Below, in pieces: positions 1-64,000 of a stretch of DNA of 64,000 nt (position 1 is the stretch's first letter; each line of letters opens with the position of its first letter). The position numbers and the translations under genes are program-made. Under the pieces are notes generated by a model. The model did not search any database. It saw only the letters and a program-made list of their open reading frames with translations, and had not been told where the DNA came from. The DNA lies in assembly GCA_024704765.1 (NCBI GenBank), contig JAKMXF010000335.1:208141-272140 (forward strand). Direction: 5' to 3'. Origin of the DNA: Oopsacas minuta. Its lineage: Eukaryota; Animalia; Porifera.

Positions 1-3000
1 TACCTTTTGCTATAGGTTTTTCCAATATCTTTGGCCAGGCAGTTTAATTTCCCAACAATTATGGATATTACAAAAGAGAGTGGGTATTTGAAAGTGTTTA
101 CATATGAAACCAAACTGTAAATATCATACTCCAGCTAAATATTTATGATTTAAAATGTTCTCTTAATCGAGGCCAGCCTTTTCGCCGGCACTTCGAAGTA
201 CTGATTCAGACAAAAATGAGATTTCGAGTTTTCAGGAACTCCGCTTTAGTGGGACAAACTTGCTGAACCGAATATTTAAGCAGATTTCTGTGAATATATC
301 TGCGAAACATTTTCCATAACCAGATTTCATTTTCAAGCTAAAAGTTCAGAACAGCAGTACTACACTACTACCTCTATTTGTTAATTAACAATTGTAACAA
401 TTATTCTATGCAAAGTTCGAACCTAAAAAATGAAATTTATTAATTATCTTCCGAATTCTTAAATTCTTTTACATTCAGACTTTACAGCTGTAGGATTTTT
501 ATAATTAACCATAAATTAGTTTCACTTCTAGAACATCTTATTCAAAATTATGTGACCATCTGCAACGCCAGTTTAAGGGTTTAAATGATAAATAGCTAAA
601 AGCCTTAATAATCGCACTCTATTGAAATGTCAGTGTTGTATGATAATGAGGATTCAGTAGATGTAATGTAGTGAGTAAATATCAGTAATCAGACTTGATT
701 GATTCTTGAATTAGAAACATATTTGATTGTCTTCTTATTTGTGATTATACAATATTTGAGTTTGAACATGCTCCAACGGTCAACTTTCGTTTTATTGAAG
801 CTCAAGGGACCGCGATAATTACTTCGAAATAATAACTGGTATAACTTATGATACTTTGACGTTTTGGAACCATATTTGTACAATTTCAAACTTCGATATA
901 TGTGAGCATTTCAATGTAACGAGAGTTAGGCTGTATTTTGTGAAAATACCAAACATTAGAAACTTCAATTAAACAAAATTGGTGAATATTTCATTGATTT
1001 TAAGCAATTTTTGGTTAAAATGTAATTAAAGCATGAATACTTCAAACATATAATAATTGTGGAATTAATAATTTTCCTACATCCGTTCTTCTGCAAAATT
1101 ATATTTATGAATATAAACAAAAATTTGGGTGTTTTTATATTAAAAACCGAATTTTGATTCGTGGGAGCGAAGATTCTAATAATTATTAAATTTACATTAA
1201 TTATCCCAAAATTAATTGATTTTTGAATAAAATGTGGTGAATTTTGTAATTAAAATTTTATTTAAAATAGAGTTTAATGAAAATTCTATTCGGTTAGTGG
1301 TGATAGGAATTGACACGCATTACAATCAATTTTGAGTAATTTTTGTAAGGAATTTGATACCTCGAAAAACTTCCAAATTCTTGAATAATTGATGTAATAA
1401 TTTCTAGAAATGTATAATAAGTTTGTTGACCCAATTAATTATATTTTCACACCTCATTCAAATGAAGGATGTCATTCAAATTGAGGAATAATCAAGCAAA
1501 CACTTTTATTGAGAATGACAACCATTATCTAGCATTTGTTCTTGAATTACACTGAATATATATTACTCCAAATTTGAGGATTACCTTTCTATTCAAATTT
1601 TAATCTGTGAAACAACAAATTAACATTTCACTCTATTGCAATTGAGAATGAACGGTTTACATTTCAATGTCTTGTTGACATCTCCATTGTATTTTGATAG
1701 TATTATCTCAAATATTAATTAGAAAATCTCTTATTTCATCCGAGTTAATTTTGGAATAATATTTCCAGGCAGTTTGTCAAATTATGCGGTTTGTTCTGAT
1801 TAAGTTTTGTGGAGTTTCTTATGTAAATTTTGGGAAACTTGTATTGAATAATCGGTAGCATTAGCAAAACCTAAGAAATTTTATTCTCGTTAATATTAGC
1901 AACTTAATAGGAAGTAATTTTGGCCTCAGATATCTTATTATTTACTTTAAAGATATTTCCAATTTAGATTCCCCTTTCATCTCTGGATTTTCTGATATAA
2001 TCAATAAACACAAAACCATATTAAGCATGATACATCTAAATGCATAGAACACGGGTTTAATTGGTTTGTATCGAAAAATGTTAAAACTCCAAAAAAGCGG
2101 GAATCTGATTTCGAAATTCCTTTGTTTTTGGCTTTCTCATTTCTATAAAATTTATAATTTTCATGATTTCGAAATAACAATTTACTTTAGTGTATTAAGA
2201 TGTGTATAAGAGACTTATATTATGAAAAATCACTGGAAGTTAATCGCGAAATAATAAGGAAGTAAAATGAGGGATTTATGTAAGTGATTTTCATTTGGAA
2301 AATAGGGCTAGAGTCGCTTATTATGAACATCAAGATACCAAAATTCTCGTCCATATAAGCGAACATATTTAACACAAAAGCTAAGGGGGAAACGTCTAGA
2401 TATCACCTACTCGGTTTCGAGTTTTCAAGCCTTTTCTATAAGTAATCATTGCATATTATTCGGCTATTGGCTAATGACAGTCACAGTAGTGCTTTTTGGC
2501 TACTCTGATTTTTAAATCAGATTGACACTCTCTAAAACTGACATAATTAATCTCTCATATTTTGTGTTTCCTGTCCACATGCTTGTGCATATTATGCAAA
2601 CTTTCCAAATTTAAGAATATTGAATCAGTAATTTTACTAAACCTGCAATTCATGCAAATTCCTCAAAATTTCTGAGAATTTTATTCCCCACAATTTCAAC
2701 TTAACCACTTATGAATATTCCTATTATCTTAGTCACAGAAGTTAAATGATAGCAAAATACCCTTTCGGTGCCATCTTTGCATGGTCAAGTTAAAAATATT
2801 TTCCCAAATTACAAAAGGAACAATGGAAAGAGGATACTCAAGCCATTGAGACTGGTACAAAAATGCTCTCAGATGGCTTGTTTAATTAATTTACATTTTG
2901 GGTTAATACACATGACAATACAAAAATTCTCCAACAGATGCATAAGTAAAACTAAAATTATGTGATTAAATAAAATTATTCAAGTTGAGCCCATTCTGTG

Positions 3001-3374
3001 GAATTTTCGTAGGAATTTAAGGGTATGCCTTTTGGGAATTCAAATTGTAAGTGTGGGTGGGATGAGAAATGATAGAGAGTTTGGTAATTCACTTTTTGCA
3101 GGAGTTATTTCCTATATGAATGTGTAGGAATAATTTTTTAACATATTAATACATTCTTCAGGAAAAGTATCTTACAGGATAAATAGCATTATTGATTTTA
3201 GGAAATTATTATTTTGACTATATAAGGTAAAGAGACGCAAGGTGAATATGACATGAAAATGTGTTAACTAAATTGGAATACTAGTCCTTCGGGAGTGTGA
3301 AATATGTTGCCCTGAGGCAAACATGAAAATTGGCAGTGAGAGGTCACAAATTTATATTTGAAGAAATTTTATAG

Positions 3375-6300
3375 GAAAATTACAAAGGCCAAACTCATAC
3401 ACACCAGAACAACGGAATTTACTCTTAAAATACTTTGATGACTACAAAATGAACTCCACACATAGAAAGAACATGCAATTGATTGAACAATGCGCACAAG
3501 AGCTTACAATCCCCGTACCTAAAGTCAAGGTAAGAATTACAAAGTTAGTTCATATTCACAAAAGTGTATTTTAAATGTAATTACACCTCTAGAATTGGAT
3601 CGGAGCTGAAGCTGTGAGGAGAAAGAAGAAACTCGGTTTATTGCCAAAAGCTAAAATGTATCAACCAAGTATGCATGCGCCTCAAATCAACAATGTAAGT
3701 CATGTTTAATGTACTTTTGCTATGGAAGACAAATCTCTAATTTGACAGGTCTTTATATGATTATATTCCTCTATAGATTGTCTTAACACCTAATAAAACG
3801 ATGAAACGACAGAGATCAACTCCTATCTCTAAGCCTATCCCTCAGGCTGGTTACCAATTAGTATACGCTGCATCTGAAAAACAGATTACAGAAGCGAACG
3901 GACATGGTAAGTGCAGGGGTGAAAAATTTCGTAAGGAAAGACAACAGCCAAAATTCAAGAGTCCACAATGAAATCCAAAATTTGCTTTCTTATTTTATTT
4001 CCCTGCCATCAAACAATGATTCCAGACAATCTCCTGCTTGTCACGTTCTTGCAACTGTCCAGATTTTGAACGTCTGCTATTATTGTAACAATTTATAGAT
4101 TACAGTAAATTTGCAATGAAGCAATACTCGACAGCTGATATGATAAAACCAATACCAAATACAGTTTTCGCGAAAACAATCCCACATGGCGTGAATCCAG
4201 CAATTGGGCAATTCGAGATGGGACTGGAAGAAACGAATGTACTTACGCCTCAAACAGTGATAAAACAAACTCAACGTCTCGTGAACTACCAACTTGATGT
4301 TGACGACCCACAACAAATGCTGACTGCAATCCAAGAATTGGTGAGTTGTGATCATATGGTATTTATATTCCATGAATTATCTTATTCATAGCAATTTCTC
4401 TCGGTTTTCAAGTAGGTACTAGTATTACCATAATCGACTGTAAATAATTCTTAGGACAAGTTTATATATGTGATTAGTAATATATGGAAATTCACGAGAA
4501 TTTGTGAAAATAGATCGAGACGATATTGCAAGCTTCAAAAATAGTTTTTACAGTGTGAAACCAGAAAACTCTAATAATAAATTCAACTATCATACAGTCA
4601 GCAGCATCAATTGGAGGCTATATGCTAATTTTTAAATGTAAATTCTAGGAAATTTAATCCTAATACTATAGAAGACATTAACAGTAACAGAATTCTGAGA
4701 ATATTGTAATATGATTATCATCTGAATCAAATATGGTTAAAATAGAGTCAATATGATAATAATCGCTGGGAATGGTTTTATCCGCGATCTCGTTTTACCA
4801 GATGTTGTGAAATGTTAAATTGTAACTTTTTGTGCCATGGTTCGAGCACATGACCTACATACATGGGTATTGATTCTATTAAAATGTGTTCCTGTGTATC
4901 ACCGCATGCATAGCGAGATATATACAATGGAAATGGTTGTCATTCTTATTATTTATTTGTAGCCACTTTAAAATTGATCATTTAAATGCTAAAGTGGGTT
5001 GAGTAACAATAATTGTTTGATTGAGCGCTACAGAATGGAGATAATTGTAACTAGCATTATTTTGGGGGGAATTAGAGGTTGATTTGTGTACTAGAACGAA
5101 CTTAAACATACAATTTACATCTTATTTCCATTCAAAAGAGGTTTTTGAATAGAAATTGCTTACTAGACCCGAACATATGTCAATACAATTGGATATATCT
5201 CTCAGCATGAATAGAAGCAATTACTTTTCAAAACTGAATTATTCAATTTGTGCTTTCTAAGCTCCAACAGTTATACATATAAGGATTTATTGCATTTTTT
5301 CCTCTTAAATATATCAGTTACCAAGAGCTGAGTCCAATTATAAGCCTTCTGACTATGTTTTCGTATCGCTAATGTTATTAGGGGAGTAACCGCCATAAAC
5401 GGAGTGACATGGACGCTGAAAAATGCTACCACGTTTCACCGTTCGTGGAGATTCATTTGTGCGGGGTGTGATGCAAACTGAAGTATGTAACCTTTGAAAA
5501 GTTGTCTCTTTGGATGATGCTAATTTCTGCAATAATAAATTCGATAAATTCACCTATAAATTCTAAATTTAGTATCAATATTTGGAACAACAAGGATTTG
5601 AGGGCTACGGAGTACTTGTAAACACAAAACAAATACAAACTCATCTTGTATCAACACACAAAGGACTTTCCTATCATCAGAGTCAAGTTAGAGCTGGAAA
5701 ACCTTTAGAGAACCCATTCATGGGATATATATTCTCAGAAAATGGTGAGTTTCAGTTCCATTTTGAAGTCTGTTCGTAATTGGCACTTAAAACACTAGTA
5801 ATCATATTTGATTATGTGTCTAATAACCTTAGCCAAATTACTTACTTTAAATCATATTTTGTGGGCTTACAATGGAAAAATTATTGTAATTTCGACCACT
5901 GAAATAAACTGCAGCATAACTTCGAACATTTGTTAGCAGAAACCGCTAAATACTTATGGATCTTCAATTGGTCGCCAATAATTAAGACTTTAGACTTTCA
6001 AATCCAAAATGTGTAATTAGCATTTAAAACATTTTATCTCCCAGATTTGAGGGTTATTGAAATTTGATTGAATATACATTCTACTAAACTTTCTCAGAAA
6101 AATAGTTGTTAATTATTAGAAATACATCACAAGATCTAATATTGTCATATATTTGTTATTTTTATTTTTGTTTATTTTTAGAATCTACTGATAAACCTGC
6201 AACACCAGTAACCTCTCCAGATAATTCCGTAGAAATGAATCTTAGACGAAAAGTTGAAATCGAATTCGCACTCAAATACAGTAAGTAACCTCGACACATA

Positions 6301-6959
6301 TACAGAATGTCCTTATTAAATGTTGGAAATTCTGCATAGAAATAATGAAACTGAATTTACATGCCAAAATGACATATTTTCACAGCTGTTGCCTATTAGC
6401 TTTTGTCTATAGCAAAATCATAACTATTTACATACAAAAATGAACTGTATGCCCATCAAATAATAAACATGGATTTTGTATAGTACATAGTTCGCATAAT
6501 AGTAAATTCGCGTATTTCAAGGAAAACTCAAGCAAAATACAATTTGCCAATAGGCGAACTCCACTGTATACATCTTTGGCCCAATATCTTTGAATTTTTT
6601 CTTGCTCGTAAATAACCTTCAAACCATGCTATACGCTATAATTATAAATATTTTTTATAGAACAATGCACTGGTAAAACCGATATACCATACGATAACCT
6701 ATCAGAGATGGACATAATGATAGCTGGTATGCCAAGTAACATAGAATTCAATGCACCTCATCTTTACAACAAATATCAACTCGAACAACTTGCACAAGCC
6801 TTACCACAGATTTTCTTTCTCAGACCACAAGACACCCATGAAGAGACTGTTATAAAAACTGAACCAGATTCGATCAGTTCCTATAATTACATCCAAACCG
6901 TTCCAACTGCGCTGCTCCCAAACGGACACATAATTCAACCGACATTATTAAAGCTTTAG
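3375..6959 (+). CDS. Atypical (HDX-like) homeodomain + TFII-I N-terminal-like domain + one GTF2I-like I-repeat; 5' exon not identified
   Basis: Exons 3375-3529, 3593-3694, 3777-3906, 4099-4340, 5573-5744, 6182-6280, 6661-6959; all GT-AG, phases consistent, about 398 aa to TAG. Translation includes SYTPEQRNLLLKYFDDYKMNSTHRKNMQLIEQCAQELTIPVPKVK|NWIGAE, MLTAIQELYQYLEQQGFEGYGVLVNTKQIQTHLVSTHKG and LRRKVEIEFALKYKQCTGKTDIPYDNLSEMDIMIAGMPSNIEFNAPHLYNKYQLEQL. Confidence 0.8.
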
Positions 6960-7337
6960 TAGAATAATAATAGGTAAAATTTTGAACACACACATCGCGC
7001 AATCGAGTATGCATTCCACATGAATCACTTTAACAATAGTGTGTTAGTCATTAAAGCGCAGATAATGATCTCCTCTCTTCTCTCCTTTTCTCCTATAACT
7101 TTTGTAGATAGTTACAGTAGTTATTTTAGACTCTACGTAGCATGCTGCATATTTTAACTTTATTTCTTACTATGCAACTCTATGCAGACATCTCATGTAA
7201 TATTGTATACATATTGGTATTGATAATGGATACTAATAAATTTTATATCAACACCTGCTTACTTTATTTATATTGGGGAGGAGGTAACTGAGATATCAAT
7301 TGGGGTATTTGACTGATTATTCGCCATTGCCTTAGAG

Positions 7338-7476
7338 CAGAGGTTCCCAACTTGGGGTCTATGGACCATTTTGTGGTTCACAGGTGCAGGTGACGGTAGG
7401 GGGTCCACAGGATCAATTGTAGTCATATGGGAGGGGTCTACTTGTTATCCACGAGTGAAAAAGATTGGGAACTCTG
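7338..7476. mobile_element. hAT (Charlie-like) MITE
   Basis: TIR CAGAGGTTCCCAAC / GATTGGGAACTCTG; 8-bp TSD ccttagag / cattagag (7/8). Related partial copies near 7778-7895, 17369-17480, 17800-17885, 27180-27236, 35005-35145, 36160-36245, 47895-48000, 51825-51900. Confidence 0.8.
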
Positions 7477-9249
7477 CATTAGAGAAACATCAAAGATATT
7501 TTTAATATAGAATAGAAATACGTATATTACAAACAATGGATATCAGCAAAGAATTTAATTCAAGGCTTAAGTAGTAAACAGTGTTCCTACAGGATTCTTT
7601 AATAACTCTCAAATTTTGTGTGAGTGCCGTCTTTGCCACATACGTATAATGTATTAATCCCGAAATACAAATTTGTTCATTTTGCTCCGATTTCTGCAAT
7701 ATAATCCCATCGCTGTTATGCAATAATGCGTATACTGTAATTCTTGTTTGGCAAGTAATAATTATGTTAAACTAGATTAGCGGTTCCCAACCTTAGATCC
7801 ATGGCCCCTTTGGTGGTCCACAGAATCTATAGCAGTATATGGGAGGGGGTTCAACAGAATGTGTTAAAATTGGTATAGGGGTCCACTGGTGAACTAGACC
7901 TACAATATCTGGTTTATAACTTCCTACCAGTTATGGTTTAAACTCTTTTTAAGGCTTTAGTCGAATCACATTTTTCTACACATTTTCAGCTCGTAAGGAG
8001 CAGTTCAAACATTATATAACACTACCAAGGGGAGGAGATGGTAAACAAAATGTGACAGTCACGTCAAATATGTATGACACAAAGGAATAAGCATTTTCCG
8101 GGATTTTGTGTAACATACCGTTTTAACGGCCACTAAATATCCTGCCTGCTCTCTCACTAATTTTGTTTAATTAAAAATCAATGATTTTCCCTATATTAAG
8201 CTAAAAACTATAATATTTGGGTAAAGCAATGATGTGAATTGAAAACTGATAAAGCCAGCTAACTTGAATTTTTTTTGACATCAATGATTATTATAATTAA
8301 GTGGAATGGATGATATTACAGGCTTCACTTGGAAATAATTATGCATGACTTTATGAAAATGAATAATGCACATGCAATATTAGATGCTATGCGAATAAAC
8401 GCACTGATTAGTTGTCAAATGGAAAAGAAAATACATTCAATGTTGAAATTAGTATTGTTTACCTAGCAAAGTATTCTTACCTTGAGAGTAAGCTAGTGTA
8501 GACAACAACACTGTTATCATAAATATTATTAATGTTGTATCAAATTTTGACAGTAATCGTAATGTGTTTTCTAATTACTGACTTAATAGAGTAAGTCGGC
8601 AAACAAAAATGATAACAATACAGCTTTTTAAATATAACTAATCATCGTATTTACAGCTGTAGATGATCTATATTATTTTTTATATCACATATAATCTACT
8701 TCCTATATTGTTTGTGGATTTGTATATTGAAATTCAAATGTTTCCTCACATGTAGTTTTGGTCAAGAGGACTTAACCCAAACTAGGGGGTGCAAGCCCTC
8801 TTCCCCCTGCAGTGGCCTGCACCCACCGGGCCAGAGCCTATGTTCAGGGCAGTGGACCTTATTAAATAATGGTATTACAATACATGTTTTCGCCTAAAGT
8901 GCAATTATTGTTCAATTCGTTTGTGAAATTGTAAATTAGTAAGATAATAAGCAATATGGACACAAAAGGTAAAATTGAGTCCATACTTGACTTGTAAATA
9001 TAAATCATGTGGTAACCATGGGATACTAAGTAATATACAAACGAATTAATAGTGACATAACTATTACAAATTTACTAGAAATTTCCATCAGTTTCGATAT
9101 ACAGGTTAATATTCAAAGAATATAATTTGGCATTTTATTAAAAAGTGAAAATGCTACGCTATTGATGAACTTGAAAGTGTAACCAAAATTGATTATAAAT
9201 AGATAGAAATATGAAAATTCAAATATAAACATCGAGAATAATCAGAGAG

Positions 9250-12200
9250 ATGAGCAAGATAATTTTGAAGGAAGGTTTTGTCAAAGTTCTAAGCGGAGAG
9301 AAAAATATATTCACCGTTGGGAGTATCAAACTCGGAAAGAAGGTAAGTATTTACAAAATTGTTAATTAACCGAATACGGCGGGGAAATGTGTGATTTTAT
9401 GACGTCAAAAGGTGCTAAGTCTCGTTTTTGGTGCGGGAATTGGTTAAAACAAAGTGCTAATTTAGTGTTCCCTTTCATTACGAACATAAAACTTCCGCAG
9501 CGATCGGTAAATTGAATTTATATTAAAATTTCTTACCTAATATCAGAAAACTTGAAATATTTAGTTCGTCCCTTTCAAATTCATATTCTAGGCACACAAA
9601 TCATTTGTATTTTCGCCTCCCAGATTCAATGTATTTTAACGATATTATTTTAAACGTAAAATTGGCAATACCCCTGTATCTCAGATATTTAATTTGAATC
9701 TGTCTTATATAAGACGTTACGGCATTAATAGCTACATATATGGTCGTGTTATAGAATTATCCACACGAATTGTTCATTTGAAGCAACATTATTCCTAGAA
9801 AATGAAATTCAAGGGTAGACAATTTATGAAAGTGGGAAGACTTCTGTTTCAATTAGAGCTTAGGAGTATTAAGCCCTTCAAATTGCTAAAACTGGATAGA
9901 CTTAAGCCATTTGCTTTGAAAGGTCATAGCATCCCTAATCTGGGATATATAGCATCCATTTGATAACTATAAATTGCTTATAACTTAGTTACTTAAATGA
10001 TAGATTGGAATGTTTATTGATTCTATGTAATAGAATAGTAAATGGAATATTAATTTGAAGATAGCTTGTGCATAATCATAGGTTGTTAGAATTGGATAAT
10101 TATATGATAAATAATGAATTAATACTCTCGGAATATTGAAAGTTCATTGAAAGAGAATAATCCGTAATAGTTCCAATTCAAACGAAATTGTAAGTGAAAG
10201 TAACAAGAAATGAAAATGAATGTTGCAATTTCTTGTCATTAGAAAATTATTTTAGAAATATAAAATTAGCAGAAATGATACATATTTATTACTTAAGGAA
10301 ATCTACAATGCAATAATTTCTACGAATTTATATCTGTGAGTCATATGGTGCAGTGAACTATAACGACAACACGTATGTAGCGACGATCTAAATTCTATTA
10401 TTCACTATCCACTTTGGACATTCCTTTCGTTGCAATTTAGCCTTCTAGCTGTATATGTATATTTTAAATATGGAAGGAAAATTATAGAGTAAATTCATGA
10501 AGGCGAAAAAGCAAATTCAGCCACACTAAATTATTTCAGTGTGTCTGTAATTATAAATATGATCTGATAATTCGTAATCATTACATATGTTAGCACATTA
10601 GCCTGATATTAGGACAAATGTATTTACAGATCAGCAACATCTCATCAAGTATAGCAAAATATTGGCAAAAGGACATTTTTTCATAACAAACATGCTACAA
10701 GCCTAGAATTATATCGAGCTTCACAGATATACGTTTAATGACACATTATAGTTACTACTATCATTTTCTGTAAATGTTTGTTTTGATAGAAAATAGACAG
10801 TAAATAAGCCAGTACATCAAACCAAAAGTTGTATTTTACGCTGTGATATAAATACTTGGAAGTTCCCGAATTCGAGTACAGTGGGTCCTCTCTTATTGTC
10901 CGCTTCGAACTTCATTGACCCACGGTATTTGCATACTTGCCAACCCCCTAGGATCTTTGGTTTATCCCGGGATTCTGCAAGAAATCCAGTGAGGAATTTG
11001 AGAATCCATGTCCAATAGAACATAAGTTCGTCAAATATATTCATAGAATAGATCGATTAAACTCAAAATACGAATAAATAACTTGTAAATACCAGTACGG
11101 AGAGTATCGGGCATTGTTCAACCACATGTTAGCTAATCGTTACCAAAATACATGAATAATTATGATACCATTATATAGAGAGTGCTGAGTTGTACCCACA
11201 GTGAGAGAATATATTAGTTATATCTAACTGCTGATGTAAATATTGCAGGCTGTATGATGTAATGTACAAATTACATATGGCCAGAGCCATAATTATATTG
11301 TTAATGAGGTTTATTTCATTTGCTCTAATTTGGAGTGAATACCAATACTTCATTATTCATTCACTATTCACCATGTAATGACATGCAAATACAAATGAGT
11401 ATAATTATTAACGAAGGTGTTAGGCTATAAGGAATGCTAGTTATTCGGATGGAGAATATATGTCAAAATAACCCTAGACTCAAACGTGACCGTACTAGCT
11501 CTGCCGGTTTGAAATAATAACATATTTAAATGTAAATATTTGTTTTGCTATAGACAAAATGGAATAAACAGTACTTAAAGCTAGCTCAAGATGAAAAAGA
11601 CAAGAGATTACAAATATGGATATTCGACACACCGAACGGTGAATATAAAGACATTCCCAAATCCATTTTCAGCTTAGATTCTAATACACAAGCCACACAG
11701 ATGGCTGTAACATATAACGAGCAATTTTGTTGCATTATTTCAAGCTCTAAAGAAACGCTAACAATTTCCTGTGATTATTATGGTGAACTGCTAGACTGGA
11801 TCTCATATATTAAAAGGAATGTAAGCGCATTCAGTCGAGGGAGATTGCCAGCGATACCGAAAGACGAAGATATTAGGAAGGAGTGGACGAGAGGTGTGTC
11901 AGACCCAGGAGTAAATAGGGGAATGAAGGAGAATAAGACGGATAGTGTGACTAATTTGAGGAAGCAGAATTATGAGTGTCCAGTGAGAGTAACATCCACA
12001 TTTGAGATTGAAAATAATCATATTTATGGAGGTGAGTTGAGCTCAAAAATACACATAATTATAGAAAAATATATAGAGTTAACTCTGATAGGAAATTGTT
12101 TGTATGGTTCTGCTTCTTGCCAAGTGCATATGCATACTTGCCAACCCCTTATACATTTCTCTACATTTCCAAGTTCAACAACCATAAATTGCAATTCCAG

Positions 12201-14011
12201 GCTATTAATTTGGCCTTTCAAAGTTCAAACGTTACGTAACGCAAATTCCCTAAATTAGTCACGCTTTTTGCCCGTTTTCTAATACCAAAAGAATGCGGCT
12301 GTCACACTTCGGAAAAGACAATAAATTTGCAAATATAAGCGAGAATCAGAAATAAAATGTACTGAAATACACGATACACTTGCAAATATTGAGATATTTA
12401 TTTATCAAATATATTCTTATAGACAGCAACATATTTTCGGTGGAAATAGAACAAAATGAGACTTCAGAAAGACTGAAGCTATCAGGGGGCTATAACTTAA
12501 TCCTACTAAATGATGGAATACAGCTTACGACACAGGACAGTAAAAGAGTCATATACTTCTGGCATGTTAAAGTGCTTAGAAGATTTGGATCATCAAATAG
12601 CCGATTTTCAATTGAATCTGGAAGGAGTAGTCAAAGTGGCGTCGGTAATTTTGTTTTTTTCACTCCAAGTTGTAAACTAATCAATGAAAAGGTCACCGAT
12701 ATGACTGAGCGTATAAAACATAATAAGAGTTCAGGTGACGTAGTTAGGATTGAGTCAAGGACAACTCCCACAGACATATCTCCACTTACTCAAACACATA
12801 GTGCAACTAGGGTTCAGACATCAATTGCAAGCGAAAAATTCGCCCAAAAAGAACGCGAGTATCCCAAAGAAAGTATTCGGCCAAATCCAATTTCAAGTGT
12901 AGATTCTTTGAACGAGAATGCATTCTATCCAATTAGAGTTAACAATGAAAGAGAAAAGAATCTTATAACAACGAAAAAAAGTTTACCTCCGGAATCTGGG
13001 AATATCAGCGATTATAGTTTGAATGAAATACAGAAAAAACCGCTTATAAAGATTCGTTCATCACAAACAAGTGATGCAGATTCAAACACTATTGAATTGA
13101 ATACAAAACCAACTACAGTACATATAGACAGGCCAGATTATGTGAATTTTGAATCCTACTTAAGAGCAACTGCAGATGTTCAAGACCCTTCAATAAGTGA
13201 TGCCCAAACTCCAATGAACGCCGAAGATTATCGTAAAATGTTGCCAATTGCATTCGAAAGGATGCGAAGCGAATCTGAACCAACTCCACCCAAAATTTGT
13301 CTACCAAGGGAAGATTCCAATAGCATGTATGTAAATTTGCAAAATATCCTACCAGCAAATCCTGATGATAAAATACCTATGGCCAGGGAATACCAATCAA
13401 ATTCTGTTGAGAACTTAAGAATGTCACCAGAAAGGCCTTCTCATATGCAAAAATCCGTTCACTCTCTTAGCACACAAAATCTAGCAGGCTTAAGTGGAAA
13501 TCAGGACTTTGAAATACCGAGTGATACAAATTTACAACCAACAGCCCTGCCAAAGTCGTTAAGCTTAATGCAAATAACTCACAGACAAGGACAGCCCCAA
13601 CAACAACAACAATATTATCCGCCACAGCAGCAACAATTCTATCCACAACATCCATGTCTTCATCCTCCTACTTTTATTCCACAACAATTCCATACCGAAC
13701 CAAACCAGCAGCAATATCCAAGGGGTGTTGATAGATTTTATCAACAGCCACCACAACAGCAAATTGATACACACAGACAAGTTATGTATCAGACAAACAC
13801 AGAATTCCCCTATTTACAACAACTAAGACTACCGTATGCCCCTTCTGTCTGCCCTCCAGATTCATTTCAACCTACACGCCAATATCCCAGATCTGCTCCC
13901 TCATCAGGAATGATAGATGCAGTACAAAGACCGGCAATACGAGATGTATATCCCTGTAGCGCTCCAAACACCGGGAGTCATTCTATGCAAAGAGATATCT
14001 ACAAGCCCTAA
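9250..14011 (+). CDS. DOK/IRS-family adaptor (PH domain + IRS-type PTB domain + Tyr-containing, Pro/Gln-rich tail)
   Basis: Exons 9250-9342, 11554-12031, 12423-14011, phases consistent. PH-like start IILKEGFVKV...KWNKQYLKL and end ELLDWISYIK; PTB signature FWHVKVLRRFGSSNSRFSIESGRSSQSGVGNFVFFT. Confidence 0.8.
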
Positions 14012-15341
14012 TAGATCTGAAATAGAAAAGCCAACTATATTAATAAGCTTATTTAATTAGGAATTAGTATTGTCTGTAGGTTAAATAATTGGCTATATTC
14101 TGCATGCTATGCAAACTGCTTTTTGTTTTGATATTTGGCTCTTATGTTCATTAATAATTATATTTGCTCCCAGATTATTCTTATTAATTCAGAATTCGCT
14201 TGCTAGAGCTGCGCGGCTTTCGACAGCATTAACCTCGGCACTTCGTGCCTCAAAATGAACAAAGTATAAAATAAATGATAAAAACGTGAAAATTGGATTC
14301 AGTGATATATTTCTCAACTTTTATCGAACTATGTTTACTTTCTTGATAAACACCATAAATGTATAGTATACGAAATTCGAGTCCAGCATTCTACTAACCT
14401 TTTCTTCACAACGGAAAAACAATCAGACAACAATTCATGATAAATATTACATATCAATACCGTAATTTCCTGTATCGCAATTTTAAAACGAACAATCTAA
14501 TCATTATCTGAACTGAAAGTTAGTGAAATTCGAAAAATACCAATCCCATTCGTTTTTAATATTCCTTTTCCAAAGCAATTTCTATATGATTTTTCGAAAA
14601 TCACATCATTAACATATAAATTACAACCATAATATTATCTACACTGAAAGTACCGATAGAATTATGGTAGCAATACATGTGAGACACTAAAACAATACTT
14701 AAAGATTCAGTTACAATTTTCGAAGACAATTAGTAATATTTTTGGCAAAATCAGGGAAGTGCTAGTTATTATTCATCTGCAAATTATTGAATATTGTATA
14801 CGTGATTGTTGCAATAATGTATTTTTAAGAAACAATGAAATCATAAAAATGTAGACGTTTGTCCTAGCAAAGGAAGTGGAAGGTTTGCTGACAATATTTC
14901 GTCACATTTGTGAATGTAACAGTAACAGTAACAACCAAGTACAGTGTAACCTCCACAAAGGAGATGCAAGGGACGCAGAAATACTACCCCATTTCTACTA
15001 AATTCTCCATTTATGGAGGTTCAATTGTTTGGGACAAAGAATCCGCTATTTCTCATACCCGTTTCCACCTTTTGTGAGTCGGTATTATTGTATAGCTTCA
15101 CTTTTCGGTCCCGTTGCGAACGTGTTAACCTTCCTAAACTAACCAATTTGATAAGCAAATAGAAATATCACATAAATATTATATAATTAGCATTTAACTA
15201 TATAAATATGACTGAATTGGAACAAAAATAGAAAAATATATATTTTGTGTATTTAGTATAGCAACTACACACTGTAGCCATTAGGAGCTCTTATAAGCTA
15301 AATAATCTGTAAAAAAGGGAAAATACAAAAATAAGTCAAAT

Positions 15342-18300
15342 TTAAAAATCTCTATCCCAACCAGAGAGGTCTTCTGGTATTTCATCGCGGTCGATTGGGG
15401 CTGGAGCGGGATCGAAATTCGCAGTGTCTGAATCAGATTTAATTATAGGAACATACGGGGGTTTTACTTTATGCTTTACTAAGCCATCCCAGTCAAATCC
15501 CTGAAACCAACGATGCACGCGAATATCTTTCAAACCATGACGTTGATAGCCAAGTCTCTCAGCTGGATTATCCCTACATAACTTGTGCACTAAATGGTTA
15601 GCAGTTCGGGGAACCCTGCGAGGGAACTCAATGCTCTCTATTCCTCTCAAAATCATGTTGTATGTCTTCATCGCATCATGAGCTATAATAAGATATAAAT
15701 GGTGATAATGACAGTAATTATAGCTGATGAGCTTTGTAATAAAAATTCTAGCCAAAGTTTAATTGTTAAACACAAGGTATATTCAGATGTTAGCGGCCTA
15801 ATGGCGCCAGTTGCCGTTTAGGGTATCTGAAAAGCTGAATGATATCCTGCATTTAAGAATATCTCCTCTAATTTACTTAAAATATACAAGATGCTAAAAA
15901 CCAAATTTTACACGTTTTCTTATAGTAAAAGCTCTGAATGATATAGTGTAACCTCCACATACGGGTGTTAGAGACGCCAAAAATGCTACCTTATTTCCCC
16001 GGTTGTAAAGGTTCATCTATATGTGACTAGGAATTCTATCTATTTATTTTTCACTCCGTTTCTAGAAGTTCCCGGTTTACACAGGTTTGTGGAGGTTACA
16101 CTGCAATCTGAATAATACGTGGCATTAAGTACTAACCTTGGAAAGGAGGAGTCCCTGTCAACAACTCAAATATTAGAATGCCAAGTGAATAATAATCTGC
16201 TGCATAATCATGTCCCCTGTTCAGAATAATCTCGGGAGCGACATACTCCGGAGTACCACAGAATGTCCAAGTCTTGGTACCACCAAAACCTATATGTTTA
16301 GCGAAACCGAAATCTGTTAGTTTTACATACCCATCCTTATCGAATAGCAAATTTTCAGGTTTCAAGTCTCTGTATATAATTCCACGGTCATGTAAGTACT
16401 GCAGAGCTTCTACTACGCAGCCAATAATGAATTTAGTCATTTGCTCAGGGAAGTGACCTCTATCTCGTAATAAGGTCCATACTTCTCCACCGAGACATAC
16501 TTCCATTAGCATATATAGGTAACGGGAATCTTTGAAAGTTTTGTAGAGTCTATAAGATAGTATTTGTTCAGAATACAGTTAGTACGAATGCCAAGTTACA
16601 GGAAACATGTTCGTGTAATCCGAAACTAATGTTAACTGGTGTTAATTGTAAAAATCCATTGAAAGGTTGTTCTTACTAACCAGAAATTATTCACAGTATT
16701 TGGCTAACGAGGTTCTACCATATATAATTCTATAGAATGATATGAAAATATTACTATAGAGAAGTTAGAGGGTATCGTTAACTTCATGCACAATATTTGT
16801 ACAAATTATCTCTATACAATAAGATTGCAACTATGGAGCAAATCTACAGTGGATAACTTGAAAATCTAAATGAAGTCGCAAAAGAATACAATGGGACAGT
16901 CAAAATATGTAAATTAGCACTATGTAGGCGAAGTTATTCCAGTTGGTGCCGAAAATAGTATTTTCCCCCATCAGATTCAACTATAACTTACTGGCATATA
17001 AACGGGCTAGAAGATTGCAACATAATAGACTTCTCATTGAAGATATGCTCTTGCTGTCTAGTCTCTACTATCTGTACTTTACTTAAACATTTCAATGCAT
17101 AAGTTTTCTTATTTCCTTTGAATTCTACCAACTCTACTCGCCCAAATCCTCCCATTCCCAGTGTCTGTATAAATACTAGATCAGATAGAGATACACTACG
17201 TAGTGGTTCTGGGATATCCTGATCTTGTGATTGAGCACGAGGAGGATAGGTCTTCTCTTTTATCTCAGAGATATCTCCGATTAGAGTTAAGAAATAGTCT
17301 CTGGAGAAATATGGATATAAAGTACATTCAACAGCTAATAATTAATTTAAACTCGAAAAATGTAAAATCAGCTGTTCCCAACCTTTTTCACCAGTGGACC
17401 CCTCCCATACAAATTTTTGAATCCTGTGGACCTCTTCCTATCGTCCGTGGACCACCAAGGACCACCAATTTCCAAGCTTGTCAACTCTATCAAATACACT
17501 TATAATGAAAATACCTTTCTAACGTGAGACAGGATACATTAGCTAGAGCTTTCACATTAGCTGTCCTGACTCTCTCATGAGGTGTTTTACCCATCAGAGC
17601 TATCTCACCAAAGAATTCTCCACTGCATAGTGTTCTTATCTCATTACCTTCTTGATCTACTACTACTCTACCCTCACTGATTATGAAGAACGTCTCACCT
17701 AGAAGTTTAACAATAATTATAATTCGTTTTGTAGAAATTGTTACCTTTTGGAAAACTATGGATAAATGTACAAATGACAAGGTTAGAGTGTGTGTATTTA
17801 CCCACGAATGTAGACCCCCTATGCCAATTTTCACATATCCTGTGGACCCATGAAACCCAGTTTGTGAACCACTGTACTCGAATATCCCACAATCACAAAT
17901 AATATACACATACCTAATGTCCCTTCTCGTATAATGAATTCTCCTTCCTGATATATTTCATCCTCCAATGCATCAGCCAACTTCATAAGATTATTATCAT
18001 CTACTCCTTTCAGGAAATGAACTGTCTTCAAAAAGCCTAGCTTTGCGTTATGCTTAACCATGGATGTTTGCATCATTATTTGTTGGAAAGCTTTTCTCTC
18101 TAGGGCCCAAACAGTACACGCGGTTTGTGCAGTGATAGTAGCAGTACGTGGGCATTTGTATAGGATAGCCAGCTCACCAAATACCTTTCCTACACCCATG
18201 TTACCACGTGACACACCATTTTTCGTCACCTCAACTTCTCCACCGGATATGACATATAAATGTGTGCCGACAGCTCCTTCTTTACATATTATATCGCCAT

Positions 18301-19244
18301 TCTTGAATGTACGTGACGTCATGCATTCTACAATTTGTTCTATTTGTTCCTGAAAGAGAAAGATTTATTAAATAGTATAAGTTCTAAGATCTAAGCGCTA
18401 TCTCCACTAATCTCTGAGAAATAGGTGATGAAATGTTCTACTCCATGATAATACATTGGAAATTGGAATAGTACTAACTTTATGTAGATGTTGTAGGAAA
18501 TCATTGTTCTTAATAGCCCCTGTTATAAGTTTCTTATTATTGAAGTCTTTATGCTCTGTTTTGAGTTTAGTAGGAGATGCTATAGTAGTAGGTTCTGCTG
18601 ATACTCCTTCTCTCTTGATTCTCTTATCATCTGGCTAATAAGTGAAGGAAATATTTAAAGAAATTCGTGTTCGGACCAAGAGCTGGCATAAAATCGACAA
18701 AGTCAGGATAGAAAGGATCATGTCTTAAGAACTGCACTTTCCTTTATGTTCGACCAACTGCAGTTTGCCGGATCAAGAACAAGTCTATATACTTTTGACT
18801 TTGGGCATGAACATGAATATGGCATAGACTTTTAGTTTAGGCATGAAGATGGTATCAACTTTGCTTTGGGCACATAATATGGCAACACCGAGTCCAACTG
18901 TCTTTCTCTCAGAGCGTGAAAATTTGGGTTTTTTATAGCTGTCGAATAATAAAATAAAATAGCCTGCAAAACAAACTCACAATAAGATGACTAATTTCAA
19001 TTGGCAACATTGTAATATTGGAATCTGGGGGAAATTTTAATTTCCCTTCGTTTGCTTTGAGAATGGTCGAAAGGACATCTCTATACTTATCAAGATCTGC
19101 ATTCAACTTAGAAATACGTTCATCTTTCTTGACTAATTGGTTCGTTTTTGAAGCTAGTTCATCCTTCAAGTTGTTCACTTCTTTCTTCAACTCTTGTAAC
19201 TGTTCAGCTTTTAGGATCAATTGTCCTCTAAGATCAACTTCCAT
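15342..19244 (-). CDS. PRKG1: cGMP-dependent protein kinase (PKG)
   Basis: Exons (+ coordinates) 18981-19244, 18479-18634, 17914-18349, 17515-17698, 16992-17300, 16137-16549, 15342-15682; 2103 nt = 700 aa. Leucine zipper, pseudosubstrate [11 protein letters not shown], two cNMP domains ([15 protein letters not shown]; FFGEIAL...RTANV), kinase motifs [32 protein letters not shown]. Confidence 0.95.
15944..16103. mobile_element. Tc1/mariner-like MITE, family B (CAGTGTAACCTCCAC ends)
   Basis: TIR tagtgtaacctccacatac / gtttgtggaggttacactg in a PKG intron. Copies at 58588-58716 (TA on both sides), about 49854-50023, 14940-15100, 31340-31440, 39110-39180. Confidence 0.75.
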
Positions 19245-19294
19245 CTAATTATTCTAAATTTCTGCTGTAAAAAATTTTTAAATTTTAATGTGTA

Positions 19295-19430
19295 CAGTGG
19301 TTTTCGTAACTAAATAGTAATAAGCAAGTTTTTTCAGGGACTTAAGGGTCCTTTTCGTAATGGAAATAATTCCTCTAATAGCAAGGGAGATTCGTGCAAA
19401 TTACTACTTGTTAATTGATGAACTCCACTG
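19295..19430. mobile_element. Tc1/mariner-like MITE, family C (CAGTGGAGTTCGCC ends)
   Basis: TA-cagtgg...aactccactg-TA, 50 bp upstream of the PKG start. Same family at 62158-62277, 41974-42113, 38500-38797, 35738-35860, 46640-46760, 20438-20510. Confidence 0.75.
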
Positions 19431-20736
19431 TATATAATTTCGAAAGTAGTTTGGATTGTTTATTAGCAATCGTGAATGCTGTCTACGTCCAAATGGGCAA
19501 AAATCAACACAATAATTGAGAGTTGAATGACGAAAGTATGACTAACCTCTGCATAAATCATGAACTAGAATGTTTATATAACGTTTCCATAGAAACACTG
19601 TCACGCAATTCACAATAATCAAGCCATATGATATCTACGTATATATGATTTCGTCCGGCGGGAATTCAAACTTATCATCAAGGTAGAGCAAATGCTTTTT
19701 TCGAAATAGTGATGGCTAAAATACTACATGTACTTGCAGTTTAGTCAACTCCGGTTATATCGAAGCTCAAGGGACCGCGATATTTACTTCGATATGAGCG
19801 GATTTTGAATCTGTTTGATATAACTACACATATATTATTTTGACGGTTTGGGGCCGTATTGTACAATTCAGTTGTTCGATGTAACGGGAGTTGATTGTTT
19901 TCCCATTTATAGATTGCTTTACGGTGATTTGCTTTGTTATAGCAAACAATTGGATAGATACGTAGCTATTGGTTATTGGTGTGGTGGAATATTCAATGAG
20001 ACAATTGCGAGGGTCATTTTATGCTATAATTTCGAAATCGAAAAGGCTTATTTATAATTAATATTTTCAGAAAATTGCTTATTTATGTAATTAATTAGAT
20101 TTATAATCCTGACATAGAATCAGGTGTGTTCCGTAAGATATTTTGTAATTTTTGAAGTAGATAATTTTTGTCGAAAGTAATCTAATTTCAATAAGAATGA
20201 TTACAAAATTAGTGTGAATTATGCAATTAGGGATACTGGATATATTCAGGCGTTGGTACCTCCCAAAATGGGAGTGTCAAGATTACTTTTATTTCTGATA
20301 ACAATAATATTTTTGGAGTCAACATGCTGCTAGATACTTTTCTAATTTTATCATACTTCTCAACTCTATTGGCATTCCTGGATTTCCCCGGGGTCGTGCA
20401 CTACCCCAATTGAATTACTTACCCATTTTCAATACCTATAGTGGAGTTCGCCTATTAGCGGATAATATTTTGCGTGAATCTTCCTTGCAAATACGCGAAT
20501 TTGCTACTATTTACAAAAATACAATCTATGTCCATGAGAACAGTATATTATAGGCAGAATATAGGAATATTTTTATGTGCAAGTTACAACCCGAGATTTT
20601 AGACGTCTTTCGTGAGACTCATCCTGAAATTGAATGGTCTGTCTCTGGATTCAAAACATTATATCCAAGGAAATATGTTTATATTTGTGAAATTCATAAA
20701 TATAATTTCTGATTCCTACGTTTTAGCTAACAAAAG

Positions 20737-21964
20737 ATGAGTTTTGAGAAACAAGTATTGATAGATGCTAAGGGCCATCTATTGGGTAGATTAGCATCTG
20801 TCATAGCTAAGTCAATACTATCTGGACAGAGGATCGTAGTAGTAAGGTGAGGAGTAGGTTTATGTGTATAGTATACATCGGAAAGGGATGAACTGGGTCG
20901 GAGGCATGGGCATAGTCCCGGGGGGCGGTAAAACTCCAATAGGCTTTCTTCCAATTTATTTGACTATTGTATATTCCTCTAGATGTGAGGACATCAATCA
21001 ATCGGGTTCATTCTACCGCAACAAACTGAAGTATCTGTCTTATCTTCGTAAGAGAATGAATACTAATCCGTCACGAGGTCCTTACCACTTCAGAGCTCCT
21101 TCTCGTATCCTTTATAAGACTGTTAGAGGGATGGTACCACATAAGACTAAGCGAGGTATGATAGCTCTCAATAGACTGAGAGTATTTGAAGGTGTTCCTC
21201 CTCCGTATGATAAACAGAAGAAGATGGTAGTACCTAGTGCTCTCAGGATAACAAGACTCAAACCTTTTAGGTTTCAATAAATTTTGATAAGACTCTAGTA
21301 TCGCTTAGTTTTGGTAGGAAGGATTGTACGAGGATACAATTTTTCATGAAAATAGCACTCTGACCTACGATTTTGAGCATATAGTATAGACTTTTAGTTT
21401 TCGAGATATCGCAATGCAAAGTGGTTTATCCACAAGCATTTGGACATAATTTCAAAATATCTTTTACTATTTTCTCCATGCTCACTTTGAAATTGGTACT
21501 GTTGAAACCAAACCAACCGTTCTCATCTCATACAGCCATGGTATGAATTCCCAAGAATTATGTTAAAATTCACGGTTTCGACTATTCCTAGTTATATATT
21601 CTGTCTACCCTTCAAGGCTGTTAAAATTAGCTAATATTCGAGGTAATACTGTATACAGTGGAACCTCGTTAATACGAATTCCGGATAAGATAAGATAAAC
21701 ATATTTTAAAGTTCGTTGGTGTTCGTATTAACGAGTTTACACTGTATATCTAGGAAATACGCTGTACTAGGAAGGCTCTCTCATGAAGTAGGATGGAGAT
21801 ACAAAGATGTAGTTAGCAAACTAGAAGAGAAGAGAATCAGTAAAGGTAAGAAGTTCCACAACAGAAAACTCAAAGAGAAGAGAATAATAAGAAAGGCAGA
21901 AGAGAAGGCTAAGGATCAGCTGACTGAAATAAACCAGGGGCTTAGTAAGCTGGGTTATGCCTAG
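20737..21964 (+). CDS. RPL13A: 60S ribosomal protein L13a (uL13)
   Basis: Exons 20737-20846, 20983-21270, 21754-21964; 609 nt = 202 aa. [41 protein letters not shown]. Confidence 0.97.
21656..21744. mobile_element. Tc1/mariner-like MITE, family D (CAGTGGAACCTCGTTAATACG ends)
   Basis: TA-cagtggaacctcgttaatacgaa...ttcgtattaacgagtttacactg-TA in RPL13A intron 2; copies about 42866-43004 and 23960-24107. Confidence 0.75.
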
Positions 21965-22144
21965 TTACCATTAAGGGTATAAGGAATGTTAGTTTATTTG
22001 CTAGTAGGTATATTGTAGAATTATTAGTGTCAATTGTTAATTATATAATAGATGGCCAAATTAATAATTTCATTAATTGGGAAGTTGCTTATTTCCTGAA
22101 AATAGGACCACTGTATGACAAACTTGTATGATATAATATTAGCA

Positions 22145-25100
22145 ATGGATCTCAGTCGCATAACAGAGCTAGGTCTAGGTATAGGCCTAGAGGGAGGAGT
22201 GGGAGCACTGCCAGTAGCTAGTGAAGAGAACAAACAGCTACGCGCTGAGGTGCTAGAACAGTCTAGAGAGCTGAGTACTCTACGTAGAGACACACGGACA
22301 CAGAAAGATCGCGGTAGATTGTTACAGGAGCATTTAGCTCTGATACGACAGGAATTACAGCATACACAGGGACTGTTAACTGCTAGAGAAAGGGTAATTA
22401 CTATATCCGTACAGTCAAGTCCCGTTATATTGAAGCTCAAGGGACCTCGATAATTAGTTCGATATTAGTGTGAAAATTATGCCACTTTGACGGTTTGGGG
22501 CCATATTTGTACAATTTTAAACTGTTCGATCGAATTTCATAATTGTACAAATAAAATCAAAGTCAAAATATTCCATCGCTTATTTCGAAGTAATTATAAT
22601 CATCGCGGTTCCATGAGCTTCGACATAACAGGAGTTGACTGTACTCGATATGACCTCATTCCTAATGCATTTAGGTCAAAGAAGGAGAGCAGCACATGCG
22701 ATTACTAGCAGAGCGGGAGATAAGTAGGCTATCAGGTGATCATAAGAGAATAGAGGGAGAATACAGTTCTATAAATGAACGGTTAGCACAGCTTGAATCA
22801 GCTGTCTATAAAGACAAATCTAAACTGCAGCAGATATCTGAAGAAATTAATTGGGATCAACAAACACGGAATGAATGGCTTAAGAAACAGAGCAAAGAAG
22901 AGGATGACGTAATCACTATTGAGAAGTATTCTAGACAGGATGAGGCTAGGATTAAAACTCTATCTCTTGAGATGGAGAAATTGGAAGGAGAGTGCAGGGC
23001 GAGTAGGAAACAGCTGGAGGATGAAGTCACTGATACAATTAGTAAGTATAATAAGCCCATTAATTGGGCTATTTTTGTGGTAACGGATAATATATATTTT
23101 TCGGGTAATCGGTTCAACTACCATTATCTAGGAATTCTATCTATTTATTTTTCACTCTGTTACCAGAAGTTCCCCGTTTCCTCTAGGTAACCAGATAGCA
23201 CTTGACAAAGTAGCTGAAGAATACAGAGATACTCATAAGGAAAGAGAAGAGCTGTTGAAACAATGGGAAGCTATTCTAGACCAGATGAAGAGAAGAGATG
23301 GATCTATAGAACTGACAGCTAAGGAACTAGAGAGCGTTAAAACTACTATATCTGAGCAAGAGAATGCGTTAGATCAGAAGAAACAGTTTTTATTGAATGA
23401 AGAAGGTTAGAAATTATATCTACCGATGTAGGACACTGTTAATATTGTTTTAGTTCCACCGCCCGCATCAAGTTTACCTGCTACATGAATATTCTCACTC
23501 ATTTTATGAGTGACATTCAGCTACACAATATATTTACTAACTAACGGGTGAATAGTAGTGATTTTATCTTCACAGATCTCCTTTAACACGCTTAATTAAC
23601 ATATTTAGAAGTAGAATCATTGAAATATTTCCATGAATTGGACACTTATGATAACGTCATAAAATAATGAAATGCCGCCCACTCACATGCATAGATGGAC
23701 ATCATGTAGAGCTGAAACAGGTTTCTCATTAACAGGACTTTATTTACATTTCTATACAACTCAGGTAATAACGAAGAACTTGAGAAGAAACATAACATAA
23801 CAGAGAGATTGGTAGCTAAACAGAGACTGGAGTATAATGAAGCTGAATCTTCTCGTCTACAATTTCGAGATGAGTTAGAAACGCTAAAATATACAGTAGA
23901 TAGAACAGCAGCTGATCTTGAGACACTACGCGGTTAGTTAATAGTTCGTTAGATCTACTTGACTTACAGTAGAACCGCGTAGTACGAATTTCCGAATAAT
24001 ACGAACAATAGTTATTCAATTTGTATCACTCTAGTTAATCTGTACTCCGGTTAAGAAGTACACATTTCGAAGGTCCGTCCGTGTATATATTAACGAGGTT
24101 CTAGTGTATTTGGTATAAACATAAGTTCGTAACCATTATAGGAGAATGTAACCATCTGAACAGAAACGGTAAGGAACAGACACAAAAACTAACAGAAATG
24201 CAAGGTACAGTCGTAGCCCTGAGAGAGCAATTATCTAAATCTACATATTCTACACTAAGCAGTGAAGAGAGAGCTCAGAAGCTTGAATCTATACTCAAGC
24301 AGGAGGAGAATGAGATTATGGAGTCTAATAGGAAATCAGATTTATTGAGAGATAAGGAATTTAAGATTATACAGCAAGTACAGGTTAGTTAAGCCATTAA
24401 GCCAGGTTTGACGTATTTTACAAGCAGTTCTCACCCTGCGGACTCCTTAATGGTCCACGGACTACAGTAATGTGTCTACAGAATGTGTTGCCGAATTCTC
24501 GTGACGAAATTTCTTAGAGAGCATTTTGTCTGTATGTTATATACCTTGTGTTAGGAAGTGAAAGAGAAGGAAGCTACAATGCTAGGAGAGGAACAAGGAT
24601 ACAGAGCTGCGCATAGGAATTTAACTTCTAATCTACAAAAGTTGGATAAACAATCTTTGCAACAACAAGAGTTGATTTATACACAAGATTACCAGGTAAC
24701 TGATTCATAAAACATTATATCTAAGCTCAAGAGATCGTGATAATTACTTCATGTAATGGATGAAATGTGTTACTTTGACGATTTGGAACCATATTTGTAC
24801 AATTGAAGACTTCTATGAGCGCTATTTTGATATATCTGTTTTCGATATAACCGGAATTGATTGTACGTATATACACTCTTTACCGTTAGAGCTATTTCGG
24901 TCTTTACTCATCATTTGTTCCATTATTTTATCACAACAACAATATAGATAGTACAGTTAGAGAAACGATTAGGAAGACTTGAAGGAGAGACAAGTGCTGA
25001 AGAGAAGAAAGCTCTTCAAGATAAGATAACAGAGTTAAATGAAAGGAAAGACTATGAAGATAAACAAGAATTACTCCTTACTAACCAGCTTAAACGTCTA

Positions 25101-27005
25101 GAAGATGAGCTGAGGAGGGTAGGGAGAGAGGACAGTAAGAACAGGGAAGAAGAAGCTGATCTCCAGGGGAAGATAGATGAGGTAACATTATACCTAGACA
25201 GTACACAGAGACTGATTAAGAAAGTTACAAGAGAAAAGTTAGTCGTTATACTATCTTAAAATTTCTGGATTTTCTGTTTATTTTCGTTTACTTTGTTTCT
25301 TTTCATGATATTTATATACTTCATAATATTTCATAGACAAGAATCGATGGTAGATAGAAACTTGCTTAAGCTTCAAGTACGTAAGTTAAGAGATTCTCTA
25401 TTCACGCGAGCAGATGAAGTCTACTCTCTGGAAAAGAGAAAGTTAGAGCTGATTACTGCTATGACAGAGAGATCTAAGGAAATTGATTTGTTTAAGGAAA
25501 TGATAGAAGCACAGATACGAAGTAGTGCCAACGATAAACAAAAAGTAAGAGAAATTGGGCAAACTCTCTCGATGGGTTTGCCCCTTAAAATCAGTGTTTC
25601 GCGCAAAATTTGCTGATGAATTACTCCCAAGCCATTTCAACGATTTCCCCAGGATAATCCAGCGATGCCTGAAGGTTTGGTATAATCTATTTTGAATTAA
25701 TATTAGGTAAACTTTGAACTACACCAGAGACTAGCACAGATAGACAAACTACAAAAACGCTATGAAATAGTCTCTTTGTCACTAGCACCCCCCGAGGGAG
25801 AGGAAGTACACTCACAAGCTTATTACGTCATCAAGGCTGCACAGGAACGAGAAGAGTTACAACGAGAAGGTGATGAGCTTGATGCTAAAATAAGAAAAGC
25901 TGAGAGGGAAATACGAGCACTTGAAAATACACTTGGATTGATTTTTGATAGAAATGAATCATTCAGGCAAGGTTTTACAAATATCGGAAATATCGAGAAA
26001 TAGCGGAAATATCGAGAAATAGCGGAAATATCGGAAAATATCGGAAATATCGAGAAATATCGAGAAATATCGAGAAATATCGGAAATATCGGAAATATCG
26101 GAAATATCGGGTAATTTTCTGATATTTTTCAAAAATATCGCAGTAATATTTTTGAGAATTTTCGATATTTTTCATTATTGTTTCCAACCCAATATATCGA
26201 TGTCATTCTTTGGTACAGGAAAAGTCTACTTCGCGCAGACAATAAGAGCGAATTATCAAATGAAAGATCTATCCTTGAGAAACAGTTAAATTCAACTTTA
26301 GACAAATCTCGCTTTAAAGAAAGACAGAAGAGGGAACTTCTTGGTGACCTCGGGCATATGGAGAATAGATTACGTGATATGTTATCTGATGAACACTCCG
26401 TCGCTAATGTAATCGAGAAAAAACGTATTTCAGTTGAACAGACAAATAAATCTATTACAGAGCAAAAAGAAAAAGTTGACAGATCTCTCAAACAGTTAAC
26501 TAAGGCCTATCGTGAGCTTAAAGGGAAATGCGACGCGAATAAAGTCAGTAATATTGAGAAAGACATTGCATTACGAGATCTACGTGATTTGAACGTTGCA
26601 TCTGTGCAAGAAATGGTACAAGTCAGTGAGAAAGATTTATCAATGTTGGATAGTTTACATACTATCTTCTCACAAGTTGGTTTGCCGACTGTACAGTCTA
26701 CTCTGACAAGCAGACCTGGTTCACAAGTATCACTCGGTTCTTCACGTCATACGTCACGTGTTCCATCATGTGTACCATCAGCTGTTTCATCAGCTGTTAC
26801 TATGGGTGAGAAAGAAACTGGTCAGGTTGTAGCTACTAAAACAGTTGAGATAGGACTTGATTTACCATCCGAGCCAGGGTCTAGGAAAAGCAGTGCAGAC
26901 AGTTACAAACGTTCCGCTCAAAGTTCCAGGGTTCCGTCTGTAGCTTCTAGTCGCGCATCTTCCAGTCGTAAATCCCAGACAAAGATCGAGATTATTCTAT
27001 CTTAG
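22145..27005 (+). CDS. CCDC39: Coiled-coil domain-containing protein 39 (motile-cilium axonemal ruler)
   Basis: Exons 22145-22393, 22675-23041, 23187-23405, 23765-23932, 24142-24383, 24555-24695, 24948-25237, 25337-25544, 25707-25966, 26219-27005; 2931 nt = 976 aa. [66 protein letters not shown] match CCDC39. Confidence 0.93.
22412..22641. mobile_element. Tc1/mariner (pogo/Tigger-like) MITE, family A (CAGTCAACTCC ends)
   Basis: 24-bp imperfect TIR cagtcaagtcccgttatattgaag / cttcgacataacaggagttgactg, TA on both sides; core gctcaagggaccgcgata...tttgacggtttgggaccatatttgtac. Copies about 740-925, 19742-19897, 24715-24866, 39799-39966, 40759-40963, 41500-41560, 42454-42600, 56541-56705, 58044-58218, 59916-60069, 62480-62585. 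Confidence 0.85.
23451..23720. mobile_element. About 270-bp TIR element, copy 1 (CCDC39 intron 3)
   Basis: Near-identical reverse complement of 29678-29956. Confidence 0.75.
25979..26110. repeat. Tandem array of (GA)GAAATATCG 9-11-mers
   Basis: About 13 units of GAAATATCG / GAGAAATATCG / GAAATAGCG, followed by inverted GATATTTT units to about 26172; inside the last CCDC39 intron. Confidence 0.9.
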
Positions 27006-27756
27006 CACATAACTATCACACAACCCGATCACTATGATAAGTAAATTCCATAAATGAACACACTAGTATTGTATCTCTATTTAATCTCTCAATAATTCAT
27101 TACACAGTGTATTTCATTGTTTATTGTGAAGATAGGGGTCGTACAAACATTACGCTTCCAGGATGGAAAAGTGGGTCTGATTTCTAGAAATTGCGTTTTC
27201 ACAAATTCTGTGGACCCCAGGTTAGGAATCGCTGTCATGCCGTAGAGATTAAAACTTGTGGATTTGACCTCTGAAATTTTGAACTTATCTTGGGGTTATA
27301 AGCATCTTTCAAAATCTGCAATGACACACACCATATGCTCTATTGTATGGAATGATTACTGCCATACGTACGTAGTTAATTGTGCTCTTAACCTCATGCA
27401 CGTATACACACAGATTCATATAATATTATATTCTTTATACTCAGATATATATTCTAACCAAATCTTAACAGAAATCTATTATTTCTATAGAATACTGCAC
27501 GTTGTACGTTTAAATAGGATTCTCAATGGGGTGATAGTCAATTAATACTTACGTAATGTTTTTATTAGTCTTGTAATATGGCATTTGGTATATGGCTTGA
27601 GTTGTGAGTTATGAAATATATGTACGCAGCTTTATAACGTTTATCACGCATAAAAACTGAAGTACAATCATTCAAATGACTCATCACGAGTATAATTGAA
27701 TATCTAATATAAATAATACGCAAAAATTATCATTTTTCAACCAATAATTCTGCAAA

Positions 27757-29061
27757 ATGGCCAAATTTAGCCAAAAACCAATTAGAGTATTCGTTACATG
27801 CTCAATCGCACTTTTAACATTTGGATTATCACTTTTCATCGATTCCTATACTTCCCCCATAGAAGATGAAATATTATCAGATGGCATTCTCTCTGAAAAT
27901 ATGTACCCTGTATTTGCATCAATGCTTAGTCTAGGAGGGTTAATTGGTGCAGTATTTGCCGGTCCTATCACGGAATGTTTTGGCATAAAATCCGCGATAA
28001 TATTCGTGTCTCCGTTAGCGGCAATCGGTGGATTTGGGTGTATCGTTGCTAGTAGCCCAATAGTGCTTGTATTCGGGCGAATGTTAATTGGTATGCAAAT
28101 AGGGGTCGTGAATTCAACTGTACCCATTTACATCTCTGAAATTTCTTCTTCGAAACGGAAATTGTATGGATCTGTTCTAGGGCTTGGTCTAAGGATGGGA
28201 ACATTTATAGCTTATACTATCGGTCTCTGGCTGGGTTTCCGTTGGATTGTTGTATTCTATCTATCTTGTCTGTTCGTGTTAACTTTCCTGCTAAGCTACC
28301 AGCCAGATAGCCCGCACTGGCTTCATTCAAAAGGCTACACACAGAGTGCAATTAGAGCTACAGCATATTTACATGAATGCTATGAGGATCTTGATTGTAA
28401 ATTTCCTGAAAAGGAAACACACAAATCTATGGCGAGTTTCATGCGTGGATTTTTTGCATTACCCGTAATTAGACCTTTGATAATATGCTGTTCTATACAA
28501 ATATTTAAAGAGTCATCCGCCCAGCAATTGTTACTATTATACGCGGCACATACACTTGAAGCAGGTGTCAGTATTAATCCACAATTCGCAGCAATTTTTA
28601 ACATACTTTCACAGGTTTTTGGCAGTATAATATTCCTATGGGTAATACAGAAAATCCATTGGAAGAAGTTGGTTATTTTAACTACGATTTTTCAAGCAAT
28701 TTGCAATGCATTACTGGCGGTGACTTTGTATTTGTCAATTGACGAGCTACGGTGCACACATTCGGTATATACGTCATGTTTCTGTGGTGTACTAATGTAT
28801 GCACCACTTATTATTACGAGCGTAATGTCATTTGCTTATGGGATCGGTTGGGGATCTATTGTATGGTGGTTGTACGGAGAAATCCTTGATAAACGATATG
28901 CACGTGTTTGTGCGGGAATCGCGACTTTTTGCACGTATCTAGCTTCGTTTCTTAATCAGTTATTTGCTCCTATTTTGGTTAATTACGCTGGATCTGCTGT
29001 TGTGTTCTTTGGATATTCATGTTGTTGTGTTTTAGCTTTAGTTTTTCAGTATTTTTATTAG
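27757..29061 (+). CDS. MFS sugar-porter family transporter (SLC2A8/Tret1-like, divergent), intronless
   Basis: 434-aa ORF, about 12 hydrophobic segments; GRMLIG, VPIYISEIS, PDSPHWL, GWGSIVWWLYGEI. Confidence 0.85.
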   Translation: MAKFSQKPIRVFVTCSIALLTFGLSLFIDSYTSPIEDEILSDGILSENMYPVFASMLSLGGLIGAVFAGPITECFGIKSAIIFVSPLAAIGGFGCIVASSPIVLVFGRMLIGMQIGVVNSTVPIYISEISSSKRKLYGSVLGLGLRMGTFIAYTIGLWLGFRWIVVFYLSCLFVLTFLLSYQPDSPHWLHSKGYTQSAIRATAYLHECYEDLDCKFPEKETHKSMASFMRGFFALPVIRPLIICCSIQIFKESSAQQLLLLYAAHTLEAGVSINPQFAAIFNILSQVFGSIIFLWVIQKIHWKKLVILTTIFQAICNALLAVTLYLSIDELRCTHSVYTSCFCGVLMYAPLIITSVMSFAYGIGWGSIVWWLYGEILDKRYARVCAGIATFCTYLASFLNQLFAPILVNYAGSAVVFFGYSCCCVLALVFQYFY

Positions 29062-29677
29062 TTAAACTTTGTTATAAATTTGTTATTCTTTGCTAGATAT
29101 TTATTGATAGTTTATTAAATGAATATTCGAAGTTCCCTTCTTAATTGCGATATGAATAGCAAATGCAATAGCTACGGTTAAAAGGACAGTTTGCAGGAAG
29201 TAAACTGTCCTCAACACGTAGAGATTAATTACTGCCAACACTCCCGGGATTTACAAGAAATCCAGGGAAGTTTTGCGAATTTATATGCTTTTTCCCAATT
29301 AATTCCATAAATGGCCATTTTTGGATGTAAAACTTAGTATTTTTTGGAAATCCCGGAAAGGTGTAGTTGATGGGAAATACAATATTTAGCTGATATTCAA
29401 TATATTCATATCCTCGACTTAAGTTCATTGTACAATTTTCTGCACCAGAAACACCAAATATTTTAATAAATATAATATTTACACATACACAGACAAGCAA
29501 CACTCTAATTGCTAAAACGTAATCTCATAGTGATAGCTCTTATCCATGTGGCATATTCTATGAAACCACTAACTAAATCCAATTGATTATATAATAGGCT
29601 AATAGTGGCCTCTACTGCCAGATTTATCGTAGTTTTTTATCCAAATTTCCGTTTGTTGAGAATATATAATTATGTCC

Positions 29678-29956
29678 CTGTTTCAGCTCTACATGATATC
29701 CATCTAAGCATGTGAGTGGGCGGCATTTATATCTTATATTTTATGACGTTATCATAAGTGTCCAATTCATGGAAATATTTCAATGATTCTACTTCTAAAT
29801 ATGTTAATTAAGCGTGTTAAAGGAGATCTGTGAAGATAAAATCACTACTATTCACCCGTTAGTTAGTAAATATATTGTGTAGCTGAATGTCACTCATAAA
29901 ATGTTTACAATATTCATGTAGCAGGTAACTTGATGCGGGCGGTGGAGCTGAAACTA
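29678..29956. mobile_element. About 270-bp TIR element, copy 2 (upstream of NDUFS6)
   Basis: TIR gtttcagctctac / gtggagctgaaac (12/13); reverse complement of 23451-23720. Confidence 0.75.
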
Positions 29957-30026
29957 GTTCCCAACTAACAGTGGCCTAATACGTTATTTTTTAATGTTTA
30001 TTATTGGTGGCTATATTTCTGTTAGT

Positions 30027-30407
30027 ATGTTTAGATTATTGGTGTCTAAACCGTATTTTGGAGTTGCGAACAGACATTCCATTGTTACAGCCAGGAAACT
30101 AAGCAAATCATTCCCTGAAGACACACAAACTCACACTGGTCAGAGATGGGATCGTAAAGATACCAGACTGACTAGATTTATCGATAAAGGAAAAGAAATA
30201 AACACTCGTTTCGCCATAAACCTTCTCTCTGAGGAGCCAGTTGCGATTATCAATGATACCCACGTATATTGTGGTGGGGAACTTGGCGCATTAGGTCATC
30301 CAAAGGTTTACATAAATCTTGATAAACCACACATACAATCGTGTGGATATTGTGGTAAGACTTTTGTAGCCAAACAATTCAAAGAATTGGCTACTTCTAA
30401 ATCTTGA
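30027..30407 (+). CDS. NDUFS6: NADH dehydrogenase iron-sulfur protein 6, intronless
   Basis: THTGQRWD, RFIDKGKEINTRFAINLL, zinc site C-GGELGALG-H-PKVYINLD...CGYCG. ATG 30027 preferred because it begins a basic presequence-like N-terminus. Confidence 0.92.
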   Translation: MFRLLVSKPYFGVANRHSIVTARKLSKSFPEDTQTHTGQRWDRKDTRLTRFIDKGKEINTRFAINLLSEEPVAIINDTHVYCGGELGALGHPKVYINLDKPHIQSCGYCGKTFVAKQFKELATSKS

Positions 30408-31503
30408 TTTCATGCTGTGACGTAATAATATGTGAGTTAACCAAATACATACAACCTATACATGTTACTTATGTCGATTATACAGAATTGTCTCGCGTTA
30501 TTACGATTTAATGTATTCTGGTTTTGAAAGATACCAATTTTAATGTAGGCTGCACTTACCGACCCATTTTTGCATGTATACAAGAGGTTTGTCGGTCTAT
30601 TTGTTCCAGTTCAAAGTTCACTTGGTCCACAGTCAAAATTCGATGGCCCCATCGATTTGATAGTGATTAGTTTACACATTTTTACATATCACACTTACCC
30701 GAAATTATACCTACATAATCCAATCTCTATGCTACATAAATTCATACAAATTCTTGTCTATTCATTTTATAGGTTTACTAGTTTGATAAGAATTTCGTTA
30801 TCTATATTATTGCGATTATCCTATCTTAGTAGTGATAATAAATCTGTAATTTGTCTACTGCCCACTAGCTTATGGTATGTTCAACGTTGTTGCTTCAATG
30901 TGCATTTATTCGTCTTTCAATCATTCTCTTGTAGATATGAAATAGAGGAATAGTTATACACTCATTTTACTGGTTTGAGATAGACACAATTTTGGTATAT
31001 ATAAATGTGTATAGGGAGATACTTTTCAGAAGCTTTCTGAAAATTATAGTGTACAGTGCAGTGCGATCCGACAAAGCTAAAATTGTTTCTATACAAGTCG
31101 AAATAAGTAAAACGAGGGGAAATGATATTCTTTAGAAACGAATTTACCGCTATTACTGGACATTATGCATTTATGGGAGTCATTATATCAAGGTTACTAG
31201 GTTGCTATACATGGCTTATCGTAGTATATATGGAACATATATGGAGCAATAGCAGCATTTCTCCCAAACAGGCAATTTACCTAATTCCTAACAGAGCATA
31301 TAATTCAGTAGTAGGAAATATTTCAATTTCAAACCATTACAGTGTAACCGCCATAACCCCGGGGTACCAGGGAAGCCGAAATGCTACCCTGTTTCCCTGT
31401 TTATGGAGATTCATTTATATGGGACTAGGAATCACTCTAATTACTTCTCACTGCATATCCACACATTAAATGTCAATAAATTTTGTAAAAGTAGTTATTT
31501 CTG

Positions 31504-33939
31504 ATGGCAACTGTCTCTCCAGACGAATCTCCAACCCAAATTATTGGAGAAAATGGTGAAGTGGCACGTGATGAGACTGTTACGAAACAGGAACCAACCG
31601 AAAATAAATTAAATTCCAATGAATCCAATGGGTCTCCAACTCAAACACCTGTTGAAACTGAACCAGTTCCAAAACCCAAGTTGACTGCAGAAGAATACCT
31701 CGAAAAACACAAAATTAACATTCTTTTCGAAGAATTAATCTTTCGTACTCTAGATGGTACACCTGAAAATCCATTGAAATTCCTTCTCACCAATTTGGAA
31801 GCTATGGACAAGGACAATTGGGTACCAGGATATTCACAGGAAGAGAAAGCGAATGCTGTTTCGAAAATATTTAAGAGCCATGAAGCTGACAAATCGGCAG
31901 GCCCTAAATCCATCGGGGGAGCGACACGTCCAGGTCCTGCTGGGAGAGGTTCCCCTGCAAAGACTAGTGCGACTACAACGAGGCCTGTTGGAGGGAGAGC
32001 TCCTACAGTCCGACCATCCCCGGCTAGCAAAACAGTGTCTTCACCCCCGAAAGTGGGGATATCCACTGGCCGTGTTACCAATCCTAGGACAGGTGTAAAA
32101 ACAACTGCCACTCCAGTTGTAAAAACAACTGCTACGCCAGTCGTAAAAACAACTGCTACGCCAGTCGCAAAAACAACTGCTACGCCAGTCGTAAAAACAA
32201 CTACTACGCCAGTTAAAACAGCCACAAATACAACCAATCGAAATACTAATTCAAATCCAGTAAAAACTGCCCCCGCGAAGACCGGTATAACCGGTGGAGC
32301 TGTGAAGACCGGTTCATCTACGTCACTAGCAAGTTCCACATCTAAAACTTCAATCACGAAAACTTCTTCTCCAGGATCTGCCTCAAAAGTAACTAACCCG
32401 AGAACTGCCACCGGACCGAAAACATCTGTCGGCGCTAAAACCGGCACAACAGGTGTGAGAACCGCCACGGTCGGTACCGGTACTAAAACCGGTACTAATA
32501 CTTCTGTTACAAAGACCGGGGGCGCTGCCAAAACAACTGCTACACCTAGGACTACTGTAAGACTTACTGCAACAACTGGTAGAACTCCCGCGGGGAAAAC
32601 CAGCGCCGCAACGAAGACGCCAACCGGTACAGCAGGCAGGACACTCGGCACTGGCACAAGAGCTGGAGCCGGTAGAAATACTACCAAGACAGCAGCTGCT
32701 ACTCCAACTAAAGGAAAGCAAGATACAGCTACTAAAACGGAAGAAATCGGGAAATATGCCGAACCGGATCCTGAACCGAAACCTCCGACACCGGTTGAGG
32801 AACCTAAAGTACCAACACCTGAGGAGCCGAAACAACCAATAGATGACGGTATGTGTTCTAAGATAAAGGGGGGTGATGAACCGGAACCGGAAGCATTAGA
32901 TCATGAGGATCAGCTGGCCTTAGATGACGCGGTTCATTTATCTGATGATGAGAATATACATGTGGCAGAAAAGACACCATCTGACAATGAATCCGACAAA
33001 TTCCCGCTCAAAGATCTGCCACAAGTCACAGAACAAATTGACAGTTCAGCTGATAAATATATGACGTCAGAAAATTACGCAGATGACCTACAAGCCATTG
33101 AGAATGAAGCGGAACAGCTGAATCAAGGTGATACTTTAGAGGAATTTATTGATGAAGGAATTGAAGTTAAAGATGATTACACTTCTGGATCTGATCCTAG
33201 TTTCCGGTTACGAATAGCTGATGAGATCGATAATCCAGTGAATAGTATACCTACTATGCCTCAGTCAATGGGGAGTCAATTGGGAGATTATACAGCAGTA
33301 CAGACAGGTGAAAATACTCAAATTACCCCTGAGCCTCTTGTAGATGTTGAAGAAAATGTTGTTGAGGATGAATCGAAGAAAGAGAAAGCTCAAGAACCAC
33401 CCCAAGATATCCAACCTTTAGTAAGTGAAGAAGTTATTATTACTGAATCTAAGAAAGATTCACCGCTTGAAAAACCGAAAGACTTTCAACCGTTAGTCCC
33501 GACTGATGATCTAATAGGTCAGACAGTAACTGATCCGATACAAGAGCAAACAACTGGACACAAATTCTCTGGGGATTTGGGTATTAATATGAATGAGAAA
33601 TCTACTAGTTTACATGAACCTGCGAAAGATGAGGAAATAAGTACTACAGTCGATCTGTTAGGAATCAATCCAGGCCCTGCCCAGGAGGCTACCACGGAGC
33701 CGGATACGAAACAGGTTAGCTCTCCCTCACCAATCATAGATCTCGGTGACTTAATCACGGTAAAAACAGCTGAACAACAACCTAATCCTATTATTAACGA
33801 TGTACAACCTCCTACTCCTGAAGAACAGATAGCCCAACCACTCCAAACCAAAAGTGATGCTCCACCGGCCCCCTCCCCAGATCAAGGAGACCCCCTCACC
33901 CAGATCGAGCCCCCGGCTAACACCGAGGACGCTAACTAA
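31504..33939 (+). CDS. 811-aa protein: RIIa/DPY-30-like dimerisation-docking domain + basic Thr/Gly/Lys-rich region + acidic Pro-rich tail, intronless
   Basis: Uninterrupted 2436-nt ORF; AEEYLEKHKINILFEELIFRTLDGTPENPLKFLLTNLE fits the D/D pattern (YLxxHxIxxLxxxLxxxxLxxxPENPxxFL). Confidence 0.8.
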   Translation: MATVSPDESPTQIIGENGEVARDETVTKQEPTENKLNSNESNGSPTQTPVETEPVPKPKLTAEEYLEKHKINILFEELIFRTLDGTPENPLKFLLTNLEAMDKDNWVPGYSQEEKANAVSKIFKSHEADKSAGPKSIGGATRPGPAGRGSPAKTSATTTRPVGGRAPTVRPSPASKTVSSPPKVGISTGRVTNPRTGVKTTATPVVKTTATPVVKTTATPVAKTTATPVVKTTTTPVKTATNTTNRNTNSNPVKTAPAKTGITGGAVKTGSSTSLASSTSKTSITKTSSPGSASKVTNPRTATGPKTSVGAKTGTTGVRTATVGTGTKTGTNTSVTKTGGAAKTTATPRTTVRLTATTGRTPAGKTSAATKTPTGTAGRTLGTGTRAGAGRNTTKTAAATPTKGKQDTATKTEEIGKYAEPDPEPKPPTPVEEPKVPTPEEPKQPIDDGMCSKIKGGDEPEPEALDHEDQLALDDAVHLSDDENIHVAEKTPSDNESDKFPLKDLPQVTEQIDSSADKYMTSENYADDLQAIENEAEQLNQGDTLEEFIDEGIEVKDDYTSGSDPSFRLRIADEIDNPVNSIPTMPQSMGSQLGDYTAVQTGENTQITPEPLVDVEENVVEDESKKEKAQEPPQDIQPLVSEEVIITESKKDSPLEKPKDFQPLVPTDDLIGQTVTDPIQEQTTGHKFSGDLGINMNEKSTSLHEPAKDEEISTTVDLLGINPGPAQEATTEPDTKQVSSPSPIIDLGDLITVKTAEQQPNPIINDVQPPTPEEQIAQPLQTKSDAPPAPSPDQGDPLTQIEPPANTEDAN
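32095..32214 (+). repeat. Coding minisatellite, 5 x 24 bp (VKTTATPV)
   Basis: gtaaaaacaactgc(c/t)ac(t/g)ccagt(t/c) units read directly. Confidence 0.92.
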
Positions 33940-36804
33940 TCAACTACACAGCCTCCCTTCGGCTTGTTATTCTATGAATTGATTAGTTTGTTAATTGTAT
34001 TGAATTCCCTACCATTAGTTTGTATGTAGATAGACAGATCCTGTCTATTCTACTTTATAGTTTAGATCTGCTCTGTATATTATTAGACTTACTAAGTGTT
34101 GTATTTATAGTGAGATTGTAGTATTATCTTAAAAAATAAATAAATGGATCAATTTCTTTCATTTCATTTCTTTGGATACGGTCAGGGTGAAATATTTTTC
34201 GACCTGTGCCCTGGGGTATATTGGGGGGAACGGGGGAGCACCGTTCCCTTACTTTAAATTCGAGAGAGAACGCGAACGAGCTTTATGCAAATACTTGGCA
34301 TTATTAAACTATACTTTTCAGTTTAGAAATTAGAGTTCAACATTATAGTCAACATATTATCCAATTTTTGCATAAGTATCGTTCACATGGGGAAATGCTT
34401 ATATTCCTTCGATTTTCAGCTAAAAAGTACTAGATGAAGTAAATATTGAGTGTACGTATGTGAGAAGGAGGTATCAGTGTATATATACATAATACATACA
34501 TATTTTGGTTAATTAAATGTGAGGAAATGGAATTTTCCATACACCATTACATATGTTAATTACCATCAAACACAAGCACACACAGGTGGGCGACAAAACC
34601 ATTGTTACAATGGTAAATTGCTTTGTAGTGCTTACGCGGATTTGTCTGTGAATAATTAATGCATCGCTTAATACATTCATTTATCATACGATCCGTGTGG
34701 ATTACATATCAATGTGTATTAATGCATTTACAATTCAATACAATTCAGGTTGGAAATTGGATCTGCTTGTAAATGCGACCACATAATACTTAGGTCTATC
34801 TGTACTATGTACTCATTCTATCTGTTTAAAACACTGTTGTAGCAGTAGAGATGAGGAATTGAGAGAATTGATACTTTTTGGATAATTAGCGGTGAGTTTT
34901 GTAATTCAAATCTTTTTTATTTGCAAATACCAAAATTCTGTCCAATTGAGTATGTGTATAAATATTGCTATTTCAATTCAAAGAAATCTAATAGAAGCAC
35001 TAAACATCGGTCTCTGACCCCTTGGCGGTTCAGGGATGACAGCAGGGGGTACACAGGATCTCAAATTTGTAATTCAGTCAATGGGATGAGGATCACATAT
35101 TGTGTTAAATTGGTATAGGGTTTCATGGGTAAAAAAGTGCTGCACTTGAATATCAACAATTTGGTATTTTAACAATAAATATACAAGTAAAAGAACGTCA
35201 AAATTCGTCATTATGAGAAGTGAACTTAGCTATTATAATTAAGAATTCGGAATCCTGTCTCCCTTGGCTACAGTTTAACTGCCTTCAAGGTCATCGAATT
35301 TATTACGTCCAACACCTTATTTGTCATTTGAATGGTTAATTCTTAAATATCATTATATCGCTTCTTACAAACTCATCAGTAGTACTCTAAAGGTTAGAGG
35401 CCTTAGATCAGCCAATATTTATACGTTTTGAGAATGACCATAAATCCTTGAAGCCATTTTTCCCCTTTTTCCTCGGCTGCCATAATATAGTAACTGCATA
35501 GGCTCTATATCTGTAAGGAATTGAGAAATTAGAATCTTGGTAATGAACTTTATCTAGGTTCATAATTGATTGTTATGTATCGGTTTAGTGCGAGCTATAA
35601 AGTTAATTCGTTTAGTTCTTATTGTTATTTTAATTGTTTGTTTATTGTTAGTATTTCTGTAGATTTCTTTCTTAAATAACTTCATTCAAATACAGTGAGT
35701 TTATATACGTTATATTTACTGTCGATGTATTCTTTACAGTGATGTTCGCCTATTAGCAAGATTTTCAGGGGAAGAGTCAATTTTGTGTTGGAAAAAGTTC
35801 CTCTAATAGCAAGTACGCGTATTAGAAAGGGAAAATACTACTCGCTAATAGGTGAACTTCCCTGGATTTTAGAAGTCAATACAATGGAATAATTGTTTGC
35901 GAGTAGTATAATGGAAAGATCTTTTCGTAATCAAGTTCAATTTCCTGGCTCAAATATTTCCCAAACTGACCTAGCGTTTAGCTGGGAGATAGACATGATG
36001 ATCTGTCCTATTCTATTCGTAACGTATATAATGAAAGTTCGATCTAATAGCTAATCTTTCTTAATATTATCACCATAACATGTGTCAACATAATCATTAA
36101 TGCCCTCAACATCATGTGATTATTGTGTAATCATATCGCTATAGTATTTGATAAGCTGCTCACAACCATTTCACTCATGTATCCCTATACCAATTTTAAC
36201 ACATTCTGTTGACCCCATCCATAGACTGCAATACTATTTTGGGATCTTGGAATTACGCCAATAGTATAATCAACGGCCAAAAACATATTTTATCGCTCAT
36301 TTCGGAATGCTTGTTTGATACTAAGAACAATAGAGAGAGTATTTACATACAATTACACGTCTATACTGTATCCAAACTGGCCTCTAATAATCGCCATGTG
36401 GTCTATGAATTAATAACGAAGCGGTTAATACGCATTAGAATACATTTATCTGATAACTTTTGCACCTATTAAAAACACTGTAGGCTTTCTAACACAAATG
36501 TATGGGTATTATGAATATACATTATCAGGCCATTGTAATTACTTACATGTGAAGAAACGCAGCGATATAAATATGAGATTATTTGAGGAGTATTTTAACT
36601 GGAATGGCGACTTATCAAAAGAGATGGTGTAGAATATTCTGGAAAAAACCTAGTTTTCGTCGGAAGAAAATAGAACCATTCTACACAACTGGATATATTA
36701 TACCGGAAACTTACAGAAAAGCTGGTTAGAATTATTGACAATTCGAATCACGATAAATTCCCTAAACATATGATGCCACTTAAAACACCCTTAAACATCT
36801 AGAG

Positions 36805-36956
36805 CAGCGTGGGGTTTATTGACCCATTGGTGGTCCACCGACGACAGCAGGGGTTCACAGGATCTCGAAATTTGTATTGCAGTCTATGGGAGGTGTCCAC
36901 AGAATATGTGAAAATTTATAATTTGGATCCTATTGTGAAAAGGTTAGGAACCGCGA
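36805..36956. mobile_element. hAT (Charlie-like) MITE copy
   Basis: Same family as 7338-7476; flanks atctagag / atcaagag (7/8), close to the NTCTAGAN target preference of Charlie elements. Confidence 0.65.
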
Positions 36957-37573
36957 ATCAAGAGTGCAGCTAAACCGAAAATATACATGTTAACCTATTC
37001 TGCGAATCCTCTGAGAAATGGTAAATATATGAATTCTAATGTCGTTTTAGAATATTGCGAATATGGATCACATTCACCTTTATTTTCAAGTTCTTTCTTC
37101 ATTATCTATTCAGACTACAGTTGCCGTTATTGTCACTAATTGAGAGACAAGCGAATTAACTGCTTTTAAGCTGTTTTAAGGTCGAATTAACTTAACGCGA
37201 GATATACTCGAATTCTTATAATTCTATTATGAATCCGAAATATAGATATCATAAAATGAATGGGCTATGGGCTTATTCGAATTTATCTCTTCAAACTTGT
37301 TTGTATTTACCTGAATTTTTGGTATGGATGTGTCAGTGTTTGGTGGGTAATCAGGCTAATAATAGTATTCATGGATTCACAATTACTTTAAGCAACATCC
37401 TTCTTGTTCGCCGAGCATGGCGATTACTCAAAGGGGTAAATATTCGAGGTTTTACGATATATTTCGCAATTGGAAAGAACTTCCCATCTGAGCTTCAACA
37501 AAAATATTGATCTTTAAGTTTGTAGTGAGCCTTGTTTCTGACTTTGCCACGGTTAAGTGGAATCTACTGTATG

Positions 37574-37655
37574 CAGTGGCGGTCCCAGGGGGAGGCGCCA
37601 ACGGGGCAATTGCCCCGCCTTGCCTCGGCTATGCAATATCCTGGGACCGCCCCTG
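37574..37655. mobile_element. 82-bp GC-rich hAT-type MITE
   Basis: TIR cagtggcggtcccagg / cctgggaccgcccctg (15/16); perfect 8-bp TSD ACTGTATG at 37566-37573 and 37656-37663. Confidence 0.9.
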
Positions 37656-37882
37656 ACTGTATGTATATTTACGGTAAATATAGTCATTACAAATTTAAGG
37701 AATTTTAATATTATCTTCTTGGTTAATAACTGTTTCGTTAACTATCTTACGTAATTAAAGCGAGGCATATAGGTTCATGTACTTTCGTATGATTAAAATT
37801 TTGCTAATATTTTGATAATTTATGATAATAGTAGAGTATTATGTGTATTTTAAGCAAGATATTCAGAGTTCTAAAATATAGA

Positions 37883-37921
37883 TTTGTTTGTTTGTTTGTT
37901 TGTTTGTTTGTTTGTTTGTTT
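37883..37921. repeat. (TTTG)n microsatellite
   Basis: About 10 tandem TTTG units just upstream of the RSK start. Confidence 0.95.
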
Positions 37922-37949
37922 ACACAATTTGTGTTGTTTAGAACCAACC

Positions 37950-44628
<6,679 letters not shown>

Positions 44629-45314
44629 CCCCATCTCTACATATTTAACTCACACACATGATTTTTAGTAACCACCATTGAATTTAAGTTCATTTGAGCA
44701 CTTTTTACTGACTGTTATACATAGTGATTATTAAATAATAATTTTTAGTGGTTTGAGTGCTTTCGTGTGGATATATGTGTGTGATTGTGTGAATTCCAAG
44801 GTGTAACATTTGTTGTTAGGATATTAGTATATTGAAGTGATAATAATGATGTGTATATATTTTTTTCACTGTTTGTATTATTGTAGTGTCAATAGAGTAC
44901 ATAATGGCAATCTTATTTGTTCTTTTATTCTTATACTGGGGTATTTTAATGGGGTAATTGAGGTTTACGTAGCGTATTGGTTTATGTCAATTGTCCCATT
45001 TCGACGGGACGTTATCCAGGAGTTCATGTCTTATTCAAGGAAAAGTATTGAAAATCTCGGGAATTTTTTTCCATTTTGTGCTGTATTTCTGGATATATTC
45101 GGGTGAATAACGTGAAAATCCAGTGACTTGGCAAGGAAAATCTCGTTAGATTTGTAATAGGCTCTAGTAAGTATCCACTTTATAAAGCGAATGTTGAGAA
45201 TCAGAAACTGAAAAATTGATGGTTAATGATGCCAATGTTTGCTGAAGTAAATATATAAATTACTAAACAAGACTCCTTCAAGTCTGGCTATGAATATTAT
45301 TCCTAATTCCACAT

Positions 45315-45342
45315 ATAATAATAATAATAATAATAATAATAA
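45315..45342. repeat. (TAA)n microsatellite
   Basis: About 9 TAA units. Confidence 0.9.
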
Positions 45343-47828
45343 AGTAGTTCCTTCCAAAACTACTGTAACTCTATCCACCAATATTTTGTTTAATAAGGGC
45401 TGTCTCTGGATTATGTTTTGAATTTTGAACTTTTTACTGTAAGAATTATTCATAGTTCTCTTAGCTGTAATATGTAATTTGATTCAGGCAAAAACTACCT
45501 TTAGACAGCCGTTATGGAGGATGTCATTGTGTTTCCCTCAGTGAATACTTGTAATGGCAACAACAATCATTCGACTAAGTTTATGATATCCCCATTAAAT
45601 GAAGGTTACGCCTTCATATACGTATAGTCATATGCTTCGTACATATATTGGGTGTCTGTAACTAAAATCGGAAAATCTAGCAAGACCAGGGAATAAATAT
45701 GTAGTGTGTACTGATATTCTAGTGCGTCTCGATGTGCCAGCTGAATTACAGCATTTCCCTCCCGATTTTCGAACAATATCAGTGTCTTGCGCCGCCGAAA
45801 ATGCGAAATTTTCACGCATTTTATTAGGGGATCCCGTCAGAACTCCAATGTCTGCTATAATATGACCTCTTCTGGATTCCATACCTGTTCCTTTGCCTTG
45901 GCGCTCTTCTATCTGACACTCTAATTAACTACTTGATTCATATATTGTTTTTATGCAAAAGAACTGTTAAGACGCACACCTTCTAGAAACAAAATTAGCA
46001 CAAATTATCCAAGTCTACGTCTTTTCCGATTAAATTCAATAAACCTCCGTCGATATAACGAACTCCTGTTATTACGAAGTGATCCTTTACCCACTTCGTT
46101 ATAACAAGAGTTTACTGTATTGTATCATATCAGAATGAATAAATATTGGTTTGAAATTACTTACTAATAGTACCTATTACCCCGCTACTTCTTATCCAAA
46201 TTCTACTCTGTTATAATAATAGAACAGCAGCTAACTACACAGAAAATGAATACCTCTACAAGATTCTAAATCCATGGTAATACCTCCCTCAATCTTACTT
46301 ATATAATCAGTGTATTTATCAAACTTTATCTTCACATTACAACTTTTACTAAACTCAGAAAATGTTTACTCTAATTATATAAACTGTTCTCTATCAAATT
46401 TTCCTTCTCATCTCGATATCACAAAGACAACAACTAGTTTATTACTTATTTATTTATCAAATTTTATTTATAATGTGTTCTGAATAATCTAGGCTTGCCT
46501 AGTTGAAAAGGGAAATGTTTTTGCATATAAATCTTGCGAATCACTGACTACAATTATCTTCTATCAGAGGTTTGTTCAACTCATAAAAATATACGTATAT
46601 GTTATTATTTATACAATTATTTACGTAATGTTTACAAGGGTATTTGCCTATTAGCAATATTTGCCATTTTGTATTGGAAAAATCCTCTAATAGCAAGTTC
46701 GTGTATTTTCAAGGGAAATTCGAGTAAATACGACTTGCTAATAGGCGAACTCCACCGTATTATAACTTCATTCATCTGAGAAGCAAGAAGCAAACATGCT
46801 GACTGCTAAGACCAATTTAGAGAAAGGATTCGATATACGATGGGTATCGGTTATAAGAACATACTTTGATACTCCGAAGTGTGTGCTTATAAGTGATAAC
46901 CACTGTAACTCTTTCTCAAAGTGTTTTAGATTATAATTTTCCTATGAATGCATATTATTGCTCATCAGCTGATGTGTAAATGATACAATTTACAGTAAAG
47001 CGTATGTCCTATTACTATTCTGTATTCTAAAATTGTTATTTGAAAACCTATACCCCTTCAGTAATTATTTTAGACCAAACAATATGCATTTCCTATGAAG
47101 GAGTAACCACAGAAATTTTGATATTATGCTTCGAAATGACCTGCTAACATTTTATGAATCGAGCTCTCTGATACAGATGTCGCCCTTTAGAAATTGAAAT
47201 TTTATTACATCATCAATAATTTTATGATACCGAATATCTTACATATTTCCATATAATCTACTGTATTTACTCGTTTGTTGGTAAAGCGATTGTTAATTTT
47301 AGCCATCCTTAGAGTAACAACTGCTATTCTAGGAAATAATGTAACTACAGTAAACCTTACCTATGACGGTAATGACCGAGGGGACTGTCCAAAAGTGACC
47401 GATATAGACAGGTTTAGCGCCAGATTGCGTACATCTGGCGTTAAACTTGTGTACATGTGACCGTTAGTGCAACTGCTTTCAGTAAGGGTATCATTAAGTT
47501 TTGGCGGTTATTACATTTTGGGTCATTCACGGCCAGAGGGAGCTACAATTTGAATACAAACTGTAGTATTCATTATTGCTATGTCTTTTGTTAATTCGTA
47601 AATGTCATTGTCTAAGTATCATTGTATTAGATTTGAATAGACCACTTCATTAATAGAAAGGCTAAACTATGCAATTTGATGTGTTAGACCTCTCTACAAT
47701 AATTAAATAATTCGATTACGAATTTGTTGTTTTTTAACAGATATTTTGTATATAAAAGAGAATTAATTCATTAAAGTATACATTTTAGGAATCAATATTT
47801 CTTGTTTGTACTATTACAAAACTGAATT

Positions 47829-50800
47829 ATGGAAACTTCAAGATTGATTATAACGAATGGTAAGCTGAAGTGTTATACTTTTGTTCAATGTATTTTCACC
47901 AGTGGACCCCTCCCATAGACTGTGATACAAATTTTGAGATACTGTCGATCCCCTGCCGTCCACCAAGAGATCCTTGCCCTGGTGGGGACCGCTTGTGTAT
48001 GAAAATACTGATTTTATTCGGCAAAAACTTTTTTTTCCTCGGATTACCTTCACTCAAGTTTGTATGCCGTGTTTTTGGGGATTTTCAATAGCTTTGATGA
48101 TTTTTGAAAAAAGTTCGTGACGTCACGCATGTATGTTTTGAGGTTGTGGATATAAATATTTCAATGAATTTCTGTAGGTAATCATCCCGGTATGTTGTCC
48201 AGCATACACCGGTCTTCATCAAGTTCAACCAGTGACTGTTCTCCAACAGAGATTCATCCTGTCGTGCATACTGGTAAGAATAAGAAAAGAAAGAAAGTTA
48301 AAGGTGAGTTAAGTTGAAACCTGTTTCTGCTGTCAAATTGGGATTCCTACGAATATCGTCGATATACGCTATTACCCCAATGTATTCTACCATATTAGCT
48401 AGCTAACAGGATATTAATGAATATGTTATGGAGAATTCACATTTTCATATACAATAGAACTCGGAAAGACGTACTTCTTTCAAAATTATTTCCCATCCAT
48501 TCTAATACAAGATCTATTCAGTTATAATATACACCCGACACTACGTATGAATTAGTGCCCCTCAAGGCATACGTCTTATCCGAGTTCTACTGACACCATA
48601 CACGTATTTATCATTCATTAGAGATAATGAAATAATGATGATCAAATCAGCATTCACGTAGAAAGCTTGTAGCCTTTTAAACAAATTTATTTATTAGCAA
48701 TAATCCTATTAGTAATGATTAGTGTTAAATAGAATTCCACAATTGACGATGTCCTCATAAAGCTTTTAATATTCATTTTCATCCATACAATTCTATGTAA
48801 AACTATGTGATTATTATTTCGGTGGATTAATATGCGTATTTTATAATTAATAACTGATTTTTCGCATTTAGGCGAGAGAATAATTATAAAGAGTTTCTCT
48901 GGAACAAAATTCTCATCGATCCATCCCTCAGGGAGTGAATTCATTTCTCTACAATCTCCTCCGCCCTCGACGAGGGGGCAATTTCTAACCAATGATCTTG
49001 GACATACTGGTTCTCAAACTTTTCCTAACAGGACTGATTTCTCTGCATTTAAGAAGATGTTACCGAGGTATGTAAATCCCAGAAATTCCTGGATCAAAAT
49101 ACCGTTAATGAAGTTATCACATTCCATCCATTTCTATTTCTTCTTTAGATATCTAGTAAACAGTTTCCATATCAAAGTAGAAGATGAGTATTACTCAGGG
49201 AGAGATGAGATTAAAGCATTTATTCTCTCAACATTCGCAAAACTTAAATCTTCTAATACTCGCTGTATCCTCTGTAAACATGAACTTACAGTATTTAATA
49301 GGTTAGCATACAATGTTAATATACATGGGATTTGGCGTCATGGTGCTTTGAATTATGTGAGGAAAGTTTCGTATGGGAATACCATGGAATATTTATGTAA
49401 GGTTCTGAGATCTTTTCGAGATCCTGGCTGGCCAAGCCAGTATTTTCAAACCCTCAAACAAGATTATTAGTACGTACAACCGCCTATACTTACTTCTCGC
49501 ATTAACATGACTGTGAATACAATTTTGATTGGAAGAAGTATTACATATTACCCCAGTTTGCTTCTTATCCGAGTTCTACTATAATATCTGTTCTATATAC
49601 GTAGCACGTGGATATTACGTGTATTCTTGTGTTGTAGTATCTTCTACCACACACAATAATCTTCCAATAATATTATCAACAGAATTGAGATCTATTATAA
49701 ATACACTCTTGTTTAATGGTTCCTTTTTACAGCTAGACACCTCTACACAATATGACTTTACTGATAATTTCCCCTAACACTCTTCATTTTTATAACTGTA
49801 TATTCACGTAAATAGGAGGCTGTTTTCATATGAACTCCCAAATATTTTGAATACACTGTAAACTCTACAAACGGGACTGTGGAAACTGGTAACATCTGGA
49901 AACGGAGCTAAAATATTAGAGGGAATTCCTATTCGCATATAATTGATCTTCCACACACGGGGAAATTGGCAGATCGGGGTAGCATTTTTGGCCTCTCTGG
50001 GACCGTTTGTGGAGGTTATACTATATTAAAACAAATACATAAAAAGGCTACTTTATCTTGTCGCTTTCCTGGACCTTTGGTTTCTTTTTATCTACATGAT
50101 TCAATTATCAACTAGACTCAATGAATAAACTAATCTCTTAAAAGTGCTCTAGGTTGAATGATATGTTTAACCTTGTGAGCTAGCGAAGCCATTTATTCAT
50201 TATGCAACACAATGTGTGTATATCTAAACGCCTGTATCAACCATTAGGGATACATTCTTATTCAATGACTAGTATTTTATTATCACAAACGAAACCTTAT
50301 CCATTCAGAAATTATAGGATTGAATGATTGCTACTGGTTTTTTTATGGCAAGATTTTGTCATTTGTCCGAGGCCATATTCGCATAATCGCGAATATATTA
50401 CAAATGTAAAGATATAATCTGCTTTAACGATAAATCCCAGAAAACCTGGAAATATTTACAGGAAAATTACGCTAACAAATATTTTTACACTTTCAAATGT
50501 CTTATAGCACAATTATTCACATGCGATTAGTCTCAATGATCCACTGCGATAATTTAGTGAAAATTACGTCGACACAGACTGTTAATTTGATATTTGTTTT
50601 TTCTAATTTCTCGTCCACGCCTTTATGTCTAGCATGAAATTTACCGTCTAATACGCACCTCGGCGTACGATCTTTATTCTGATAATAACAGACGCTTTTG
50701 TGTCATTTTTTGTCGTTTTTACTTCCAAAAATATTTCCACAACTTTTTGACAAAAAATTAATTTTTCAGAAAATTCATATTTATGTATTTTTACGTAACT

Positions 50801-51641
50801 CCAGGTACCCAATGATAGACGGCACTTTCTTCTTATCGCCCCTAAAGCATGATGATTTCTGCTGTGGTCTGAGTATAGCTAGTGTCCGTATGATGGTGGG
50901 TTACACTTATCAGGCTATGTACGAGGCTAGCAATGGAGAGTATAGGAGTGGTGCTGGAGAAGTTTATTTGTGTGCTGTTTGTGTGAAGTGCATGTCTGGA
51001 GTTAATGCTGTTTCTTGCAGGTAAGTTTGAGATATAATCTTGTACATATTTGTAACCTCCACAAATATGGAAACGGAGTGGAAAATAAAGCAAATTCCTA
51101 GTCCCATACAGAAATAGTACGTATAATTGCAAACTCGCGTATTTGCAACGAAAAATTCATGCCAAATACGATTAGCTAATAGCTCCACTGTAATCGTATA
51201 TTCACGTGTTAATGTTACTACTTTAGTTTCTGTGGGTGCCCATGGCAAGCAGACATACACCAGCTTGGCACTCTATACAAATACGATCTGTTGAGTGCTA
51301 GTCAGTGCTGCGTACAGAGGAGATTGTGTACTACTTGTAGTCAGCCTGTTATCAATGCTAATGAGCCGATGTTCTTTTCAACACCTAGTGAAGTGGTGAG
51401 TTACTTATAACTATATTCATAAAGGCAATGAGGGTCATCAAGGGACCGGCATTCGATGAAACGAGAGTTTACTGTGTTTGTTTTGGATTTTCTATACAAA
51501 ATACTCACTTCCTAATTGTATTTTATTTATTCGTCTTCTCCCTAGATCCAATGTCCTCATTGTCAGACTATAGACTACCATCTGCTACGACCTAGCCTGA
51601 CCTATACAGTAATACCAGAAACATACTCTAGACATTATTAA
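47829..51641 (+). CDS. HECA: Headcase (HECA/hdc) homolog, C-terminal Cys-rich domain
   Basis: Exons 47829-47859 (start exon tentative), 48178-48303, 48872-49067, 49149-49301, 50805-51020, 51227-51395, 51546-51641; 987 nt = 328 aa. FHIKVEDE, YPMIDGTFFLSP, YLCAVCVKCM, HQLGTLYKYDLLSASQCC, QCPHCQTIDYH. Confidence 0.85.
48452..48592. mobile_element. MITE family F (CAGTAGAACTCGGA ends)
   Basis: TIR caatagaactcggaaagacgta / tacgtcttatccgagttctactg; partial copies about 49470-49582 and 57240-57338. Confidence 0.7.
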
Positions 51642-52725
51642 TAATAGGTCAGTCACTGACTGCCATACAATACTGTTATAAGTACACACAATAGAAATGC
51701 TGTACACGAGGCGGTATTTGTAGAGTTTATCGACATTCCTTTATGATATACTGTTGAATTACTATGGATATCTAGTCTGATACTTCTAATAGTTTAAAGC
51801 CAAATTGTAGTCTCTAAGTTCAACGGTTACCAACCTTTCCCACCCGTTGGACCCCTCCAATCGACTGCAATACAATTTTAGAGATCCCGTAGCCTCCATG
51901 CTGTCGTCCGTACACCACCATGAGTCCATGGGCCCAGGTTGGCCGCCGCCGCCTAGTTGATACAAATATCAAGGTGCTGTCGAAATTTGTACATTCCCAC
52001 GGGAAACCTGTATTAATGAAATCCATTCAAATGTATTCAGAGATTCCTCGAAAAATTGTATTACCAAAACGTACATAAAACTTAAACGAGTTAACTTTCC
52101 TGCTAACTTTTCGAAATTAGGCAAAGAATCCGTTTCACTTTCTTTAATCGCGGCTAATTGTCCACCAGGTGTCGGAATAATAATCTCATATTTTCATATT
52201 TCCTCCAGGCTACTTCAACCTTTCAGCTCTATATACTCCGCTTAGGTCAATACATTTATCTACGCTATGCAGGAAGATTATTCATAATCATTAGTCGTTT
52301 GATAGTTCTATTGTATATATACATACACAGTATATCCGTGAATATTAGGATATTTTCTATATTTTTAATGTTAACTTTGCTTCTTAGTCTATTTGTATCA
52401 ATTCTAGGTTTGCATTTATTTGTTATTTGTTTAGGAATATATTCACACTTCTAGGTTATTTGTCAGAAATATTAAACGATCATTCATTATTTTCTTGTAT
52501 TTTGTAAGAATTACGATATATTCGTGTTTCAGTGGTGTTGGTTTTTCACCAAATTGCAAAAATATTCGAATAAATGAGTGAAACTATGAAATATATTTAT
52601 TAAAGGTTTACTTTCAGAATTCATATATTCATTTTTGGGTCCTTGTTGTCCCCCCGGGGGCAAGTAAAAGGTGTGAAACCTTTTAATAAGCAAAATTATA
52701 TTAGATGAGAGCGAACAATAGAAAT

Positions 52726-54012
52726 TTAATTATTATCAGAAAATATTTGTAAACCGAAATTCTTGTTAGAAGAAATACAAATTAGTTTTGTGTTGTGTAT
52801 TGTAATGCCGGAAGGGTGGTAAAGCATTCCAGTTTTTTGTCCTATCTGTCCTATCGTGTGTAGGAGGTCTCCTTCTGGAGAGAATACTTTGATGCTGTGA
52901 GCCGACCAGTCGCTAATGACAAAGTTATTGTTTTCGTCCAAACAGAAGAAGAATGGTCTTATGACTTCCATTCCTGGTCCTCTGGTAACTAAGGAGCGGG
53001 ACTTCTCTCCTGAGAGAGTAAACACATGAATGCACGGATTGTCAACAGAGCTCAACACAAACATTTCATTGTTTGAGAACTTTATATCAACAGGTGTAGT
53101 CATGGTTTGGTGTCGTAGTGAGCCCTCGAATACCAGATCAGTCGTCAGGATTTGGACTCTGTTGTTGAATTGATCTGACACATAAATGTGTTGATTAGGA
53201 GAGATAGCGAGTTGTCTAGGGTGATAGAACTCTTCACTACTAGAACCTAACTTACCTACTCGCTTTATCATTGTTAGGTCTGGTAGCTTGAATAGGAAGA
53301 TAGCCTGATACCTTAAGTCTGTGACATAAATGTTGTCCACATGGATTAGGATACCATATGGTCGGCTCAGGTGTCTATCTCCAAAATGGTTAAGATGGTG
53401 TCCTTCCTGAGAGATTATTTGGATACGACTGTTGAACATATCTGCCACACAAATGTGTTCAGATTCAGGTTCGATTGTGACACCTTGTGGACCGTTGAAC
53501 TCACCAGGACCTGATTCTGTTTTCCCAACAGCAATAATGGGCTGTTGGAATGCAGCGTAATTGAGGATTGATGGCATAGGAGAGATGGGACGGATCTCGT
53601 GTTGGTCAATTTCTCCCAGACAAGAGATGCGTTCCTCCAGATCTTGTGCGTCACACAAGAACCTCAGTTCTTGAGGTGGTTGTGCATTGAGGCGGAGTTC
53701 TGCCATTTTAGCCTCCATTTCTGCTACCATTCTATTTTGCAATGTATGAAGCTTGTTATGCTTTATTTGGCGTTCAATGAATCGCCGAGTTTGATCAACT
53801 TCCTCCTCTACTTCCTCACGAGCCACCAGATCGGTTCTCATCTCTTCGCGTGTGTTCCTTAACGTGGCTAAGAGATGGGCCCGTCTCTGATTGAGGAGGA
53901 ATATCAACCTGTCGATGGATTGGTTTATTTGTACCGCTATGGGATCGATATGCTCTGAGAGTGGTTCATGCATGTATGGCACTCCGATGGTTTCTGGAAA
54001 TTGTGTTGCCAT
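52726..54012 (-). CDS. Coiled-coil + NHL-repeat beta-propeller protein (TRIM-NHL-like, no RING/B-box), intronless
   Basis: 428-aa ORF; NHL repeats (GEFNGPQGVTI, FYHPRQLAIS, YVSDQFNNRVQI, GMLYHPSGITI). Confidence 0.88.
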   Translation of the reverse strand: MATQFPETIGVPYMHEPLSEHIDPIAVQINQSIDRLIFLLNQRRAHLLATLRNTREEMRTDLVAREEVEEEVDQTRRFIERQIKHNKLHTLQNRMVAEMEAKMAELRLNAQPPQELRFLCDAQDLEERISCLGEIDQHEIRPISPMPSILNYAAFQQPIIAVGKTESGPGEFNGPQGVTIEPESEHICVADMFNSRIQIISQEGHHLNHFGDRHLSRPYGILIHVDNIYVTDLRYQAIFLFKLPDLTMIKRVGKLGSSSEEFYHPRQLAISPNQHIYVSDQFNNRVQILTTDLVFEGSLRHQTMTTPVDIKFSNNEMFVLSSVDNPCIHVFTLSGEKSRSLVTRGPGMEVIRPFFFCLDENNNFVISDWSAHSIKVFSPEGDLLHTIGQIGQKTGMLYHPSGITIHNTKLICISSNKNFGLQIFSDNN

Positions 54013-54338
54013 TTTCGATAATTATTTTGGATTGAATTTTGTAAGAAATTTATTAGAATATTAATTTTATCCAACTATTTATAATCCAAATATAAATAAC
54101 TAAGTCCATGACTGGTTGCTATGATTAATTCCAGTAATTTTATCTTTGGTAATCCACGCATACTTCCATAATTAATTATGGATTAGGTAGTCACGGTGGT
54201 TGGGAAATACAATATTCAATTTTGTTATTACAGCAATATATTGTTCGTGTTGCCAAGGTTCACCCAAAGTTAACTAAATCGTTGTAGACTGCAGTTGCGT
54301 AGCGAAGACATTACAGTTTATTTAATTGAGCACAGTAA

Positions 54339-55733
54339 TTATGTAGAAAATATCTGTAAACCGAAATTCTTGTTAGACGAAACGCAAATTAGTTTTGTTT
54401 TGTTCATTACAACGCCGGTAGGATAGTGGAACATTCCAGCTTCATGTCCATACTGTCCAATTCTGTGTATGATCTTTCCCTTTTGAGAAAATACAATGAT
54501 TTGGTTAGCCCAGTAGTTGCTAACGACAATATTCTTGTGTTGGTCTAAACAGAAGGAATATGCACCTCTAACTTGCATGCCTTTTCCTCCCGTAATTATT
54601 GAGCGAAACATCTCACCTGTGAGAGAAAATACATGAATACAAGGATCGTCTGTGTAGCTTAGCACGTATAGTTCATTTTTTAAGAATTTCACGTCAACAG
54701 GACGGCTCATGATTTTGTGACTTAGTGATCCGCTGAATTTTAATTTGGCTGTCATGATTTGGAGTCTGTCATTCAATTCATCTGCTACATATATGTCATT
54801 ATTTGGAGAGATGGCGAGTTGTTTAGGCGAATTGAACGCTTGACTACCGGATCCTTTCTCTCCCACTCGCCTTTTCATTGTTAGGTCTTTAACCTTGTAT
54901 TGTACGATAGCGTGATGGCCTATGTCCGCTATATAAATGTCCTCATGATGTATTACGATTCCCCATGGCTTCTTTAGGTGTCTATATCCAAAATGTTTAA
55001 TATAGCATCCTATCTGAGAGAATATGTTGATACGACGGTTGCTCATATCTGTCACATAAATATGACCTGATTCAGGGTGGACTGTGACACCGCGTGGTTT
55101 GGCAAGTTCTCCAGGTCCTGATCCTTGCTTGATAACTACAGTTTCAACAATGGGTTGTTGGAATGCAGTGGTGTTTGGGACAGTTTGCATAGGATCGATT
55201 GGAGCTTTTGGAGGTTCAGAGTCTTTTGTAGGGATTAGAGGAGGGATATCATAAATTGGATGCGAAATAGGCATAGAAAGGCAGCTATTTTCTAGAGGAG
55301 TATCATTGTTTGCAGGTTTAGGAACCACAGAAGGGCTATCAGGACGGATTTCTGCGATTTCTCCCAGACAAGCAATACGTTCTTCAAGGTATTTTGTGCT
55401 ACATAAGAACCTCAGATTTTGATATGGTGGTGCACTACGTCGGAGCTTTTCTTGTTTATGTTTTGTTTCTGCTAGCATTGTCATTTGCAATGATTGGAAC
55501 ATATTATGCTTCAATTGATTTTCTATCATAATACGGGTTTCTACGAGGTCTTTGTCGATGTTCTTACGTGCTTCGAGATCCTCTCTCATTTCTTCGCACT
55601 TGTCCGCTAACGTGGCAAAGAGATGGTCTCGTCTCTCGTTCAGGAGTGATATCAATTTATTAATGCATTGGTTTATTTCGATGGCTAAGTTATCGAAAAA
55701 TGGCATAATTGATTCGGGGAAATGTGTCGCCAT
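54339..55733 (-). CDS. Tandem paralog: coiled-coil + NHL-repeat protein, intronless
   Basis: 464-aa ORF with the same architecture; C-terminus KLICVSSNKNFGLQIFS nearly identical to its neighbour; extra Pro-rich linker. Confidence 0.88.
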   Translation of the reverse strand: MATHFPESIMPFFDNLAIEINQCINKLISLLNERRDHLFATLADKCEEMREDLEARKNIDKDLVETRIMIENQLKHNMFQSLQMTMLAETKHKQEKLRRSAPPYQNLRFLCSTKYLEERIACLGEIAEIRPDSPSVVPKPANNDTPLENSCLSMPISHPIYDIPPLIPTKDSEPPKAPIDPMQTVPNTTAFQQPIVETVVIKQGSGPGELAKPRGVTVHPESGHIYVTDMSNRRINIFSQIGCYIKHFGYRHLKKPWGIVIHHEDIYIADIGHHAIVQYKVKDLTMKRRVGEKGSGSQAFNSPKQLAISPNNDIYVADELNDRLQIMTAKLKFSGSLSHKIMSRPVDVKFLKNELYVLSYTDDPCIHVFSLTGEMFRSIITGGKGMQVRGAYSFCLDQHKNIVVSNYWANQIIVFSQKGKIIHRIGQYGHEAGMFHYPTGVVMNKTKLICVSSNKNFGLQIFST

Positions 55734-56373
55734 TTTATTGAAACCGTTTATGATATTTTGAGTGAAACTTATTTGGTTTCTAAAATAATTTATAGATCTT
55801 TTCAGCGGTAAAAGTAATTTCTAGTTGTACACGTGCTTGCGTTTACAAATAATATTAATTACTGATACGCCAGGAGTAATGCAGAAATATAAATGTGGAT
55901 ATTAATCATAACATACTGACAGTAATGTAAAATTTTGACAAAATCACCTACAAATTCAATTAGATAATTTGCTATTAATAGAATTCACCAAAATATTTGA
56001 TATTTTTGCAAAAAAATGTAAGATTCATAATTTTGTTATCAGTCAATTGAAACTTAACAGATATCTCTTAATGAACCTCTCGCGTCTCTCCATTAGGGTC
56101 ATGTCGGGACCATTTTAACCTGATTAACCAAAGTAAGTAACACTAGTTGTATGTTTCTGTTTCTGGACAAGTGACCCAAATAACCGGTGGCTCTATTAAG
56201 GGAGTATACTGTAGATAATTTCGGATTCTCAATATAGCTTTCTAACGTTACGTAACGCTTCCATCAGTCCAATGGGAATGGCTAAATCTAAGATTAAACG
56301 GATATACATATTTACATAAGAGGGTATCAAATTTTCAGGAATTTACCTAATTGAACTGCCCCCTATGTAACCA

Positions 56374-56469
56374 TTGTCACAGCAAACTGTGCAACAAGAT
56401 ACTACTAGAATGATTCAAGATTGTTTTAATCATTCTAGTAGTATCTTGTTGCACAGTTTGCTGTGACAA
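56374..56469. repeat. Perfect 42-bp inverted repeat with 12-nt loop
   Basis: 56374-56415 is the exact reverse complement of 56428-56469. Confidence 0.95.
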
Positions 56470-56740
56470 GGGTCAATTTTGGGGACTTTTGCTTTACGTA
56501 ACGTTTGAACGACGACTATATGTCAGATAATGCTATACTACAGTCAACTATTATATCCAAGCTCAAGGGACCACTATAATTACTTTAAAATATACGGAAT
56601 TCGAAAAAACTGATGAAGTTTAGGATATCTTAACGGTTTGGGACCATATTTGTACAATTTCTGACTTCTTTATCTGTCCGTATTTATTCTAACTAGAGTT
56701 GATTGTATTATTTTCAGCATAACTAGATATACGTAATATA

Positions 56741-59700
56741 ATGAATGTTAGTATAATCTCTAAATCAAAAGATGAAGACGCTATATTCCACCAATTCCAG
56801 TCTCTTGATAAAGCTGGAGTGCTCCAAGAAGTCCGAACATTCAATAAAAGTCCGATTTCTCCTAAAACCTGCTTAGTCATCCTCAGTAAGCTTATATACC
56901 TATTGAACCATGGATACGTCGTGAATACGTCTGAAGCAACCGACGCATTCTTCGCAGCAACTAAACTATTCCAATCGCAAGACATAGCCCTTAGACGTAT
57001 GATATATCTTGTTATACGGGAGTTAGCGACAATAGCAGATGACGTCATAATCGTGACGAGTAGCTTGACGAAGGATTTGACTGGAAAACAGGAGTTGTTA
57101 CGATCTGGTGCGTTACGTGCTCTCTGTACAGTTATAGACCCGTCTATGCTGCAGAGTATTGAGAGGTATATGAAACAGGCTATAGTGGACAAGTGAGTTT
57201 ATTGAGGTAATACAAATTTTACGAGTAGAAATCAGTTAGTATGTACTTTTCTCCAAAACGGATGATCAATTCTTTTACTAATAGTAGAGGAAAATATTCG
57301 GATAAGACATACTTGTACGTCTTATCCTAGTTCTACTGTGGGATTATATAGTTCTGATGTGATCTCATCGATTGTAATCGTATTCAACTCCAACACTATT
57401 CAAAGAAGGGTAGTGACGGTCTGAGAGTCTGGCAGACCCTGACCCGGGCCGGTGTTTACCCATAAAACTTATTTCTAGGAATCCCAGTGTATCATCAGCA
57501 GCTTTAGTATCATCCTACCGTCTACTAGCTACTAGTGCTGACTTCATAAAACGTTGGGGTGGTGAGATACAAGAAGCTAGTACTCATGAACAACAGATGA
57601 TTCAGTATCATGCTACAGGCTTATTGTATAAGATAAGGAAACATGATAGATTAGCTGTATCTAAGCTTGTCACTAAACTGTCGAAATCAACACGGTCTCC
57701 TCATGCTTGTTGTATGCTAATTAGGATAATTGCTAGGTAAGTTTGGATGCAGTAGAATACTTAACAAGTTGTCTATGGAGTCTCTATTGATAAGAATCTA
57801 TTGTATTTCTACATAGACATTCACCGTTAGAAGCTACTCATCAAGACTTCATAGAGAGCTGCTTACGTCACAAGAATGAGATGGTAGTTTATGAAGCAGC
57901 TTGCGCTATAATACGTCTTAAACAGAATCAAAGTAGCAGAGAGATACAATCTGCTATATCTGTGCTATCTGTGTTCCTGTCTAATCCTAAAGCTGTGCTT
58001 AAGTATGCAGCAGCTAAGACTCTATCTAGAGTGAGTTATTGCACAGTCAACTTCTGTTATATCGAACACGGATAAATCAAAATACCCGCTTATACCGAAG
58101 TCATAAATAGTACCAAAATGATCCTTAACCGTAAAAGGAACATATATATATATATATCATCGGTCATATCGAGTAATTATCACGGTCCCTTGAGCTTCTA
58201 TCTAACGAGAGTTGACTGGAAATTTATATATTCTGAGATACCAGATATAATTCCTTTACACACTATAGGTTGCTATGGAACAGCCTGGATCAGTAACAAT
58301 CTGTAATCTAGACTTAGAGAATTTGGTACAGGATCCTAACAGAAGTATAGCTACGCTAGCTATAACTACACTACTCAAGACTGGTACCGAAGCTAGTGTA
58401 GAGAGATTAATGAAACAGATAGCTAAGTTTATGGGAGATATTCCTGATGAGTTCAAAGTTATTGTTATGATGGTATGATCATTTATAGGAACCACATGTT
58501 TAGGTTTTAGCAATATTCTTAAGAAATATACGTGTGTATACCTATCGATATATTTACCAGCAATAGAAAACTCGTAATATATTTCTACAGTGTAACCTTC
58601 ACTAACGGAGCACCAGTGACGCCGAAAAAGCTACCCCGTTTGTAGATGTGATTTGTATGTGACTAGGAATTCGCTCTAACTCCGTTTCCACAGGCCCGTT
58701 TGTAGACGTTACGCTGTATATAGTTATTTGCCAATTAAATTCGCTTAATTAGCACTTAATGTATTTTGCCTATAGTCAATACAGTCTTTATGTCAGAAGT
58801 TTCCTAAGAAGCATCAGCTTGTAATGTCACATCTCTCCTCCTGGTTAAGAGAGGAAGGAGGTTATGAATATAAGAAAGCTATTGTTACTACTCTACTGTT
58901 GATTATTGATTCTAATCCAGAGATGAAGGAGATAGCTCTAGGACATTTATGTAAGTGGAATTATCTAGCTTTTTAATACAAATATGCAATGCCCCATGTC
59001 TAGCTAAATACAACATTCCTTCCAGGAATTATCATCACTATGGTTACCACGTATTATTACAGCCTTTATTCCTAGGTGAATTTATTGAGGATTGTGAACA
59101 TTCAGATTTAGCTTGTGAAGTGCTACGCATGATCGGTAAGGAAGGTCCCAAAGCGTCAAACCCTCGTACATATATACAGTATGTATACAATAGAGTATTG
59201 CTAGAAAGTCCACAGGTTAGAGCTGCAGCTATTAGCGTGTTAGGATCATTTGGCAGTGAATGTCCTGATCTGCTACCTAGTGTTGTCGTACTGCTTGAGA
59301 GATGTTTGTTGGATGATGATAATCTTGTTAGAGATAGAGCTAGTCTGTTGTTAGCTATGTTAAGTCAGGATACAGGCGCTAGTCTTATTACTGATGGATT
59401 ACAGGTTAGTTGTACTGGGAATTTGCTCTATATATTTCTACTCTGTTTCCACAGCGTAGCCTTTCTGGAGGCTACACTGTAGCTAGCTCTTGTATCCACT
59501 GTCCAGTTAATACACTAATTTGTTACTATTTATAGGTTTCCCTATTCGCACTTGAACGCTCACTTCTCTCTTACACAGCCAGACCACAGCAAACACCTTT
59601 CTCACTGAAATCAATACCCCTAGAGGCAGAGGCACTAGAAGAACATACTCTCCCTGATATCACAGGGGAGAAGGAACCGTCTAAAGACCCTGTACCTCAG

Positions 59701-61581
59701 AAAGAGACTACCCTCTCTAAACAGGATCAGCTTTTCGCACAGCTGGGTAGTGTACCTGAGCTATCAGAAATAGGTCTAGTGTTTAAGAGCAGTCATCTAC
59801 CCACGGAGCTAACTGAATCTGAGACTGAGTATGTAGTGCATTGCACTAAACATATGTTCTCACAGGTTTGTAGCTCTTTCTATATAGTCTGTTGTGATAG
59901 ATGGAAATTTGACATGGCCAACTCCTGTTATATCGAACACGTACGTATCAAAATACCCGCTTATATAGAAGTCTGAAATCGTACAAATATGGTCACGTAA
60001 TGGATATCTTATCGGTTATATCGAAGTAATTATTGTGGTCCCTTGAGCTTCATATAACGGCAGTTGGCTCTTACAATGAATCATATCATTCTATACATGA
60101 ATCTATTCACCAAAACCCCTAACGTGCTTCTGTGACTTTGAAAGATAAGTTATGTCCCAGTTTCCATAGTTACCTCGTTTGTATTTGGCCGTGTGGGACT
60201 ATCAATGAGAAATATACTATTTAGCATTTGATCTTTCACAAGAATATTTATTATTTATTACTTGCTGTTATAGCACATCGTATTTCAATTTGATTGTACA
60301 AACACACTCAATGATCAACACCTTGACAGCGTGTATGTTGAAATGGAATGTCAAGGAGATGGATTTGAGATGGATTGCTATATCCCTTGTCCAGCTCTTC
60401 CTTATAACAAGCCTGGTACTAGCTATTGCTGCTTCAAGCTCCCAGATGATAAGATGAATGTTACAGCTACATTCTCTAATACACTTAAATTTACTGTTAG
60501 AGATTGTGATCCTAATACTGGAGAGCCCAATGAAGCAGGTAATGAGAATTATGTATATATTTTGTATAGTGATTAATGGAATGAATTTTTGTATTCTGTT
60601 TTGACGAAATGTCCTCTTATATGCTTTTTAGTTATCTAACCATGGATGTTTGTTTAGTATTGTATGTAATATACAAAACTCAAAATGACCAACAACAACA
60701 ATATCCAAGCAGATAAACTATATCTACCATTCATGGATAATAACTAACAAGCATATGCTTTCCCTTTCCAATTAAGAATACCTCTTGAATAGTAGACGAG
60801 GTGATTATTTGTTTTAAAGTATATAATCACGTGCCACATGTCATAAATATATTCACAAATCGCCTCACATGCTTCAAGGTAGTTGTATGATCATTTATAC
60901 GACATATTTGGACTAATTTTAACCATTAGTGTGAGTATTATCGAGGTTCCCTTTTCCCATACCTTATAGGCTATGAAGAGGAATATGTGCTAAAAGACAT
61001 CAGTCTAGATTTATCAGATCACATACAGGGATTAATAAGACCTAATTTCTCCAGCAGCTGGGATCAAATTGGAGGGGAGAATCAAATAGAAGAGACTATG
61101 GCACTATCCACGTCTAATACTGTAGAAGAGGCTATTACACAGCTGATTACATTCCTTAATATGACACCTTGTGATAAGACAAATATGGTATGGAAGTTAT
61201 TAGAATTACCGATTCTTTGATATGTAGTAGTCATGCAGTATGTCGGATATAAGCACCATCCTCTGGAAAACGGTTCTCATATATTCCTGTATATGTATAC
61301 CGGTTATAAGGACATGTATTGCTATTCCCAAGGGTGTTTTAACCTGTACTTATTTGATAGTTGTCATAGCGAGACTATAAATCATTAACATATACTTTGT
61401 AATGTAGGTCGATTGCTCAAAGAAATCACACACACTCCTCTTATCCGGTGTATTCCGTGGAGGTCATGACGTATTAATCCGAGCTAAGCTAATACAATCA
61501 AATGCTGTTACAATGCAAATAACAGTACGGAGTCCTGATATAGCTACTTGTGACTTAGTAGCTCAATCACTAGTTAGTTGA
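56741..61581 (+). CDS. COPG: Coatomer subunit gamma
   Basis: Exons 56741-57192, 57479-57736, 57817-58030, 58269-58472, 58776-58950, 59076-59404, 59536-59865, 60274-60538, 60970-61187, 61408-61581; 2619 nt = 872 aa. [62 protein letters not shown]. Confidence 0.96.
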
Positions 61582-62884
61582 TAGAGGCAGAGAATAGAGA
61601 GAATATTTGATGTAGTTTATTGTTTGTTATCAGCCAATTTGTTAATTAATATATGCTAGGTTTACATAGAAAGTTAATTACAGCTGTTATACTTTCTCTG
61701 TTAATATTGGGGGCTTTTAGCTATTATTTGCGTACATAATTCTATGTCATATATACAGCCTCGAGGAATTGCCCTGTCGAGATTTGATAATAAATGAGAT
61801 ATTCCGAAGTTCTAGGAAACACATGTTTTCTATGGATGTATGGCTCTGTTTTGTCTAAGTGTTTGGGAATAGTTGTCCTGAAAGCAAGTTAATGTGCTAT
61901 CAAGACAAACCCATATTACAAAATTATCAGAATTGGTAAATGCTATTATTGTCATAACCAGTATTATCATACATTTGTTTGATTGTATGTCTCTGAGAAT
62001 TCTTTTGCCCCAGAGTTGTATCTACGCACAAGTTTATGGCGATTTTACGATAACTTTGTAATATCACTTACATAATTATCTGTAGTGTAGTCAAGCATGC
62101 TGAATCCGATTTTACGGATACATCCCTTACGAAGTGACCTAGTCAAACACTCACATACAGTGATCGTCTATTAGCTTGTTTTTCAGGGACTTAGAGTCCA
62201 TTTTGTATTTGAAATAATCCTCTAATAGCAAGGGAGATTCGTGCGAATTACGACTTGCTAACAGGCGAGCTCCACTGTACATGAATGTTCACAAATTCAA
62301 TAAAGACATTAGCAGAAGGGACAATGTGCCCTCATTGATTATAACCACAAGTACAGAATGGTTTCTTTTTGTTAAACTAATTTCCTAATATCTAACCTTT
62401 CTTATCAGGCAAAGATTTGTACACATGGATTCATAAATTGGGTTAGACCACATAGTGAACCTATAATAATAATACGATCATTTCCCGCGTTAGTTCGAAG
62501 CTCGAAGGTGTTTGTTATTCGTTATTTGTACAATTTCAGATTATGATATAGCAGGTAATTCGATATACCGGGGGTTGGCTGTATCGTGTGTCTAATAGTT
62601 TTCCTTTAATACATATCGTGAGCATGTTTACGCGTGCATTGTGTCTGTAATCCAATAAGATATCCAAATAATATATTTATGATACTAGAGACACTATGAG
62701 TATATACGTACGTATTTATGATTGTAATGATATCCTATACGTGTATACGTTTGTTGTACTGGCTTCTTCAAATGAAAAGCCATATCATCTCGTTATAGGC
62801 CTCCAGGTTCGTATATGAAGATTCTTTACATGAACAAAACCCGTTTTTGTAATTTATAATTAGCATTTTGATTTTTATTATAAT

Positions 62885-63670
62885 ATGTCTAAAGGAGTTG
62901 TAAGTGAAGAAGAGATTTCGAATGTGGAAACTGGTTCAACATTTCGTAAAGTTACAAGTGAAAATCATATCCCCGCACTTTCTAGCGCGGAAAATGGAAA
63001 AGCTAAATGGACCACACAGCGTTCGAACGTACCAAAAGCTTTTCGTATAATATTCGCCGTCACAGCACACGTTGTATTGCTAATCGGCGTTGGAGAACCA
63101 TTTTACCTCCTAAAACCACCTTTGAACGATCAAACAGAATACTCAGTAAATATTCTATTCAAATGGCACGTGTGTTGCTCTGTTATGTTAGTTGCAATTT
63201 TCACTGAATCTATTTGGGTGTTCAGTGGCTCAATTGGTCTCTTCCCATTTTGGGGTCCAACTGCCAAATTTAGAGCTCATGTATTCATCTACCTAATATC
63301 GTATGTGTGGTGCTTTGCTGGATGGTATGTCGCTTCTTTCAATCATTTCCTAGCAGGACGACCTTATTACGCGTCCTGGCATGGAATACTGGGTCTGATT
63401 TTGAATATTTACATGATTGTGAATTGGCTTGCTGGCTGCTCACTGTTATACGATAGGATACGGACAAACTTCGTGATGGAGATTTATATCTGGTCGCTTG
63501 TGCTGATACTCACAGCGATGGCCGTCGTAGTTTACACATCAATGTTCTCGTTTTGGTTCACACGGACATTTTACGGAGCGTCTTGGCATCTCCATTTCTT
63601 TGTACTTGTCGGATGGTATTTATACACATTAGTTACATTATTGACTATTAGAAACCAAGTATATGTTTAG
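62885..63670 (+). CDS. Cytochrome b561 domain-containing protein (CYB561D-like), intronless
   Basis: 261-aa ORF, about 6 TM segments; FKWHV, FRAHVFI, SWHGILGL, and SMFSFWFT resembling the CYB561D2 pattern. Confidence 0.75.
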   Translation: MSKGVVSEEEISNVETGSTFRKVTSENHIPALSSAENGKAKWTTQRSNVPKAFRIIFAVTAHVVLLIGVGEPFYLLKPPLNDQTEYSVNILFKWHVCCSVMLVAIFTESIWVFSGSIGLFPFWGPTAKFRAHVFIYLISYVWCFAGWYVASFNHFLAGRPYYASWHGILGLILNIYMIVNWLAGCSLLYDRIRTNFVMEIYIWSLVLILTAMAVVVYTSMFSFWFTRTFYGASWHLHFFVLVGWYLYTLVTLLTIRNQVYV

Positions 63671-64000
63671 TTTTTTATTCAGAATCTCGTTTATAAAGTT
63701 GTGATTATATTGATTGTTCCAAGCATACTATACATAAGCGTGTTTATTGGAGGCAAAATCGGGCTGAGTATATATAGCAATTAACCCAGACACCCTAAAG
63801 TTCTCGCGCTCACAACGCTCAGGCTTAGTCACCTCTTCTTTTGAACAATCCTGGCTAAGTGGGTAATAAATTTCACTTTTTACTACCGAGTATAAAGCGG
63901 TTATCCGCGCTCTATATTGTAGGTAAAACTTTAATATTAAAATATGTATAAGAATACATTTAATAGGCCAGCTCTTATGTTGCTAGGATGAGTCATTCAG

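Follow-up and report, generated by a model that had tools for sequence, protein, structure and literature searches.

The 64,000-nucleotide stretch of Oopsacas minuta DNA analyzed here (the window; assembly GCA_024704765.1, contig JAKMXF010000335.1, positions 208,141 to 272,140 of the forward strand) carries, at 3375–6959, a set of exons that raises the question of whether the building blocks of the vertebrate TFII-I transcription factors predate the vertebrates. The domain types concerned, an HDX-like homeodomain, a TFII-I-like N-terminal domain and a GTF2I repeat, had been regarded as confined to vertebrates. A sequence-only reading of the window had proposed that these exons encode a homeodomain fused to a TFII-I N-terminal domain and one I-repeat, in what looked like an early-branching animal; the latter is borne out, Oopsacas being a glass sponge (hexactinellid).

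Gene structure and expression of LOD99_8396

The spliced exons at 3375–6959 on the plus strand form one open frame of 398 codons closed by a TAG stop codon at 6957–6959. All seven exons within the window have AG/GT borders, and the 398-residue translation is 100% identical to residues 120–517 of NCBI LOD99_8396, a 517-residue "hypothetical protein" of O. minuta that exists as a public gene model and is labeled "Homeobox domain-containing protein" in UniRef. The frame, the borders and this identity confirm the phase-consistent seven-exon reading frame proposed earlier, in a gene that has eight coding exons in total. Exon 1, at window positions −1892 to −1538 and hence outside the window, ~1.9 kb upstream of it, encodes residues 1–118 and the first base of codon 119; the N-terminus of the protein is acidic and Ser-rich. 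Positions 3375–6959 hold coding exons 2–8 of the expressed host gene LOD99_8396.

Coding exon 2 (3375–3529, +; residues 119/120–170), with AG/GT borders, a continuous frame and a 100% match to LOD99_8396, carries the homeodomain from its N-terminal arm through helix 1, a long loop and helix 2 into the beginning of helix 3, and ends at 3529 on homeodomain position 46. Exon 3 (3593–3694, +; residues 171–204) supplies the remainder of helix 3 (NWIGAEAV...) followed by a basic RRKKK stretch, a candidate nuclear localization signal. Exon 4 (3777–3906, +; residues 205–247) encodes a little conserved, disordered linker with a pLDDT of ~30. More linker and, from ~4296, the first helix of the TFII-I N-terminal-like (N-like) domain are encoded by exon 5 (4099–4340, +; residues 248–328), whose acceptor is at 4099, the alternative acceptor at 4106 not being used; a phase-0 intron interrupts helix 1 of the N-like domain after ...IQEL. 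The core of the N-like domain (GFEGY ... KG ... KPLENPF ... F) occupies exon 6 (5573–5744, +; residues 329–385), and exon 7 (6182–6280, +; residues 386–418) continues with a linker before entering the I-repeat, whose first helix is encoded from 6241 on (LRRKVEIEFALKY). After ...LKY, a phase-1 intron inside the I-repeat leads to exon 8 (6661–6959, +; residues 419–517 and the stop codon), which holds the remainder of the repeat, to ~6827, and the C-terminal tail.

Expression was assessed with the RNA-like run X4, from the same sample. Word depth was 2,700–15,000 in the exons and 0–38 in the introns, and stayed at 1,100–3,300 past the stop codon, in a 3′ untranslated region at 6960–7190 (+). Its contigs give direct evidence of four junctions: 3694>3777 (GT..AG, depth about 3,200) and 3906>4099 appear as joints, and loose ends of the RNA match 3529|3593 and 4340|5573. 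Further loose ends fit a joint of the upstream exon to 3375. The junctions 5744|6182 and 6280|6661 are supported by depth, by the NCBI model and by the Vazella transcript rather than by the X4 rows listed.

The model could also be a chimera in which neighboring homeobox and TFII-I-like genes were wrongly joined, an outcome that the sequence-only reading had itself named as fatal to its claim. The 1.2-kb intron 4340–5573 is the one possible place for such an error, and nothing was found in its favor. Against it, the RNA loose ends read from 4340 into 5573 and back, a full-length Vazella Trinity transcript (P0045) unites all exons and blocks, and ~10 demosponge transcripts or gene models hold all blocks in one frame. 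There is also a Vazella isoform without the homeodomain. On these grounds the chimeric model is rejected, its probability being close to nil.

Conservation in sponges

Orthologues are found across Hexactinellida and Demospongiae, with identities to the Oopsacas protein of 81–87% within hexactinellids and ~33% to demosponges. The latter value is unevenly distributed: the homeodomain-like block and the N-like domain are each 51% identical and the I-repeat 42%, against 2–16% for the linkers. The parts in which the family is conserved coincide with the three domains named in the sequence-only reading. Demosponge orthologues have in addition an HMG box beside the homeodomain, at the place to which exon 4 of Oopsacas aligns; Pfam HMG_box matches, below threshold, occur in three of ten sponge members, all demosponges, and the Amphimedon orthologue is named "HMG box domain..." in UniRef. 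A demosponge HMG profile detected no such box at the corresponding place in Oopsacas or Vazella, and an HMG box in the Oopsacas protein was rejected on this result and on the low pLDDT (~30) of the region.

This conservation bears on whether the frame is transposon-borne, or recently domesticated from a mobile element with a GTF2I-like domain. GTF2I-like folds do adjoin transposase-type domains in other taxa, and GTF2IRD2, which has a transposase-derived C-terminus (Pfam FAM200-GTF2IRD2-like in the ESM Atlas cluster annotation), counts for such an origin. LOD99_8396, however, has eight coding exons separated by GT..AG introns, is single copy in Oopsacas by database homologue search, and has as neighbors unremarkable genes of the host that encode an Argonaute and a protein with an IRS domain. 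Its orthologues diverge with the identities given above, demosponge genomic ORF fragments show an intron at the same place of the I-repeat, and the protein is without transposase, integrase or chromo domain. A transposon gene is rejected on its host neighbors and intron-rich structure, and we regard this origin as highly improbable.

The homeodomain-like block

The first block had been read as an HDX-type homeodomain with an intron at the classic homeobox position. The intron is present, in phase 0, between homeodomain positions 46 and 47 (K170|N171), so that W172 corresponds to Trp48. The AlphaFold2 (AF2) model has helices at residues 129–141, 149–162 and 166–183 with a pLDDT of ~90, and the core residues Leu16, Phe20 and Trp48 are kept (L135, F139 and W172, invariant in the sponge sequences). 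PDB homeodomains superimpose in Foldseek with TM scores up to 0.83 by target and an rmsd of ~2 Å. The best true homeodomain match of the profile is 2da4 (E = 2e-4), which we take to be human HDX, followed closely by Exd/PBX (7e-4 to 4e-3); apart from one summed repeat-protein artefact, the profile matches are homeodomains. Among ESM Atlas structural clusters, one named "highly divergent homeobox" ranks first (TM 0.73 over 68 residues), tied with a cnidarian cluster at TM 0.73. The model gives us confidence in a three-helix homeodomain fold; the block is of the HDX/TALE-like, long-loop type.

No match to Pfam Homeodomain (PF00046) or Homeobox_KN was obtained at E ≤ 10 with the exon pieces and the full Vazella protein, nor any Pfam homeodomain match at E ≤ 0.1 in ten full-length sponge members. 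Hexactinellids have W-I-G-A-E-A-V in helix 3 and demosponges W-I-G-S/A-E-A/V/S-V, with W172, I173 and G174 invariant in ten sponge sequences. The residues by which homeodomains chiefly contact bases and backbone, Asn51 and Arg53, are missing from all the sponge sequences, which have Ala/Ser at position 51 and Ala/Val/Ser at position 53 (Ala at both in Oopsacas); position 52 is an invariant Glu. These replacements make DNA binding by this block doubtful, and a recognition helix so degenerate speaks against TAAT-type binding of the canonical kind.

The block could nevertheless be a working, non-canonical DNA binder and the main determinant of specificity, leaving protein contacts to the I-repeat. 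Its fold is predicted at high confidence, Oopsacas and Vazella agree in 99% of its residues and demosponges in the 51% noted above, a basic tail (K/R-R-K-K/R-K) is conserved after helix 3, and the HMG box that adjoins it in demosponges would suit a DNA-contacting region. The residues at positions 51 to 53 and the missing Pfam match speak against such a role, as does the fact that vertebrate TFII-I proteins bind DNA through their I-repeats. We consider it unlikely, at perhaps one chance in a few.

The I-repeat

The C-terminal block matches Pfam GTF2I (PF02946, gathering score 27 bits) over residues 406–471 with 27.1 bits, exceeding the cut-off by 0.1 bit; its Vazella orthologue scores 32.2–32.9 bits and all ten sponge members match (best E = 2.5e-9). 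Of the seven exon translations, that of exon 8 is the only one with a Pfam match; taken alone it stays under the cut-off (21.7 bits, E = 2.7e-4), and its best PDB matches are TFII-I chains. Compared with the PDB, the family profile finds a GTF2I domain, 2d9b, at E = 4e-8, and eight others at E ≤ 0.0015; 2d9b, the best-matching solved repeat, is presumably repeat 1 of TFII-I.

The AF2 model of the repeat (pLDDT ~90) gives VIA Z scores of 9.1–11.5 to all ten solved GTF2I domains, the next chain reaching 2.5, and superimposes on them with an rmsd of 2.3–3.7 Å over 73–86 residues. The ten top Foldseek matches are likewise all GTF2I domains. The repeat is ~25% identical to the vertebrate TFII-I family, and the tandem array of two to six repeats typical of TFII-I is absent: one stretch per protein is matched in all sponge members, in agreement with the single-repeat architecture first proposed. 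Resting on profile and model together, the I-repeat assignment is solid.

The TFII-I N-terminal-like domain

Directly upstream of the repeat, residues 314–385 form a conserved domain of ~70 residues with 24 invariant columns in 13 sponge sequences. Alignment to the vertebrate TFII-I N-terminus with hhalign covers 31 columns with P = 0.0023 and a probability of 12.6%. Its score of 20.3 was not reached by any of 250 column shuffles (mean 9.7, sd 1.9, maximum 16.9), and negative controls against the I-repeat scored 13.1 and 8.4. With hhalign P values of 0.08 and 0.58, the idea that this region is a second, degenerate I-repeat was rejected.

The N-like domain and the repeat follow each other in the same order and with similar spacing as in TFII-I residues ~15–190, and a collinear alignment joins positions 5–167 to positions 3–173 of the TFII-I N-terminus and repeat 1. 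Foldseek aligns model residues 1–170 to ~12–206 of TFII-I and GTF2IRD1 entries, and the ESM Atlas structural comparison of the N-like domain with TFII-I gives a TM of 0.72. When the complete model, of low confidence, was compared with Swiss-Prot models in Foldseek, the alignments were long and of high rmsd, ran through disordered parts and serve as a pointer only. The AF2 model of the domain has a pLDDT of 52–71 and places helices where the sequence pattern suggests strands, and the first helix is aligned to TFII-I without confidence. A resemblance of the N-like domain to the TFII-I N-terminal dimerization region, which contains a leucine zipper, is suggestive: the hhalign P value, the shuffles and the collinearity favor the original claim of a TFII-I N-terminal domain, while the hhalign probability, the short alignment and the low pLDDT weigh against it.

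Distribution beyond sponges

Direct sequence search at E < 1e-3 returned sponges and vertebrate TFII-I family proteins only, besides one bacterial artefact. This bacterial match (P0003; 1,937 residues from a Bacteroidia MAG, matched in 19 stretches) was excluded from the relatives: P0003 is built of Ig-like repeats in tandem, with the motif ...ITYD...V.GLPSGVSF..., and its score sums many weak matches. The search for the same architecture succeeded as far as sponge orthologues are concerned and did not extend to other phyla: word-indexed homologue searches with Vazella P0045, P0028 and the family alignment retrieved sponges, with no cnidarian, bilaterian or HDX sequence. In the ESM Atlas, a cluster of 166 mostly cnidarian proteins, with Pfam GTF2I in 52% and Homeodomain in 18% of its members, matches the homeodomain part at TM 0.73 and the N-like part at TM 0.75, and a mollusc cluster is annotated with Chromo, GTF2I and Homeodomain. 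At the level of cluster summaries, this suggests that homeodomain and GTF2I domains are joined in cnidarians and molluscs as well.

The repeat fold itself is wider spread. ESM Atlas clusters carry it in Basidiomycota (rmsd 2.3–2.9 over ~82 residues), in transposase-derived FAM200/ZBED5/GTF2IRD2 proteins and in molluscan C2H2 zinc-finger proteins, and AFDB clusters of the same fold bear automatic names, among them Chromo domain, YqaJ recombinase, BEN and HTH CENPB-type; from their accession series, we take several of the AFDB clusters to be non-vertebrate. Both sets of clusters support independent domain shuffling, by which the N-like domain and I-repeat would be an old mobile eukaryotic module joined to many partners, and the sponge gene would share this module while lying off the GTF2I line and saying little on the origin of the family. 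Three results run counter to shuffling: 2d9b is the best solved match, the order of N-like domain and repeat is collinear with that in TFII-I, at similar spacing, and the direct search, artefact aside, was confined to sponges and the vertebrate TFII-I family. We hold shuffling to be possible and rather less probable than not. The earlier proposal that this gene pushes the origin of TFII-I far back stands for a pre-vertebrate relative of the module, but the folds in fungi and in transposon-linked invertebrate proteins deprive it of its standing as the sole reading, that of a TFII-I ancestor.

A literature search whose coverage left most subscription journals outside found no paper on GTF2I or TFII-I beyond the vertebrates, whether in sponges, cnidarians or amphioxus or under PF02946, none describing the combination of homeodomain, N-like domain and single repeat, and none on the 2da4 clone; on HDX it yielded background only. 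Within this coverage the architecture is undescribed, as the sequence-only reading supposed, while the gene and its automatic labels are already public.

Proposed role and origin

We propose, with a probability of about 0.7, that LOD99_8396 encodes a nuclear regulator composed of a homeodomain-like block, a TFII-I-like N domain and one I-repeat, and that its tie to the TFII-I module is that of a pre-vertebrate relative rather than of a demonstrated GTF2I orthologue. The protein would act as a nuclear transcription regulator. Its main DNA contacts would most likely be made by the I-repeat and by the basic tail that follows helix 3 of the homeodomain-like domain, and the N-like domain would pair two proteins, so that the dimer would present two repeats; the model for both dimerization and DNA binding is vertebrate TFII-I, whose characteristic DNA sites are of the Inr, E-box or GGATTA type.

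A conserved and expressed sponge gene of this kind implies that an HDX-like homeodomain, an N-like domain and an I-repeat existed in linked form near the base of the animals. It also offers a minimal, one-repeat protein for studying DNA recognition by an I-repeat and the role of the N domain. The gain is limited in that the gene and its automatic domain labels were already public and the repeat fold is not confined to animals. More speculatively, and with rather low probability, the HDX and TFII-I families may each represent one half of a single ancestral metazoan gene with an HDX-type homeodomain, an N domain and one I-repeat. The ancestral form would then persist in sponges and, it appears, in cnidarians and some molluscs, vertebrate HDX would have kept the homeodomain, and GTF2I and GTF2IRD1 would have lost it and multiplied the repeat. 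This would remove two "vertebrate orphan" families at once and provides a concrete hypothesis for the origin of both.

Comparison with known systems

With the vertebrate TFII-I family (GTF2I, GTF2IRD1 and GTF2IRD2), the sponge protein has in common the I-repeat fold and its Pfam signature, and a weak but specific likeness of the N-terminal domain, which lies directly upstream of a repeat in both. The TFII-I proteins have two to six repeats, whereas the sponge protein has one; the shared module is C-terminal in the latter and N-terminal in the former. Unlike the TFII-I family, the sponge protein carries a homeodomain-like domain upstream, accompanied by an HMG box in demosponges.

TALE homeodomains (PBX/Extradenticle), the second-best profile matches, share with the sponge block an extended loop between helices 1 and 2 and the W-[FI]-G motif in helix 3. 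The sponge block has two more residues in this loop and lacks Asn51 and Arg53, and the protein is without a PBC domain. HDX and the sponge protein both have an atypical, long-loop homeodomain, and the motifs KY[FW]D..GMTS and V[KR].WIG are common to the 2da4 alignment; positions 51 and 53, occupied by Asn and Arg in 2da4, are Ala/Ser and Ala in the sponge domain. The HDX cluster is annotated with Pfam Homeodomain only and lacks the GTF2I domain of the sponge protein. HDX (highly divergent homeobox) is an atypical vertebrate family regarded as an orphan without invertebrate orthologues (PMC2211742), and it has been reported with more than one homeobox (PMC6118893), whereas the sponge protein has one homeodomain. 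The uncharacterized proteins of the cnidarian and mollusc clusters are annotated with the same pairing of homeodomain and GTF2I as the sponge protein, to which the mollusc cluster adds a chromo domain.

Gene structure and transcription

LOD99_8396 lies on the forward strand in AT-rich eukaryotic DNA (35% G+C). Seven exons with AG/GT borders, at window positions 3375–3529, 3593–3694, 3777–3906, 4099–4340, 5573–5744, 6182–6280, and 6661–6959, splice into a single open frame of 398 codons with a TAG stop at 6957–6959; the fourth of these starts at 4099, because use of the acceptor at 4106 instead would disrupt the reading frame. The spliced translation is 100% identical over 398 residues to residues 120–517 of the database protein P0059, named "hypothetical protein LOD99_8396 [Oopsacas minuta]" at NCBI and "Homeobox domain-containing protein" in UniRef. 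The window is accordingly DNA of the hexactinellid (glass) sponge O. minuta. In the genomic record of the gene (GCA_024704765.1, contig JAKMXF010000335.1), the first coding exon, which encodes the acidic, Ser-rich residues 1–118 and base 1 of codon 119, sits upstream, at window positions −1892 to −1538, and is followed by a 4.9-kb intron; the gene therefore has eight coding exons, with exons 2 to 8 in the window. It is flanked upstream by an Argonaute/Piwi-domain protein gene on the opposite strand (positions 1–1868 of the locus sequence L002) and downstream by a gene for a 719-residue IRS-domain protein on the same strand (L002 17142–20851, window position about 9250 onward). The gene model and the automatic domain labels are already public, and this is not a hidden gene.

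Four public runs, all of one sample, contain the LOD99_8396 stretch. Three are DNA-like, with depth flat over exons and introns, while the fourth, X4, is RNA-like, with a word depth of 2,700–15,000 on every exon against 0–38 on introns. Contigs of X4 join 3694 to 3777 and 3906 to 4099, both with GT..AG introns, and their loose ends link 3529 with the exon start at 3593 and 4340 with 5573, in both directions; 26 bases from the 3' end of the upstream exon are attached at 3375. The junctions 5744|6182 and 6280|6661, absent among the X4 matches listed, are supported by read depth along the gene, by the NCBI model, and by P0045, the orthologue from the glass sponge Vazella pourtalesii. This 512-residue Trinity translation is 87% identical and contains all blocks in a single frame. 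The possibility that the homeodomain exons and those at 5573–6959 belong to separate genes is thus contradicted by the Vazella transcript, as it is by the X4 links. At position 3357, in the base run upstream of acceptor 3375, one base is absent from the X1, X3, and X4 contigs, which reflects a polymorphism in length or else a difference in assembly within the intron.

Two further Vazella Trinity isoforms (the pair P0001/P0044) were observed, one with a different short N terminus (MLFAG...) and the whole homeodomain missing, the other beginning at a Met inside the homeodomain. They may reflect an alternative promoter or assembly truncations; the homeodomain-less form would look like a minimal TFII-I unit.

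A GTF2I I-repeat and a probable TFII-I N-terminal-like domain

The sponge protein carries a GTF2I I-repeat, as the sequence-only reading had proposed. By itself, the last exon matches Pfam GTF2I (PF02946) under the gathering score (E = 2.7e-4), whereas the full proteins, which include the exon before it, attain that score (27.1 bits in Oopsacas, 32.2–32.9 in Vazella); the family is matched by 10/10 sponge members. A profile of the ten sponge sequences retrieves nine solved GTF2I domains at E ≤0.0015, the best being 2d9b (E = 4e-8), which we take to be repeat 1 of human TFII-I. The AlphaFold2 model of residues 310–479 has a pLDDT of about 90 across the repeat. Its VIA-align Z scores are 9.1–11.5 for each of the ten solved GTF2I domains and 2.5 for the next chain; the same ten domains are the ten best Foldseek matches in the PDB.

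Residues 314–385, which together with the homeodomain are the most conserved blocks (here 99% identity to Vazella and 51% to demosponges), probably form a TFII-I N-terminal-like domain. In a profile-profile comparison with the N termini of five vertebrate TFII-I family proteins, the sponge stretch (Q)THLLAT.KGK.YH ... PLENPFIGYVFSE aligns with ... DFQNDFVKYC; the alignment spans 31 columns and has P = 0.0023. Its score was 20.3, a value that 0/250 column-shuffled controls attained (mean 9.7, s.d. 1.9, maximum 16.9), and comparing either N-domain with the I-repeat gave only 13.1 and 8.4. At a permissive setting, one collinear alignment joins the N-like block and repeat (5–167) to the TFII-I N terminus and repeat 1 (3–173), and Foldseek places model residues 1–170 onto about 12–206 of the TFII-I and GTF2IRD1 entries. 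The ESM Atlas model of the block superimposes on TFII-I with a TM score of 0.72. Against these stand a low hhalign probability (12.6%) and an AlphaFold2 pLDDT of only 52–71; the proposed likeness is rated as probable.

A divergent homeodomain

Residues 120–186 are modeled as three helices (pLDDT about 90) that superimpose on many solved homeodomains, with TM scores by target of up to 0.83 and an r.m.s. deviation of about 2 Å. Homeodomains are among the meaningful PDB matches of the sponge block profile: first 2da4 (E = 2e-4), presumably human HDX, which shares with it the motifs KY[FW]D..GMTS and V[KR].WIG, then Extradenticle/PBX (7e-4 to 4e-3) and engrailed. The top ESM Atlas structural cluster is "highly divergent homeobox" (TM 0.73). 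Three residues do not vary (Leu16, Phe20, and Trp48), and the expected homeobox intron between positions 46 and 47 is present in the gene model. The block is a homeodomain by fold and ancestry, although it gave no Pfam Homeodomain match at any permissive threshold tried and the canonical residues are replaced at positions 51 (Ala/Ser) and 53 (Ala/Val) in all sponge sequences; position 52 is an invariant Glu. Judged from these residues, the recognition helix is without canonical DNA contacts. Classical homeodomain DNA binding appears unlikely because this helix is degenerate, and a non-canonical role of the block is a live alternative.

Distribution of the module

When the last exon served as query in an exhaustive phmmer search, 43 proteins had E<1e-3. 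They comprised the Vazella orthologue, numerous sponge-like exon fragments, vertebrate TFII-I family proteins, and one bacterial repeat protein (P0003, 1,937 residues, from a Bacteroidia MAG). The latter was rejected as a repeat-summed false positive: it scores 135 bits with Pfam GTF2I with no individually significant stretch, and its about 20 tandem Ig-like (He_PIG) units carry a motif, ITYD...V.GLPSGVSF, that mimics the I-repeat core. Such cases could mislead domain counts.

Full-length relatives, about 33% identical and with the same block order, occur in the demosponges Halichondria, Ephydatia, Dysidea, and Amphimedon (P0060–P0071). They have an extra HMG box, located after the homeodomain and before the N-like domain and sub-threshold in Pfam; the UniRef name of the Amphimedon protein refers to an HMG box. 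The box is not detectable in the two glass sponges, where residues 205–313 (window 3777–4295) form a divergent linker predicted to be disordered; the difference may reflect a gain in demosponges or a loss in hexactinellids. Demosponge genomic ORF fragments end inside the repeat after ...LKY, the place of the Oopsacas intron.

Outside sponges, the evidence consists of cluster summaries only. One cluster in the ESM Atlas, with 166 proteins that are mostly cnidarian (Pfam GTF2I 52%, Homeodomain 18%), matches the homeodomain (TM 0.73) and N-like (TM 0.75) blocks, a mollusc cluster is annotated Chromo, GTF2I, and Homeodomain, Basidiomycota clusters of hypothetical proteins have the repeat fold, and AFDB clusters with the same fold are named Chromo, YqaJ, BEN, and CENPB-type HTH. 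These clusters argue that the module predates the vertebrate TFII-I family and has a broader distribution. Outside sponges and vertebrates it is often joined to transposon-type domains. The I-repeat fold, in many cases preceded by an N-like part, was seen in the Basidiomycota proteins, in the entries named Chromo, YqaJ, BEN, or CENPB-type HTH, and in molluscan C2H2 zinc-finger/BTB-like proteins, which hints at a wider, partly transposon-linked superfamily beyond the reach of Pfam GTF2I.

Proposed function and comparison with TFII-I and HDX

We infer that the sponge protein most likely regulates transcription in the nucleus. Its acidic N terminus would serve as an effector region, and the basic stretch after helix 3 as a localization signal and unspecific DNA contact. 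The N-like domain would provide a pairing surface, as in TFII-I, and specific reading of DNA would fall to the one I-repeat, so that a dimer would present two repeats.

In the paper library searched, we found no description of GTF2I/TFII-I domains in sponges or cnidarians, nor of the architecture homeodomain, N-like domain, and I-repeat. HDX, which the sponge homeodomain resembles, has been listed as an orphan with no invertebrate orthologues (PMC2211742). On the boldest reading, a less likely one, a single ancestral gene with this architecture would have given rise to both HDX and TFII-I. With about the first 190 residues of TFII-I, the sponge protein has the I-repeat and probably also the N-terminal domain in common, and it may work similarly, but it differs from the TFII-I family in having one repeat instead of several and an added homeodomain.
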